From Candidatus Nanopelagicales bacterium (lineage in GTDB: Bacteria; Actinomycetota; Actinomycetes; S36-B12), in NCBI GenBank assembly GCA_040265115.1, contig JBDQGZ010000003.1, positions 1 to 35,520 of the forward strand: a DNA stretch of 35,520 nucleotides, read 5' to 3'. The notes beneath the pieces were generated by a model. The model saw nothing but the letters and a program-made list of their open reading frames with translations. It was not told where the DNA came from and ran no database searches. The position numbers and the translations under genes are program-made. Positions within the stretch are counted from its first letter, which is position 1. Each line of letters opens with the position of its first letter. Positions 1 through 35,520 of this stretch are shown piece after piece.

Positions 1-25
1 CCTCAGAGTGACAGAGTAGTGCCGA

Positions 26-1987
26 CTAGGGACCGGCTGGCAGGTCACCGACCAAGGCCGGGTTCACCTCACTGATGCGCACCTGTCGCCAAGGCTCCCG
101 GAACAAGTCGGAGACTCCCGGCGGCGCGATCGACTTGGCGAGTCGATCGTCGTAGTAGACCGTGAACGGCTCGTATCCACCATTGCCGCTCGGCTTCTCG
201 ATCGTGCACCTATGTTCCTGCGCCAGCGAACCGACGAACTTCAACACTCCTCGATCGACGGTGACATCGAAGTCCTGGACCGCGAAGCACCCATTGAGCA
301 CCAGCGCCGCGGCATTGATCGCCAGGTTGTCCAGGTTCGTTGTTCGCCAGGTGTTTCCACCGTCCTCAGATGCAGGCAGATAGACATAGAGGTAGCCCTG
401 GGGGATGAGGCCCAGGACATTCGCAGAATCTGCCGGAGGCACACCGTAGTCGCGGACCGACTGTCCTAGCGCATCGAAGGGCTGGGTCCAGTTCCCGTCC
501 ACGAGATTCTCATCCCACAACTGACCAGTGATGACAATGTCCGACTCTGATGCAAGGGTCAGTTCACCTCGGTACGCGCCCTGGACATAGGCCAGGCCGG
601 AGGAGCAGGTCGCCAGTGGCTGTCGACCGCCGGACAGGTTGTAGCCCACCCAGGGGTCCTTGCTCGGGCTCGTACTCGCCACCGGCAACCCGAAGGGCGA
701 ACCACTCGTGATGAGAGACTCCGACGGCGGGAAAGCATAGGAGTCCAATTCGCTGTAGACCTGGTTTGAGGGAATCACGAAGGGGTAGAGCGTTCCCGTT
801 GACTTCGTCGCACACGAGGGAACCGATGTCGACGCGGCATCCGCGACATAGATGACTCCGTTGAAACCAGCCGCCACCATCGAGTCGTAATCGAGCACCA
901 TGGTCGTCTGGTCGTTCGGGTCGGTGGCGAAGTACGACTTGCCCTGCTCCCGGCAGAAAGCGTTGATCGACGCGTCCTCCGTGTCCGGGCTGGTGACGAC
1001 CAAAACCCCACCCGGATGCCAGCGAATGCGCGTCGGACCGGTGAAGTAGCAGCCGGATGCCTGTGCCCGTGCTGCGAGCTCCGCAGGTGTCGGAGGCAGC
1101 TCCAGGGGTGGCGCGTACTGAGGATTCCACGCAACTTCAGTCGTCACCGGAATTTCGTTCAGGAGGTAGTCCGAGGGATTGCTGGCGTTACCAGGAGGGA
1201 CAACCGAAGGATCGATCCAGCGGTGACTCGGAGGGCAACCCTCGACTCCATCACCGTCGGGGCAGGAGGAGGTCACCACGCCCTCGAAGGTGTTGTCCAA
1301 GTTGGGCCCGAGATACCAAACATCGTTGGTGTGAACGTCGCCATACCAACGGTCGTTTCCCTCGACGGCCACGAACTCACAGATACGAGAATTTCGATGG
1401 GGGCCGAGTTCAGTGCTTGCCGTCGACTTCAGAGCCGGCTCGAACCACTGCTTGCTGCAGAACGCTTCAGCCTGGTCCGGCGTCAACTCCCCACCCTTGC
1501 CCGAATATGCGTCAGGAAAATCCCCGGGAACAGTCTCGTTCCCGCTCACGTACCCGTAGTCATAGCTGGTGCGCTTGCGCAGTACCGCATCGACCGTTCT
1601 GGTGACGCCAGCAACCCAACCGGTCGAGCGCACCTTGATCTCACCGGTATTCAACGACTGATCGTCGATCAACCGATAAGTGAAGTAGGCGTTGTCCGTC
1701 CCACCGGGAATCAACACCCACCCGGTCAGCGCCGCGCTCGTGACACTCGCGGGCGAACCCACGAGTGCGAGTCTGGCCCGATAATCGTCGACTCCAGCCT
1801 CGGCAGCAGCGAGCGCACGGAACGACGTCTCGTTGGTGTCAGAGGGACGGATCGCAGCGATCACCGCCTGACTCACCATGAGAACCAGGAGCAGTAGGAC
1901 CGCGCTCCAGATAATGACCATGATCATGGCGACACCGGACTCATTCTGAGTCTGCAAAGGCGCAGCGGGGGCAACTCGCTTCTTCAT
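26..1987 (-). CDS. PilX-like minor pilin / type IV pilus assembly protein (653 aa)
   Basis: Class III signal-like N-terminus ESG|VAMIMVIIWSAVLLLLVL lacking Glu5, as in PilX/GspK; ALAAAEAGVD motif; large Cys-containing extracellular region; C-terminal GSLAQ...GY...YDDRL...PP motif; ATGA overlap with the upstream gene at 1984-1987. Confidence 0.75.
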   Translation of the reverse strand: MKKRVAPAAPLQTQNESGVAMIMVIIWSAVLLLLVLMVSQAVIAAIRPSDTNETSFRALAAAEAGVDDYRARLALVGSPASVTSAALTGWVLIPGGTDNAYFTYRLIDDQSLNTGEIKVRSTGWVAGVTRTVDAVLRKRTSYDYGYVSGNETVPGDFPDAYSGKGGELTPDQAEAFCSKQWFEPALKSTASTELGPHRNSRICEFVAVEGNDRWYGDVHTNDVWYLGPNLDNTFEGVVTSSCPDGDGVEGCPPSHRWIDPSVVPPGNASNPSDYLLNEIPVTTEVAWNPQYAPPLELPPTPAELAARAQASGCYFTGPTRIRWHPGGVLVVTSPDTEDASINAFCREQGKSYFATDPNDQTTMVLDYDSMVAAGFNGVIYVADAASTSVPSCATKSTGTLYPFVIPSNQVYSELDSYAFPPSESLITSGSPFGLPVASTSPSKDPWVGYNLSGGRQPLATCSSGLAYVQGAYRGELTLASESDIVITGQLWDENLVDGNWTQPFDALGQSVRDYGVPPADSANVLGLIPQGYLYVYLPASEDGGNTWRTTNLDNLAINAAALVLNGCFAVQDFDVTVDRGVLKFVGSLAQEHRCTIEKPSGNGGYEPFTVYYDDRLAKSIAPPGVSDLFREPWRQVRISEVNPALVGDLPAGP

Positions 1988-2655
1988 CGTTGATTCACCA
2001 GCGCGATCGTCTGCTCGGTCGCGATCCCCGACAGTGAGTCTTCAATTCGAACGCGAACCTTGTCGAGGTCGGCAGCCCACGCCGCAAACACCAACGAGTC
2101 ATCCGTGACGGGAGGTGCGAACTCCTCGTCGACCAGAGTGCCTGACGCATCTTCCACTGCGCGGAGGTAAGTGAAGTTCACGACCGGATCCTGGGTCGAC
2201 GTCGTCCGCATGAGGGCCAACGGGGCGAGATCGGTGTAGCCGGTGACAAACCCGTCCACCAGAACTGGTTCGGCGACCAGCGCGGTCAATCCTGGATTCG
2301 ATCCAGTCGAGATCACCCCGAGATCAACTCGATAGGGGGCACCTTCGACGAGACCAAGACCAGCATTCGTGAAGAACTCAAACTCCGTGGCACTCGCCGA
2401 CACAATCGCCGGCTGCGGATTGAAGCCTTCGGACTCATTGTCGATGTAGCGAATCGCTCGGGACATCCACAGCATCGCGTTTCGCTCGTCCTGCTGAACA
2501 TCAGAGAACGATGTCGCATCTCGGATCCCGCTGAAGACGGCGATGAATCCACTACCGACGATCGCCATGAGCACTCCGAAGACGCCCATGGCGACGAGCA
2601 ACTCGGTCAACGTGACTCCGGCGTCACGTGCCGTCGGTCGGGCGGTCTTCGTCAT
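1984..2655 (-). CDS. Prepilin-type N-terminal cleavage/methylation protein (PilW/PulJ-like)
   Basis: RDAG|VTLTELLVAMGVFGVLMAIV prepilin motif with Glu5; ATGA overlaps at both ends. Confidence 0.85.
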   Translation of the reverse strand: MTKTARPTARDAGVTLTELLVAMGVFGVLMAIVGSGFIAVFSGIRDATSFSDVQQDERNAMLWMSRAIRYIDNESEGFNPQPAIVSASATEFEFFTNAGLGLVEGAPYRVDLGVISTGSNPGLTALVAEPVLVDGFVTGYTDLAPLALMRTTSTQDPVVNFTYLRAVEDASGTLVDEEFAPPVTDDSLVFAAWAADLDKVRVRIEDSLSGIATEQTIALVNQR

Positions 2656-4205
2656 GGCGCCACCTCGCTGCAGGAGGGAGCGGTCACGAACGGGATGGGC
2701 GGATCTCCGATCAACAGGCTCGCCTCGCCACGGATCTCAGCCCGGTCCGCCGCCGTGATGCCGATGACCAGTTGTGCCCGAACGGCACCGAGGATCACCG
2801 CGATGGTGATCTCGTCCTCGGCTGGCCCGCGTTCGAACTCGATCGGGATCTCCCGCGCAGCCTTCACCAGATAGTTCTGGGTGACGACTCCTGCATTGGA
2901 GTCATCGGCGAGTTGATCGGCGAGTGTCACCAACTCCGAGCCGGCCGTGTCCACCTCCGCGATCAGGCCGAGATCCCATCCGGTACTGCACGGCGAGAGA
3001 GTCAATCCACTGAGATTCACCGTCGTGTCGTCGAGCACCGTGTCATCGCTCACCACACCCTTCAAAACCCAGGCACCGGTGGGCACATTGGCACGAAGGA
3101 TCGCCGAATCGTCGACGATGCCGAGGGTGTAACTGGGCACGATGTCGTCGGGGCATGTCGTCTGCGCATCGAGTGGCTGATGTTCCAGGGTCACTTCTGT
3201 GCCCGGCGGGGCCACGATCTGGATCAGGTTGCCTTCCAGCCTCGCCACGGATGTTCCGCCGGGTGCGACCACGACGGTGGCCTGTCGGGATCCTGCATCC
3301 GAACAGGTGCCCGGCCAGGCCTGATACGAGCCGGGGAAGAGTCCGTCAATCACAAACGGGAACTCATACGGTGGATCGGGGAGGAGGTTCCATGGGTCGA
3401 GGGTGAGGGACAGGGTGTCGTCGGCGATCAACGGATAGGAGTCGTCGATGCTGCGGAACCTCATTCGGCCCGATTCGGCGTAAACGAAGGACACGGGCGA
3501 GTTGACTCCGCTGGCGACCTGAACACCGAGGGTGTCCTGACCTGGTCCCGGCGTGACATAACCCGACTTTGAAATCGTCACCGACCAACCTGTGCCAACG
3601 GGAACCTGCGGGATGAGCAAGCACCCGTCGAAGCCGGTGAGGTAGCGAGGCAGGGATAGCCCTGTTGCCGCATCAGTGAGGGCGACCTCGACTCCTGACA
3701 CCCCCACTCCCGCGTTGTCGAGCACCCGGACCGAGACACTCCCCGTGTCCGAGGCGACCGCTTCGGTGCGTCGGGGCACGAGCGCATCGATGACCTGCGG
3801 TCCGCTCAACCGGCCACCGGTGACCGCGACGGTGACACGCATGAAGGCCAACCCGGTCGGGTCCACTGTCGTCGTGCAGGGATCAGCCTCCTGATCCACC
3901 GCAACCCAGGCCGCATCGATCGACGCCGTGTAGTCGACCCCTCCCTGCGTGACCGTTTCGGTCGTCAACCCCGGGGTGAGGTATTCCGCCCCCTGGGCCT
4001 GGAGATCTTCGACGATGCCGCGGGCAATGCCGGCGGCCGCGACCCGATCGGCATTCGACCTCACGATCTGCAGGGCCTGGACGAGCAGCACCATCGCCGA
4101 GGTGGAGATGGCCACGAAGATCACGGTGGCGGCGATGACCTCGACGAGCGAGAAGCCCTCGTCACGGCGCGAAGGCACCCCTGCACCGCTGCCCTCGCGA
4201 TCCAC
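2652..4205 (-). CDS. Prepilin-type protein (PilV-like) with carboxypeptidase-regulatory-like beta-sandwich region (~517 aa)
   Basis: RDEG|FSLVEVIAATVIFVAI motif; GSVSVRVLDNAGVGVSGVEVAL...TGFDGC resembles carboxypeptidase-regulatory-like domains; start moved from ORF-track 4328 to GTG 4205 because AAGGAGG (4220-4214) lies 8 nt upstream. Confidence 0.8.
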   Translation of the reverse strand: MDREGSGAGVPSRRDEGFSLVEVIAATVIFVAISTSAMVLLVQALQIVRSNADRVAAAGIARGIVEDLQAQGAEYLTPGLTTETVTQGGVDYTASIDAAWVAVDQEADPCTTTVDPTGLAFMRVTVAVTGGRLSGPQVIDALVPRRTEAVASDTGSVSVRVLDNAGVGVSGVEVALTDAATGLSLPRYLTGFDGCLLIPQVPVGTGWSVTISKSGYVTPGPGQDTLGVQVASGVNSPVSFVYAESGRMRFRSIDDSYPLIADDTLSLTLDPWNLLPDPPYEFPFVIDGLFPGSYQAWPGTCSDAGSRQATVVVAPGGTSVARLEGNLIQIVAPPGTEVTLEHQPLDAQTTCPDDIVPSYTLGIVDDSAILRANVPTGAWVLKGVVSDDTVLDDTTVNLSGLTLSPCSTGWDLGLIAEVDTAGSELVTLADQLADDSNAGVVTQNYLVKAAREIPIEFERGPAEDEITIAVILGAVRAQLVIGITAADRAEIRGEASLLIGDPPIPFVTAPSCSEVAP

Positions 4206-4213
4206 GGTGTCGG

Positions 4214-4220
4214 CCTCCTT
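4214..4220 (-). promoter_or_regulatory. Shine-Dalgarno site AAGGAGG of the pilin operon
   Basis: CCTCCTT on + strand, 8 nt before the in-frame GTG at 4205. Confidence 0.75.
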
Positions 4221-4345
4221 TCGCCTCTGGCCCCAGTCGTCTCGTGGAGTATCGGACCATGGCACCGAGAGCACACCGCCGTCTGGGGCTCGTGGGATAG
4301 GAGTGACATCTGAGATTTTGGGCGTCAACGGGCTACCCTCGAGGG

Positions 4346-7045
4346 GTGGCTCAGCGAACGAATCTCCTCACCCCCCTGGGACGGATCGGCCACAGCCTGC
4401 TGCCCCTGACCACCGCCCCCCGGGGTAGCCAGCGCGATCAGAGGTTGCAGGTCCGGGCTGGCCTCGCCGTCGTCGTGGCGCTGGTGAGCGGATTGGCGGC
4501 ACTCACGATCGTCCTCATTGGGCTCGCGGCGGAGTGGGCAGAGGGGCGCCTCTCCCTCCTCACCTCAGCCGCCGCAGCGCTCCTCGCCCTGGTGAGTGTG
4601 TTTGCCCCACCGGTCACATTCCGCACCCGCAGCGCCACCCTGACTGAGGAGGTCCTCAGCGATCCACTCTCCCGGCCCCGACCTTGGCGCTCGACCACCA
4701 TCACCTTCGAGCCGGTCCTGGTCGGAGCGATGATCGCAGGACTCTCCTTCGGCCCCTGGCTCGCGGGAACCACCTTCGGTATCGCGCTCGTCGCTCGTGC
4801 CGTCCTCAACGGGCGGCACCGCCACCGCGAGGACGTCAACGCCGCCTTCCACGCACTTCGGCGGTCGTGGAACTCCGCGGTCGTGGCGGCGGCCGCCTAT
4901 GCGGTCGTGTATTCGCTCCGCGACTCGGTGATGATGAACATCTCACCCTGGACGCTCCTCCTCGCAGCATTCATTGCCGCGTCAGTGACCCTGATGCTCA
5001 ACGCCATCGAACGATGGGTCGATGGCGTGCATGAACCCTGGGCATTCGCTCGCGATTTCATCGACTCTCGGCGACTGATCGTCATGGTGGTGAGCGCACT
5101 CATCGCATGGGTGAGCGCCTACACGATCAGCTTCGGCACCCTCATTGAACCGAGGAGCGCCGAATTCGCTGGACAAATCGCCGCGACCGGTGTCTTCCTC
5201 GCCTGCTGGTTGATCCTGCTCTTCGCCTCGATTCGACTCTGGCGGCGGGACGCCCTGCGCACCCTAGGCCGCTGGAGCCGCCACCAAACCGACATCCTCG
5301 GCCGCATCGCCGACGGATCCCTCGACCCGGATCTCGCTCGGCAGGCGTCGCTCGCCGTGACCTCCCGCATGGCTCTGTCAGTCTTCGGCGCAACCCGAGC
5401 CCTTGTTGCGGTGCATCGCGCAGATGGCAGCGTCGTTCGACAACTCGCAGTCGCCGACGTCCATGCCCAACCCGCAACGAGCGACTATCACGACCTTACG
5501 GATCTTGCGTCCATCAGGATCCCGCTGTATCCCGCTCCCGGCCACCGGGACAGTTCGGACATCACCGTCGCCGGCTTCCTCGGTCCGGCTCGCTTTGTTG
5601 CACGGTCGCTCGGCGTGACCGAGCGATTCCAGCAACTCGCAACGGCCGCGATCCTCACACCCGTCGTCGCATCCGACGAAGACCGACTCACGACCGCATT
5701 CGAGTCACTCTTCGACCGCAACCTCTGGCACACGATGGAATCCTTCGAGCGGGCTTTCGAAGAGATGCGCCAGCGCGCCGACGACAGCCCGCAAAGCCAT
5801 TCAGTCCTCATCGGAGTGCTCGCCATCGATGATTTCGGTGCACTCTCCGGGGGACGCTTCGAGCACGCAGCGATCGCACAGGTGATACGTCTGGTGCAGG
5901 GATACTCAGGCTTCACCGGACACGAAACCTTCATTTCCTATCAACCCGACGGGCGCATATGGGTGTGCTTCGGTTCAGGACCACTGATCCGCAATGGAGT
6001 GGGACTGCTGCGTGAGCTTCAGCGAGATATCAACGACCGTGGCTCTGTGCTTGCCACGCACAGTGATATGGGCGTCCACATCGGGGTGTCGCTGGGATAC
6101 TCGGTGCACCAGGTTGACGATTTCTCCTACGACGGCTTGATCGAGCACGCCTCGCAGCGACTCTTGATCGATCAGAGTGCTCGCAATCCCTTCGCAATCG
6201 ACGATGTTCTCACCCTCGACATCACCCCCGAGGCGATCACCGGCAGCGGGACACCAGCCGTGGCAGTGGACATCACCGCTCGGCTGCGTGAGGACATCGA
6301 CAGCGACCTGGATGAAAGATTCCCGGTCACGTTGCAGCCCATCCTCGATCCGAATGGCCGTCTGGCGGCAGCCATGGCGGGTGTGGGCTGGGACGGTTCG
6401 CCAACTCGCTCCGGAACGATGGAATCCGAGGAGTTTCTGTCCCTGGTCAACCGTCGACCTGAGTTAGCCGCAGAGGCAACGCGCGCCATCCTTCATCGAC
6501 TCAAGCCCGTCTTCGCCGATCTCATTGAAGCCAACGTCACCGGTGATGGAGCCGAGCAGCGGATTCTGGTCCCGCTCCCCTCTGTCCTCCTGCATCCCGA
6601 TATTGGGGTCCTGGCTCTGCCGAATTTGGTGTCGCCCTTCTTGAATCGGGTGGAGTGCGCGCGCCTTGTCGCCGTGTTCGACACCGTTCCGACCGGCGGT
6701 GGTCAAGCACTCCGGTTGCTCGGGGATCGCGGTGTCGGTATCGCCATGACCGCGGGTGCCGCCGCAACCGCGGATGGGTCTGACCTCGACGGTTGGCAGC
6801 GCTGGGCCGTGCTCCTGCCCGAGCGGGTTTTCGCCGGCGACTCCGGAATCGATCGGCTCACGATCCAGCAGACGGTCGCCGCGATCGCCACCCGCGACAC
6901 CCGGCTCATTGCCGAGACCTCACGACCTACCAGTACCGAGTCGTTGGCTGACTATGGAATTCGGCTCGTACTGCATCACGAATTGCAGGCCGCAAACCTT
7001 CCCGATCTTCTGCAGGAAATTCCATCCGAGCCCGTCCTTCCCTGA
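4346..7045 (+). CDS. Multi-TM membrane protein with degenerate GGDEF and EAL domains (putative c-di-GMP-related effector)
   Basis: About 7-8 hydrophobic N-terminal segments; GVLAIDDFG, PDGRIWVCF (in place of GGDEFxV) and VSLGYS recall a GGDEF fold; FPVTLQPILD, EEFLSL, GVGIAM and LIAET recall an EAL fold without EAL/DDFG residues; TACCCT 6 nt before GTG 4346 supports the start. Confidence 0.65.
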   Translation: MAQRTNLLTPLGRIGHSLLPLTTAPRGSQRDQRLQVRAGLAVVVALVSGLAALTIVLIGLAAEWAEGRLSLLTSAAAALLALVSVFAPPVTFRTRSATLTEEVLSDPLSRPRPWRSTTITFEPVLVGAMIAGLSFGPWLAGTTFGIALVARAVLNGRHRHREDVNAAFHALRRSWNSAVVAAAAYAVVYSLRDSVMMNISPWTLLLAAFIAASVTLMLNAIERWVDGVHEPWAFARDFIDSRRLIVMVVSALIAWVSAYTISFGTLIEPRSAEFAGQIAATGVFLACWLILLFASIRLWRRDALRTLGRWSRHQTDILGRIADGSLDPDLARQASLAVTSRMALSVFGATRALVAVHRADGSVVRQLAVADVHAQPATSDYHDLTDLASIRIPLYPAPGHRDSSDITVAGFLGPARFVARSLGVTERFQQLATAAILTPVVASDEDRLTTAFESLFDRNLWHTMESFERAFEEMRQRADDSPQSHSVLIGVLAIDDFGALSGGRFEHAAIAQVIRLVQGYSGFTGHETFISYQPDGRIWVCFGSGPLIRNGVGLLRELQRDINDRGSVLATHSDMGVHIGVSLGYSVHQVDDFSYDGLIEHASQRLLIDQSARNPFAIDDVLTLDITPEAITGSGTPAVAVDITARLREDIDSDLDERFPVTLQPILDPNGRLAAAMAGVGWDGSPTRSGTMESEEFLSLVNRRPELAAEATRAILHRLKPVFADLIEANVTGDGAEQRILVPLPSVLLHPDIGVLALPNLVSPFLNRVECARLVAVFDTVPTGGGQALRLLGDRGVGIAMTAGAAATADGSDLDGWQRWAVLLPERVFAGDSGIDRLTIQQTVAAIATRDTRLIAETSRPTSTESLADYGIRLVLHHELQAANLPDLLQEIPSEPVLP

Positions 7046-7065
7046 GTCCAGCCCCCGCAATCCCG

Positions 7066-7407
7066 TTAGCCCTTCGGCTCCTTCGGGGCTCGCCAGGAGA
7101 AGGGGAAGATGAGGACCATGGCGGCGATGATGAGCACCCACGACATGACCTCGACCGCCGGCTGATCGGCAAGGATCGTTCCGGTCAGCAGCCGGATCAG
7201 CACAATGACGGTGATCCAAGCCGCCACCACCCAGATGCCCGAACCGGCAAACCAGGCCGAAATCCAGGCACGAGCCATCAGACGATTGCGCCAGCGTCGC
7301 CCCTCGACTGCCGCCCGCAGCAGCATCACCAGGATCGGCCAGGCCAAGATCGCGACCGAACCTACGATCGCCAGGATTGCCTGGGCGACACCGACCTCCA
7401 TGTCCAC
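7066..7407 (-). CDS. Small hypothetical membrane protein (about 3 TM)
   Basis: 113 aa with three hydrophobic stretches; co-oriented downstream of the ydeP-GGDEF pair; start could be ATG 7401. Confidence 0.65.
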   Translation of the reverse strand: MDMEVGVAQAILAIVGSVAILAWPILVMLLRAAVEGRRWRNRLMARAWISAWFAGSGIWVVAAWITVIVLIRLLTGTILADQPAVEVMSWVLIIAAMVLIFPFSWRAPKEPKG

Positions 7408-7474
7408 ACCGTGCCCCAGATTCGCGCGGCAAGCACGCGGAGTTCACTCCCTGGACATCATCGACGGCGCGGAG

Positions 7475-7879
7475 TCAGGTCAGAGGAGGCGCGCAGAGAA
7501 TGCGCCCGTCACCCCGATGGATCGCTTCCTCCGACAACTTTTCCGCCTCGAGGCGTGCCTGATGCTCCGGCACCGCGCGAGGCCAGGCGGCCACACCAAT
7601 GCTCAGGTGCGCCGCTTCGGGGACCGAGGTCGTGATGGCATCGCGGAGTGCCTCCATGAGCTCAGCCGCCGTCATCAGGTCCCGAACGCCGTGAAGCGTC
7701 ACGTGGATCCGGCCGCCCACGCCGAAGCTCACCTCGTCGCTCGCTCGGAGGGCACCCTCGACAGCGGATTCGATCTGCGCCCATTGCGCGGGATTCACCT
7801 CGTTCCCCGGCACACTGAGCACCGCGATGGCTCGCTGCGATCCCGTCCGCGCCGGATGGGGTGGCCTGATGTCGCTCAT
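7475..7879 (-). CDS. Stand-alone degenerate GGDEF-like protein (134 aa) with RxxD motif
   Basis: LRASD-EVSFG-VGGRIHV matches RxxD-x5-GGDEF spacing; HLSIGVAAWP and a terminal helix (AEKLSEEAIHRGDGRI) match the GGDEF C-terminal pattern; ATG 7879 overlaps the upstream TGA (ATGA). Confidence 0.65.
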   Translation of the reverse strand: MSDIRPPHPARTGSQRAIAVLSVPGNEVNPAQWAQIESAVEGALRASDEVSFGVGGRIHVTLHGVRDLMTAAELMEALRDAITTSVPEAAHLSIGVAAWPRAVPEHQARLEAEKLSEEAIHRGDGRILCAPPLT

Positions 7880-10131
7880 GCGGGTGCCTCGATTCGAACG
7901 ATGATGGATTTCGACGCCGGGGTGTTGCTCTCTGCCGCTGTCGCATCGAGCGGCACCAGGACATTCGCCTCCGGGAAGTAGGCGGCGACGCATCCACGGG
8001 GCGTGGGATAGGCCAGTGCCGTGACCGACGGCATCCGGCGTTCGCCATCCGGGGCGACGCTGACCACGTCGACGACGGCGCCATCCCGCATACCTAGTTC
8101 CTCGAGATCCACGGGGTTGACGAAGATGACATCGCGAGCGTTCTTCACCCCGCGATAGCGATCATCCATGCCATAGATCGTGGTGTTGAACTGGTCGTGC
8201 GAACGCACGGTTTGCAGCAGCAGATGACCCTCGGGGATCTCCAACGCGGTGATCTCGTTCACGGTGAAAACCGCGCGCCCCTCTGCCGTTGCAAAGCGCC
8301 GCTCATCGCGTGGCGGATTGGGAAGAACGAATCCATTCGGCTCGCGCACCCGGGCGTTGAAGTCGGCGAAGCCTGGGACCACCGCCGAGATGTGATCCCG
8401 GATCGCGTCGTAGTCGTTCGCGAGCGAGTTCCAGTCCAACGGCTGATCGCCGAGGACACGCCGTGCGATCTCCACCACGATCGCTGGCTCGCTCAGCAGG
8501 TCATCCGATGCCGGCGAAAGACGTCCGTGCGAGGCATGCACCACGCTCATGGAATCCTCGACTGTGACGAACTGCTCGCCGCCGGACTGCTCGTCACGCT
8601 CGGTCCGCCCGAGGCAGGGCAGGATGAGCGACTCCTGCTCCGCGACGACATGCGACCGGTTGAGTTTCGTCGACACGTGCACGACCAGATCAACCGAACC
8701 GAGGGCAGTCTCGGTGAGCGCGGAGTCGGGCGTCGCCGCCGCGAAATTGCCGCCCATCGCCATGAAGAACCTGACGCGGCCGTCGCGCATCGCTCGAATG
8801 GACTCCACCACATCGAATCCCGGCTCCCTCGGCGAGGCCATCTCGAAGTGCGAGTCGAGGGCGTCGAGAAAGGCCTCCGCCGGACGCTCGTGGATGCCCA
8901 TCGTCCGATCGCCCTGGACATTGCTGTGTCCGCGCACCGGGCACGCTCCCGCCCCGGGGCGCCCGAAGTTGCCGCGCAACAACAGGAAGTTGACGATCTC
9001 GCGGATCGTGGCGACCGCATTGCGATGCTGAGTGAGCCCCATCGCCCAGCACACGATGATCGATCTCGACGACACCACCTGCTCGATGAACGCCTCGATC
9101 GACTCATCCTCGAGTCCGGTCGCCGCAGCGACGAGTCGAGGATCGAGGGACTGCCACTGGGTGCTGGCCGCATCGAAGCCGACCGTTGACTCCTCGACGA
9201 ACCCGCGGTCGATCTCACCGGAGGCCACCAGGCGACGGTTGACCTCGGCGAAGAAGGCGAGATCACCGTTCACCCGGATCGGCAGATGCAAATCACTCAG
9301 TGACGTTCCCGATCCGACGACACCGGAGGGTTTCTGTGGATTCTTGAATCTCAGCAGGCCGGCTTCCGGAAGCGGATTGATGGACACGATGCGCCCGCCC
9401 CGCTTCTTCAACGACTCCAGTGCGGTGAGCATGCGCGGATGATTCGTCCCCGGATTCTGGCCGACGATCACCACGAGATCGGCATGATCGGAGATGTCCT
9501 CGAGCGAGACTGTCCCCTTGCCGATCCCGATGGTCTGGGTCAGCGCGATGCCACTCGACTCATGGCACATATTCGAGCAGTCCGGCAGGTTGTTCGTGCC
9601 CAGCGACCGTGCGAGCAATTGATAGAGGAACGCAGCCTCGTTGCTCGTTCTCCCGCTGGTGTAGAACACTGCCGCATTCGGATCCGGCAGCGCTCGCAAC
9701 TTCTCCGCGATCAGGTCGAAGGCCGCCGACCACTCGATCGGTCGGTAGTGCGTGTCTCCTGGTGCGAGGTGCATCGGCTGTGAGAGGCGACCCTGCGACT
9801 CGAGCCAGTAGCCGGACTGCTGTCGCAGATCGGCGAGGGAATGCTCGGCGAAAAACTTCGCCCCCACCGTGAGCCGAGTCGCCTCCCAGGCAACCGCCTT
9901 CGCACCGTTCTCGCAGAACTCCGCTGTGTGCCGCTTATCAGGATCCGGCCAGGCACAACTCGGGCAGTCGAAACCGCGCTGTTGGTTGACCGATGTCAGC
10001 GCCCGGACCCCGCGAGCGACCCCCATCTGCTCGAGGGCGATGCCGGCCGCAGCGAGCACGCCACGTGTTCCCGCCGCGACATCCTCCGCTCGTCCGCGGT
10101 CCGAAGGATGCGGGGTCGACTGCTGCGCCAC
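7876..10131 (-). CDS. FdhF/YdeP family molybdopterin oxidoreductase
   Basis: GFDCPSCAWPD, EFCENGAKA, FYTSGRTSNEAA, NNLPDCSNMCHE, PVRGHSNVQGDRTMG and TVRSHDQFNTTIYG motifs of the YdeP-like family. Confidence 0.93.
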   Translation of the reverse strand: MAQQSTPHPSDRGRAEDVAAGTRGVLAAAGIALEQMGVARGVRALTSVNQQRGFDCPSCAWPDPDKRHTAEFCENGAKAVAWEATRLTVGAKFFAEHSLADLRQQSGYWLESQGRLSQPMHLAPGDTHYRPIEWSAAFDLIAEKLRALPDPNAAVFYTSGRTSNEAAFLYQLLARSLGTNNLPDCSNMCHESSGIALTQTIGIGKGTVSLEDISDHADLVVIVGQNPGTNHPRMLTALESLKKRGGRIVSINPLPEAGLLRFKNPQKPSGVVGSGTSLSDLHLPIRVNGDLAFFAEVNRRLVASGEIDRGFVEESTVGFDAASTQWQSLDPRLVAAATGLEDESIEAFIEQVVSSRSIIVCWAMGLTQHRNAVATIREIVNFLLLRGNFGRPGAGACPVRGHSNVQGDRTMGIHERPAEAFLDALDSHFEMASPREPGFDVVESIRAMRDGRVRFFMAMGGNFAAATPDSALTETALGSVDLVVHVSTKLNRSHVVAEQESLILPCLGRTERDEQSGGEQFVTVEDSMSVVHASHGRLSPASDDLLSEPAIVVEIARRVLGDQPLDWNSLANDYDAIRDHISAVVPGFADFNARVREPNGFVLPNPPRDERRFATAEGRAVFTVNEITALEIPEGHLLLQTVRSHDQFNTTIYGMDDRYRGVKNARDVIFVNPVDLEELGMRDGAVVDVVSVAPDGERRMPSVTALAYPTPRGCVAAYFPEANVLVPLDATAAESNTPASKSIIVRIEAPA

Positions 10132-10137
10132 CCCCCG

Positions 10138-10155
10138 ATCCTAGGCGCCTAGGGT
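10138..10155. promoter_or_regulatory. Back-to-back -10 elements (bidirectional leaderless promoter) overlapping the palindrome CCTAGGCGCCTAGG
   Basis: TAGGGT (+,10150-10155) is 6 nt before GTG 10162; TAGGAT (-,10143-10138) is 6 nt before GTG 10131; the intergenic gap is only 30 bp. Confidence 0.65.
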
Positions 10156-10161
10156 GGTGGC

Positions 10162-11001
10162 GTGGGCTCGATCGACCGGCGCCGCGTGGTGCGCATCGAC
10201 GGTGAGGAGCGTCGTGCTGCCCGCGGCGACCATGTCGCGGTCGAGGAACCACTCGAGATCCTCGTGGATGGAGCCGTCGTCTCCACGACCATGCGGACCC
10301 CCGGACACGACGTCGAACTCGCCCTGGGCTGGTGTGTCTCCGAGGGAGTCATCGCCGGACTCGATGATCTGGTCACCGCGAAGTCCTGTTTCGAGAAGTC
10401 CCCGAGCCTGGAGGAACTTGACGGGGATGAAGCGCTGCGCCGCGTCGTCGAGGTCAACACCACGCACCGCCGGACCGTTCATGCTCGCTTGCACACGACC
10501 TCGAGCGCCTGCGGCATCTGCGGTAGCGATGCGATCGCGACAACACTCGAGCGATGCTCGACGAGCCTGCCGACCGACCACACCCAGTTCCCCGCACGGG
10601 TGATCCACCAGCTGCCGGCGGCGATGCGAGGGGCGCAACGGCACTTCGATTCCAGCGGAGGCATGCACGCGGCCGCACTGTTCGAGCCCGACGGATCGGT
10701 GGTGTGCGTACGCGAGGACGTCGGTCGCCACAATGCCGTCGACAAGGTCATCGGCTGGGGGCTGCAAAATCTCGGCCTTCCGCTCGCCGGCCTTGGCCTC
10801 CAGGTGAGCGGGCGAGCATCTGCCGAACTCGTGCACAAAGCCGCGATCGCGGGCATCCCCCTGCTCACCGCCGTGTCGGCACCCACGACCCTCGCCGTCG
10901 ATCTCGCTCGCGAAGCCGGGTTGACCCTTGTCGGATTCGTGCGCGACAACTCCTTCAATGTGTATGCCGGCGAGGAGCGGATCTCGACGATCGCGACTTA
11001 G
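10162..11001 (+). CDS. fdhD: Formate dehydrogenase accessory sulfurtransferase FdhD
   Basis: AVEEPLEI, TMRTPGHD, TSSACGICG, GGMHAAALF, REDVGRHNAVDKVIG, VSGRAS and VSAPT motifs; divergent from the YdeP-like gene. Confidence 0.95.
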   Translation: MGSIDRRRVVRIDGEERRAARGDHVAVEEPLEILVDGAVVSTTMRTPGHDVELALGWCVSEGVIAGLDDLVTAKSCFEKSPSLEELDGDEALRRVVEVNTTHRRTVHARLHTTSSACGICGSDAIATTLERCSTSLPTDHTQFPARVIHQLPAAMRGAQRHFDSSGGMHAAALFEPDGSVVCVREDVGRHNAVDKVIGWGLQNLGLPLAGLGLQVSGRASAELVHKAAIAGIPLLTAVSAPTTLAVDLAREAGLTLVGFVRDNSFNVYAGEERISTIAT

Positions 11002-11050
11002 CACTCGATGGTTGTTGTGTGCTAACGCACCTTTCAGCCATAGTCCGTTC

Positions 11051-11590
11051 ATGGCAGATGATTCGCACGCGGATGCGATCGAGGTGTCGGCGCTCGCCGG
11101 ACGCGAACGCAGCCTGGCCGGCTTCCTCCTGTCAGGTCGCTGGCCCGCCACGACACGTGAATGGACCCAGGTGCTCGCGATCGCGGTGCGATTCGCCGCG
11201 ATTCCCGGGCTGCTCCCGACCACGACGGTGTTCCGTGCCGTCGAGGAACTCCCCGATGACCCAGAGCCCGGCGCCGTTGGGTTGGTCACCCTGGCTGGCC
11301 CCGTGATCGGCGAGGGTGCACCCGCACCGGGATCCTTGTCCACTCCGCAACCGCCCGCGTTGATCCTGCTGCACCCGCCGTCGGAGACCTCGCCGTCGAC
11401 GCCCGAGGTCGATGGGGTGGCTTCTGGCTGTGTCTTCCTGCCAGGCATGCCGCATCTCGGACTCGATCATCGTGCCGGTTGGATCGAGGCCGAGGCGGAC
11501 GGAAGTGTGACGCGATTGCTCAGCGCGGTGAACGTCGAGGTCACCTCCGATCCCGATCTCGCGGTCCTCGCAACCCTCTGCGCAGCCTGA
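11051..11590 (+). CDS. Conserved actinobacterial-type hypothetical protein
   Basis: GRWPATTREW and LPGMPHLGLDHRAGW segments look like a conserved protein; ATG 11051 is preceded by CATAGT at 6 nt; the ORF-track start at 10928 overlaps fdhD. Confidence 0.65.
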   Translation: MADDSHADAIEVSALAGRERSLAGFLLSGRWPATTREWTQVLAIAVRFAAIPGLLPTTTVFRAVEELPDDPEPGAVGLVTLAGPVIGEGAPAPGSLSTPQPPALILLHPPSETSPSTPEVDGVASGCVFLPGMPHLGLDHRAGWIEAEADGSVTRLLSAVNVEVTSDPDLAVLATLCAA

Positions 11591-11603
11591 GCGGGAACGG
11601 GAG

Positions 11604-12902
11604 CTAATCGAGGTCGGCGGGGCTAGGAGTCACGGACGGAATCAAGCGCCCGAAAGCGCTGGCGATAATCATCCCGATGGTAATGGCGACGATGGTCGCC
11701 GCCGCCACGAACAGCACATCGGTTCCATCGCCGATCGTGACCACGGAGGGATTCGTGGTGGAGTCGGCAATATTCCCCGGTTCGAGGGATTGATCCCGAC
11801 CCGCGAAAGTCTCGGTCAGCGCGACAAGGCCCAGGGAACCGGGAACGAGCAACCAGAAGACCGGTTCGAAGAGTGCGAAGGCAGGCATGCCCTTCCGAGT
11901 TCGTCGCTGGAAGACGATGGCGAGGAACAAGGCCGCGGCCGCAGCGACACCGGCGGCGAGCACCGCGTCGATACTGGCGGCGATAGCCGTTTGAACCCCG
12001 TAGGCGACGACGAGTAGCAAAGCGACTATTCGAATGCCACCCCTCGCCTCATTGGACACCATCGACTGTCCGACGGCGAAGACGAGGACTCCGATCCAGG
12101 CGGCCCACCATGGGAGCAGAACCTCGGTGAGGTCACCGAAGTTGTAGTCATCGATCGGGGCCAGGCGCGCGCCGACGAGGACACCGAACGTCAGCACGAG
12201 GATCTGCACGAGCGCATTCATCAGTCGCGAGGAGCCGGAGACGATCTGGCCATTCGCGAGTTCCTGGGTCCCGCGGGTGAGTCCGACACCGGGGATGAGG
12301 GTGATGATGGGTGCAGCGACAGCGCGAATCGGCTGGATCTGTTCATCGAAGAATGAGCCGATGGTGAACACCACGTATGCCGCGACCGCCGCGGCGAAGA
12401 AGGGGACCAGTGCGTTCATCGCCGGTCGCTTCGAGGTCAGGACCAAGGCAAGGGCGACGAAGATGCCGAGAATTCCCGCGATCAGGACACCCCACAGGCT
12501 GATCCTGAAGACCAGCGCAAAGCCGGCCGCCGTGAGGCCATTGGCCAACACCGTCACCCAGACCGGGAAGCGCGCCTTGAGGTGATCGACGGCCTTCAGT
12601 CTCTGCGTCGCCTCGGGTGCTGGGATGTGAGCGACGCTTGCCTGCCGCGCGATGCGATGCACCTCGGCCGCCTGATCGAGGCGCATTGATCCGATATCGC
12701 TTGCGACGATCCGAGCTCGGCCGCCCTCCGCGTCATCGACGAACACCGCATTGGGCAGCACGTAAATCTGCAGATCCGACCGGCCATAGGCGCCGGCAAC
12801 CGCCTTCAGTGTGTCGTCGACCTCATTCACCGGATAGCCGGCCGCGAGCTGGGCACGCCCCAGCGTCGCGATCAGCTCTTCTACGTCATTGGTCTTCTGC
12901 AT
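11604..12902 (-). CDS. ThrE family threonine/serine exporter
   Basis: Soluble N-terminal region (LGRAQLAAGYPVNEVDDTL), about 10 TM segments, LIPG...QELANGQIVSGSSRL and LLVPGSLG motifs. Confidence 0.85.
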   Translation of the reverse strand: MQKTNDVEELIATLGRAQLAAGYPVNEVDDTLKAVAGAYGRSDLQIYVLPNAVFVDDAEGGRARIVASDIGSMRLDQAAEVHRIARQASVAHIPAPEATQRLKAVDHLKARFPVWVTVLANGLTAAGFALVFRISLWGVLIAGILGIFVALALVLTSKRPAMNALVPFFAAAVAAYVVFTIGSFFDEQIQPIRAVAAPIITLIPGVGLTRGTQELANGQIVSGSSRLMNALVQILVLTFGVLVGARLAPIDDYNFGDLTEVLLPWWAAWIGVLVFAVGQSMVSNEARGGIRIVALLLVVAYGVQTAIAASIDAVLAAGVAAAAALFLAIVFQRRTRKGMPAFALFEPVFWLLVPGSLGLVALTETFAGRDQSLEPGNIADSTTNPSVVTIGDGTDVLFVAAATIVAITIGMIIASAFGRLIPSVTPSPADLD

Positions 12903-12985
12903 CGGGTCATACTCTGCCGCATTGCCACGCCGAGATGCGGCAGCATTCCCCTGCTGATGCCGGAATCAGATGCCAGAATGAGGTG

Positions 12986-13309
12986 ATGGGACTGTTCGGC
13001 CGCCGCAAGCGCCACGCCGCCTGGGATCGCGGCTCGACCCGCGAGGACATCAAGCATCTGCAGGCCTTCGTCGACTCCCGCAAGGGGGTGGAGGCCTATG
13101 TCGAGCCGGTGACGATGGCCACGGAGACCACCGTTGTGCTCGTCGCTCACGATGGTGAATGGACCCGTCGGCGCGTGGAAAGTCCGGATGAGGCCCGCCA
13201 GCTCGCCACGAAGTGGGGTATTCCCATCTACGACGCTGCTGTCGTTGGATACCCACCTCGGATGCGTGAATGGACCCGCGCGAACAAGGACCGCCGCGGA
13301 ACGCTGTGA
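12986..13309 (+). CDS. Conserved small actinobacterial protein of unknown function (107 aa)
   Basis: GVEAYVEP, VVLVAHDGEWTRRRV and GYPPRMREW look like conserved motifs; ATG 12986 is preceded by CAGAAT at 6 nt. Confidence 0.75.
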   Translation: MGLFGRRKRHAAWDRGSTREDIKHLQAFVDSRKGVEAYVEPVTMATETTVVLVAHDGEWTRRRVESPDEARQLATKWGIPIYDAAVVGYPPRMREWTRANKDRRGTL

Positions 13310-13348
13310 GCACCAGCGGTCGTCACTGCAGGGACGTCGCGAGCAGGG

Positions 13349-14065
13349 TCAGCCAACCGGCTCACCCTCACCGACATCATCAGGAGCCGGCGCACTTCCT
13401 CCCAATCGGGCGGGGATGAACCAGGCACCGGAGGCATCGGGATATCGCGCGACGCTCGCATCGAGTGCACCGCGCATCCGATCGCGCAGTTCACTCGTAG
13501 CCGCGTCTATGTCATCACCGGGTTGGATATGCATCGGATCGCCGATGGTGATCACGATGGATTTGCCACGCGACAGGCTCCGATAGCCATAGGAGTAGAT
13601 GCGCGCACCGCCGAGGACGGCCATCGGAAACAGTGGCACTCCGGCATCCATAGCCATCCGCACTGCTCCGGACTTGATCGGCTTGATGTCCATCGAGCGG
13701 CTCATGGTCGCCTCGGGGAACACGCCCACGAGTTCACCAGCCTGCAGAGCCTGCACCGCGACGTCGAAGGCCTGGGAACCAGCACTGCGGTCGACCGGGA
13801 TGTGCTTCATCGCGCGCATGAGCGGACCGGAGACGCGATGGCGGAAAACCGACTGCTTCGCCATGAAGCGCACGAGTCGACGACCGCGACGATCAGCCGG
13901 GATCCCCGCGAGCGCAAAGTCGAGGTAACTGGTGTGGTTGATGGCGAGGACCGCACCACCGGTCATGGGCAGTTTGTCTGCGCCCTGGATGTCGAATCGC
14001 AGGCCGAGGCTGGCGAACACCCCTTTGAAACCCGCGACGATTGATCGATACACCGGCTCTGCCAC
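13349..14065 (-). CDS. Lysophospholipid acyltransferase (PlsC family)
   Basis: NHTSYLD (HxxxxD), FMAK, IPVDR and FPEAT motifs. Confidence 0.92.
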   Translation of the reverse strand: MAEPVYRSIVAGFKGVFASLGLRFDIQGADKLPMTGGAVLAINHTSYLDFALAGIPADRRGRRLVRFMAKQSVFRHRVSGPLMRAMKHIPVDRSAGSQAFDVAVQALQAGELVGVFPEATMSRSMDIKPIKSGAVRMAMDAGVPLFPMAVLGGARIYSYGYRSLSRGKSIVITIGDPMHIQPGDDIDAATSELRDRMRGALDASVARYPDASGAWFIPARLGGSAPAPDDVGEGEPVG

Positions 14066-14106
14066 GCCCTCGAACCTACCCTGATCCAGGCTTATACGGT
14101 GGAGTC

Positions 14107-15261
14107 ATGCCGGCAGAAATCGCGCCCGATGCACAGATCGCGATCGTCGGGGCAGGCCTTGCCGGTCTGCGTACCGCTGAAGCGCTTCGACGTCGTGGAT
14201 TCGCCGGATCCCTCGTGGTCATCGGAGATGAGATCCACCCGCCCTATAACCGCCCGCCGCTGTCGAAGGAAGCACTGGCTGGCGGGGTCGAGTTCGAGGC
14301 CTTGAAGTTCCGTCAGAAGAACTCTGCTATCACCTGGCGGCTGGGTTCGACCGCGATCGGATGCACCCCGGCGGAGGTCCTCCTCGCCGATGGCTCCGCC
14401 GTGCCCTACGACGGATTGGTGATCGCCAGCGGAATCCGGCCCCGTCATCTGCCTGTGCCAGGGCCGCAGCCGTTGAGTCTGCGCACTCTCGACGATGCCG
14501 TGGCCCTGCGCGGTCAGTTCTCCCCCGGAGCCAGCCTGCTCATTGTCGGAGCTGGCTTCATCGGTTGCGAGGTTGCCGCTACCGCGCGCTCGCTGGGGTG
14601 CGAGGTCACCGTCACCGCTTTCGACGCCGAGCCGATGATCACGGCTCTCGGAGTCGAGCTCGCGGCCGCGATGCGCGCGCATCATGAGGCCCACGGGGTT
14701 CGTTTCGTTCTCGGTGTCGGGGTCGCCGAGTTCATGTCCTCAGGCGTAACCCTCGACGACGGGACCGTCCTCGAAGCCGATGTCGTGCTCGAAGCCGTCG
14801 GTTCGGTGCCCAACACCGAGTGGCTTTCCGATCTCGGGCTGGACCTGAGCAATGGAGTGTTGTGCGACAACGACCTCCGGGCTCATGGTGCCGATCGACC
14901 GACGGTGGCCGTCGGCGACATCGCACGGTTCCCGAATCCGCGTTTCGATGATGAACCACGGCGCATCGAGCACTGGAGTATGCCGGCGGACACCGCGCGC
15001 CGTGCGGCCGAGACACTCCTCGCTGACCTCACCGGCTCGCCCGCACCTACGGAACCCTTCGCCCCGATTCCCTCGTTCTGGTCCGATCAGTACGACTGGA
15101 AGTTGGAGTCGCAGGGCATGCCCGCGCTCGGTGATGCGGTGCTCGCAGAAGGATCCTGGGAGGGCGAGTGCATCGTGGAATACCGCCACGATGAACGTCT
15201 TGTCGGCGTGATCGGGGTCAACCGGACCCGAGAGGTGCTCGGCTACCGCGACCAGCTCTAG
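14107..15261 (+). CDS. NAD(P)/FAD-dependent oxidoreductase, ferredoxin-reductase-like
   Basis: IVGAGLAG, PYNRPPLSK, IVGAGFIGCEVA, AVGD, RIEHW and FWSDQY motifs; start placed at ATG 14107 (TACGGT 6 nt upstream) to avoid overlapping the divergent gene. Confidence 0.88.
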   Translation: MPAEIAPDAQIAIVGAGLAGLRTAEALRRRGFAGSLVVIGDEIHPPYNRPPLSKEALAGGVEFEALKFRQKNSAITWRLGSTAIGCTPAEVLLADGSAVPYDGLVIASGIRPRHLPVPGPQPLSLRTLDDAVALRGQFSPGASLLIVGAGFIGCEVAATARSLGCEVTVTAFDAEPMITALGVELAAAMRAHHEAHGVRFVLGVGVAEFMSSGVTLDDGTVLEADVVLEAVGSVPNTEWLSDLGLDLSNGVLCDNDLRAHGADRPTVAVGDIARFPNPRFDDEPRRIEHWSMPADTARRAAETLLADLTGSPAPTEPFAPIPSFWSDQYDWKLESQGMPALGDAVLAEGSWEGECIVEYRHDERLVGVIGVNRTREVLGYRDQL

Positions 15262-16417
15262 CCCGCTGCAGGGGACCGAGGCCAATCAGCTGTGCCAGGG
15301 TGAAGACAGCGGCGATGGCGAATACCGCCGTCCAGGTCACTCCGGTGTCGAGTAGGGCGCCGATCGCCAACGGCCCCACAGCCGCGGCGGCGTAGGCAAC
15401 GAAGAGCGCCATCGCGGTCAGCCCTGCCGCATCATGGGCATCGGTTGCCAGTTCCGGCAGCAGCGCCATGCCGACGGAGAACACCCCGCCCAATCCGATG
15501 CCGGCGACGGCCACGACGGGCCACGTCATCCATTCTGGTGCGACACCCATGAGCAGGACAACTCCGGTCGAGATCAGCACCAGGACGATGAAGAGCGGTC
15601 GACGGTCCGCCAGCCGGGAGGTGATCCGGGGAATCGCGATTGCTCCGACGACCTGCAGGAGGCTGAAAAAGCCGAACAGGTATCCACCCTCGGCCTGGGT
15701 CCACCCCCGTTCGTCATAGGACGGCGCCATCCAGGCCAGCAGGATGTAGAAGGCGACGCTGTTGACCGCCAGGAAAGCGGCGAGGAACCATGCGGTTCTC
15801 GACCGCCACGGCAGTCGCATCACGAACTCTGATCGGTCCGCCGATTCCGTCCGCCGAAGCGCCACAACAGCCCACGCGACCGTGGCTAGGAACGCCGGAA
15901 TCGCCCACACCGTTAACGCCGCCGGCCAACTCCCCCACCATTGGGCCAGCGGAACCGTCACCGCCGCAGCGATCGCGGCGCCGGCCATGAACGTGGCGGT
16001 GGTGTAGGAGCTCACCCTCATGACCCGCTCGGGAAACCACTCCCGCACGAACGAAGGTGTCACGCCTGCACCGACCGCGATACCGACACCTGCGAGGAGT
16101 GCGGTGAGGAACAACACCCCGCCCCACGATGATGACCACCAGCGCAGGGTGAGGGCGACGGTGATCGCAGCGAGCCCGCCGACGGTCAGCCAGCCGATTC
16201 CGTGACGCCGCACGAGTCTGGGAATGACGAGCGCGAAGATCGCCATGCACACGGTCGGAATCGTGGTCAGCGCACCGATCATGGCGTCGTTGAAGCCGAG
16301 GCTCGCTTGAATGTCCAGGCTCAGCGGCGGCACCGATGCGATCACCGGCCGGATACTTGCGGAGATCGCGAGGAGTGCGAGGAGTCGCCACGAAGTTGGA
16401 GCCAGCGCTGACGTCAC
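15218..16417 (-). CDS. MFS transporter, CynX/NimT-like
   Basis: About 12 TM segments; SIRPVIASVPP, GALTTIP and REWFP are typical of the CynX family; GTG 16417 is preceded by TACACT at 6 nt. Confidence 0.82.
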   Translation of the reverse strand: MTSALAPTSWRLLALLAISASIRPVIASVPPLSLDIQASLGFNDAMIGALTTIPTVCMAIFALVIPRLVRRHGIGWLTVGGLAAITVALTLRWWSSSWGGVLFLTALLAGVGIAVGAGVTPSFVREWFPERVMRVSSYTTATFMAGAAIAAAVTVPLAQWWGSWPAALTVWAIPAFLATVAWAVVALRRTESADRSEFVMRLPWRSRTAWFLAAFLAVNSVAFYILLAWMAPSYDERGWTQAEGGYLFGFFSLLQVVGAIAIPRITSRLADRRPLFIVLVLISTGVVLLMGVAPEWMTWPVVAVAGIGLGGVFSVGMALLPELATDAHDAAGLTAMALFVAYAAAAVGPLAIGALLDTGVTWTAVFAIAAVFTLAQLIGLGPLQRARAGRGSRAPLGSG

Positions 16418-16473
16418 CAAGGGAGTGTAGAGGTCCCGCCCTGCCGGAAGCGCGAAACCACTAGGTTCAAGGC

Positions 16474-18045
16474 GTGACCGGCCACCTGTCGAAGGGTTTC
16501 ATCCTCACCACCTTGATCCTCGGTGCCGGGGTAGCCAACATGAACCTCTCCCTCGCCAACGTCGCACTCCCGGACATCAGTCGAGACCTCCAGGCCAGCC
16601 AGGTGGGTACGAACCTCGTCGGCGTCGGCTTCACCCTCGGCCTCGCCGCGAGCGTGCTCTATCTGGGCGCGCTCGGTGACCGATACGGCCGACGCCGCAT
16701 GCTGCTCATCGGTCTCACCGCATCGATTCCGTTCGCGATGCTCGCAGCGTGGGCACCGAACGTCGAGATTCTCGTCCTCGCCCGCATCCTCGGTGGGGTG
16801 GCGGCCGGCATGACCTACCCCACGACGCTCACGTTCATCGTGGCGCTCTTCGATGGAAAGGAACGCACCACCGCCATCGCGCTGTGGTCCGGCATCGGTG
16901 CGGCTTTCGCCGCGATCGGCCCACCCTTCATGGGCTGGCTGTTGACCTTCGCCTGGTGGGGGGCGGGCTTCCTCCTGCCGATTCCACTCGCCGTCGTCGC
17001 CCTCGTCATGGCCTGGCGTCTCCCGAGCAGCACCGGGGAGGGAGACGAGAAGGTCGACAACCTCAGCGGCATCCTCTCGATCGTCATGGTGACCGCGCTC
17101 GTCCTCGCCATCACATTCGCGCCCATGCCCGGGGTCGGGGTCATCGCCATCTCGCTCGCGGTCACGGCCGTGGTGCTCATCGCGTGGTTCATGCTGCGCC
17201 AGCGCACGCTCGACAACCCGCTCTATGACCTCAGCATCGCCAAACGGCGCATCTTCTGGGTCGCCGCGCTCGCCGGGATCATCGTGTTCGGCTCGCTGAT
17301 GGGCGCGTTCTTCATCGGCCAGCAATACCTGCAGGATGTCCTCGGCTACGGCAGCCTGGGTGCCGGCCTGTCGATCCTGCCGACCTCAATCATGCTCGTG
17401 CTCGTCGCACCCATCGCTGCACGAATGATCACCGCACTCGGTTCGCGGATGACCCTCATCATCGGTTTCGCCGTGCTCGCCGCGGGCTTTCTCACGATGC
17501 TGTCGTGGCGCCCGGATTCGTCCATCACGCTCGTGCTCATTGCCTACGCACTACTCGGAGCCGGTGTGTCCATCGCGGCCGCACCCGCGTCGCGATCGAT
17601 CATGGCCGCGGTGCCCCAGCGGCGCCTCGGCATGGGGTCGGCGACCAATGACCTTCAGCGCGATCTCGGCGGCGCGATCATGCAGTCGGTGATGGGCTCA
17701 CTGCTCGTCGTGCGCTACGCCTCATCGCTGCGCGAATCGCTGTCCGGGATTCCCGAGGATCAGCGCCAGCAGGTCACCGATCAGACCGTCACCCTCTTGA
17801 CCTCGTCCTTCGCCGGGGCCGAGCAGGTCGCTCAATCACTCCCGCAGTCCGAGGCGAACACACTGATCCAATGGGCCTCTGATGCCTTCGCGCGTGGCTC
17901 GGGTCTCGCCTTTGCCGCCGCACTCCTGGCGGTAGGCGTAGGTATGGCGATCGTGGTGTTCCTCTTCCCCGGCAAGGCTGCCGAGATCGAGGTCGAGGAG
18001 AAATACGCGCGGATGGATCAGGCAGGTCAGAACAACGCGGAATAG
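16474..18045 (+). CDS. MFS transporter, DHA2 (14-TM) drug:H+ antiporter-like
   Basis: [20 protein letters not shown] motif [10 protein letters not shown] and a long loop before the last TM. Confidence 0.88.
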
Positions 18046-19028
18046 CCGTTGAGAGCCGGCTGGCCTCCGAGGTGGGCGTAGAGAACCTTGGATGACTGGT
18101 CGATCTCGCCGCGAACGATCAAATCGAGCATTCCCGCCATCGACTTTCCCTCGTACACCGGATCGGTGATCATTCCCTCAGTGCGCGCCGCTGTGCGCAT
18201 CGCATCGAGGGTCTGCTCATCGGGAATGCCATAGATCCCAGCGTGGTAATCAGGGTTCAACTCGACATCGTCATCAGTCACCTCGACCCCGATCAGCGCG
18301 CCGGTGGACTTCGCAATGCGAGTCACCGCTGCCAGCGTCTCGGGAACCTTCGCGGACGCATCGATCCCCAGCACCCGACGACGTCGATCACGCTGAGCGA
18401 AGCCCGCGACCATGCCGGCCTGCGTCGAACCGGTGACCGAGCAGACGATGACCGTGTCGAAGAAGACACCGAGTTCAGCTTCCTGCTGCTCGACCTCGCG
18501 CGCCCACTGTGCGAATCCGAGACCACCGAGCGGGTGATCGCTGGCACCGGCGGGAATGGCATAGGGCGTTCCGCCGGATTCGCGGACCTCGGCAAGCGCG
18601 TTCTCCCAGGACTCCTTGAATCCAATGCCGAACTCTGCCTGCACGAGCCGAACATCAGCACCCGCGAGCCGTGAGAGCAGGATGTTGCCGACCTTGTCGT
18701 ACACCGCATCCGGCCAGTCGACCCAGGACTCCTGGATCAATACGCACTTCATGCCGACATGTGCCGCGACCGCCGCGACCTGCCGGGTGTGATTGGACTG
18801 GACTCCACCAATCGAGACCAGGGTGTCTGCGCCATGCGCGAGCGCATCCGCGACGAGGTATTCCAGTTTCCGGGTCTTGTTGCCACCGTATGCGATTCCG
18901 GAGTTGCAGTCCTCGCGCTTCGCCCAAACCTCAGCTCCACCGAGATGAGCAGTCAACCGATTGAGTCGATGCACCGGCGACGGGCCGAACAGCAGCGGGT
19001 AGCGGGCGTAGTCCTCGATGCTGGGCAT
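18027..19028 (-). CDS. acdS: 1-aminocyclopropane-1-carboxylate deaminase
   Basis: [21 protein letters not shown] (PLP Lys), [25 protein letters not shown] and YAHLGG carry the Glu and Leu that distinguish AcdS from D-cysteine desulfhydrase; AAGGAG RBS at 19040-19035. Confidence 0.95.
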
Positions 19029-19065
19029 GATCCACTCCTTGCAGATGTGATCGATAAACGTGGGG

Positions 19066-19707
19066 CTATGACCGGGGCTCGGCGAGGTATTCGTCGTGGA
19101 GCTCTTGTTGAAGCGATCCGAAGAGATCGCTCGTGATGAGCGCGGCACGCTCGGAGTCACCGTCGGCGAGCGCATCTAGGAGCTCGAGATGACGCGCCGC
19201 GGAAGATTTTGCGTGGTCACCGCCAAAGCGCATCACCTCGATACGCCGGATGAGAGGCGACCATCGTTCGATGGTGTCGGCGAGCGGCCCGTTGTCAGCC
19301 CGATCCACCACGATGCCATGGAAATCTTCATCGGCAGCCAGCGCCGTGCGAACATCACTGACACGGATCGCGGCGAGAAAACGGTCATTCGCCGCCCGCA
19401 TTCGGGTGAGGTCATCGTCGGTGACGCGCGCGATGCGCACGGCTTCGGTGTGCATCAGTCGGATCAAGGCCACGGCGTCTCGGGCCTCGCGGGTGTCGAT
19501 CTCGCTCACCCTGGTGTGGGACTGCGCCTTGCGTTCGACGAGGCCTTCCGCGGTCAGGCGGGCCAGGGCTTCTCGGATCGGCGCCTTGGACATCCCGAGG
19601 TCGTAGGCCAGATCTGCCTCGCGCAGCACGGTGCCCGGAGGATCCTCACCGAAGACGATGCGATCGCGTAGCCGCTCGTAGGCCACATCCCGCAGTAGTC
19701 GACGCAC
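19066..19707 (-). CDS. GntR family (FCD domain) transcriptional regulator upstream of acdS
   Basis: [24 protein letters not shown] wHTH; ADEDFH and H-containing FCD motifs. Confidence 0.92.
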
Positions 19708-19715
19708 CCCACTAG

Positions 19716-19747
19716 ACTAACATGTTAGTGACCCGGTTGACATGTCA
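19716..19747. promoter_or_regulatory. Two palindromic operators (ACTAACATGTTAGT 19716-19729; TGACATGTCA 19738-19747), putative GntR sites
   Basis: Perfect palindromes sharing TRACATGTYA, centred 20 bp apart; the first overlaps the gntR -10 TAGTCT (19719-19714). Confidence 0.7.
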
Positions 19748-19766
19748 GTTGGGGGCATCGTAGAGT
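19737..19766 (+). promoter_or_regulatory. Sigma-70/SigA-type promoter TTGACA-N18-TAGAGT
   Basis: Consensus -35 at 19737-19742 and TANNNT -10 at 19761-19766. Confidence 0.65.
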
Positions 19767-19773
19767 TCTCCTC

Positions 19774-19830
19774 GCAGCCCGGCTGCGCTGTTGTCCCCCC
19801 CGTCGACGGCGCCCGGGCTGCCCTATTTCT
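19774..19830 (+). ncRNA. Candidate small RNA: 18-bp hairpin with C7 loop
   Basis: GCAGCCCGG/CCGGGCTGC and GCGCTGTTG/CGACGGCGC stems, loop TCCCCCCCGT, followed by CCTATTTCT; starts 7 nt after the -10. Confidence 0.5.
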
Positions 19831-19904
19831 CGCCGTTCCTCGCGACATTCCCACCGGACGAACTAGCCCCCGGGCACATGGCCTCCTAGGGCAGAATGCA
19901 GGCC

Positions 19905-21965
19905 ATGGCGCTGCTAAGACGACCGGGCTGGCTGACGAAGTGGGCCACCGACGTCCCGTCGCAGGCCGGCGTCATCGGCGCCGCCTGGAGCGTGGCCGGG
20001 AGTCTGAGCCGCGGCCTGCTACCCCGTTCGCCCCTCGACCAGGCCATGACGACCAGCATCGTGGCGACCATCAACTACCAGCTCACCGCTACCGGTTGGG
20101 CCAGTCTGGAAGCCATCGCGGCCGTCCCCGGGCGGCGACCGGGCACCACCGCGCGCCTCGTCGTCGCAGGGCTCGCGATCACTGGCGGTTACGCCACTGC
20201 CTTCGCCACCGCGAAGCGTTCGGCCACATCACCCATTGCCGCCGGGGCCTATGCCCTCGGCCGGCAGACGGCGTTCAGCGGCATCGCCGGTGCGGCCGCG
20301 TCCATCTGGGACGATCTGCTGCATCGCCGACTCGGCTTGAAGCCCGGTCTCGACACGACGGTGGTGCCGAATCTCATCACCGGGGGCGCCATCGCCGCCG
20401 GAAATGTCTACTTCGCCATACGACGCGCACACAAATACGGCACGACGACATCTGAGCATCGCTTCGCTGGCGTCGATGCCCGCTCGGTCACCGTTGCAGC
20501 CGCGGCCGGGGTCGGGGCCACGGTTGGTCTCGGCACGCTCGTCATCGCCGAGCAGTTCGCCGCACACGGACTCGAGCGCGGCATGACTCGGATCATCGGT
20601 CGCGATCCAGGCGCTCTCGGCTCGCTTGCCGCGCACGGCATCCTCCTCGGTGGTCTCGGTCTTGCGACCACCGCTGCTCTGCGCCAAATCACCGCGCGAC
20701 TGCAGCACAGCGACGACATCGTCGAACCTGCCTACCCCGAGCCCCCGACGTCGTCGCACGTCTCCGCCGGACCCGCGAGCACGATGCCTTTCGATGCGAT
20801 CGGCAAGGAGGGTCGCCGCTTCGTCTTGATGGCCCTCAATGGTCAGGACATCACCGCCGTCATGGGTGAACCCGCTGTCGATCCAGTGCGCATCGTCGGC
20901 GGCTTCGAGTCCAGCGCCGACATCCGCGAGCGCGCGAAACTGACCTTGGCCGACTTCGAATCCTGCGGCGGGTACGACCGAGGACTGATCTGCGTGGCCT
21001 CACCAACCGGTGTCGGCTACGTCAATTACACGATCATCGAGGCGCTGGAATACCTCACTCGCGGCAACTGCGCGACGATCGTTCCGCAGTACGCCCTCGT
21101 GCCCAGTGCTCTCGCAATGCCCCGAACCGCCGAAGGCGTGCACCTGACGAAGCTCATCCTCGAAGGCCTCCGCGATCACATCGATGCCATGCCCGCGGAC
21201 CGTCGACCCCGAGTGGTGTTGATGGGCGAGAGTCTCGGCGCGAACGTCGCCCTCGACGTGTCCACGCTCCCGGGTCCCTATGTCGGCATCCCTGCGCTCG
21301 AGCACCTCGGGGTCGACGGTGGCGTGTACTTCGGAGTGCCGTTCCGGACTGAGTTCTGGCAACGTTGGCGAGACAACCCCGAGGCCATGGACCCCGAGGA
21401 TGACGTGCTGTGCGTCGCGCAACCCGATGAAGCTCCCGCACTCCCGCCGGGTCAGATGCGCCACCTCATGGTCGTTCATCACGATGATCCGGTGAATAAG
21501 TTCGGCTACGCGATGGTGCTCCAACCACCCTGGTGGATGGGACCTCCCGCGACTCGTCCACCCGGTGTTCCGCGGGAGACGCGCTTCCGACCCATCACCA
21601 CCTTTGCGATCGCGACGGTCGATCTGCTGAACGGGATGAACTCCAAGCCCGGGCAGTTCAAGCGTGAGGGGCACGACTATCGCATTGAGGCTCGGCTCGG
21701 CCTGCAGCGTTCCTACGGCCTCGACTGCTCACCCGAGCAGGCCGAGGCGATTGAGGATGAGTTGCGCGAACGCGAGACGCAGTGGGCCGCTCGGCGCATG
21801 ATCGCCCGCACCCTCGACCGAGCACGGCGCAAGATCTCCTCCACCCTGGATGCCTGGGGTGATGTGAACGTGGATGTGGCCGATCTCGACCCCGCCCTCA
21901 CCGAGGTGGTGCCGGGGAACCCACTGCAGCGGTTCAGCCAGATCAGCACGCCTCCCGGAGCCTGA
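19905..21965 (+). CDS. Membrane-anchored alpha/beta-hydrolase family protein
   Basis: N-terminal TM segments; IGKEGRRFV, SPTGVGYVN, GESLG nucleophile elbow, HHDDPV and GHDY; ATG 19905 is preceded by CAGAAT at 7 nt. Confidence 0.82.
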   Translation: MALLRRPGWLTKWATDVPSQAGVIGAAWSVAGSLSRGLLPRSPLDQAMTTSIVATINYQLTATGWASLEAIAAVPGRRPGTTARLVVAGLAITGGYATAFATAKRSATSPIAAGAYALGRQTAFSGIAGAAASIWDDLLHRRLGLKPGLDTTVVPNLITGGAIAAGNVYFAIRRAHKYGTTTSEHRFAGVDARSVTVAAAAGVGATVGLGTLVIAEQFAAHGLERGMTRIIGRDPGALGSLAAHGILLGGLGLATTAALRQITARLQHSDDIVEPAYPEPPTSSHVSAGPASTMPFDAIGKEGRRFVLMALNGQDITAVMGEPAVDPVRIVGGFESSADIRERAKLTLADFESCGGYDRGLICVASPTGVGYVNYTIIEALEYLTRGNCATIVPQYALVPSALAMPRTAEGVHLTKLILEGLRDHIDAMPADRRPRVVLMGESLGANVALDVSTLPGPYVGIPALEHLGVDGGVYFGVPFRTEFWQRWRDNPEAMDPEDDVLCVAQPDEAPALPPGQMRHLMVVHHDDPVNKFGYAMVLQPPWWMGPPATRPPGVPRETRFRPITTFAIATVDLLNGMNSKPGQFKREGHDYRIEARLGLQRSYGLDCSPEQAEAIEDELRERETQWAARRMIARTLDRARRKISSTLDAWGDVNVDVADLDPALTEVVPGNPLQRFSQISTPPGA

Positions 21966-22115
21966 TCGTTCGGGACGTTGTGGGCCGCACAATCGCGCCG
22001 CGACTCACCGTGCCCCGCCATGCTTGCCCTGACACCCCACGTCTGACACGCTGAGTCCCGTTCGCCACTTTTGTCCGTTTTAATCTCAAGTGAGTCCCAC
22101 GTCAAGGGGGAGCGC

Positions 22116-22415
22116 ATGACCTCCATGCCCAGTGATCGGATGCCCAGTGATCGGATGCCCAGTGATCGGATGCCCAGTGATCGGATGCCGGGTGACCCTG
22201 AGGCCCTGCTGACCCCCAGTGAGGTCGCCGCGATGTTCCGCGTTGACCCCAAGACGGTGACCCGCTGGGCCAAGGCCGGCAAGTTGTCGAGTATCCGGAC
22301 CCTGGGCGGCCATCGGCGCTATCGGGCGAGCGAGGTCAAGGCCCTGCTCACGGAGTCCTCCCCGACCCCCGCCGTGCCGGCGGTTCCTCCGCCGCCCGCT
22401 CCCCCAGGTTTCTGA
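22116..22415 (+). CDS. bldC: BldC family (MerR-like HTH) transcriptional regulator
   Basis: LLTPSEVAAMFRVDPKTVTRWAKAGKLSSIRTLGGHRRY closely matches the BldC core; AAGGGGG RBS at 22104-22110. Confidence 0.93.
   Translation: MTSMPSDRMPSDRMPSDRMPSDRMPGDPEALLTPSEVAAMFRVDPKTVTRWAKAGKLSSIRTLGGHRRYRASEVKALLTESSPTPAVPAVPPPPAPPGF
22125..22199 (+). repeat. 15-bp tandem repeat ATGCCCAGTGATCGG x4 plus a degenerate fifth copy (encodes MPSDR)
   Basis: Perfect copies start at 22125, 22140, 22155 and 22170; ATGCCGGGTGACCCT at 22185. Confidence 0.97.
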
Positions 22416-22427
22416 TCCGAGGCGCTC

Positions 22428-23363
22428 TCAGGAAGCGGCAACAGCAAGACCGACGGCTGTGGCAACGCTGAGGACGAGCACTCCCTGCAGCACCCCCACC
22501 GCTCCCCGCACGCTCAATCCCCGATCCATGAGCAGATGCGACAGGTGATCGCGCCCCGGGGTGAACGGATGTCGACCCTCGGCGAGTCGGCGCACCACAA
22601 CGAAGGCAGTGTCCAGCACGGGAACAGCGACCAGCAGCACCGGGATCGCCGCGCTCCACGGGAGATTGATGCCCACGGGTCGCAGGCGCAGAGTGACAAT
22701 GGCGAGCAGGAAGCCGAGGAAGTAGGCCCCCGCATCCCCGAGATAGACAGTCGCCGGCGCCCAGTTGTGCCAGAGGAAGCCGAGCGCGATGCCGGCGAGC
22801 GCGAAGGCGAGACCAGCGACAAAGAACTGCCCGTAGAGCGCGGCGATGATGCCGGTGCCGATGGAAGCCACAAGAGTGGTCGAGGCAGCGAGTCCATCGG
22901 AGTTGTCGAGCAGGTTCATTGCATTCGTCAGCCCGACGATCCAGAGCAGGGTGATGAGCAGGTCCAGCCACTCGATGCGCGTGAATGACACCTGTGTTCC
23001 CGCCCACCACACGATCAGGGCGAGGGCGAACTGCGCGACGAGTCGCACCCAGGGATTCAGTGCGCGAACGTCATCGACGAAGCCGAGGGCGGCAACAGCG
23101 AGCGCGGGGAGCAGAACACTCGCGAGCAGCTCCAACTCCGTCGGATCCCCCGAGATCGCCACCGCCGCGAGGAACGCGACCGTGAACGCCAGGGCAACGG
23201 CGATTCCGCCGATCTTCGGGATGGGGCGATCCTGTTGCTTGCGCCCGCCGTCGGGGGAGTCGACCATTCCGGTGCGATGAGCGATCTTGATCGATCCCCA
23301 CACCAGCAGAGTCGACAGCACTGCGGCGCCGACGAATGAGGCGACGTAGAGCCAGGGAGTCAC
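22428..23363 (-). CDS. MraY/WecA family (GT4) undecaprenyl-phosphate sugar-1-phosphate transferase
   Basis: PIPKIGGIA, LGFVDD, NAMNLLDNSDGLA, YLGDAGA and RDHLSH motifs; multi-TM. Confidence 0.92.
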   Translation of the reverse strand: MTPWLYVASFVGAAVLSTLLVWGSIKIAHRTGMVDSPDGGRKQQDRPIPKIGGIAVALAFTVAFLAAVAISGDPTELELLASVLLPALAVAALGFVDDVRALNPWVRLVAQFALALIVWWAGTQVSFTRIEWLDLLITLLWIVGLTNAMNLLDNSDGLAASTTLVASIGTGIIAALYGQFFVAGLAFALAGIALGFLWHNWAPATVYLGDAGAYFLGFLLAIVTLRLRPVGINLPWSAAIPVLLVAVPVLDTAFVVVRRLAEGRHPFTPGRDHLSHLLMDRGLSVRGAVGVLQGVLVLSVATAVGLAVAAS

Positions 23364-23365
23364 CT

Positions 23366-24334
23366 TTAGCTCGAGCGGGTGGAGATGTCTGCGGCGACGT
23401 CGCTGATGATGTCGGACAGGTCGCGCTGCGGGACCCAGCCGAGGAGCTCGCGGATGCGTGCGGTGTTGGGGACTCGACGCGGCATGTCCTCGAAGCCTTC
23501 CTCATAGGCGTCGTCATAGGACACCTTCACGATGGAGGAATCGGACTCGAGTTGCTCAGTGACTCGCTCGGCGAGGCCGGCGATGGAAATTTCTTCATTC
23601 GCACCCACGTTGAACACCTGGCCCTCGGCCTCGCGGGAGTCGACCAAGCCGAGCAACGCACCCACGACATCAGCGACGTGGCAGAAGCAGCGGCGCTGCG
23701 TGCCATCGCCGTAGACGGTGATCGGGTTGCCCTTCAACGCCTGCTCGACGAAGCGCGGCACCACCATGCCGTAGTGCCCGACCTGGCGTGGCCCGACGGT
23801 GTTGAACAGTCGCACGATCACCACCGGCAGGCCCTTCTCCTTCCAGTAGGAGTAGGCCAGCACCTCCTCGATGGCCTTCGCCTCGCTATAGGACCAGCGG
23901 GTCTTCAACGGCGAGCCGAGGATGCGGTCGTCGTCCTCGCTGAGCAGATCGGAGTCGTTCTTTCCGTAGATCTCACTCGTGGAGGTGACGAGCACCTTGC
24001 GACCGTATTTGTGGCACTTCTCCAGCACGATCTCACTGCCGCGGATATTCGTGGCAAGGCTCTCCAGCGGTCGACCCACGATCAGCTCAACGCCGACCGC
24101 GGCCGCAAGGTGCATCACCACATCCGACCGGCGCACCGCATCGTCCACCACCGCATCATTGAGGATCGAGCCCATGACGAACTCGAAGTTCGGGTTGCCC
24201 AGATGGTCACGGATATTGTCGTGGCGGCCGGTGGACAGGTCGTCGAGGACCAGCACCTGATCACCCCGCGCCAACAAGGCATCCACGAGATGGGACCCCA
24301 CGAAACCGGCTCCCCCGGTGATCAATACGCGCAT
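23366..24334 (-). CDS. NAD-dependent nucleotide-sugar epimerase/dehydratase
   Basis: ITGGAGFVG, HLAAAVG, STSEIYG, YSEAK (YxxxK), RLFNTVGPRQ and GDGTQRRCF motifs. Confidence 0.92.
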   Translation of the reverse strand: MRVLITGGAGFVGSHLVDALLARGDQVLVLDDLSTGRHDNIRDHLGNPNFEFVMGSILNDAVVDDAVRRSDVVMHLAAAVGVELIVGRPLESLATNIRGSEIVLEKCHKYGRKVLVTSTSEIYGKNDSDLLSEDDDRILGSPLKTRWSYSEAKAIEEVLAYSYWKEKGLPVVIVRLFNTVGPRQVGHYGMVVPRFVEQALKGNPITVYGDGTQRRCFCHVADVVGALLGLVDSREAEGQVFNVGANEEISIAGLAERVTEQLESDSSIVKVSYDDAYEEGFEDMPRRVPNTARIRELLGWVPQRDLSDIISDVAADISTRSS

Positions 24335-24379
24335 GACCCCCGATCGTAGGGGGTCCAGCGGCTGTCGAGGGCTCGGGTA

Positions 24380-24403
24380 GGGGGCGATTCCCAGAAAGCC
24401 CCC
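24380..24403 (-). terminator. Possible weak stem-loop after the trypsin gene
   Basis: GGGGGC...GCCCCC inverted repeat 10 nt past the stop codon; no U tract. Confidence 0.25.
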
Positions 24404-24413
24404 CGATGTCGGG

Positions 24414-26462
24414 CTAGCGTTTGGGGCGCAGCGTGATGGTCAAGGAGGGACTCGTGCCGGCGGAGCTCACCGCCTGCACCTGCATCCGGTGCCTCTTGCC
24501 CACCGCCAACTTCGTCACCTTCACGCCCTTCGCCTCGGGCACTCCCGGCTGCACGGTCTTCCAGCCCGACCACTTCTTGCCCGCCTTGCGGATCCGGTAG
24601 CGATAGGAGTCCGGCTCCATGGAGTCGAAGGACGACCAGGTCCAATAGACCGTCGCAGTGGCTTGTCGACCGCGGATTCGATAAGCGACGTCGAGGTACT
24701 CCGGTCTACTCGGCTTCGTCGCCGCCTCCGCCTGCACGGTCACGGTGTTCGAGGTCGCCGACCATTCACCGGCTCCAGCGTCGTTCACCGCGCGGACGCG
24801 GAACACATACGAGCCAGCGGACAGTCCGCTCACGGTCCTGCTCACGGTGTTATCACCCGGCCCGGAGGCATCAATGCCCTGGGTCGCCAGCCATGGCAGG
24901 TAGTTCGCCAGTCGCGTGTAGACACCGGGCGTCATGCCGTAAGGCGCGGGATCCCCGTCCAGCATTCCGGCGCAGCCATAGCCCCAGCTCACCACGCCGA
25001 CCAGGACGGCGCTCGATCCTCTGCCCGCCACCAGGGGACCGCCGGAGTCGCCCTGGCAGGTGTCGATCGGCTGCGCGGTGCTCGTCGAGCCACCCGCGCA
25101 GATCATGGAGGAGGAGAGGTAACTCGAGCCGAGGCCCTCATAGGTCACTCCACCGACGGTGTAGCGCCCTGAGGTAGACCCGCACACCGAGTCCGGGATG
25201 ACCGTGAGGTCGGCAACCTTGAAGGTCGAGGGATTCGATCCGCCGCTGGACAGCCGCCCCCAGCCAGCGGAGGTCACCGAGGACCCGCCTGAGGTGAGGC
25301 TCGCTGCCTGCGCTGCCGTCGGGATGGTGACAGTCGGTGCACCGGCGAACGGCTGGGAGAAGGTCAGCACGGCGATGTCGTTTGCTTCGGTTCGCCTGTT
25401 GTAGTTCGGGTGAATGGTGAAGTCGGCAGCTCGAACATGCGAATAGGGCTTCGCACCATCATCCTCGAGTGCCGCGCTCACATAGGAGATCTCATTCCCA
25501 TCCTCGTCGTACATGCAGTGCGCGGCGGTGATGATCTTCGTCGGTGACACCAGCGACCCACCGCAGACATAGCCACCACCATCTCGAGCAGTCATGCGAA
25601 GGGAGGTGAGAAAGTCGAATTCACCCGATATCGGATTGCGGCCATTGACCACATCAGGCCCCACCACGACGTCGGCGCGGGATGACGACGCCGTCACCGA
25701 CTCCCAGGAGCCGCCATCGCGCTGCGCCTGCACCCCGTACCCGATCACGTCTCCCGAGGGTGGTGTGAACTCGAGCGAGACTGCCCCACTAGAGGTCACA
25801 CTTGCCGTCAGTGAGGTGGGGGCGTCGGGAAGATCGGGTGTGGGGTCCGGCGGCCCATCGACTGATTCCCGAATGGGAATCGCGGGCATCGGGCTCTCCG
25901 GCGCCTCATCCTGATTGCCGAATCGATCTTGAACAAAAACCGAGAATGACGCCTCATCGAGTCCGAGAGACCGCCACGACACGTACACCGCCCAGTAGTT
26001 GCTCCCCCGGTACCACTCAGCCTGCAGTCCGGTGTCGGTGTAGTCAGAGCTCGCGTCGTACTTGTAGATGTCCGAGTAATAGAACTTCGCTTCCTCCATG
26101 TACTCCAATGGGATCGACGTCGCGTAGAACCCGTCAGGGTCATCGGCCGGGATGATGTACGCGGTCACGGTCGCGTCAGGATCGCTTGACAGCAGCGGAT
26201 CGGTGTCACGATCCATGACGATCCCAATCCGCACTTCATCCGGGAAACGCTTCGGCACACCCGCGCTGAAGGAGATGATCTCGCAGTACAGCCCGGTGCA
26301 GTCGTAGGCAGGATCGGACTCCTGCCAGAGCACGTAATAGTCCTCATCGGCGACGAGAGCACGCTCCCGCTGTGCGTCCGGCTCCGCTTGGGCGGCGGTG
26401 GTGGCGAGAAAGCTGGCCACCACGCCAAGTGATGCAGCAATCGTGACAACTCGGCGGAACAT
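24414..26462 (-). CDS. Secreted trypsin-like (S1) serine protease with FN3 domains
   Basis: Signal peptide ending AQA|E; VVNG, CGGSL, TAAHC, NDIAVL, GWG, DTCQGDSGGP, VSWG and PGVYTR motifs; FN3 motifs YVFRVRAVNDAG and MQVQAVSSAG. Confidence 0.92.
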   Translation of the reverse strand: MFRRVVTIAASLGVVASFLATTAAQAEPDAQRERALVADEDYYVLWQESDPAYDCTGLYCEIISFSAGVPKRFPDEVRIGIVMDRDTDPLLSSDPDATVTAYIIPADDPDGFYATSIPLEYMEEAKFYYSDIYKYDASSDYTDTGLQAEWYRGSNYWAVYVSWRSLGLDEASFSVFVQDRFGNQDEAPESPMPAIPIRESVDGPPDPTPDLPDAPTSLTASVTSSGAVSLEFTPPSGDVIGYGVQAQRDGGSWESVTASSSRADVVVGPDVVNGRNPISGEFDFLTSLRMTARDGGGYVCGGSLVSPTKIITAAHCMYDEDGNEISYVSAALEDDGAKPYSHVRAADFTIHPNYNRRTEANDIAVLTFSQPFAGAPTVTIPTAAQAASLTSGGSSVTSAGWGRLSSGGSNPSTFKVADLTVIPDSVCGSTSGRYTVGGVTYEGLGSSYLSSSMICAGGSTSTAQPIDTCQGDSGGPLVAGRGSSAVLVGVVSWGYGCAGMLDGDPAPYGMTPGVYTRLANYLPWLATQGIDASGPGDNTVSRTVSGLSAGSYVFRVRAVNDAGAGEWSATSNTVTVQAEAATKPSRPEYLDVAYRIRGRQATATVYWTWSSFDSMEPDSYRYRIRKAGKKWSGWKTVQPGVPEAKGVKVTKLAVGKRHRMQVQAVSSAGTSPSLTITLRPKR

Positions 26463-26560
26463 CGTCGACCTCGCAGACCGGTGCCGGGTGCACCTGCCGC
26501 CACGCTACGCCAGCGAGGGGTACGGAGTCTCTCCGATTGCGCAAAATCCCCTGAACACAG

Positions 26561-27706
26561 CTAATAGCTGAAGGGCCACGCCTTGAAGTAGTTGCGCACT
26601 CTCAGCCACAGGCCATAGAGCCCTCGTGGTTCCAGGATGAGGAACACAATGATGAGGACACCGAAGATGATCGACTGCAACTCGAAGACGTTGAGCAGAC
26701 CACCCTGGCCGACGCCGGGATCGATCGGCAGGAATCCGGTGAGGGAATTGACCAGCTTCGGGAGGAGGACCACGAAGACCGCGCCCATGATCGAACCGGT
26801 GATCGTCGCCAGGCCACCGATGAAGATCACGGCGAGGAAGTCGATGGAGAGGAAGAAGTTCCAGGTCTCCGGCGAAATGCGACCGATGATGATCGACAGC
26901 AGGGCCCCGGCGATTCCGGCATAGAAGGCCGAGATCGCGAAGGCGAGTGTCTTGGTGCGCAGCAGCGAGACACCCATCACCTCCGCGGCGATATCACGAT
27001 CACGCACCGCAGCGAAGGATCGACCAAAGCGCGAGCGGGTGAAGTTGCGGGCGAGCAGCGCCATGACCACGAAGATCACCAGGCAGGTGAAGTACAGCAT
27101 CGTGAAGCGGTCGATTTCGATGCCGCCCACATCGCGGTTCTCGAATAGGTTGAAGCCGAGGAACACCGGCTCCGCAGGAGCGCGACCAACACCGGCACCA
27201 CCAGTGATCGGCTTGAGCTCTTTGAAGATGTGTTCGCCGATGAACACCAGGCCGAGGGTGAGAATCGCCAGATACAGGCCCCTCACCCGGGCGGCTAACG
27301 GGGCAATGATCGCTGCCACAACCGCGGGCACCAGCCCGGCGAGCGGCAACCAGATCGCCATATCCCAGCCCAGCCCGATGACATCTCCTCGCGATTCACC
27401 GCCGAGAACCGCCGCGGTGTAGGCGCCGACGCCGAGGAAGAAGGCTTGGGCAAGCGACACCTGACCGGCGTAGCCGGTGAGGAGGTTCAGCCCGATACCG
27501 CCGATAGAGAAGATGAACACCGTTGCTCCGAGCGCGACGAGGTCGCGGGCGAGGAAGAACGGCAAGACGACGAGCGCCACGAACCCGATGACGATCCACA
27601 GTCGCTTGGCACCGGTGTTGAAGATCGCCATTTCCGAGCGGTAGTTGGTGTACAGCCTCGGGCGACCACGGGTGGTGTGCTGGGACTTGCTGGCCGCGGA
27701 ACTCAT
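26561..27706 (-). CDS. Liv-type ABC transporter permease (LivM-like)
   Basis: GLNLLTGYAGQVSL, GLYLAILTL, SRFGRSFAAVRDRDIAAEVMG and IGGL motifs. Confidence 0.93.
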   Translation of the reverse strand: MSSAASKSQHTTRGRPRLYTNYRSEMAIFNTGAKRLWIVIGFVALVVLPFFLARDLVALGATVFIFSIGGIGLNLLTGYAGQVSLAQAFFLGVGAYTAAVLGGESRGDVIGLGWDMAIWLPLAGLVPAVVAAIIAPLAARVRGLYLAILTLGLVFIGEHIFKELKPITGGAGVGRAPAEPVFLGFNLFENRDVGGIEIDRFTMLYFTCLVIFVVMALLARNFTRSRFGRSFAAVRDRDIAAEVMGVSLLRTKTLAFAISAFYAGIAGALLSIIIGRISPETWNFFLSIDFLAVIFIGGLATITGSIMGAVFVVLLPKLVNSLTGFLPIDPGVGQGGLLNVFELQSIIFGVLIIVFLILEPRGLYGLWLRVRNYFKAWPFSY

Positions 27707-28599
27707 ACCCGGACCACCTCCTTAGTGCCGTAGAGGCCGTAGGGCCGGATCATCAGGACCACGATCATGATGATGTAGGGAACGATCACATCGAAGTTGG
27801 CACCCAGCCACGGCGCATACAGCGGCTGATAGGTGCGGGTGAGCGACTCAGCGATACCGATAATGAGTCCGGCGACCACCGAGCCCTTGATGGAATCGAG
27901 CCCACCGAGGATGATCACCGGCAGGGCCTTGAGGGCAACGAGCGCGAAGGTCGTTTCCACCCCCGAGGTGCCCGCGACGAGCATGGCGCCCGCGAGAGCG
28001 GCCATCGCTCCAGAGATTCCCCAGGACAGGCCGAACATCCGCCCGACGTTGATGCCCTGCGCGAGGCTCGTCTCCTGGTCGAACGCCGTGGCGCGCATCG
28101 CAAGGCCTGTGCGCGAACGGGTGAGGAACAGCCCGACGAGACCGATGGCGAGGAGGCCCACGATGAGGCGGGCGATGTCGACGGTGAAGACGCGAGCGCC
28201 GAGGAACTCCAAAGTGTTGAGTCCGAACGGATCGTTCACAGTGAGGAGTTCTGAGCCGAGCAGTCGGCCCGCGATGATGAGCAGAACGATAAATAAACCG
28301 ACGGTCACCGTCGCCGCAGAAAACGCAGGTCTGCCCACCATGGGACGCAACGCGACTCGCTCCGACAGCATGCCGATCGCCGCAAGCACGATCATCGCGA
28401 GGATGACCGAGATCACGAAGGGCAGACCGATGCTGACGCCGAAGTATCCGGTGAAGAAGGCACCGAGGATCATCAGCGCGGGTGTCGCAAAGTTCACAAC
28501 CCCCGTGGCGCGATAGATGATGACGAAACTGACGCCGAGCATCGCATAGACGCCACCGATTCCCAGACCGCGAATCAGCGAGCTAAGCAATTCACCCAC
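27703..28599 (-). CDS. Liv-type ABC transporter permease (LivH-like)
   Basis: IYRATGVVNFA, SRTGLAMRATA, ILGGLDSI and RPYGLYG motifs; ATGA overlap with the downstream permease. Confidence 0.93.
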   Translation of the reverse strand: MGELLSSLIRGLGIGGVYAMLGVSFVIIYRATGVVNFATPALMILGAFFTGYFGVSIGLPFVISVILAMIVLAAIGMLSERVALRPMVGRPAFSAATVTVGLFIVLLIIAGRLLGSELLTVNDPFGLNTLEFLGARVFTVDIARLIVGLLAIGLVGLFLTRSRTGLAMRATAFDQETSLAQGINVGRMFGLSWGISGAMAALAGAMLVAGTSGVETTFALVALKALPVIILGGLDSIKGSVVAGLIIGIAESLTRTYQPLYAPWLGANFDVIVPYIIMIVVLMIRPYGLYGTKEVVRV

Positions 28600-28602
28600 G
28601 TG

Positions 28603-30513
28603 TCACTCCTCGACTCGTGCGACGACGATGACGTCAGATTGATCGCCACCAGGCAGAGCATCTGCTCCCGAATACATGTCGTCGATCAAGGGGCCGAACG
28701 TCTTGGTGAGCGCGGATCGCTTCACCTTCTGGGTCGCGGTGAGATCACCGTCCTCGTGATCGAGGGCCTTGGTGATCATGCGGAATTTCCGCAGATTCTC
28801 GACCCGAGCAGTCGCTTCATTGGTCTGCGCGATGATGCCCTGCACGAGTTTGAGGACCTCCTCACGCTCGGAGAGATCCCGATAGGTGGTGTAGGGGATG
28901 CGCTTGGCGCGCGCCCATTCACCAACGGTGTCCTCCTCGATTCCCACGAGGACGGTCAGATAGGGACGCTGATCTCCGATGACGATCGCCTCGCGAATAA
29001 ACGGGGACGCCTTCAGGGAGTTCTCCAACTCCGAGGGTGAGATGTTCTTGCCACCCGCGGTGATGATGATGTCCTTGATCCGGTCGATGATCTTCAGGTG
29101 GCTTCCGTCCACCCACTCACCCACATCCCCGGTGTGCAGCCATCCATCCGCATCGAGCGTGTCGGCGGTGGCCTCTGGCTTATTCCAATACCCCTTGAAG
29201 TTCCCTGGGTGTCGGGTGAGGATCTCGCCCGTCCCTTCGGCGAGCTTCACTTCAACTCCCGGCTGCGGCTCGCCCACCGTGCCGAGCTTGATGCGGCCGC
29301 GCTTATTGCTCGTCGCCACCGCACTGTTCTCGGTCATGCCGTAGAGCTCGTTGATGCGCACACCCATCATGAAGAAGAAGAACAGCACTTCCGGCGAGAT
29401 GGGAGCGGCGGCGGACGCGGATGCGCGCGCCTTTTGCAAACCGATGCGCTCACGCAGTGCGCGATAGAGGAAGACATAGCCGAAGGCATAGCGGATCCGG
29501 CTCCACAGCGTGTGTTCACCACCGTTGGCGAGCATCGAATTCGCGATGCCGCGGCCCACCTTCATCCAGAGCATGTAGTTGGCCTTCTTGATCCAGGAGG
29601 CGGCTGCCATCCGAACCTCGACACCGGCCTTGAGCTTCTCCCAGATGCGGGGGACGGCGAAGAACAGGGTCGGCTGCACCTCCCGCAGGTTCGTGGTGAC
29701 GGTGTCGATCGACTCCGCGAAATGCACGACCGCGCCGGACACCGCATTCGTCCACGTCGTGACGGCTCGCTCCGCGACGTGGCACAGCGGCAGGTAGGAC
29801 AGGATCACGTCGCTCGGATTCGGCGGCGGTTCGTAGAGCCCGCCGCCGTTGACGATGACACCGCTGGCGAACTCGACGTTGGCGTTGCTCAGCATCGCAC
29901 CCTTGGGCGGGCCGGTCGTCCCCGAGGTGTAGACGAGGGTGACGATGTCTTCGGGCTCCACCTCTCTCGCGATGCGATCGAGCGCATCGGGGAATGCCTC
30001 ACGGTGCGCGCGACCCCGGTCGATGAACGCCTGCCAGTCGAGCAACTTCGGGTGATCGATCGAGGAGACACCGCGCGGCTCGAGATAGACGATCCACTCA
30101 AGGTTCGGGCACTGGTCTTCCACCGCAAGTGCCTTGTCGACCTGCTCTTGATCCTCGGCGATGAGCACGCGGGTGCCGGAGTCGGCGAGCAGATAGGCGA
30201 CCTCAGGAGCCGGGTTCGTCGGGTAGAGACCGACGGTGATGCCGCGGATTGCATTGATACCCAGGTCACCGAAGAGCCACTCCGGTCGGTTCTCCGAATG
30301 GATCGCCACCCGATCACCGGTGTCGAGGCCGAGTGCGAGCAGTGCATGGCCCACCAGGCTGATCTGCTCGGCGTAGTCATTCCAGGTGATGTCTTGCCAC
30401 ACGCCGAGTCGCTTCGCCCGCATCGCCACGCCGTTGCCTTCGAAGGTCGCGCGTCGCTGGACCTCCTTGAGCAGCGTCCATGTCGTGGTCGTGGAGTCAG
30501 CCACCGCCGTCAT
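28603..30513 (-). CDS. AMP-dependent long-chain acyl-CoA synthetase (FadD-like)
   Basis: YTSGTTGPPKG, SYLPLCH, YGMTE, GWLHTGDVG, DRIKDIIITAGGKNISP and LTATQKVKR motifs. Confidence 0.93.
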   Translation of the reverse strand: MTAVADSTTTTWTLLKEVQRRATFEGNGVAMRAKRLGVWQDITWNDYAEQISLVGHALLALGLDTGDRVAIHSENRPEWLFGDLGINAIRGITVGLYPTNPAPEVAYLLADSGTRVLIAEDQEQVDKALAVEDQCPNLEWIVYLEPRGVSSIDHPKLLDWQAFIDRGRAHREAFPDALDRIAREVEPEDIVTLVYTSGTTGPPKGAMLSNANVEFASGVIVNGGGLYEPPPNPSDVILSYLPLCHVAERAVTTWTNAVSGAVVHFAESIDTVTTNLREVQPTLFFAVPRIWEKLKAGVEVRMAAASWIKKANYMLWMKVGRGIANSMLANGGEHTLWSRIRYAFGYVFLYRALRERIGLQKARASASAAAPISPEVLFFFFMMGVRINELYGMTENSAVATSNKRGRIKLGTVGEPQPGVEVKLAEGTGEILTRHPGNFKGYWNKPEATADTLDADGWLHTGDVGEWVDGSHLKIIDRIKDIIITAGGKNISPSELENSLKASPFIREAIVIGDQRPYLTVLVGIEEDTVGEWARAKRIPYTTYRDLSEREEVLKLVQGIIAQTNEATARVENLRKFRMITKALDHEDGDLTATQKVKRSALTKTFGPLIDDMYSGADALPGGDQSDVIVVARVEE

Positions 30514-30562
30514 CGTTCACCCCTCGAGATCTCGTGGTTCGTCATCCTGGTTGTCATCGCCG

Positions 30563-31342
30563 TCACATCACTTCTTCGCCCAGGTAAGCCCGGATGACGT
30601 TCGGATCGGCCTGGACGACCTCGGGGGTGCCCAGAGCGATCTGCTCGCCGAAGTCCAAGACGAGCACCCGGTCAGCAAGATCCATGACTAAGCCCATGTC
30701 GTGCTCGACGAGGATCATGGAGATCCCCATCTCGGATCGCACGTCGAGGATGAATCGAGCCATGTCCTCGGTTTCCTCGACGTTCATGCCCGCCACGGGT
30801 TCGTCGAGGAGTAGCAGTTTGGGCTGCATCGCGAGCGCACGTCCGAGTTCCACGCGCTTTTTCACGCCGTACGGCAACATCCCCACGGGGAAGGTTCGGT
30901 AGCTCTCGATGTCGAGGAAGTCGATGATGTCCTCGACCACTGCACGGTTTTCGACCTCCTGGCGACGCACCTTCGGGGTGAACAGGAAGGAAGAAAGAAC
31001 CGAATAGTCCATGTGGCTGCCCCGACCCAGCATGAGGTTGTCCAGCACAGTGAGGTTGTCGAACAACTCGATGTTCTGGAACATGCGCGACACACCGAGG
31101 TGAGCGATCTTCTCCGGGGTCAGGCCGATGAGCTCCTGATCGGCGAAGACGATGCTCCCTTCCTGCGGCTTGTAGACACCCGAGATGCAATTGAAGATCG
31201 ATGTCTTTCCCGCACCGTTGGGGCCGATCACGGCGAAGAGCTCGCCCTCGTTCACCGAGAAACTGACACCGCGCAGGGCTTTCGTGCCGCCGAAGGACAG
31301 CGCGAGATCCGTCGCCTGCAGGATCGAGCTCAACTCAACCAC
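30563..31342 (-). CDS. ABC transporter ATP-binding protein (LivG-like)
   Basis: GPNGAGKT Walker A, LPYG signature, LLLDEP and VEHD; the true start may be TTG 31333, overlapping the upstream stop. Confidence 0.93.
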   Translation of the reverse strand: MVELSSILQATDLALSFGGTKALRGVSFSVNEGELFAVIGPNGAGKTSIFNCISGVYKPQEGSIVFADQELIGLTPEKIAHLGVSRMFQNIELFDNLTVLDNLMLGRGSHMDYSVLSSFLFTPKVRRQEVENRAVVEDIIDFLDIESYRTFPVGMLPYGVKKRVELGRALAMQPKLLLLDEPVAGMNVEETEDMARFILDVRSEMGISMILVEHDMGLVMDLADRVLVLDFGEQIALGTPEVVQADPNVIRAYLGEEVM

Positions 31343-32154
31343 CTCTTGCGTCGCCGGTACTGCTTCACATCTCGCAGCGATCCACGTTCGTCACCGCGCA
31401 GGCCGAGATAGAACTCCTTGACGTCGTCGTCCTCGCGCAACTGAGCCGCCGGCTTGTCCATGACGATCCGACCGGTCTCGAGCACGTATCCGTGGGTGGC
31501 GATCGACAACGCCATCGAGGCGTTCTGTTCCACCAGGAGGACCGACGTCCCCGACTCGTTGATCTGCACGATCAGGTCACGCAATTGCTGGATGATCTTC
31601 GGCGCCACACCCAGGGATGGTTCGTCGAGCAGCAGGTACTTCGGCTGAGACATGAGGGCTCGGCCGATCGCTAGCATCTGCTGCTCCCCGCCCGAGAGAT
31701 AGCCGGCCGTCTGCTTCCGGCGCTCAGCCAACACGGGGAACATCGAGTAGGCCCGCTCCAAACCCTCGGCAATCTGGGCTCGGGTCGCGGTGTGCCCTCC
31801 GGCGCGCAGGTTCTCATCGACGGTGAACTCGCGGAAGATCCGCCGACCCTCCATTACCTGGCCGATCCCCGAGGCGACGATCTCCGGCGCCGACTTCCCC
31901 TGGATGTCCTCCCCGTCCAGGCTCACCCGGCCCTTGGAGATCTTGCCGCGGTGCACGTCGAGCAATCCGGTGATCGCCCGAAGAACGGTGGTCTTGCCGG
32001 CTCCATTTGGGCCGAGCAGAGCGACGATGGACCCTTCGGGAACCTGGAGACTGACCCCCTTCAAGACGAGGATCACATCCTCATAGACGACCTCGAGGTT
32101 CTCGACCGCGAGCACCGTCCCTCCCCTCGTACGAGCCATCGGTGACGACGGCAT
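31330..32154 (-). CDS. ABC transporter ATP-binding protein (LivF-like)
   Basis: GPNGAGKT, LSGGEQQM, LLLDEPSLG, VEQN and C-terminal YRRRKRWL; AGGAG RBS 8 nt upstream. Confidence 0.94.
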   Translation of the reverse strand: MPSSPMARTRGGTVLAVENLEVVYEDVILVLKGVSLQVPEGSIVALLGPNGAGKTTVLRAITGLLDVHRGKISKGRVSLDGEDIQGKSAPEIVASGIGQVMEGRRIFREFTVDENLRAGGHTATRAQIAEGLERAYSMFPVLAERRKQTAGYLSGGEQQMLAIGRALMSQPKYLLLDEPSLGVAPKIIQQLRDLIVQINESGTSVLLVEQNASMALSIATHGYVLETGRIVMDKPAAQLREDDDVKEFYLGLRGDERGSLRDVKQYRRRKRWLS

Positions 32155-32449
32155 GATGTGGTCTCCTGAGGCGACGAGGCCGCCCAGGTGTGGCGAACAC
32201 TGAACTTCTCAGGCTTAGCGGTTCGGTGCAACCTATCGGACAAACAGATCCTTCGTGACCGTATCGTTACGCTTCTCTCCGCGGGACCTCCGAAGGTGAC
32301 GATTCGTTCACAATCGACGCGCTCGGCGCGCAATCCCTGGGCAGAACCCCCTGTGACCTGGCAGAGTGAAAGTGCTCTCCGTGCCAGCGACACCTCTCGG
32401 TGGTCGATGACTTAAGGGACGGGGACCCTTACCAAGTTCAGGAGGACAC

Positions 32450-33802
32450 GTGAGAAGAGGACGCACAGCTACGTCCATCGCGGCCCTCGCTGCGGCCACC
32501 GCCCTGGTGCTCGCCGCGTGCGGTGGCAGCAGCGATGACGGTTCCAGCGGTGACGCCACGAGCGGTGAAGCCAGCCCGACCGGTTCATCGGTGAAGTTCG
32601 ACGTCGGAGTCACCGAGGAAGCCTGCCCCGAAGCCATCAACCCCGACAACGGGTGCATCTACCTCGGGGTGCTCTCCGACCTCACCGAGGGGCCGTTCGC
32701 GCCGCTCGCGGTCGAGGTCACCACCGGTCAGACGGACTTCTGGAAGGCGGTGAACGAGGCTGGCGGCATTGGCGGCTTCGACATCAACATCTCCCAGAAC
32801 ACCCGCGACAACAAGTACGACCCGGCTGTGCACAGCCAGGAGTACCGCGCGATCGAGCCGAACATCCTCGCGCTCGCCCAGACGCTCGGCACCCCGCAGA
32901 CCCAGGCGATCCTGCCCGACATGGAGGCCGACAACGTCGTCGGCGCACCTGCCTCCTGGTGGTCGGGATGGCAGTTCCCCGTCGATGACGGCGACCTGAT
33001 CCTGGAGTCCGGCGCCTCCTACTGCATCCAGGCCATGAGTGGCATGGACTGGTACGTCGAGACCAATGGCGCGATCTCCAAGATCATCGCGGTCGGGCCG
33101 CCCGGTGACTTCGGTGGCGACTTCGCTGCCGGCACACAGGCGTGGGCGGGAGCGAATGGCGTGGAGTTCGGTGGCTTCATCGAGTCGCTCCCGAACGCCA
33201 TCGCCGGCAACCAGGATGCGGCAGTCGCTCAGATTCTCGCCTCCGAGGCTGATGTCGTCGCACTCGGCACCGGCCCCGGTGAGGTCGCCGAGATCGTCGG
33301 CAAGGCTGTCGCCTCGGGCTTCACCGGCAAGTTCGTCGGTGCTGCTCCGACCTGGAATCCGCTGCTGCTGCAGACCGCAGCCGCACCGGCCCTCCTGGCC
33401 ACCTTCACCAACTTCGGGACCACCGCCTCCTTCGGAACGGTGGATACAACGGCGATGACGGCGATGAAGGCCCAGCTCGGTGAAGGCATCACGCCAGCGA
33501 ACGACGGCTACACCTATGGCTGGGTGTGGCAGTACCCCCTGAAGGCCGCCATCACCAAGGCCGTCGCTGCTGGCGACATCACGCGGGAGGGTCTGCGCGC
33601 CGCAGTCACCGGCGGTGTCGAGGTCGACTACGAGGGCGCTCAGCCGAACGCCATCGTCGGTGGCCCACCGGAGACGGTGGACCGCTCGGTGACGATCAAT
33701 GTGCCCGATGAGGCATCGCCCCTGGGCGTTAAGACGATCGTCAACGGCTACCTCGGACCGACAGCCGAGGCCTACGACTACTCCCAGCCCTGCTCTGGCT
33801 AG
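32450..33802 (+). CDS. ABC transporter substrate-binding lipoprotein (LivK/LivJ-like)
   Basis: Lipobox LAAC, Ser-rich linker, IYLGVLSDLTEGPFA, VNEAGGIGG and RDNKYDP; AGGAGG RBS; divergent from the permease operon. Confidence 0.92.
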   Translation: MRRGRTATSIAALAAATALVLAACGGSSDDGSSGDATSGEASPTGSSVKFDVGVTEEACPEAINPDNGCIYLGVLSDLTEGPFAPLAVEVTTGQTDFWKAVNEAGGIGGFDINISQNTRDNKYDPAVHSQEYRAIEPNILALAQTLGTPQTQAILPDMEADNVVGAPASWWSGWQFPVDDGDLILESGASYCIQAMSGMDWYVETNGAISKIIAVGPPGDFGGDFAAGTQAWAGANGVEFGGFIESLPNAIAGNQDAAVAQILASEADVVALGTGPGEVAEIVGKAVASGFTGKFVGAAPTWNPLLLQTAAAPALLATFTNFGTTASFGTVDTTAMTAMKAQLGEGITPANDGYTYGWVWQYPLKAAITKAVAAGDITREGLRAAVTGGVEVDYEGAQPNAIVGGPPETVDRSVTINVPDEASPLGVKTIVNGYLGPTAEAYDYSQPCSG

Positions 33803-33828
33803 TCCACGCCCGGTAGCCAACACGCACT

Positions 33829-33873
33829 AACCCGACCACCCCTGCCGCACTGCGGTAGGGGTGGTCGGGTTTT
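33829..33873. terminator. Long-stem intrinsic terminator between convergent genes
   Basis: AACCCGACCACCCCTGCCGCA / TGCGGTAGGGGTGGTCGGGTT inverted repeat (one G-U pair) ending in TTTT on the + strand. Confidence 0.88.
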
Positions 33874-33879
33874 GGGAAC

Positions 33880-35520
33880 TTACTTCGGGGGGAAGATGAT
33901 CCGGTTCGAGCGCTCGCCGTTCTCGGCCCGGAAGTAGACGTAGATCTTCTTGCCGGTGCGCCGCTGCCAGGTGAACTCCCCGCGGATGCCTTCGACGATG
34001 CTGACGGTGCGCACCCCGGTCCCGGGGCTGTAGGAGGTCTGGCCAGGGAACTTGTAATACGGAGTGAGGATCATCCCCTCCGGCAACCCGAACGTCGTGC
34101 CGTCGACGAGCACCCCCGGTCGGTCGCGCACGACACCGCGCTCACCGGTGATGGTGATCGAGTCGACCAGCCGACCGAAGTCGACGATGCCTGTCCCGCA
34201 CTCGGTGAGGGTGCAGGGGGATCCCACGTTGTTGGGAAACGGTTGGACCGATTCAAGCAGTCGCGACCGCACGGTGTCCGGCGAGTCGAGTCCGACGCTG
34301 TACAGCAGGGCAGCAGCAGCCGAGACGAGCGGCGTCGCCATCGACGTTCCGCGCTTGGAGCCGAAGTCGGGCTGCTCGGGACCTTGCCGGCCAGTGTTGT
34401 CGGTCGCGAGAATCGCTGAGATGGTTCCGCCGCCGGGGGCTGCGATGCTCGCGGGATCAGCGTCTGTTCCGTAGTTGGAATACGACGCTCGAGCACCATC
34501 ACGGTCGGTCGCGACGACGCTGAGCACACCGGGGCAGTTGGCCGGGACGTATTCCCCGAGCGGAGCGCTGGAGTTGCCCGCCGCGGTGATCACGAGCGCT
34601 CCACGACTGGTGGCGATGGACACTGCCTCGCTCATCGCCGTGCTGCAACTCGCGATTCCACCCAGGGACAGGTTCACCACCGACGCGGGAGTCGGATTCA
34701 CCGGAAGCGGGACTCCGGTGTTGCGGTCGAGCACGACATCGCCCACCGACCAACGCACTGCTGCGGCGATATCCGACAGGAATCCGCCGCACTTGCCCAG
34801 GGCGCGAATGTTGAGGATCGTCACGCCCGGCGCAGCGCCACTGATTCCGTAGTCGTTGTTTTGCACGGCTGCTGCGATACCCGCGACATGGGTTCCATGC
34901 CACGAGGAATTGCTCGTCGACACACAACTCGAGGGAAACTCACCCGAGGCAATATCGGCCGAAGAAACCCAATCCCCCGGATCGGCGGGGTTGGGATCCC
35001 ACGAGTCACCATCATTCGCCATGGGGATGTTCGACACGAAGTCATAGCCGGGCCGCACGGTTCCGGCCAGATCAGGGTGATCGGCCACACCGGTGTCAAT
35101 GACGGCGACGACAACACTGTCGTCACCCGTTGTGGCACCCCAGACCTGCGGCGCGCGCACCGAGAAACCGCCCGCCGTGTCATCGCTGTCCCAGAGGTAC
35201 CACTGCTCGTCGAACAGGGGGTCGTTCGGGAACACTGCCTCGGCGGGGGTGAGCAGGACATCGGGTTCGGCCCAGACGATGCCGGGTTGTGCGCTGAGTT
35301 CTTCGGCGAGCCGCTGCGCTTGCTCGAGCGGCAGGTCGCTGTCGAACTCAATGAGCGAGGTGGAGCCCGAATCCGGAACGGTCGCTCGAGGACTCATCGT
35401 GCGCACCGACCCGGGGATATCGAGCCTGATCACGACGCGATCCGCGGCTCGATCGGTCGTCGGGGCGGCGGCCAGCCCGACGCCAGTGTCGGGCTCCACC
35501 TCGCTCATTGAGTTCGACAA
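33880..35520 (-). CDS. S8 subtilisin-like serine protease, probably 5'-truncated by the window edge
   Basis: VAVIDTG, SWHGTHVAG, AAGN and GTSMATP catalytic motifs; pro-domain end WAEPD; frame is open to the window edge with no signal peptide visible. Confidence 0.92.
   Translation of the reverse strand: MSNSMSEVEPDTGVGLAAAPTTDRAADRVVIRLDIPGSVRTMSPRATVPDSGSTSLIEFDSDLPLEQAQRLAEELSAQPGIVWAEPDVLLTPAEAVFPNDPLFDEQWYLWDSDDTAGGFSVRAPQVWGATTGDDSVVVAVIDTGVADHPDLAGTVRPGYDFVSNIPMANDGDSWDPNPADPGDWVSSADIASGEFPSSCVSTSNSSWHGTHVAGIAAAVQNNDYGISGAAPGVTILNIRALGKCGGFLSDIAAAVRWSVGDVVLDRNTGVPLPVNPTPASVVNLSLGGIASCSTAMSEAVSIATSRGALVITAAGNSSAPLGEYVPANCPGVLSVVATDRDGARASYSNYGTDADPASIAAPGGGTISAILATDNTGRQGPEQPDFGSKRGTSMATPLVSAAAALLYSVGLDSPDTVRSRLLESVQPFPNNVGSPCTLTECGTGIVDFGRLVDSITITGERGVVRDRPGVLVDGTTFGLPEGMILTPYYKFPGQTSYSPGTGVRTVSIVEGIRGEFTWQRRTGKKIYVYFRAENGERSNRIIFPPK

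Follow-up and report, generated by a model that had tools for sequence, protein, structure and literature searches.

A conserved C-loop hairpin upstream of an Abhydrolase_9 gene in a Candidatus Nanopelagicales genome, probably a relocated member of the scr3974 small RNA family

The element and its surroundings

The window, by which is meant the whole 35,520-nt stretch of DNA that was analysed, occurs once in its assembly of 1.9 Mb (193 contigs, 85% complete). The features of interest are collected in Table 1. A plus-strand hairpin, preceded by a promoter and followed by a U-rich tail, stands between a gntR gene running in the opposite direction and a gene for a membrane hydrolase, beyond which lies a BldC-family gene. 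As seen from the hairpin, acdS sits behind the divergent gntR. The real start of acdS is probably near 19020, because the alignment with the family model begins at residue 54. The reading frame of the hydrolase is also open from an upstream ATG at 19896. A further ORF (19742–20455, 237 aa) runs across the element; Pfam assigns it to no family, its ATG is situated within the promoter, and it was not taken as a gene.

Table 1. Features at the locus, in window coordinates
Feature	Position	Strand	Basis or remark
acdS (ACC deaminase)	18027..19175	−	TIGR01274 at 544 bits (cut-off 392); PALP domain
GntR/FCD regulator gene	19066..19707	−	Pfam/family models; divergent from the sRNA
Perfect 14-nt palindrome ACTAACATGTTAGT	19716..19729		Putative GntR operator 1
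−35 hexamer TTGACA	19737–19742	+	Sigma-70-like promoter scan
Palindrome TGACATGTCA	19738..19747		Putative GntR operator 2, on the sRNA −35
−10 hexamer TAGAGT	19761–19766	+	Promoter scan; 18-nt spacer from the −35
Hairpin (candidate sRNA body)	19774..19821	+	18 bp (9 + 9) with a 2-nt CU bulge at 19783–19784
Apical loop UCCCCCCCGU, 10 nt	19794..19803	+	Presumed functional (seed or recognition) element
U-rich tail CCUAUUUCUC	19822..19831	+	Weak intrinsic-terminator tail; predicted 3′ end
−10-like hexamer CAGAAT	19892..19897	+	7 nt before ATG 19905; candidate leaderless hydrolase promoter
Abhydrolase_9_N + Abhydrolase_9 membrane hydrolase gene	19905..21965	+	Pfam; downstream neighbour of the hairpin
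GGGGGA, bldC-like RBS	22106–22111	+	5 nt upstream of ATG 22116
BldC-family gene	ATG at 22116	+	Downstream of the hydrolase gene

TTGACA-N18-TAGAGT is the sole sigma-70-like site found on scanning 18500–22500, with 10/12 matches (0.4 ± 0.7 expected from shuffled sequence). It ends 7 nt before the stem, so that the hairpin has a promoter of its own at its foot, and the start of transcription is predicted at 19773–19775, at the base of the stem. The loop exposes a run of seven C (19795–19801). The stem is strong, and the tail that follows it has five U in 10 positions. The succession of promoter, 7-nt interval, 18-bp hairpin and tail had been set out in the preliminary description, and each part is present at the position listed in Table 1; so are the hexamers CAGAAT and GGGGGA to which it had also drawn attention. 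It also placed the −35 inside a palindrome, and TGACATGTCA does overlap TTGACA.

Folded as the plus strand, the element reaches −35.5 kcal/mol (z = −5.1), and none of 200 shuffled sequences is equally stable. The minus strand reaches −28.1 kcal/mol (z = −1.85), a stability equalled by 10 of 200 shuffles. The minus-strand fold is the weaker one because two U-G pairs, 19789/19808 and 19792/19805, which form on the plus strand only, are converted into A-C mismatches. The confinement of two G-U pairs to one strand, remarked upon from the sequence at the outset, is borne out both by the strand-wise folding and by the list of pairs. A terminator scan of 18500–22500 did not call the hairpin. That scan tolerated no loop longer than 8 nt and asked for five T in eight, and the hairpin was missed because its loop exceeds this length and its tail is weak.

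Parts of the window are contained in 10 RNA-labelled runs, in every case as assembled contigs. The region around the hairpin is partly covered by RNA-library contigs from two studies, those of one study bridging it. Within the four runs examined, contigs of two marsh libraries span 19300–20221 and 19346–19960 at a depth of 5–7, it being in the nature of assembled contigs that they display neither starts, ends nor strand and may include DNA carry-over. One RNA-library contig terminates at 19713, which hints weakly at where the gntR mRNA begins.

Conservation of the stem, the loop and the flanking signals

The hairpin is present in five of the six other genomes of the genus, the sixth being 86% complete, and a covariance-model search finds a single copy in the genome of the window. 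In the ungapped MAFFT alignment of the six sequences from the genus, UGUCCCCCCCGUC, made up of the loop and the bases that close it, does not vary at all; three stem pairs have compensatory changes and 99.1% of the cells are paired. Compensatory changes are found at 10 of the 18 stem pairs when 14 sequences are aligned and at 16 of 18 when 69 copies are aligned (99.0% of cells paired), the alignments from A3 onward being fitted to the model and thus biased towards the structure; the six-sequence alignment, which is unfitted, agrees with the fitted ones on a smaller scale. For the 69-copy alignment, 0/500 shuffles reach the observed score, and when the partners are slid by 1–3 columns the share of paired cells does not exceed 49%. 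The stem is rich in U-G and G-U pairs (at one pair, for example, UG is seen in 42 of the 69 rows), and the strand is therefore fixed.

In the 69 copies, across order and class, the core of the loop, UCCCCCGUC, hardly varies. The stem drifts in the order- and class-level loci while the loop keeps YNUCCCCCGUC, and the conserved segment reaches the loop-closing bases, as UG-YNUCCCCCGUC-RG. The features that define the family are all present in the window, that is, a single long hairpin, a covarying stem and a loop with UCCCCCGU(C). The window scores 79.8 bits with model R2 and 66.8 bits with model R3, values that are circular because the window belongs to the training set; weight is carried by the independent matches in other families that share this loop.

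The taxonomic family of the window was searched with model R1 (six sequences), which matches 15 of 151 genomes. R2 (14 sequences) matches 58 of 151 genomes of the order (23/40 genera) and 56 of 151 genomes of the class (45/103 genera), and R3 (69 sequences) matches four of about 140 genomes from other classes of the phylum. Almost all of the matches are one per genome. Among the four matches in other classes there is one genome with two convincing copies, and one match is loop-like. Of the weak phylum-level matches L218 and L219, one or both lack the loop and are plain hairpins resembling terminators. Among the 27 class-level loci, three (L062, L076 and L087) belong to genomes that carry an unpublished flag; they are counted for the class, in A5 and A6, and among the neighbours and promoters, and when they are left out the class count becomes 53/148 and the promoter count given below 62/64, with the conclusions unchanged.

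In addition, named genomes were scanned with a pattern modelled on the hairpin in one 7.9-Mb member of the class, and this yielded at least 120 loci, here called the Streptomyces type. Nearly all of the 80 loci listed with their hosts are from Streptomyces, with two from Streptantibioticus and one from Catenulispora. The hairpin is identical in 107 of the 120 listed loci (at least 120 in all), and UCCCCCGUC is present in 120 of these 120, the loci having been selected by the pattern.

The conservation of the hairpin in relatives is far beyond chance. The preliminary description had left the fate of the stem and the C-loop in related genomes to later comparison, and they prove to be conserved, with covariation in 6, 14 and 69 sequences around a near-invariant loop.

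The flanking signals are also retained. A TANNNT hexamer is found at a fixed spot in 65 of 67 loci, starting 37–29 nt before the C-run of the loop (mode −31/−30), as against 2.9% of 32-nt segments drawn at random from these loci; TTG occurs in the −35 zone of 47 of these loci; and the first 10 nt past the helix have a mean T fraction of 0.47 against a background of 0.16, with at least four T in 43 of 64 rows, all of these counts being taken from related loci and hence not independent trials, and the spacers around the signals being unconserved. Within the genus TTGAC is kept in five of six genomes, with TTAAC in G002, and TAnnGT is kept. The tails of the genus relatives, such as CCCTGTTTTTCC, CCTTTTTTCTT and TTTTTTTGTC, have 5–7 U and are better than that of the window. 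A short, unannotated RNA gene on the plus strand, as had been proposed, is thus well supported by its own promoter, a hairpin conserved in structure, a near-invariant C-rich loop and a U-rich tail.

It is hardly credible that there is no gene here and that the hairpin is a palindrome functioning at the level of DNA or a terminator, whether orphan or bidirectional. The hairpin does resemble a terminator, and the phylum-level matches that lack the loop are plain hairpins. Yet no plus-strand gene ends upstream in the window for which transcription could be terminated, gntR being divergent. A terminator would also leave unexplained a promoter that is kept at a fixed distance and G-U pairs that work on one strand, as well as a one-copy element whose loop is invariant while its stem covaries.

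Gene context, candidate control by GntR and the hydrolase gene

Outside the family of the window the usual setting is a GDPD gene followed by a DUF5926 gene (with a SEC-C motif) and then the RNA, all on one strand; the GDPD and the DUF5926 genes are each found in 17 of 67 loci. The gene after the RNA is convergent and encodes arginine deiminase in 11 loci and a LarC-like protein in eight. A homologue of the hydrolase lies within the locus in one of 26 order-level and in none of 27 class-level loci. In most other families what follows the RNA is a convergent or an unrelated gene, so that the RNA cannot be a 5′ leader there. Within the family of the window, an Abhydrolase_9 homologue lies directly downstream on the same strand in 12 of 12 g1/g9 loci.

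The DUF5926 gene of the window's own genome is on another contig (C25), with a convergent ORF directly after it, and no hairpin was found behind it there, the best R2 score being 9.7 bits. The RNA gene has therefore moved, and in the family of the window this would have been from a position after the DUF5926 gene to one just upstream of a putatively leaderless Abhydrolase_9 gene. Synteny with DUF5926 is a property of most other lineages and not of the RNA itself. In two genomes of the genus (G005 and G006) similarity to the window starts at the promoter; upstream of it are genes for a PLP decarboxylase and an MFS transporter, and there is no gntR-acdS.

The two palindromes in Table 1 are both centred upon ACATGT and are 20 bp apart. 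The first, ACTAACATGTTAGT, overlaps a −10-like TAACAT (19727->19722) of the divergent gntR, and the second overlies the −35 of the candidate sRNA. Across the six genomes both palindromes are present in the four that have gntR-acdS and in neither of the two that lack it; a sequence related to ACTAACATGTTAGT, T[TA]AACATGT[CT]A, is kept in G002, G003 and G004, each with gntR upstream. As a regulon motif TGACATGTCA is uninformative, with two sites in the 1.9-Mb genome where about 1.5 are expected. Since the motif is no rarer than chance, its weight rests on the pairing of the sites and their conservation together with gntR. Three loci of the sister genus have a different divergent gene of the GntR family, confirmed as GntR/FCD by Pfam in two of them, and there the −35, TTGATC, lies inside a different palindrome, TTGATCAA. 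A GntR gene beside acdS is a known pattern in Actinobacteria, termed acd-AR (PMC4048297). Control of the sRNA by GntR through these candidate operators is plausible, and in this genus the divergent regulator (acd-AR type) probably binds the palindrome on the −35.

The same arrangement could serve the hydrolase gene. The hairpin might be the 5′ end of the hydrolase mRNA, as a stabilising stem-loop in cis or a leaky attenuator, with any short RNA a by-product and the GntR-controlled promoter really belonging to the Abhydrolase_9 gene. This would fit the 12 of 12 loci just described, and a divergent GntR/FCD regulator combined with a palindrome on the −35, seen in two genera, is the typical layout of a regulator and a divergent structural gene. 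Three loci of the sister genus (L027, L029 and L030) have no U-tail, and about 15 nt separate the end of their hairpin from the sole in-frame ATG, so that transcription could run on into the hydrolase mRNA there. The RNA-library contigs that join the hairpin to the start of the hydrolase gene give it weak support. Set against this, the same RNA elsewhere in the order and class precedes genes that are convergent or unrelated, the members of the genus carry clear U-tails followed by an unconserved spacer of 70–90 nt, and an invariant loop would be superfluous for a cis-acting stabiliser.

The hydrolase gene also has a candidate start signal of its own. As the preliminary description had suggested from CAGAAT in the window, a −10-like hexamer is there, CA[CG]AAT standing 6–7 nt before an in-frame ATG in 6/6 genomes of the genus, and in four loci of the sister genus this position is taken by TAG[GT]CT. 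A hexamer just upstream of the ATG is the layout of leaderless actinobacterial mRNAs. The hydrolase gene therefore need not depend on the sRNA promoter, and the reading of the hairpin as part of its mRNA is considered unlikely.

The loop and the relationship to known small RNAs

Strict constraint on the loop suggests that it is the working surface of the RNA, and G-rich partners were sought for it. A duplex scan of 3637 genomic G-runs gave only noise. Exact complements of the loop are few, with 98 sites in the genome, of which about a dozen lie close to start-like contexts. The best candidate, ACGGGGGGAC, lies 4 nt before the ATG of a gene for a thioredoxin-like lipoprotein on contig C5; it was rejected, since it is not kept in the three relatives in which the site was located, these having GGAGGG, GAGGG and GAAGGA instead; the two other genomes gave no match. 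The complementarity between the loop and the bldC RBS GGGGGA extends to 6 bp only. In the Streptomyces-type loci the DUF5926 RBS is a poor candidate, a run of at least five G being found in just eight of 87. No conserved target was thus found among the neighbours, the one candidate tested and the genome-wide complements of the loop.

To our knowledge Actinobacteria have neither Hfq nor CsrA, and with these two missing other protein partners are conceivable. An independent sRNA might present its loop as a recognition site for an RNA-binding protein, whether poly(C)-binding or of another kind, serving as decoy, sponge or cofactor. Conservation that extends past the C-run to the loop-closing bases is more than a simple seed needs and would suit such a role, as would the lack of a conserved G-rich target among the neighbours and in the one candidate tested. 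There is, against it, neither a candidate protein nor a protein gene common to all of the contexts, DUF5926 being adjacent only outside the family of the window. The closest functional precedent moreover acts differently: 6C is reported to bind several mRNAs through its C-rich loops without a chaperone (PMC6486639). Recognition by a protein is a reasonable alternative, though we regard it as improbable.

The reading that we favour, with moderate confidence when it is taken as a whole, is that 19774 to about 19830 on the plus strand encodes a free-standing sRNA of the scr3974 family, acting by pairing through its loop, relocated, and linked to GntR. A sigma-70-type promoter, TTGACA-N18-TAGAGT, would start transcription at the foot of the hairpin, and the hairpin with its U-rich tail would end it, giving an RNA of about 50–57 nt. 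The 10-nt apical loop (core UCCCCCGU) appears to be the only part under strict sequence constraint. Most likely the loop would be the active surface and would pair with G-rich stretches of mRNAs, much as 6C does with its C-rich loops. What the sequence comparison shows directly is the structure and its conservation, the promoter and tail signals and the synteny; transcription, pairing, the existence of targets and control by GntR are predictions. A broader proposal is doubtful. Actinomycetes would then possess in this family, next to 6C, another C-loop regulator of class-wide occurrence, a minimal sRNA of one hairpin with an invariant UCCCCCGU loop that addresses an equally conserved G-rich partner, and in the present lineage it would have been rewired under GntR and welded to the hydrolase gene. 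Were this so, sensing of ACC or a related ligand would be coupled to post-transcriptional control.

We know of few actinobacterial sRNAs that are conserved beyond a genus, 6C being the textbook exception. About a third of the genomes sampled from the class, to which Streptomyces also belongs, carry the hairpin described here, yet Rfam lists no family for it and the literature searched gives no known function. The alignments and models from this analysis could seed a description of the family. For the genome of the window, one unannotated gene is added, together with a plausible regulatory link from the GntR on the acdS side to the sRNA. The element is probably a relocated member of a class-wide family that is without a database entry, and probably the family of scr3974.

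The suggestion of an unannotated C-loop sRNA in the preliminary description largely stands, and an assignment to 6C or F6 does not. Rfam 15, with the F6 and 6C models whose use had been advised, gave nothing relevant on the whole window at the gathering score or on 20 related loci, and no match to 19650–19950 even at E ≤ 10 or to a Streptomyces-like locus. F6, from mycobacteria, also has C-rich loops. The likeness to 6C (RF01066; B11/ncRv13660c; scr3558) lies in a hairpin loop that exposes at least six C, the RNA of the window having seven; 6C differs in having two hairpins with C-rich loops and another conserved neighbourhood, where the window has one hairpin. A separate two-hairpin locus resembling 6C is found on another contig of the same genome (39.5 bits, under the cut-off of 47 bits), and its second loop, UUCCCCCCCGUA, is similar to UCCCCCCCGU. 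The relationship of the RNA in the window to 6C is one of functional analogy and not of membership.

MTS2975/ncRv13843 of Mycobacterium tuberculosis was also considered as a homologue. It is located near a GDPD gene and has a CRP site upstream (PMC3207917, PMC4117774), and by eye some order-level loci seem to share this setting. It was dropped because the RNA is reported to be absent from M. avium (PMC3774663), which does not fit a class-wide family. A literature search by loop sequence returned only unrelated primers.

Two further sRNAs with C-rich loops are known from Streptomyces. In Moody et al. 2013 (PMC3765725), scr1434/sar6912/svr1031 and scr5583/sar2652/svr5279 are described as conserved and highly expressed. 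As their names derive from other flanking genes, SCO1434 and SCO5583, they probably represent loci distinct from those of the present family.

The closest counterpart is scr3974 of S. coelicolor, for which a literature search found one paper (Swiercz et al. 2008, NAR 36:7240, PMC2602773), with no function or target published in it. There scr3974 is described as RNAs of 42 and 44 nt, with ends mapped by RACE and a Northern signal, located in the 246-nt spacer between the convergent SCO3973 and SCO3974 and on the strand of SCO3974. One copy lies beside the SCO3974 orthologue in S. avermitilis and in S. griseus, and S. coelicolor has a second, silent copy. The RNA is more abundant during vegetative growth on rich medium, and is raised in bldB, whiB and whiG mutants. 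We consider with good confidence that the RNA of the window and scr3974 are of one family, the comparison being one of synteny, orientation and size and not of sequences. SCO3974 would then be the DUF5926 gene, the loop expected in S. coelicolor is AUCCCCCGUC, and Streptomyces would offer a tractable host in which to hunt for the partner.

Both RNAs are very short, comprise a single hairpin and are transcribed independently, as predicted from sequence for that of the window. The hairpin of the Streptomyces type is 40 nt in length, and with two to four leading bases it fits the 42 and 44 nt of scr3974. Just as scr3974 adjoins the co-oriented SCO3974, the family hairpin follows a co-oriented DUF5926 gene in 102 of the 120 Streptomyces-type loci listed (at least 120 in all), the stop codon lying a median of 138.5 nt before it. 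The second copy in S. coelicolor is matched by two copies of the hairpin in two of three Streptomyces-like genomes. Relative to the Streptomyces type the element in the window has a longer stem (48 nt), seven C and not five, and another promoter. It is placed before the Abhydrolase_9 gene and divergent from gntR-acdS, and not after DUF5926.

Palindrome copies and a possible gntR mRNA start

The palindrome TGACATGTCA, a putative GntR operator that overlaps the −35 element of the predicted C-loop RNA, occurs at only one other place in the genome. This copy is located directly 5′ of a GGAGG sequence and a GTG codon, and from that position it may be a further site for this GntR. On the gntR side an RNA-library contig (run X3) ends and then continues as adapter letters. 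The gntR mRNA may begin at this contig end, 6 nt upstream of the gntR GTG, a position consistent with the minus-strand −10-like hexamer TAACAT. Within the spacer of the RNA promoter, RNA-library contigs from two marsh runs carry T in place of G, which is a strain variant.

Positions of the features in the window and elsewhere in its genome
Feature	Sequence	Position
End of RNA-library contig, run X3		window 19713
Palindrome on the −35 of the RNA	TGACATGTCA	window 19738-19747
Strain variant in promoter spacer	T for G	window 19755
BldC-family gene, RBS and ATG	AAGGGGGAG (RBS)	window 22104-22190 (ATG 22116)
Second palindrome copy	TGACATGTCA	contig C80:8582
6C-like RNA	CACCCCCCCGAG, UUCCCCCCCGUAC (loops)	contig C73:7004-7086 (locus L061 1501-1583)

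Upstream and downstream sequences in related genomes

In three sister-genus loci (L027, L029 and L030) a divergent GntR-family gene lies upstream, assigned to GntR/FCD by Pfam in L027 and L030 and called from a short tblastn match only in L029. The −35 of the RNA is TTGATC in all three, contained within the palindrome TTGATCAA. The end of the hairpin is ∼15 nt upstream of the hydrolase ATG, with TAGGCT 6 nt 5′ of that codon. In two sister-genus genomes (L025 and L026) the RNA is separated from the hydrolase gene by a stretch that contains a long inverted repeat, each arm ∼13 nt. Within one family of the order several of the loci L035–L052 contain a CRP-like TGTGA-N6-ACACA site, spotted by eye only, ∼60 nt 5′ of where the RNA is predicted to start.

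The BldC-family gene and a 6C-like RNA

The RBS of the BldC-family gene precedes an open reading frame whose N-terminus is encoded by a 15-nt unit in four tandem copies (PSDRM ×4), after which the protein continues as the HTH. Elsewhere the genome has a two-hairpin RNA resembling the actinobacterial 6C RNA (RF01066); its score of 39.5 bits falls short of the 47-bit Rfam cut-off.

Follow-up and report, generated by a model that had tools for sequence, protein, structure and literature searches.

A trypsin-like protease domain probably nested within a fibronectin type III domain of an actinobacterial secreted protein

Gene and domain organization

The analysed window, a stretch of 35,520 nucleotides of contig JBDQGZ010000003.1 from a Candidatus Nanopelagicales bacterium, contains gene P0001 on its minus strand, the sole long open reading frame at this position without an internal stop. 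The 682-residue product is organized into a signal peptide, an unnamed beta-sandwich, strands A to C' of one fibronectin type III domain (FN3a), an S1A trypsin domain, strands E to G of FN3a, and a second FN3-like domain (FN3b). The original prediction of a trypsin domain inside a split FN3 had placed these elements exactly: residue 212 (PDAPT...) lies at 25829, V271 (VVNG) at 25652, and T539 (TVSRTV...) at 24848, with the end of residue 576 at 24735. The features are as follows, with a slash marking a putative cleavage position here and below.

24414..26462, minus strand: whole gene P0001, 682 codons and a stop codon
26385..26462, minus strand: putative Sec signal peptide, residues 1–26 (MFRR...AAQA/E), with a basic N-terminus, a hydrophobic core, and AQA
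25848..26366, minus strand: N-terminal all-beta domain, residues 33–205; pLDDT 95.3 and pTM 0.90 when modelled alone
25692..25829, minus strand: first part of FN3a (strands A, B, C, and C'), residues 212–257; fn3 profile 1–49, family-profile states 4–58
25653..25691, minus strand: linker 1, residues 258–270, ending at the presumed activation site D270/V271; pLDDT < 50 over 258–272
24882..25652, minus strand: complete S1A trypsin-like domain, residues 271–527; Pfam Trypsin (PF00089)
24849..24881, minus strand: linker 2, residues 528–538; pLDDT < 50 at 535–537
24732..24848, minus strand: second part of FN3a (strands E, F, and G), residues 539–577; fn3 profile 48–83, family-profile states 57–101
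24423..24707, minus strand: FN3b, second, basic FN3-like domain, residues 586–680; fn3 profile 13–78

An assembly artefact can be rejected as the source of this arrangement, because it recurs in eight protein clusters from several sources (43–100% identity), one of which matches the P0001 product at 100% and is accompanied by the seven others, and also in another genome from the genus (G003), where the identity is 60% over residues 3–681. We call proteins with this arrangement long forms. The short relatives, such as P0010, P0014, and P0040, are about 490–500 amino acids long and have the order signal peptide, trypsin, FN3, FN3; some of them are annotated as 'secreted trypsin-like serine protease' by a source. 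The signal peptide of the P0001 product was called by eye from sequence features, and residues 1–31 have a pLDDT below 50 in the full-length AF2 model. The pTM of this model is 0.48, and the relative placement of the domains is therefore uncertain. The cysteines of the protein are C55 and C60 in the N-terminal domain and six inside the protease. The neighbouring genes encode an epimerase and a Liv-type transporter, with no protease partner among them.

The N-terminal domain matches no Pfam family (best E 0.19), and a Foldseek search returned nothing at E ≤ 0.001 (best E 3.9e-3). Its best fold matches are the C-terminal region of glucodextranase (1ulv_A; Z 8.5, rmsd 3.4, 137 aligned), Sas6 (7uwu_A; Z 8.2), and 2ivf_C (Z 7.8), scores that are middling, since unmatched models typically reach a best Z of 7–8. 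An Atlas feature match to Glucodextran_C had a score of 0.91 with 161 shared features. As a lead, the domain is possibly of the CBM9, DOMON-like, or glucodextranase type and may bind carbohydrates or the cell wall. Its relatives occur in proteins of 300–416 amino acids; five of them contain a contiguous fn3 match above the cut-off (profile 2–83), and a Trypsin match was found in none of the 17 that were scanned. FN3b, at the other end of the protein, has mean pLDDT values of 83–97 in ten-residue blocks of the full-length model and, scanned alone, reaches 22.1 bits (E 1.7e-4), which is below the cut-off.

The protease domain matches the Pfam Trypsin profile from position 2 to 220 of 220 over residues 272–525 (E 4.5e-42; 144.8 bits, where the cut-off is 20.6), and the profile is matched in all eight long forms. 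Foldseek assigned the predicted model to the chymotrypsin double-barrel fold (E about 1e-15), with a target-normalised TM score of 0.82 for 1dlk_B and 4m7g, which are chymotrypsin and S. erythraea trypsin. The catalytic triad H315, D362, and S473 (His57, Asp102, and Ser195) is invariant in all 77 aligned sequences, as are D467 (Asp189), D472 (Asp194), the equivalents of Gly216 and Gly226, and the V-V-N-G start. The domain is thus predicted to be a secreted, active-type S1A protease, and the residues of the S1 pocket point to a trypsin-like specificity for Arg or Lys.

The interrupted FN3 domain

At the level of sequence, the trypsin domain interrupts a single FN3, as had been proposed; the break lies between strands C' and E. 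The Pfam fn3 profile matched the whole protein in three stretches and scored 53.4 bits, where 25 is the cut-off. On their own, residues 205–270 aligned to profile positions 1–49 over residues 213–261 (23.3 bits, E 7.4e-5), and residues 530–585 to positions 48–83 over residues 539–573 (24.9 bits, E 2.4e-5). Each piece of FN3a is slightly below the 25-bit cut-off, and the two are complementary, jointly covering positions 1–83 of 84. A family profile of 103 states, with the uninterrupted FN3 of 66 short relatives as its sole source, aligned the first piece to states ~3–58 and the second to states ~57–101 in each of the eight long forms. Excision of the protease in silico, which the original prediction had named as a check, yielded an FN3 match: a single continuous one over states 3–101 in three of the long forms, and two adjacent ones, separated by the leftover linkers, in the other five.

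The segments of the host domain are contiguous in the 66 short relatives, whose FN3 the two pieces match from end to end, and in five relatives of the N-terminal domain, so the uninterrupted homologues that the original prediction had suggested looking for do occur. The insert is a complete domain with a full Trypsin profile, and it is N-terminal in the short relatives; contiguous host segments and a complete insert are two of the marks of a domain insertion. In alignments A1 and A2, strands A to C' lie immediately behind the protease in the short forms, where the long forms have a gap, and precede the protease in the long forms. The position of linker 2 corresponds to the start of the first FN3 half in the short relatives. 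The best BLAST matches of the two halves are consecutive parts of the same short-form FN3, at ~295–345 for the first (42.7 bits) and ~350–400 for the second (36.2 bits). Fourteen residues of the first piece and ten of the second are invariant among the eight long forms, compared with none in linker residues 258–268. Judged by the profiles and the models, the protease is probably a true nested (discontinuous) domain, an excursion from the C'–E loop of FN3a.

In the full-length AF2 model, the first part of FN3a forms strands 216–222, 228–233, 241–248, and 253–256, with mean pLDDT in ten-residue blocks of 82–93 over residues 211–250 and 70 over 251–260. The second part forms strands 540–544, 550–560, 563–567, and 574–576, with block means of 81–93 over residues 541–580, and the pLDDT dips below 50 in both linkers. 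When the halves were predicted as separate chains, the ipSAE values were 0.80, 0.80, and 0.82, and the best of three controls reached 0.00; the mark applied to this score is one that 116 of 157 solved complexes attained, as did 2 of 215 mismatched pairs, counts that are a rough guide for the present pair with its own eight-row alignment. The two-chain runs had 100% contact agreement and a partner pLDDT of at least 85. The predicted contacts join residues 242–248 to 552–559 (strands C and F, antiparallel), 228–230 to 542–544 (B and E), and 220 to 571 (A and G), and they describe the canonical FN3 sandwich, in which seven strands make up the sheets A-B-E and C'-C-F-G. Because such a prediction can be passed by two halves of any fold that the model has learned from solved structures, the pass indicates compatibility with one FN3, not binding, and may in part reflect the FN3 folds known to the model. 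The two-chain prediction rebuilds a canonical FN3 instead of two separately folding halves and, together with the pLDDT values, suggests that the halves may share one sandwich in the intact protein. Structure searches with the whole model returned trypsins only and were uninformative about the FN3.

Putative activation and alternative readings

V271 aligns to residue 1 of the mature chains of the enteropeptidase light chain (3w94_A), crayfish trypsin (2f91_A), and an S. griseus trypsin variant (3i77_A), and the proposal that it is the homologue of the mature S1A N-terminus therefore holds. The P2–P1 pair is PD in seven of the eight long forms and PQ in one, and the context xPD/VVNGR is common to the long forms and the short forms, in which it follows the signal peptide. 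Because of the homology of V271, the linker pLDDT below 50, and the shared xPD/VVNGR context, an activation cut at D270/V271 can reasonably be placed in the low-confidence linker within the FN3 loop. Self-activation at this site appears unlikely, since an Asp in P1 in seven of the eight long forms does not suit a trypsin-like S1 pocket.

The reading that best explains these observations, and that we hold to be moderately probable, is a nested protease whose activation cut would produce two chains held together by the shared sandwich. The polypeptide would run from the N-terminal sandwich through strands A to C' into the protease, return through strands E to G to the same FN3 sandwich, and continue into FN3b. 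By analogy to other S1A enzymes, V271 would lack a free amino group as long as linker 258–270 is intact, and the protein would be a zymogen. An endoprotease, probably other than the enzyme itself, would cut after Asp270, and the freed V271 would pair with Asp472 (chymotrypsin Asp194) in a salt bridge through which the active site matures. The products would be chains 27–270 and 271–682, which have no cysteine for an inter-chain disulfide. The interdigitated FN3a, with its B–E, C–F, and A–G strand pairing, would hold the chains together, so that the N-terminal domain would remain on the active protease.

Chymotrypsin, enteropeptidase, TMPRSS, and coagulation factors are examples of two-chain S1A proteases, in which the cut is made before I/V-V-x-G and a disulfide keeps the chains joined. 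The P0001 product resembles them in its predicted cut before V-V-N-G and in the non-catalytic N-terminal chain that would stay attached, but its chains are predicted to be joined non-covalently, through a beta-sandwich to which both contribute, and not by a disulfide. For protease biology, an activation site in the host loop would imply an enzyme of two chains that a shared sandwich keeps together. FN3 fragments reportedly reassemble with high affinity, going by the title of the 2005 report of Dutta, Batori, Koide, and Koide (Protein Sci 14:2838); such engineered complementation is artificial, as far as the title conveys it, but it is the same physical behaviour that a clasp of this kind needs. 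An extension of the idea, close to the possible tether/release switch of the original prediction, is unlikely: the split FN3 would act as a naturally occurring clasp, non-covalent and standing in for the disulfide, which force, unfolding, or strand swapping with another molecule could undo or exchange, giving a protease that can leave its anchor or form swapped oligomers on demand. For engineering, the apparent tolerance of a 257-residue enzyme in the FN3 C'–E loop is relevant to monobody-type scaffolds and protease-gated switches.

The nesting could be real without any activation cut, the protein being a single chain or a permanently zymogen-like binding protein in which the FN3 positions the protease by the N-terminal domain. 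An Asp or Gln in P1, at odds with the predicted Arg/Lys specificity, fits such a protein, and so do the epimerase and transporter genes that neighbour it in place of a protease partner. However, the whole activation apparatus, including the V-V-N-G start and Asp194, shows no variation among the 77 sequences, the alignment puts V271 at residue 1 of mature chains, and linker 1 is predicted to be flexible. Furthermore, the short relatives have this motif a few residues behind a signal peptide, which at the least they must shed. We regard the absence of a cut as rather unlikely. It is distinctly unlikely that the halves complement each other between molecules, forming domain-swapped dimers or protease chains, especially after the cut. 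The two-chain prediction indicates the mutual fit of the halves and is blind to whether they pair within or between molecules, and the two linkers, which are flexible and 13 and 11 residues long (pLDDT < 50 in 258–272 and 535–537), would permit exchange; however, tethering in the same chain provides a large advantage in effective concentration during folding, and the full-length monomer model keeps block mean pLDDT values of 70–93 over residues 211–260 and 81–93 over 541–580.

The FN3 pieces might also be degenerating remnants, left behind by a gene fusion and a subsequent deletion, that have ceased to fold together, the first piece now being a mere linker or belonging to a propeptide. Among the long forms, the three closest carry PGxxT after the protease, aligned to PGAPT at the start of the short-form FN3, which is a weak hint of a deletion within a trypsin-FN3-FN3 parent, and either piece alone falls below the Pfam cut-off. 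Decay is nevertheless highly improbable, since the long forms, at identities as low as 43%, differ in their linkers but share invariant FN3 core positions in each piece, the models give both pieces ordered strands with predicted pairing in the canonical register, and all eight long forms have kept both.

The remark in the original prediction that FN3 domains normally flank catalytic domains rather than host them was overstated, since FnIII-2 of the insulin receptor and domains of RTX adhesins are reported to be split FN3 or Ig-like hosts. The respective papers describe a CC' loop insert with a furin site in FnIII-2 of the insulin receptor (PMC10573852), a mature FN3 built from two chains in the insulin receptor and IGF-1R (PMC10573852; PMC7039211), and ligand-binding domains that project from split domains in RTX adhesins (PMC12077191). 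As in FnIII-2 of the two receptors, an FN3 loop of the P0001 product is opened by an insert carrying a processing site, here presumed. The insulin receptor differs in its use of the CC' loop, a largely disordered non-catalytic insert, furin, and alpha-beta disulfides, whereas here a folded protease occupies the C'–E loop, residues 267–270 (GPD) contain no furin-type basic site, and there are no cysteines in 212–270 and 528–682. The cleaved insert of the insulin receptor is an analogue and not a member of the same system, with homology limited to the FN3 fold. The split Ig-like domains of RTX adhesins, as reported, are similar in that a beta-sandwich is opened in a loop from which a folded domain emerges, but those adhesins are giant Gram-negative proteins with binding inserts in which cleavage is not involved, whereas the insert here is an enzyme with a putative activation site in the host loop. 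In the open-access literature searched, neither a trypsin nor any other protease is described as sitting inside an FN3, and no nested protease is reported whose activation site lies in the loop of its host.

Relatives and origin

The short actinobacterial proteases share with the P0001 product a 39–58% identical protease, the xPD/VVNGR start, a similar first FN3, and a basic second FN3. They differ in that their protease is N-terminal and their FN3 unbroken, whereas in the P0001 product strands A to C' precede the protease and are themselves preceded by an additional domain of 170 residues. The parts are directly comparable, which makes this a clean case for studies of protein evolution: the protease that leads the short relatives sits inside an FN3 here, and an FN3 of the same kind is unbroken in two related families.

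In BLAST comparisons with unequal databases (56 short-form and 10 N-domain sequences), the first half of FN3a scored 42.7 bits to the short-form FN3 and 29.6 to the N-domain family, and the second half 36.2 and 27.7 bits, respectively. For FN3b, the N-domain family scores slightly higher (46.2 bits) than the short forms (38.5 bits), and FN3b-like C-terminal domains occur in both families. We infer that the long form derives from signal peptide-trypsin-FN3-FN3 relatives and the N-domain-FN3-FN3 family, and the sequences would be compatible with either a clean insertion or a fusion followed by a deletion. Direct repeats, sought as traces of an insertion in the DNA around both junctions, were short and chance-like. 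In the protease tree, the eight long forms need two changes and form a single clade in 8% of bootstrap trees; a single origin would be allowed by this tree, which neither demonstrates nor excludes it.

A scan of genome contigs (public species genomes) with residues 1–270 identified one locus, a fragment at a contig end that covers residues 1–84 at 98% identity. Four further matches, with the query aligned from 199–232, were rejected as nested forms, as their frames encode ordinary signal peptide-protease proteins and the upstream alignment is spurious. Seventeen GDSGGP-bearing frames were listed and read by eye, and only L001 and L005 among them are long forms. Within the databases searched, the long form appears to be confined to one genus-level group. 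The long-form family is small, and its members are known from uncultured actinobacteria only.

Domain arrangement of P0001 and its relatives

The trypsin-like protease of the window, P0001, is of the secreted type and can be divided into an N-terminal domain, a protease domain (residues 271–527), and two fibronectin type III (FN3) domains. The first of these, FN3a (residues 212–257 and 539–577), is by sequence split around the protease, and the second, FN3b, comprises residues 586–680. The coordinates of residue 212, V271, and T539 in the original prediction, which was made from the sequence alone, are exact on the open reading frame.

Features of the P0001 gene
24414–26462, minus strand, P0001 open reading frame, 682 residues
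25848–26366, minus strand, N-terminal beta-sandwich (residues 33–205), without a Pfam family
25829, minus strand, start of residue 212 (PDAPT...), first FN3a piece
25652, minus strand, V271 of VVNG, protease start
24848, minus strand, T539 (TVSRTV...), second FN3a piece

In a Pfam scan of whole P0001, the Trypsin domain is complete at residues 272–525 (profile 2–220 of 220, E 4.5e-42), and fn3 scores 53.4 bits summed over three stretches. Four pieces were also scanned one by one, with an fn3 cut-off of 25 bits; for residues 1–204 the best Pfam family reached only E 0.19.

Pfam fn3 matches of pieces scanned alone
residues 205–270, profile 1–49, 23.3 bits, E 7.4e-5
residues 530–585, profile 48–83, 24.9 bits, E 2.4e-5
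residues 579–682, profile 13–78, 22.1 bits, E 1.7e-4

Both FN3a pieces are individually slightly under the cut-off, and since they match profile positions 1–49 before and 48–83 after the protease, they are complementary parts of one FN3. The predicted position of a complete trypsin domain inside one FN3 is thus borne out, and FN3a is interrupted, as judged from the profile matches, between strands C' and E.

A search of a 5.8-billion-protein collection gave 770 matches from 8000 scored candidates, of which 120 were listed. Among the matches listed, the long forms, with the same split arrangement, make up eight clusters (P0002–P0009, 660–703 amino acids, identity 43–100%, coverage 95–100%), all eight lacking a source label from NCBI or UniRef. 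About 60 of the matches listed are short forms of approximately 490–500 amino acids with VVNG or IVNG at residue 17–55, straight after the signal peptide. In alignment A1 (13 sequences), the order in the short forms is protease, intact FN3, and second FN3; the long forms are gapped precisely at strands A–C' of the short forms, and a similar stretch precedes their protease. A Pfam-independent profile was built of the unbroken FN3 from 66 of the 69 short rows of alignment A2, the other three being dropped because their segment fell outside 80–125 residues. In all eight long forms the upstream piece matches states ~3–58 of this profile and the downstream piece states ~57–101. The expected FN3 match after excision of the protease in silico was obtained as a single continuous match (states 3–101) in three of the eight long forms, and as two adjacent matches across ~25 residual linker residues in the other five.

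An exhaustive HMMER search with residues 1–270 retrieved 178 proteins at E ≤ 0.001, most of them matching the FN3 piece alone. The N-terminal domain is matched by 17 of the 178 (184–416 amino acids), none of which has a Trypsin match. In five (P0128, P0146, P0168, P0194, and P0203), an unbroken fn3 match exceeds the cut-off (profile 2–83) and a second FN3-like domain follows; two more have a weaker contiguous fn3. Homologues with an uninterrupted FN3 therefore exist, both as the 66 short forms and as these N-domain relatives, and the modules are common to three architectures.

Architectures sharing the modules
1: N-domain-FN3-FN3
2: signal peptide-trypsin-FN3-FN3
3 (window): N-domain-FN3[A–C']-trypsin-FN3[E–G]-FN3

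Predicted structure of the split FN3 domain

For full-length P0001, the AlphaFold2 model calculated from a 77-row alignment has a mean pLDDT of 85.8 and a pTM of 0.48. Strands are predicted at residues 216–222, 228–233, 241–248, and 253–256 of the first FN3a piece, and at 540–544, 550–560, 563–567, and 574–576 of the second. Mean pLDDT values of ten-residue blocks are 70–93 across residues 211–260 and 81–93 across 541–580. The pLDDT is below 50 at residues 1–31, 205–208, 258–272, and 535–537, the last two of which fall in the two linkers.

Residues 209–262 and 534–581 were also predicted as separate chains, each with an eight-row long-form alignment, and scored 0.80, 0.80, and 0.82 in three runs, with the best of three controls at 0.00. 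Of the solved complexes, 116 of 157 attained the 0.80 mark, as did 2 of 215 mismatched pairs; the alignment used here was outside this calibration, which holds only roughly for it. By the tool's own caveat, the halves of a well-known fold may pass because that fold is already familiar to the predictor. Contact agreement between runs was 100%, and partner pLDDT was at least 85. The lowest-error contacts (242–248 with 552–559, antiparallel; 228–230 with 542–544; 220 with 571 and 554) are, in the prediction, the C–F, B–E, and A–G pairings of a canonical FN3. In the modelling, the two pieces prove compatible with a single FN3 and with its correct strand register, as the original prediction of a single sandwich had it; this is compatibility, not binding. 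Comparison of the eight long forms finds 14 invariant positions in the first piece and 10 in the second, the usual FN3 core positions among them, and none in linker residues 258–268, a pattern that agrees with a folded FN3a. For the nested-domain reading, the sequence gives good support and the prediction gives support as well.

Nesting within an FN3 has precedent. In the insulin receptor, the CC' loop of FnIII-2 holds a disordered insert that includes the furin site, with the remainder of the domain on the beta chain (PMC10573852; PMC7039211); in RTX adhesins, ligand-binding domains project from split domains (PMC12077191). The remark that FN3 domains normally flank catalytic domains rather than host them was, in view of these cases, overstated. 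The open-access literature searched yielded no case of a protease, or of any other enzyme, that sits within an FN3 and has its activation site in the loop of its host.

Presumed activation site and origin of the nested protease

His315, Asp362, Ser473, Asp467 (position 189), Asp472 (position 194), and the equivalents of Gly216 and Gly226 are invariant in all 77 aligned sequences. These residues mark P0001 as an enzyme of the active type whose pocket is trypsin-like. In alignments with the mature chains of enteropeptidase light chain (3w94_A), crayfish trypsin (2f91_A), and an S. griseus trypsin variant (3i77_A), the counterpart of V271 is residue 1.

P1 residue before V/I-V-N-G
long forms (n = 8): Asp 7, Gln 1
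short forms (n = 69): Asp 34, Glu 15, Arg 8, Lys 6, Asn 3, Gln 3

Because maturation of the active site of S1A enzymes needs the free amino group of residue 16 paired to Asp194, a cut between D270 and V271, inside the flexible linker, is inferred for the long forms. Asp at P1 is ill-suited to an Arg/Lys-specific pocket, so the cut would probably be made by another protease. Cysteines occur in the N-terminal domain (C55 and C60) and within the protease (six) and nowhere else, which makes an inter-chain disulfide impossible. After such a cut, nothing but the shared FN3, plus any domain interfaces, could hold chains 27–270 and 271–682 together. Such a two-chain clasp is a reasonable, testable proposal, consistent with all observations here; the tether/release switch of the original prediction is speculative.

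Of 41 genomes (the window's own, a 1.9-Mb assembly 85% complete, and 40 relatives), only two contain a full-length match: the window's own and G003, of the same genus (60% identity, residues 3–681). Genome G001 has a contig-end fragment (residues 1–84, 98% identity), and no match was found in the other genomes searched, 21 of the family and 16 of the order. The tree of the protease domain places the long forms as a clade or grade adjoining a 58-member short-form clade (support 94/94), with more distant short forms outside. On the best tree the long forms require two changes, and they are monophyletic in 8% of bootstrap trees, which leaves room for a single origin, no more. Because all outgroups are short forms, the simplest reading is that the nested arrangement is derived.

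It may be that the protease was inserted into a gene of the N-domain-FN3-FN3 type, or that a fusion took place and strands A–C' after the protease were then lost. The fusion route is favoured, but only weakly: both FN3a halves are closer to the FN3 of the short forms than to that of the N-domain family, and the three closest long forms keep a PGxxT motif at the place where the FN3 of the short forms starts. Neither junction is marked by a repeat.

The window's genome also has a more distant short-form paralogue (L002, G000:C100:1476–2282, plus strand, 496-residue open frame) with a 40% identical protease domain, both C-terminal FN3-like domains of which have cysteine pairs, unlike those of P0001. 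Elsewhere in that genome, FN3 repeats in a 1188-residue open frame (L003/L004, G000:C10:2688–3122, plus strand) match the second FN3a half at 47–48% identity. The 955-residue open frame L014 (G014:C37) has a trypsin domain, one FN3, and a long C-terminal region that by eye looks like an SGNH/GDSL-type hydrolase (GDSF...SxGGNNF), which would make it a protease-esterase fusion.

N-terminal domain, FN3b, and gene neighbourhood

Modelled alone (25 rows), the N-terminal domain is predicted to be an all-beta sandwich (pLDDT 95.3, pTM 0.90). Foldseek gave no match at E ≤ 0.001 (best 2ivf_C at 3.9e-3). A wide structural search retrieved the C-terminal region of glucodextranase 1ulv_A (Z 8.5, rmsd 3.4, 137 aligned), starch-adherence protein Sas6 7uwu_A (Z 8.2), 2ivf_C (Z 7.8), and the putative carbohydrate-binding protein 4jpq_B (Z 7.3), and an Atlas feature search a Glucodextran_C cluster at 0.91, fold-match values that are close to background. 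They weakly suggest a glucodextranase-C/CBM9/DOMON-like sandwich; carbohydrate or wall binding is a lead, no more. The N-domain family (P0122–P0248) is small; its members have 184–416 amino acids, with one or two FN3-like domains after the N-domain and, by eye, mostly signal-peptide-like N-termini, and they conserve a DxxxDCxGxxCEI motif and W133, D155, and P158 (numbering of alignment A4).

FN3b (24423–24707, minus strand) is very basic (YRIRGR..., KAGKKW..., C-terminal RPKR), and such a domain recurs C-terminally in the N-domain family, the short proteases, and the long proteases alike. A common role in anchoring or binding is possible; inspection by eye showed no sortase motif and no membrane segment.

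Genes flanking P0001
26561–27706 and 27703–28599, minus strand, two Liv-type branched-chain amino-acid permeases, upstream
28603–30513, minus strand, AMP-binding enzyme, upstream, inside the transporter cluster
30563–31342, minus strand, ABC ATPase, upstream
23366–24334, minus strand, NAD-dependent epimerase/dehydratase, downstream
22428–23363, minus strand, glycosyltransferase family 4, downstream

The epimerase and glycosyltransferase genes suggest a cell-envelope sugar pathway adjoining the protease gene. The same-strand gene run upstream spans 26561–32154 (minus strand).
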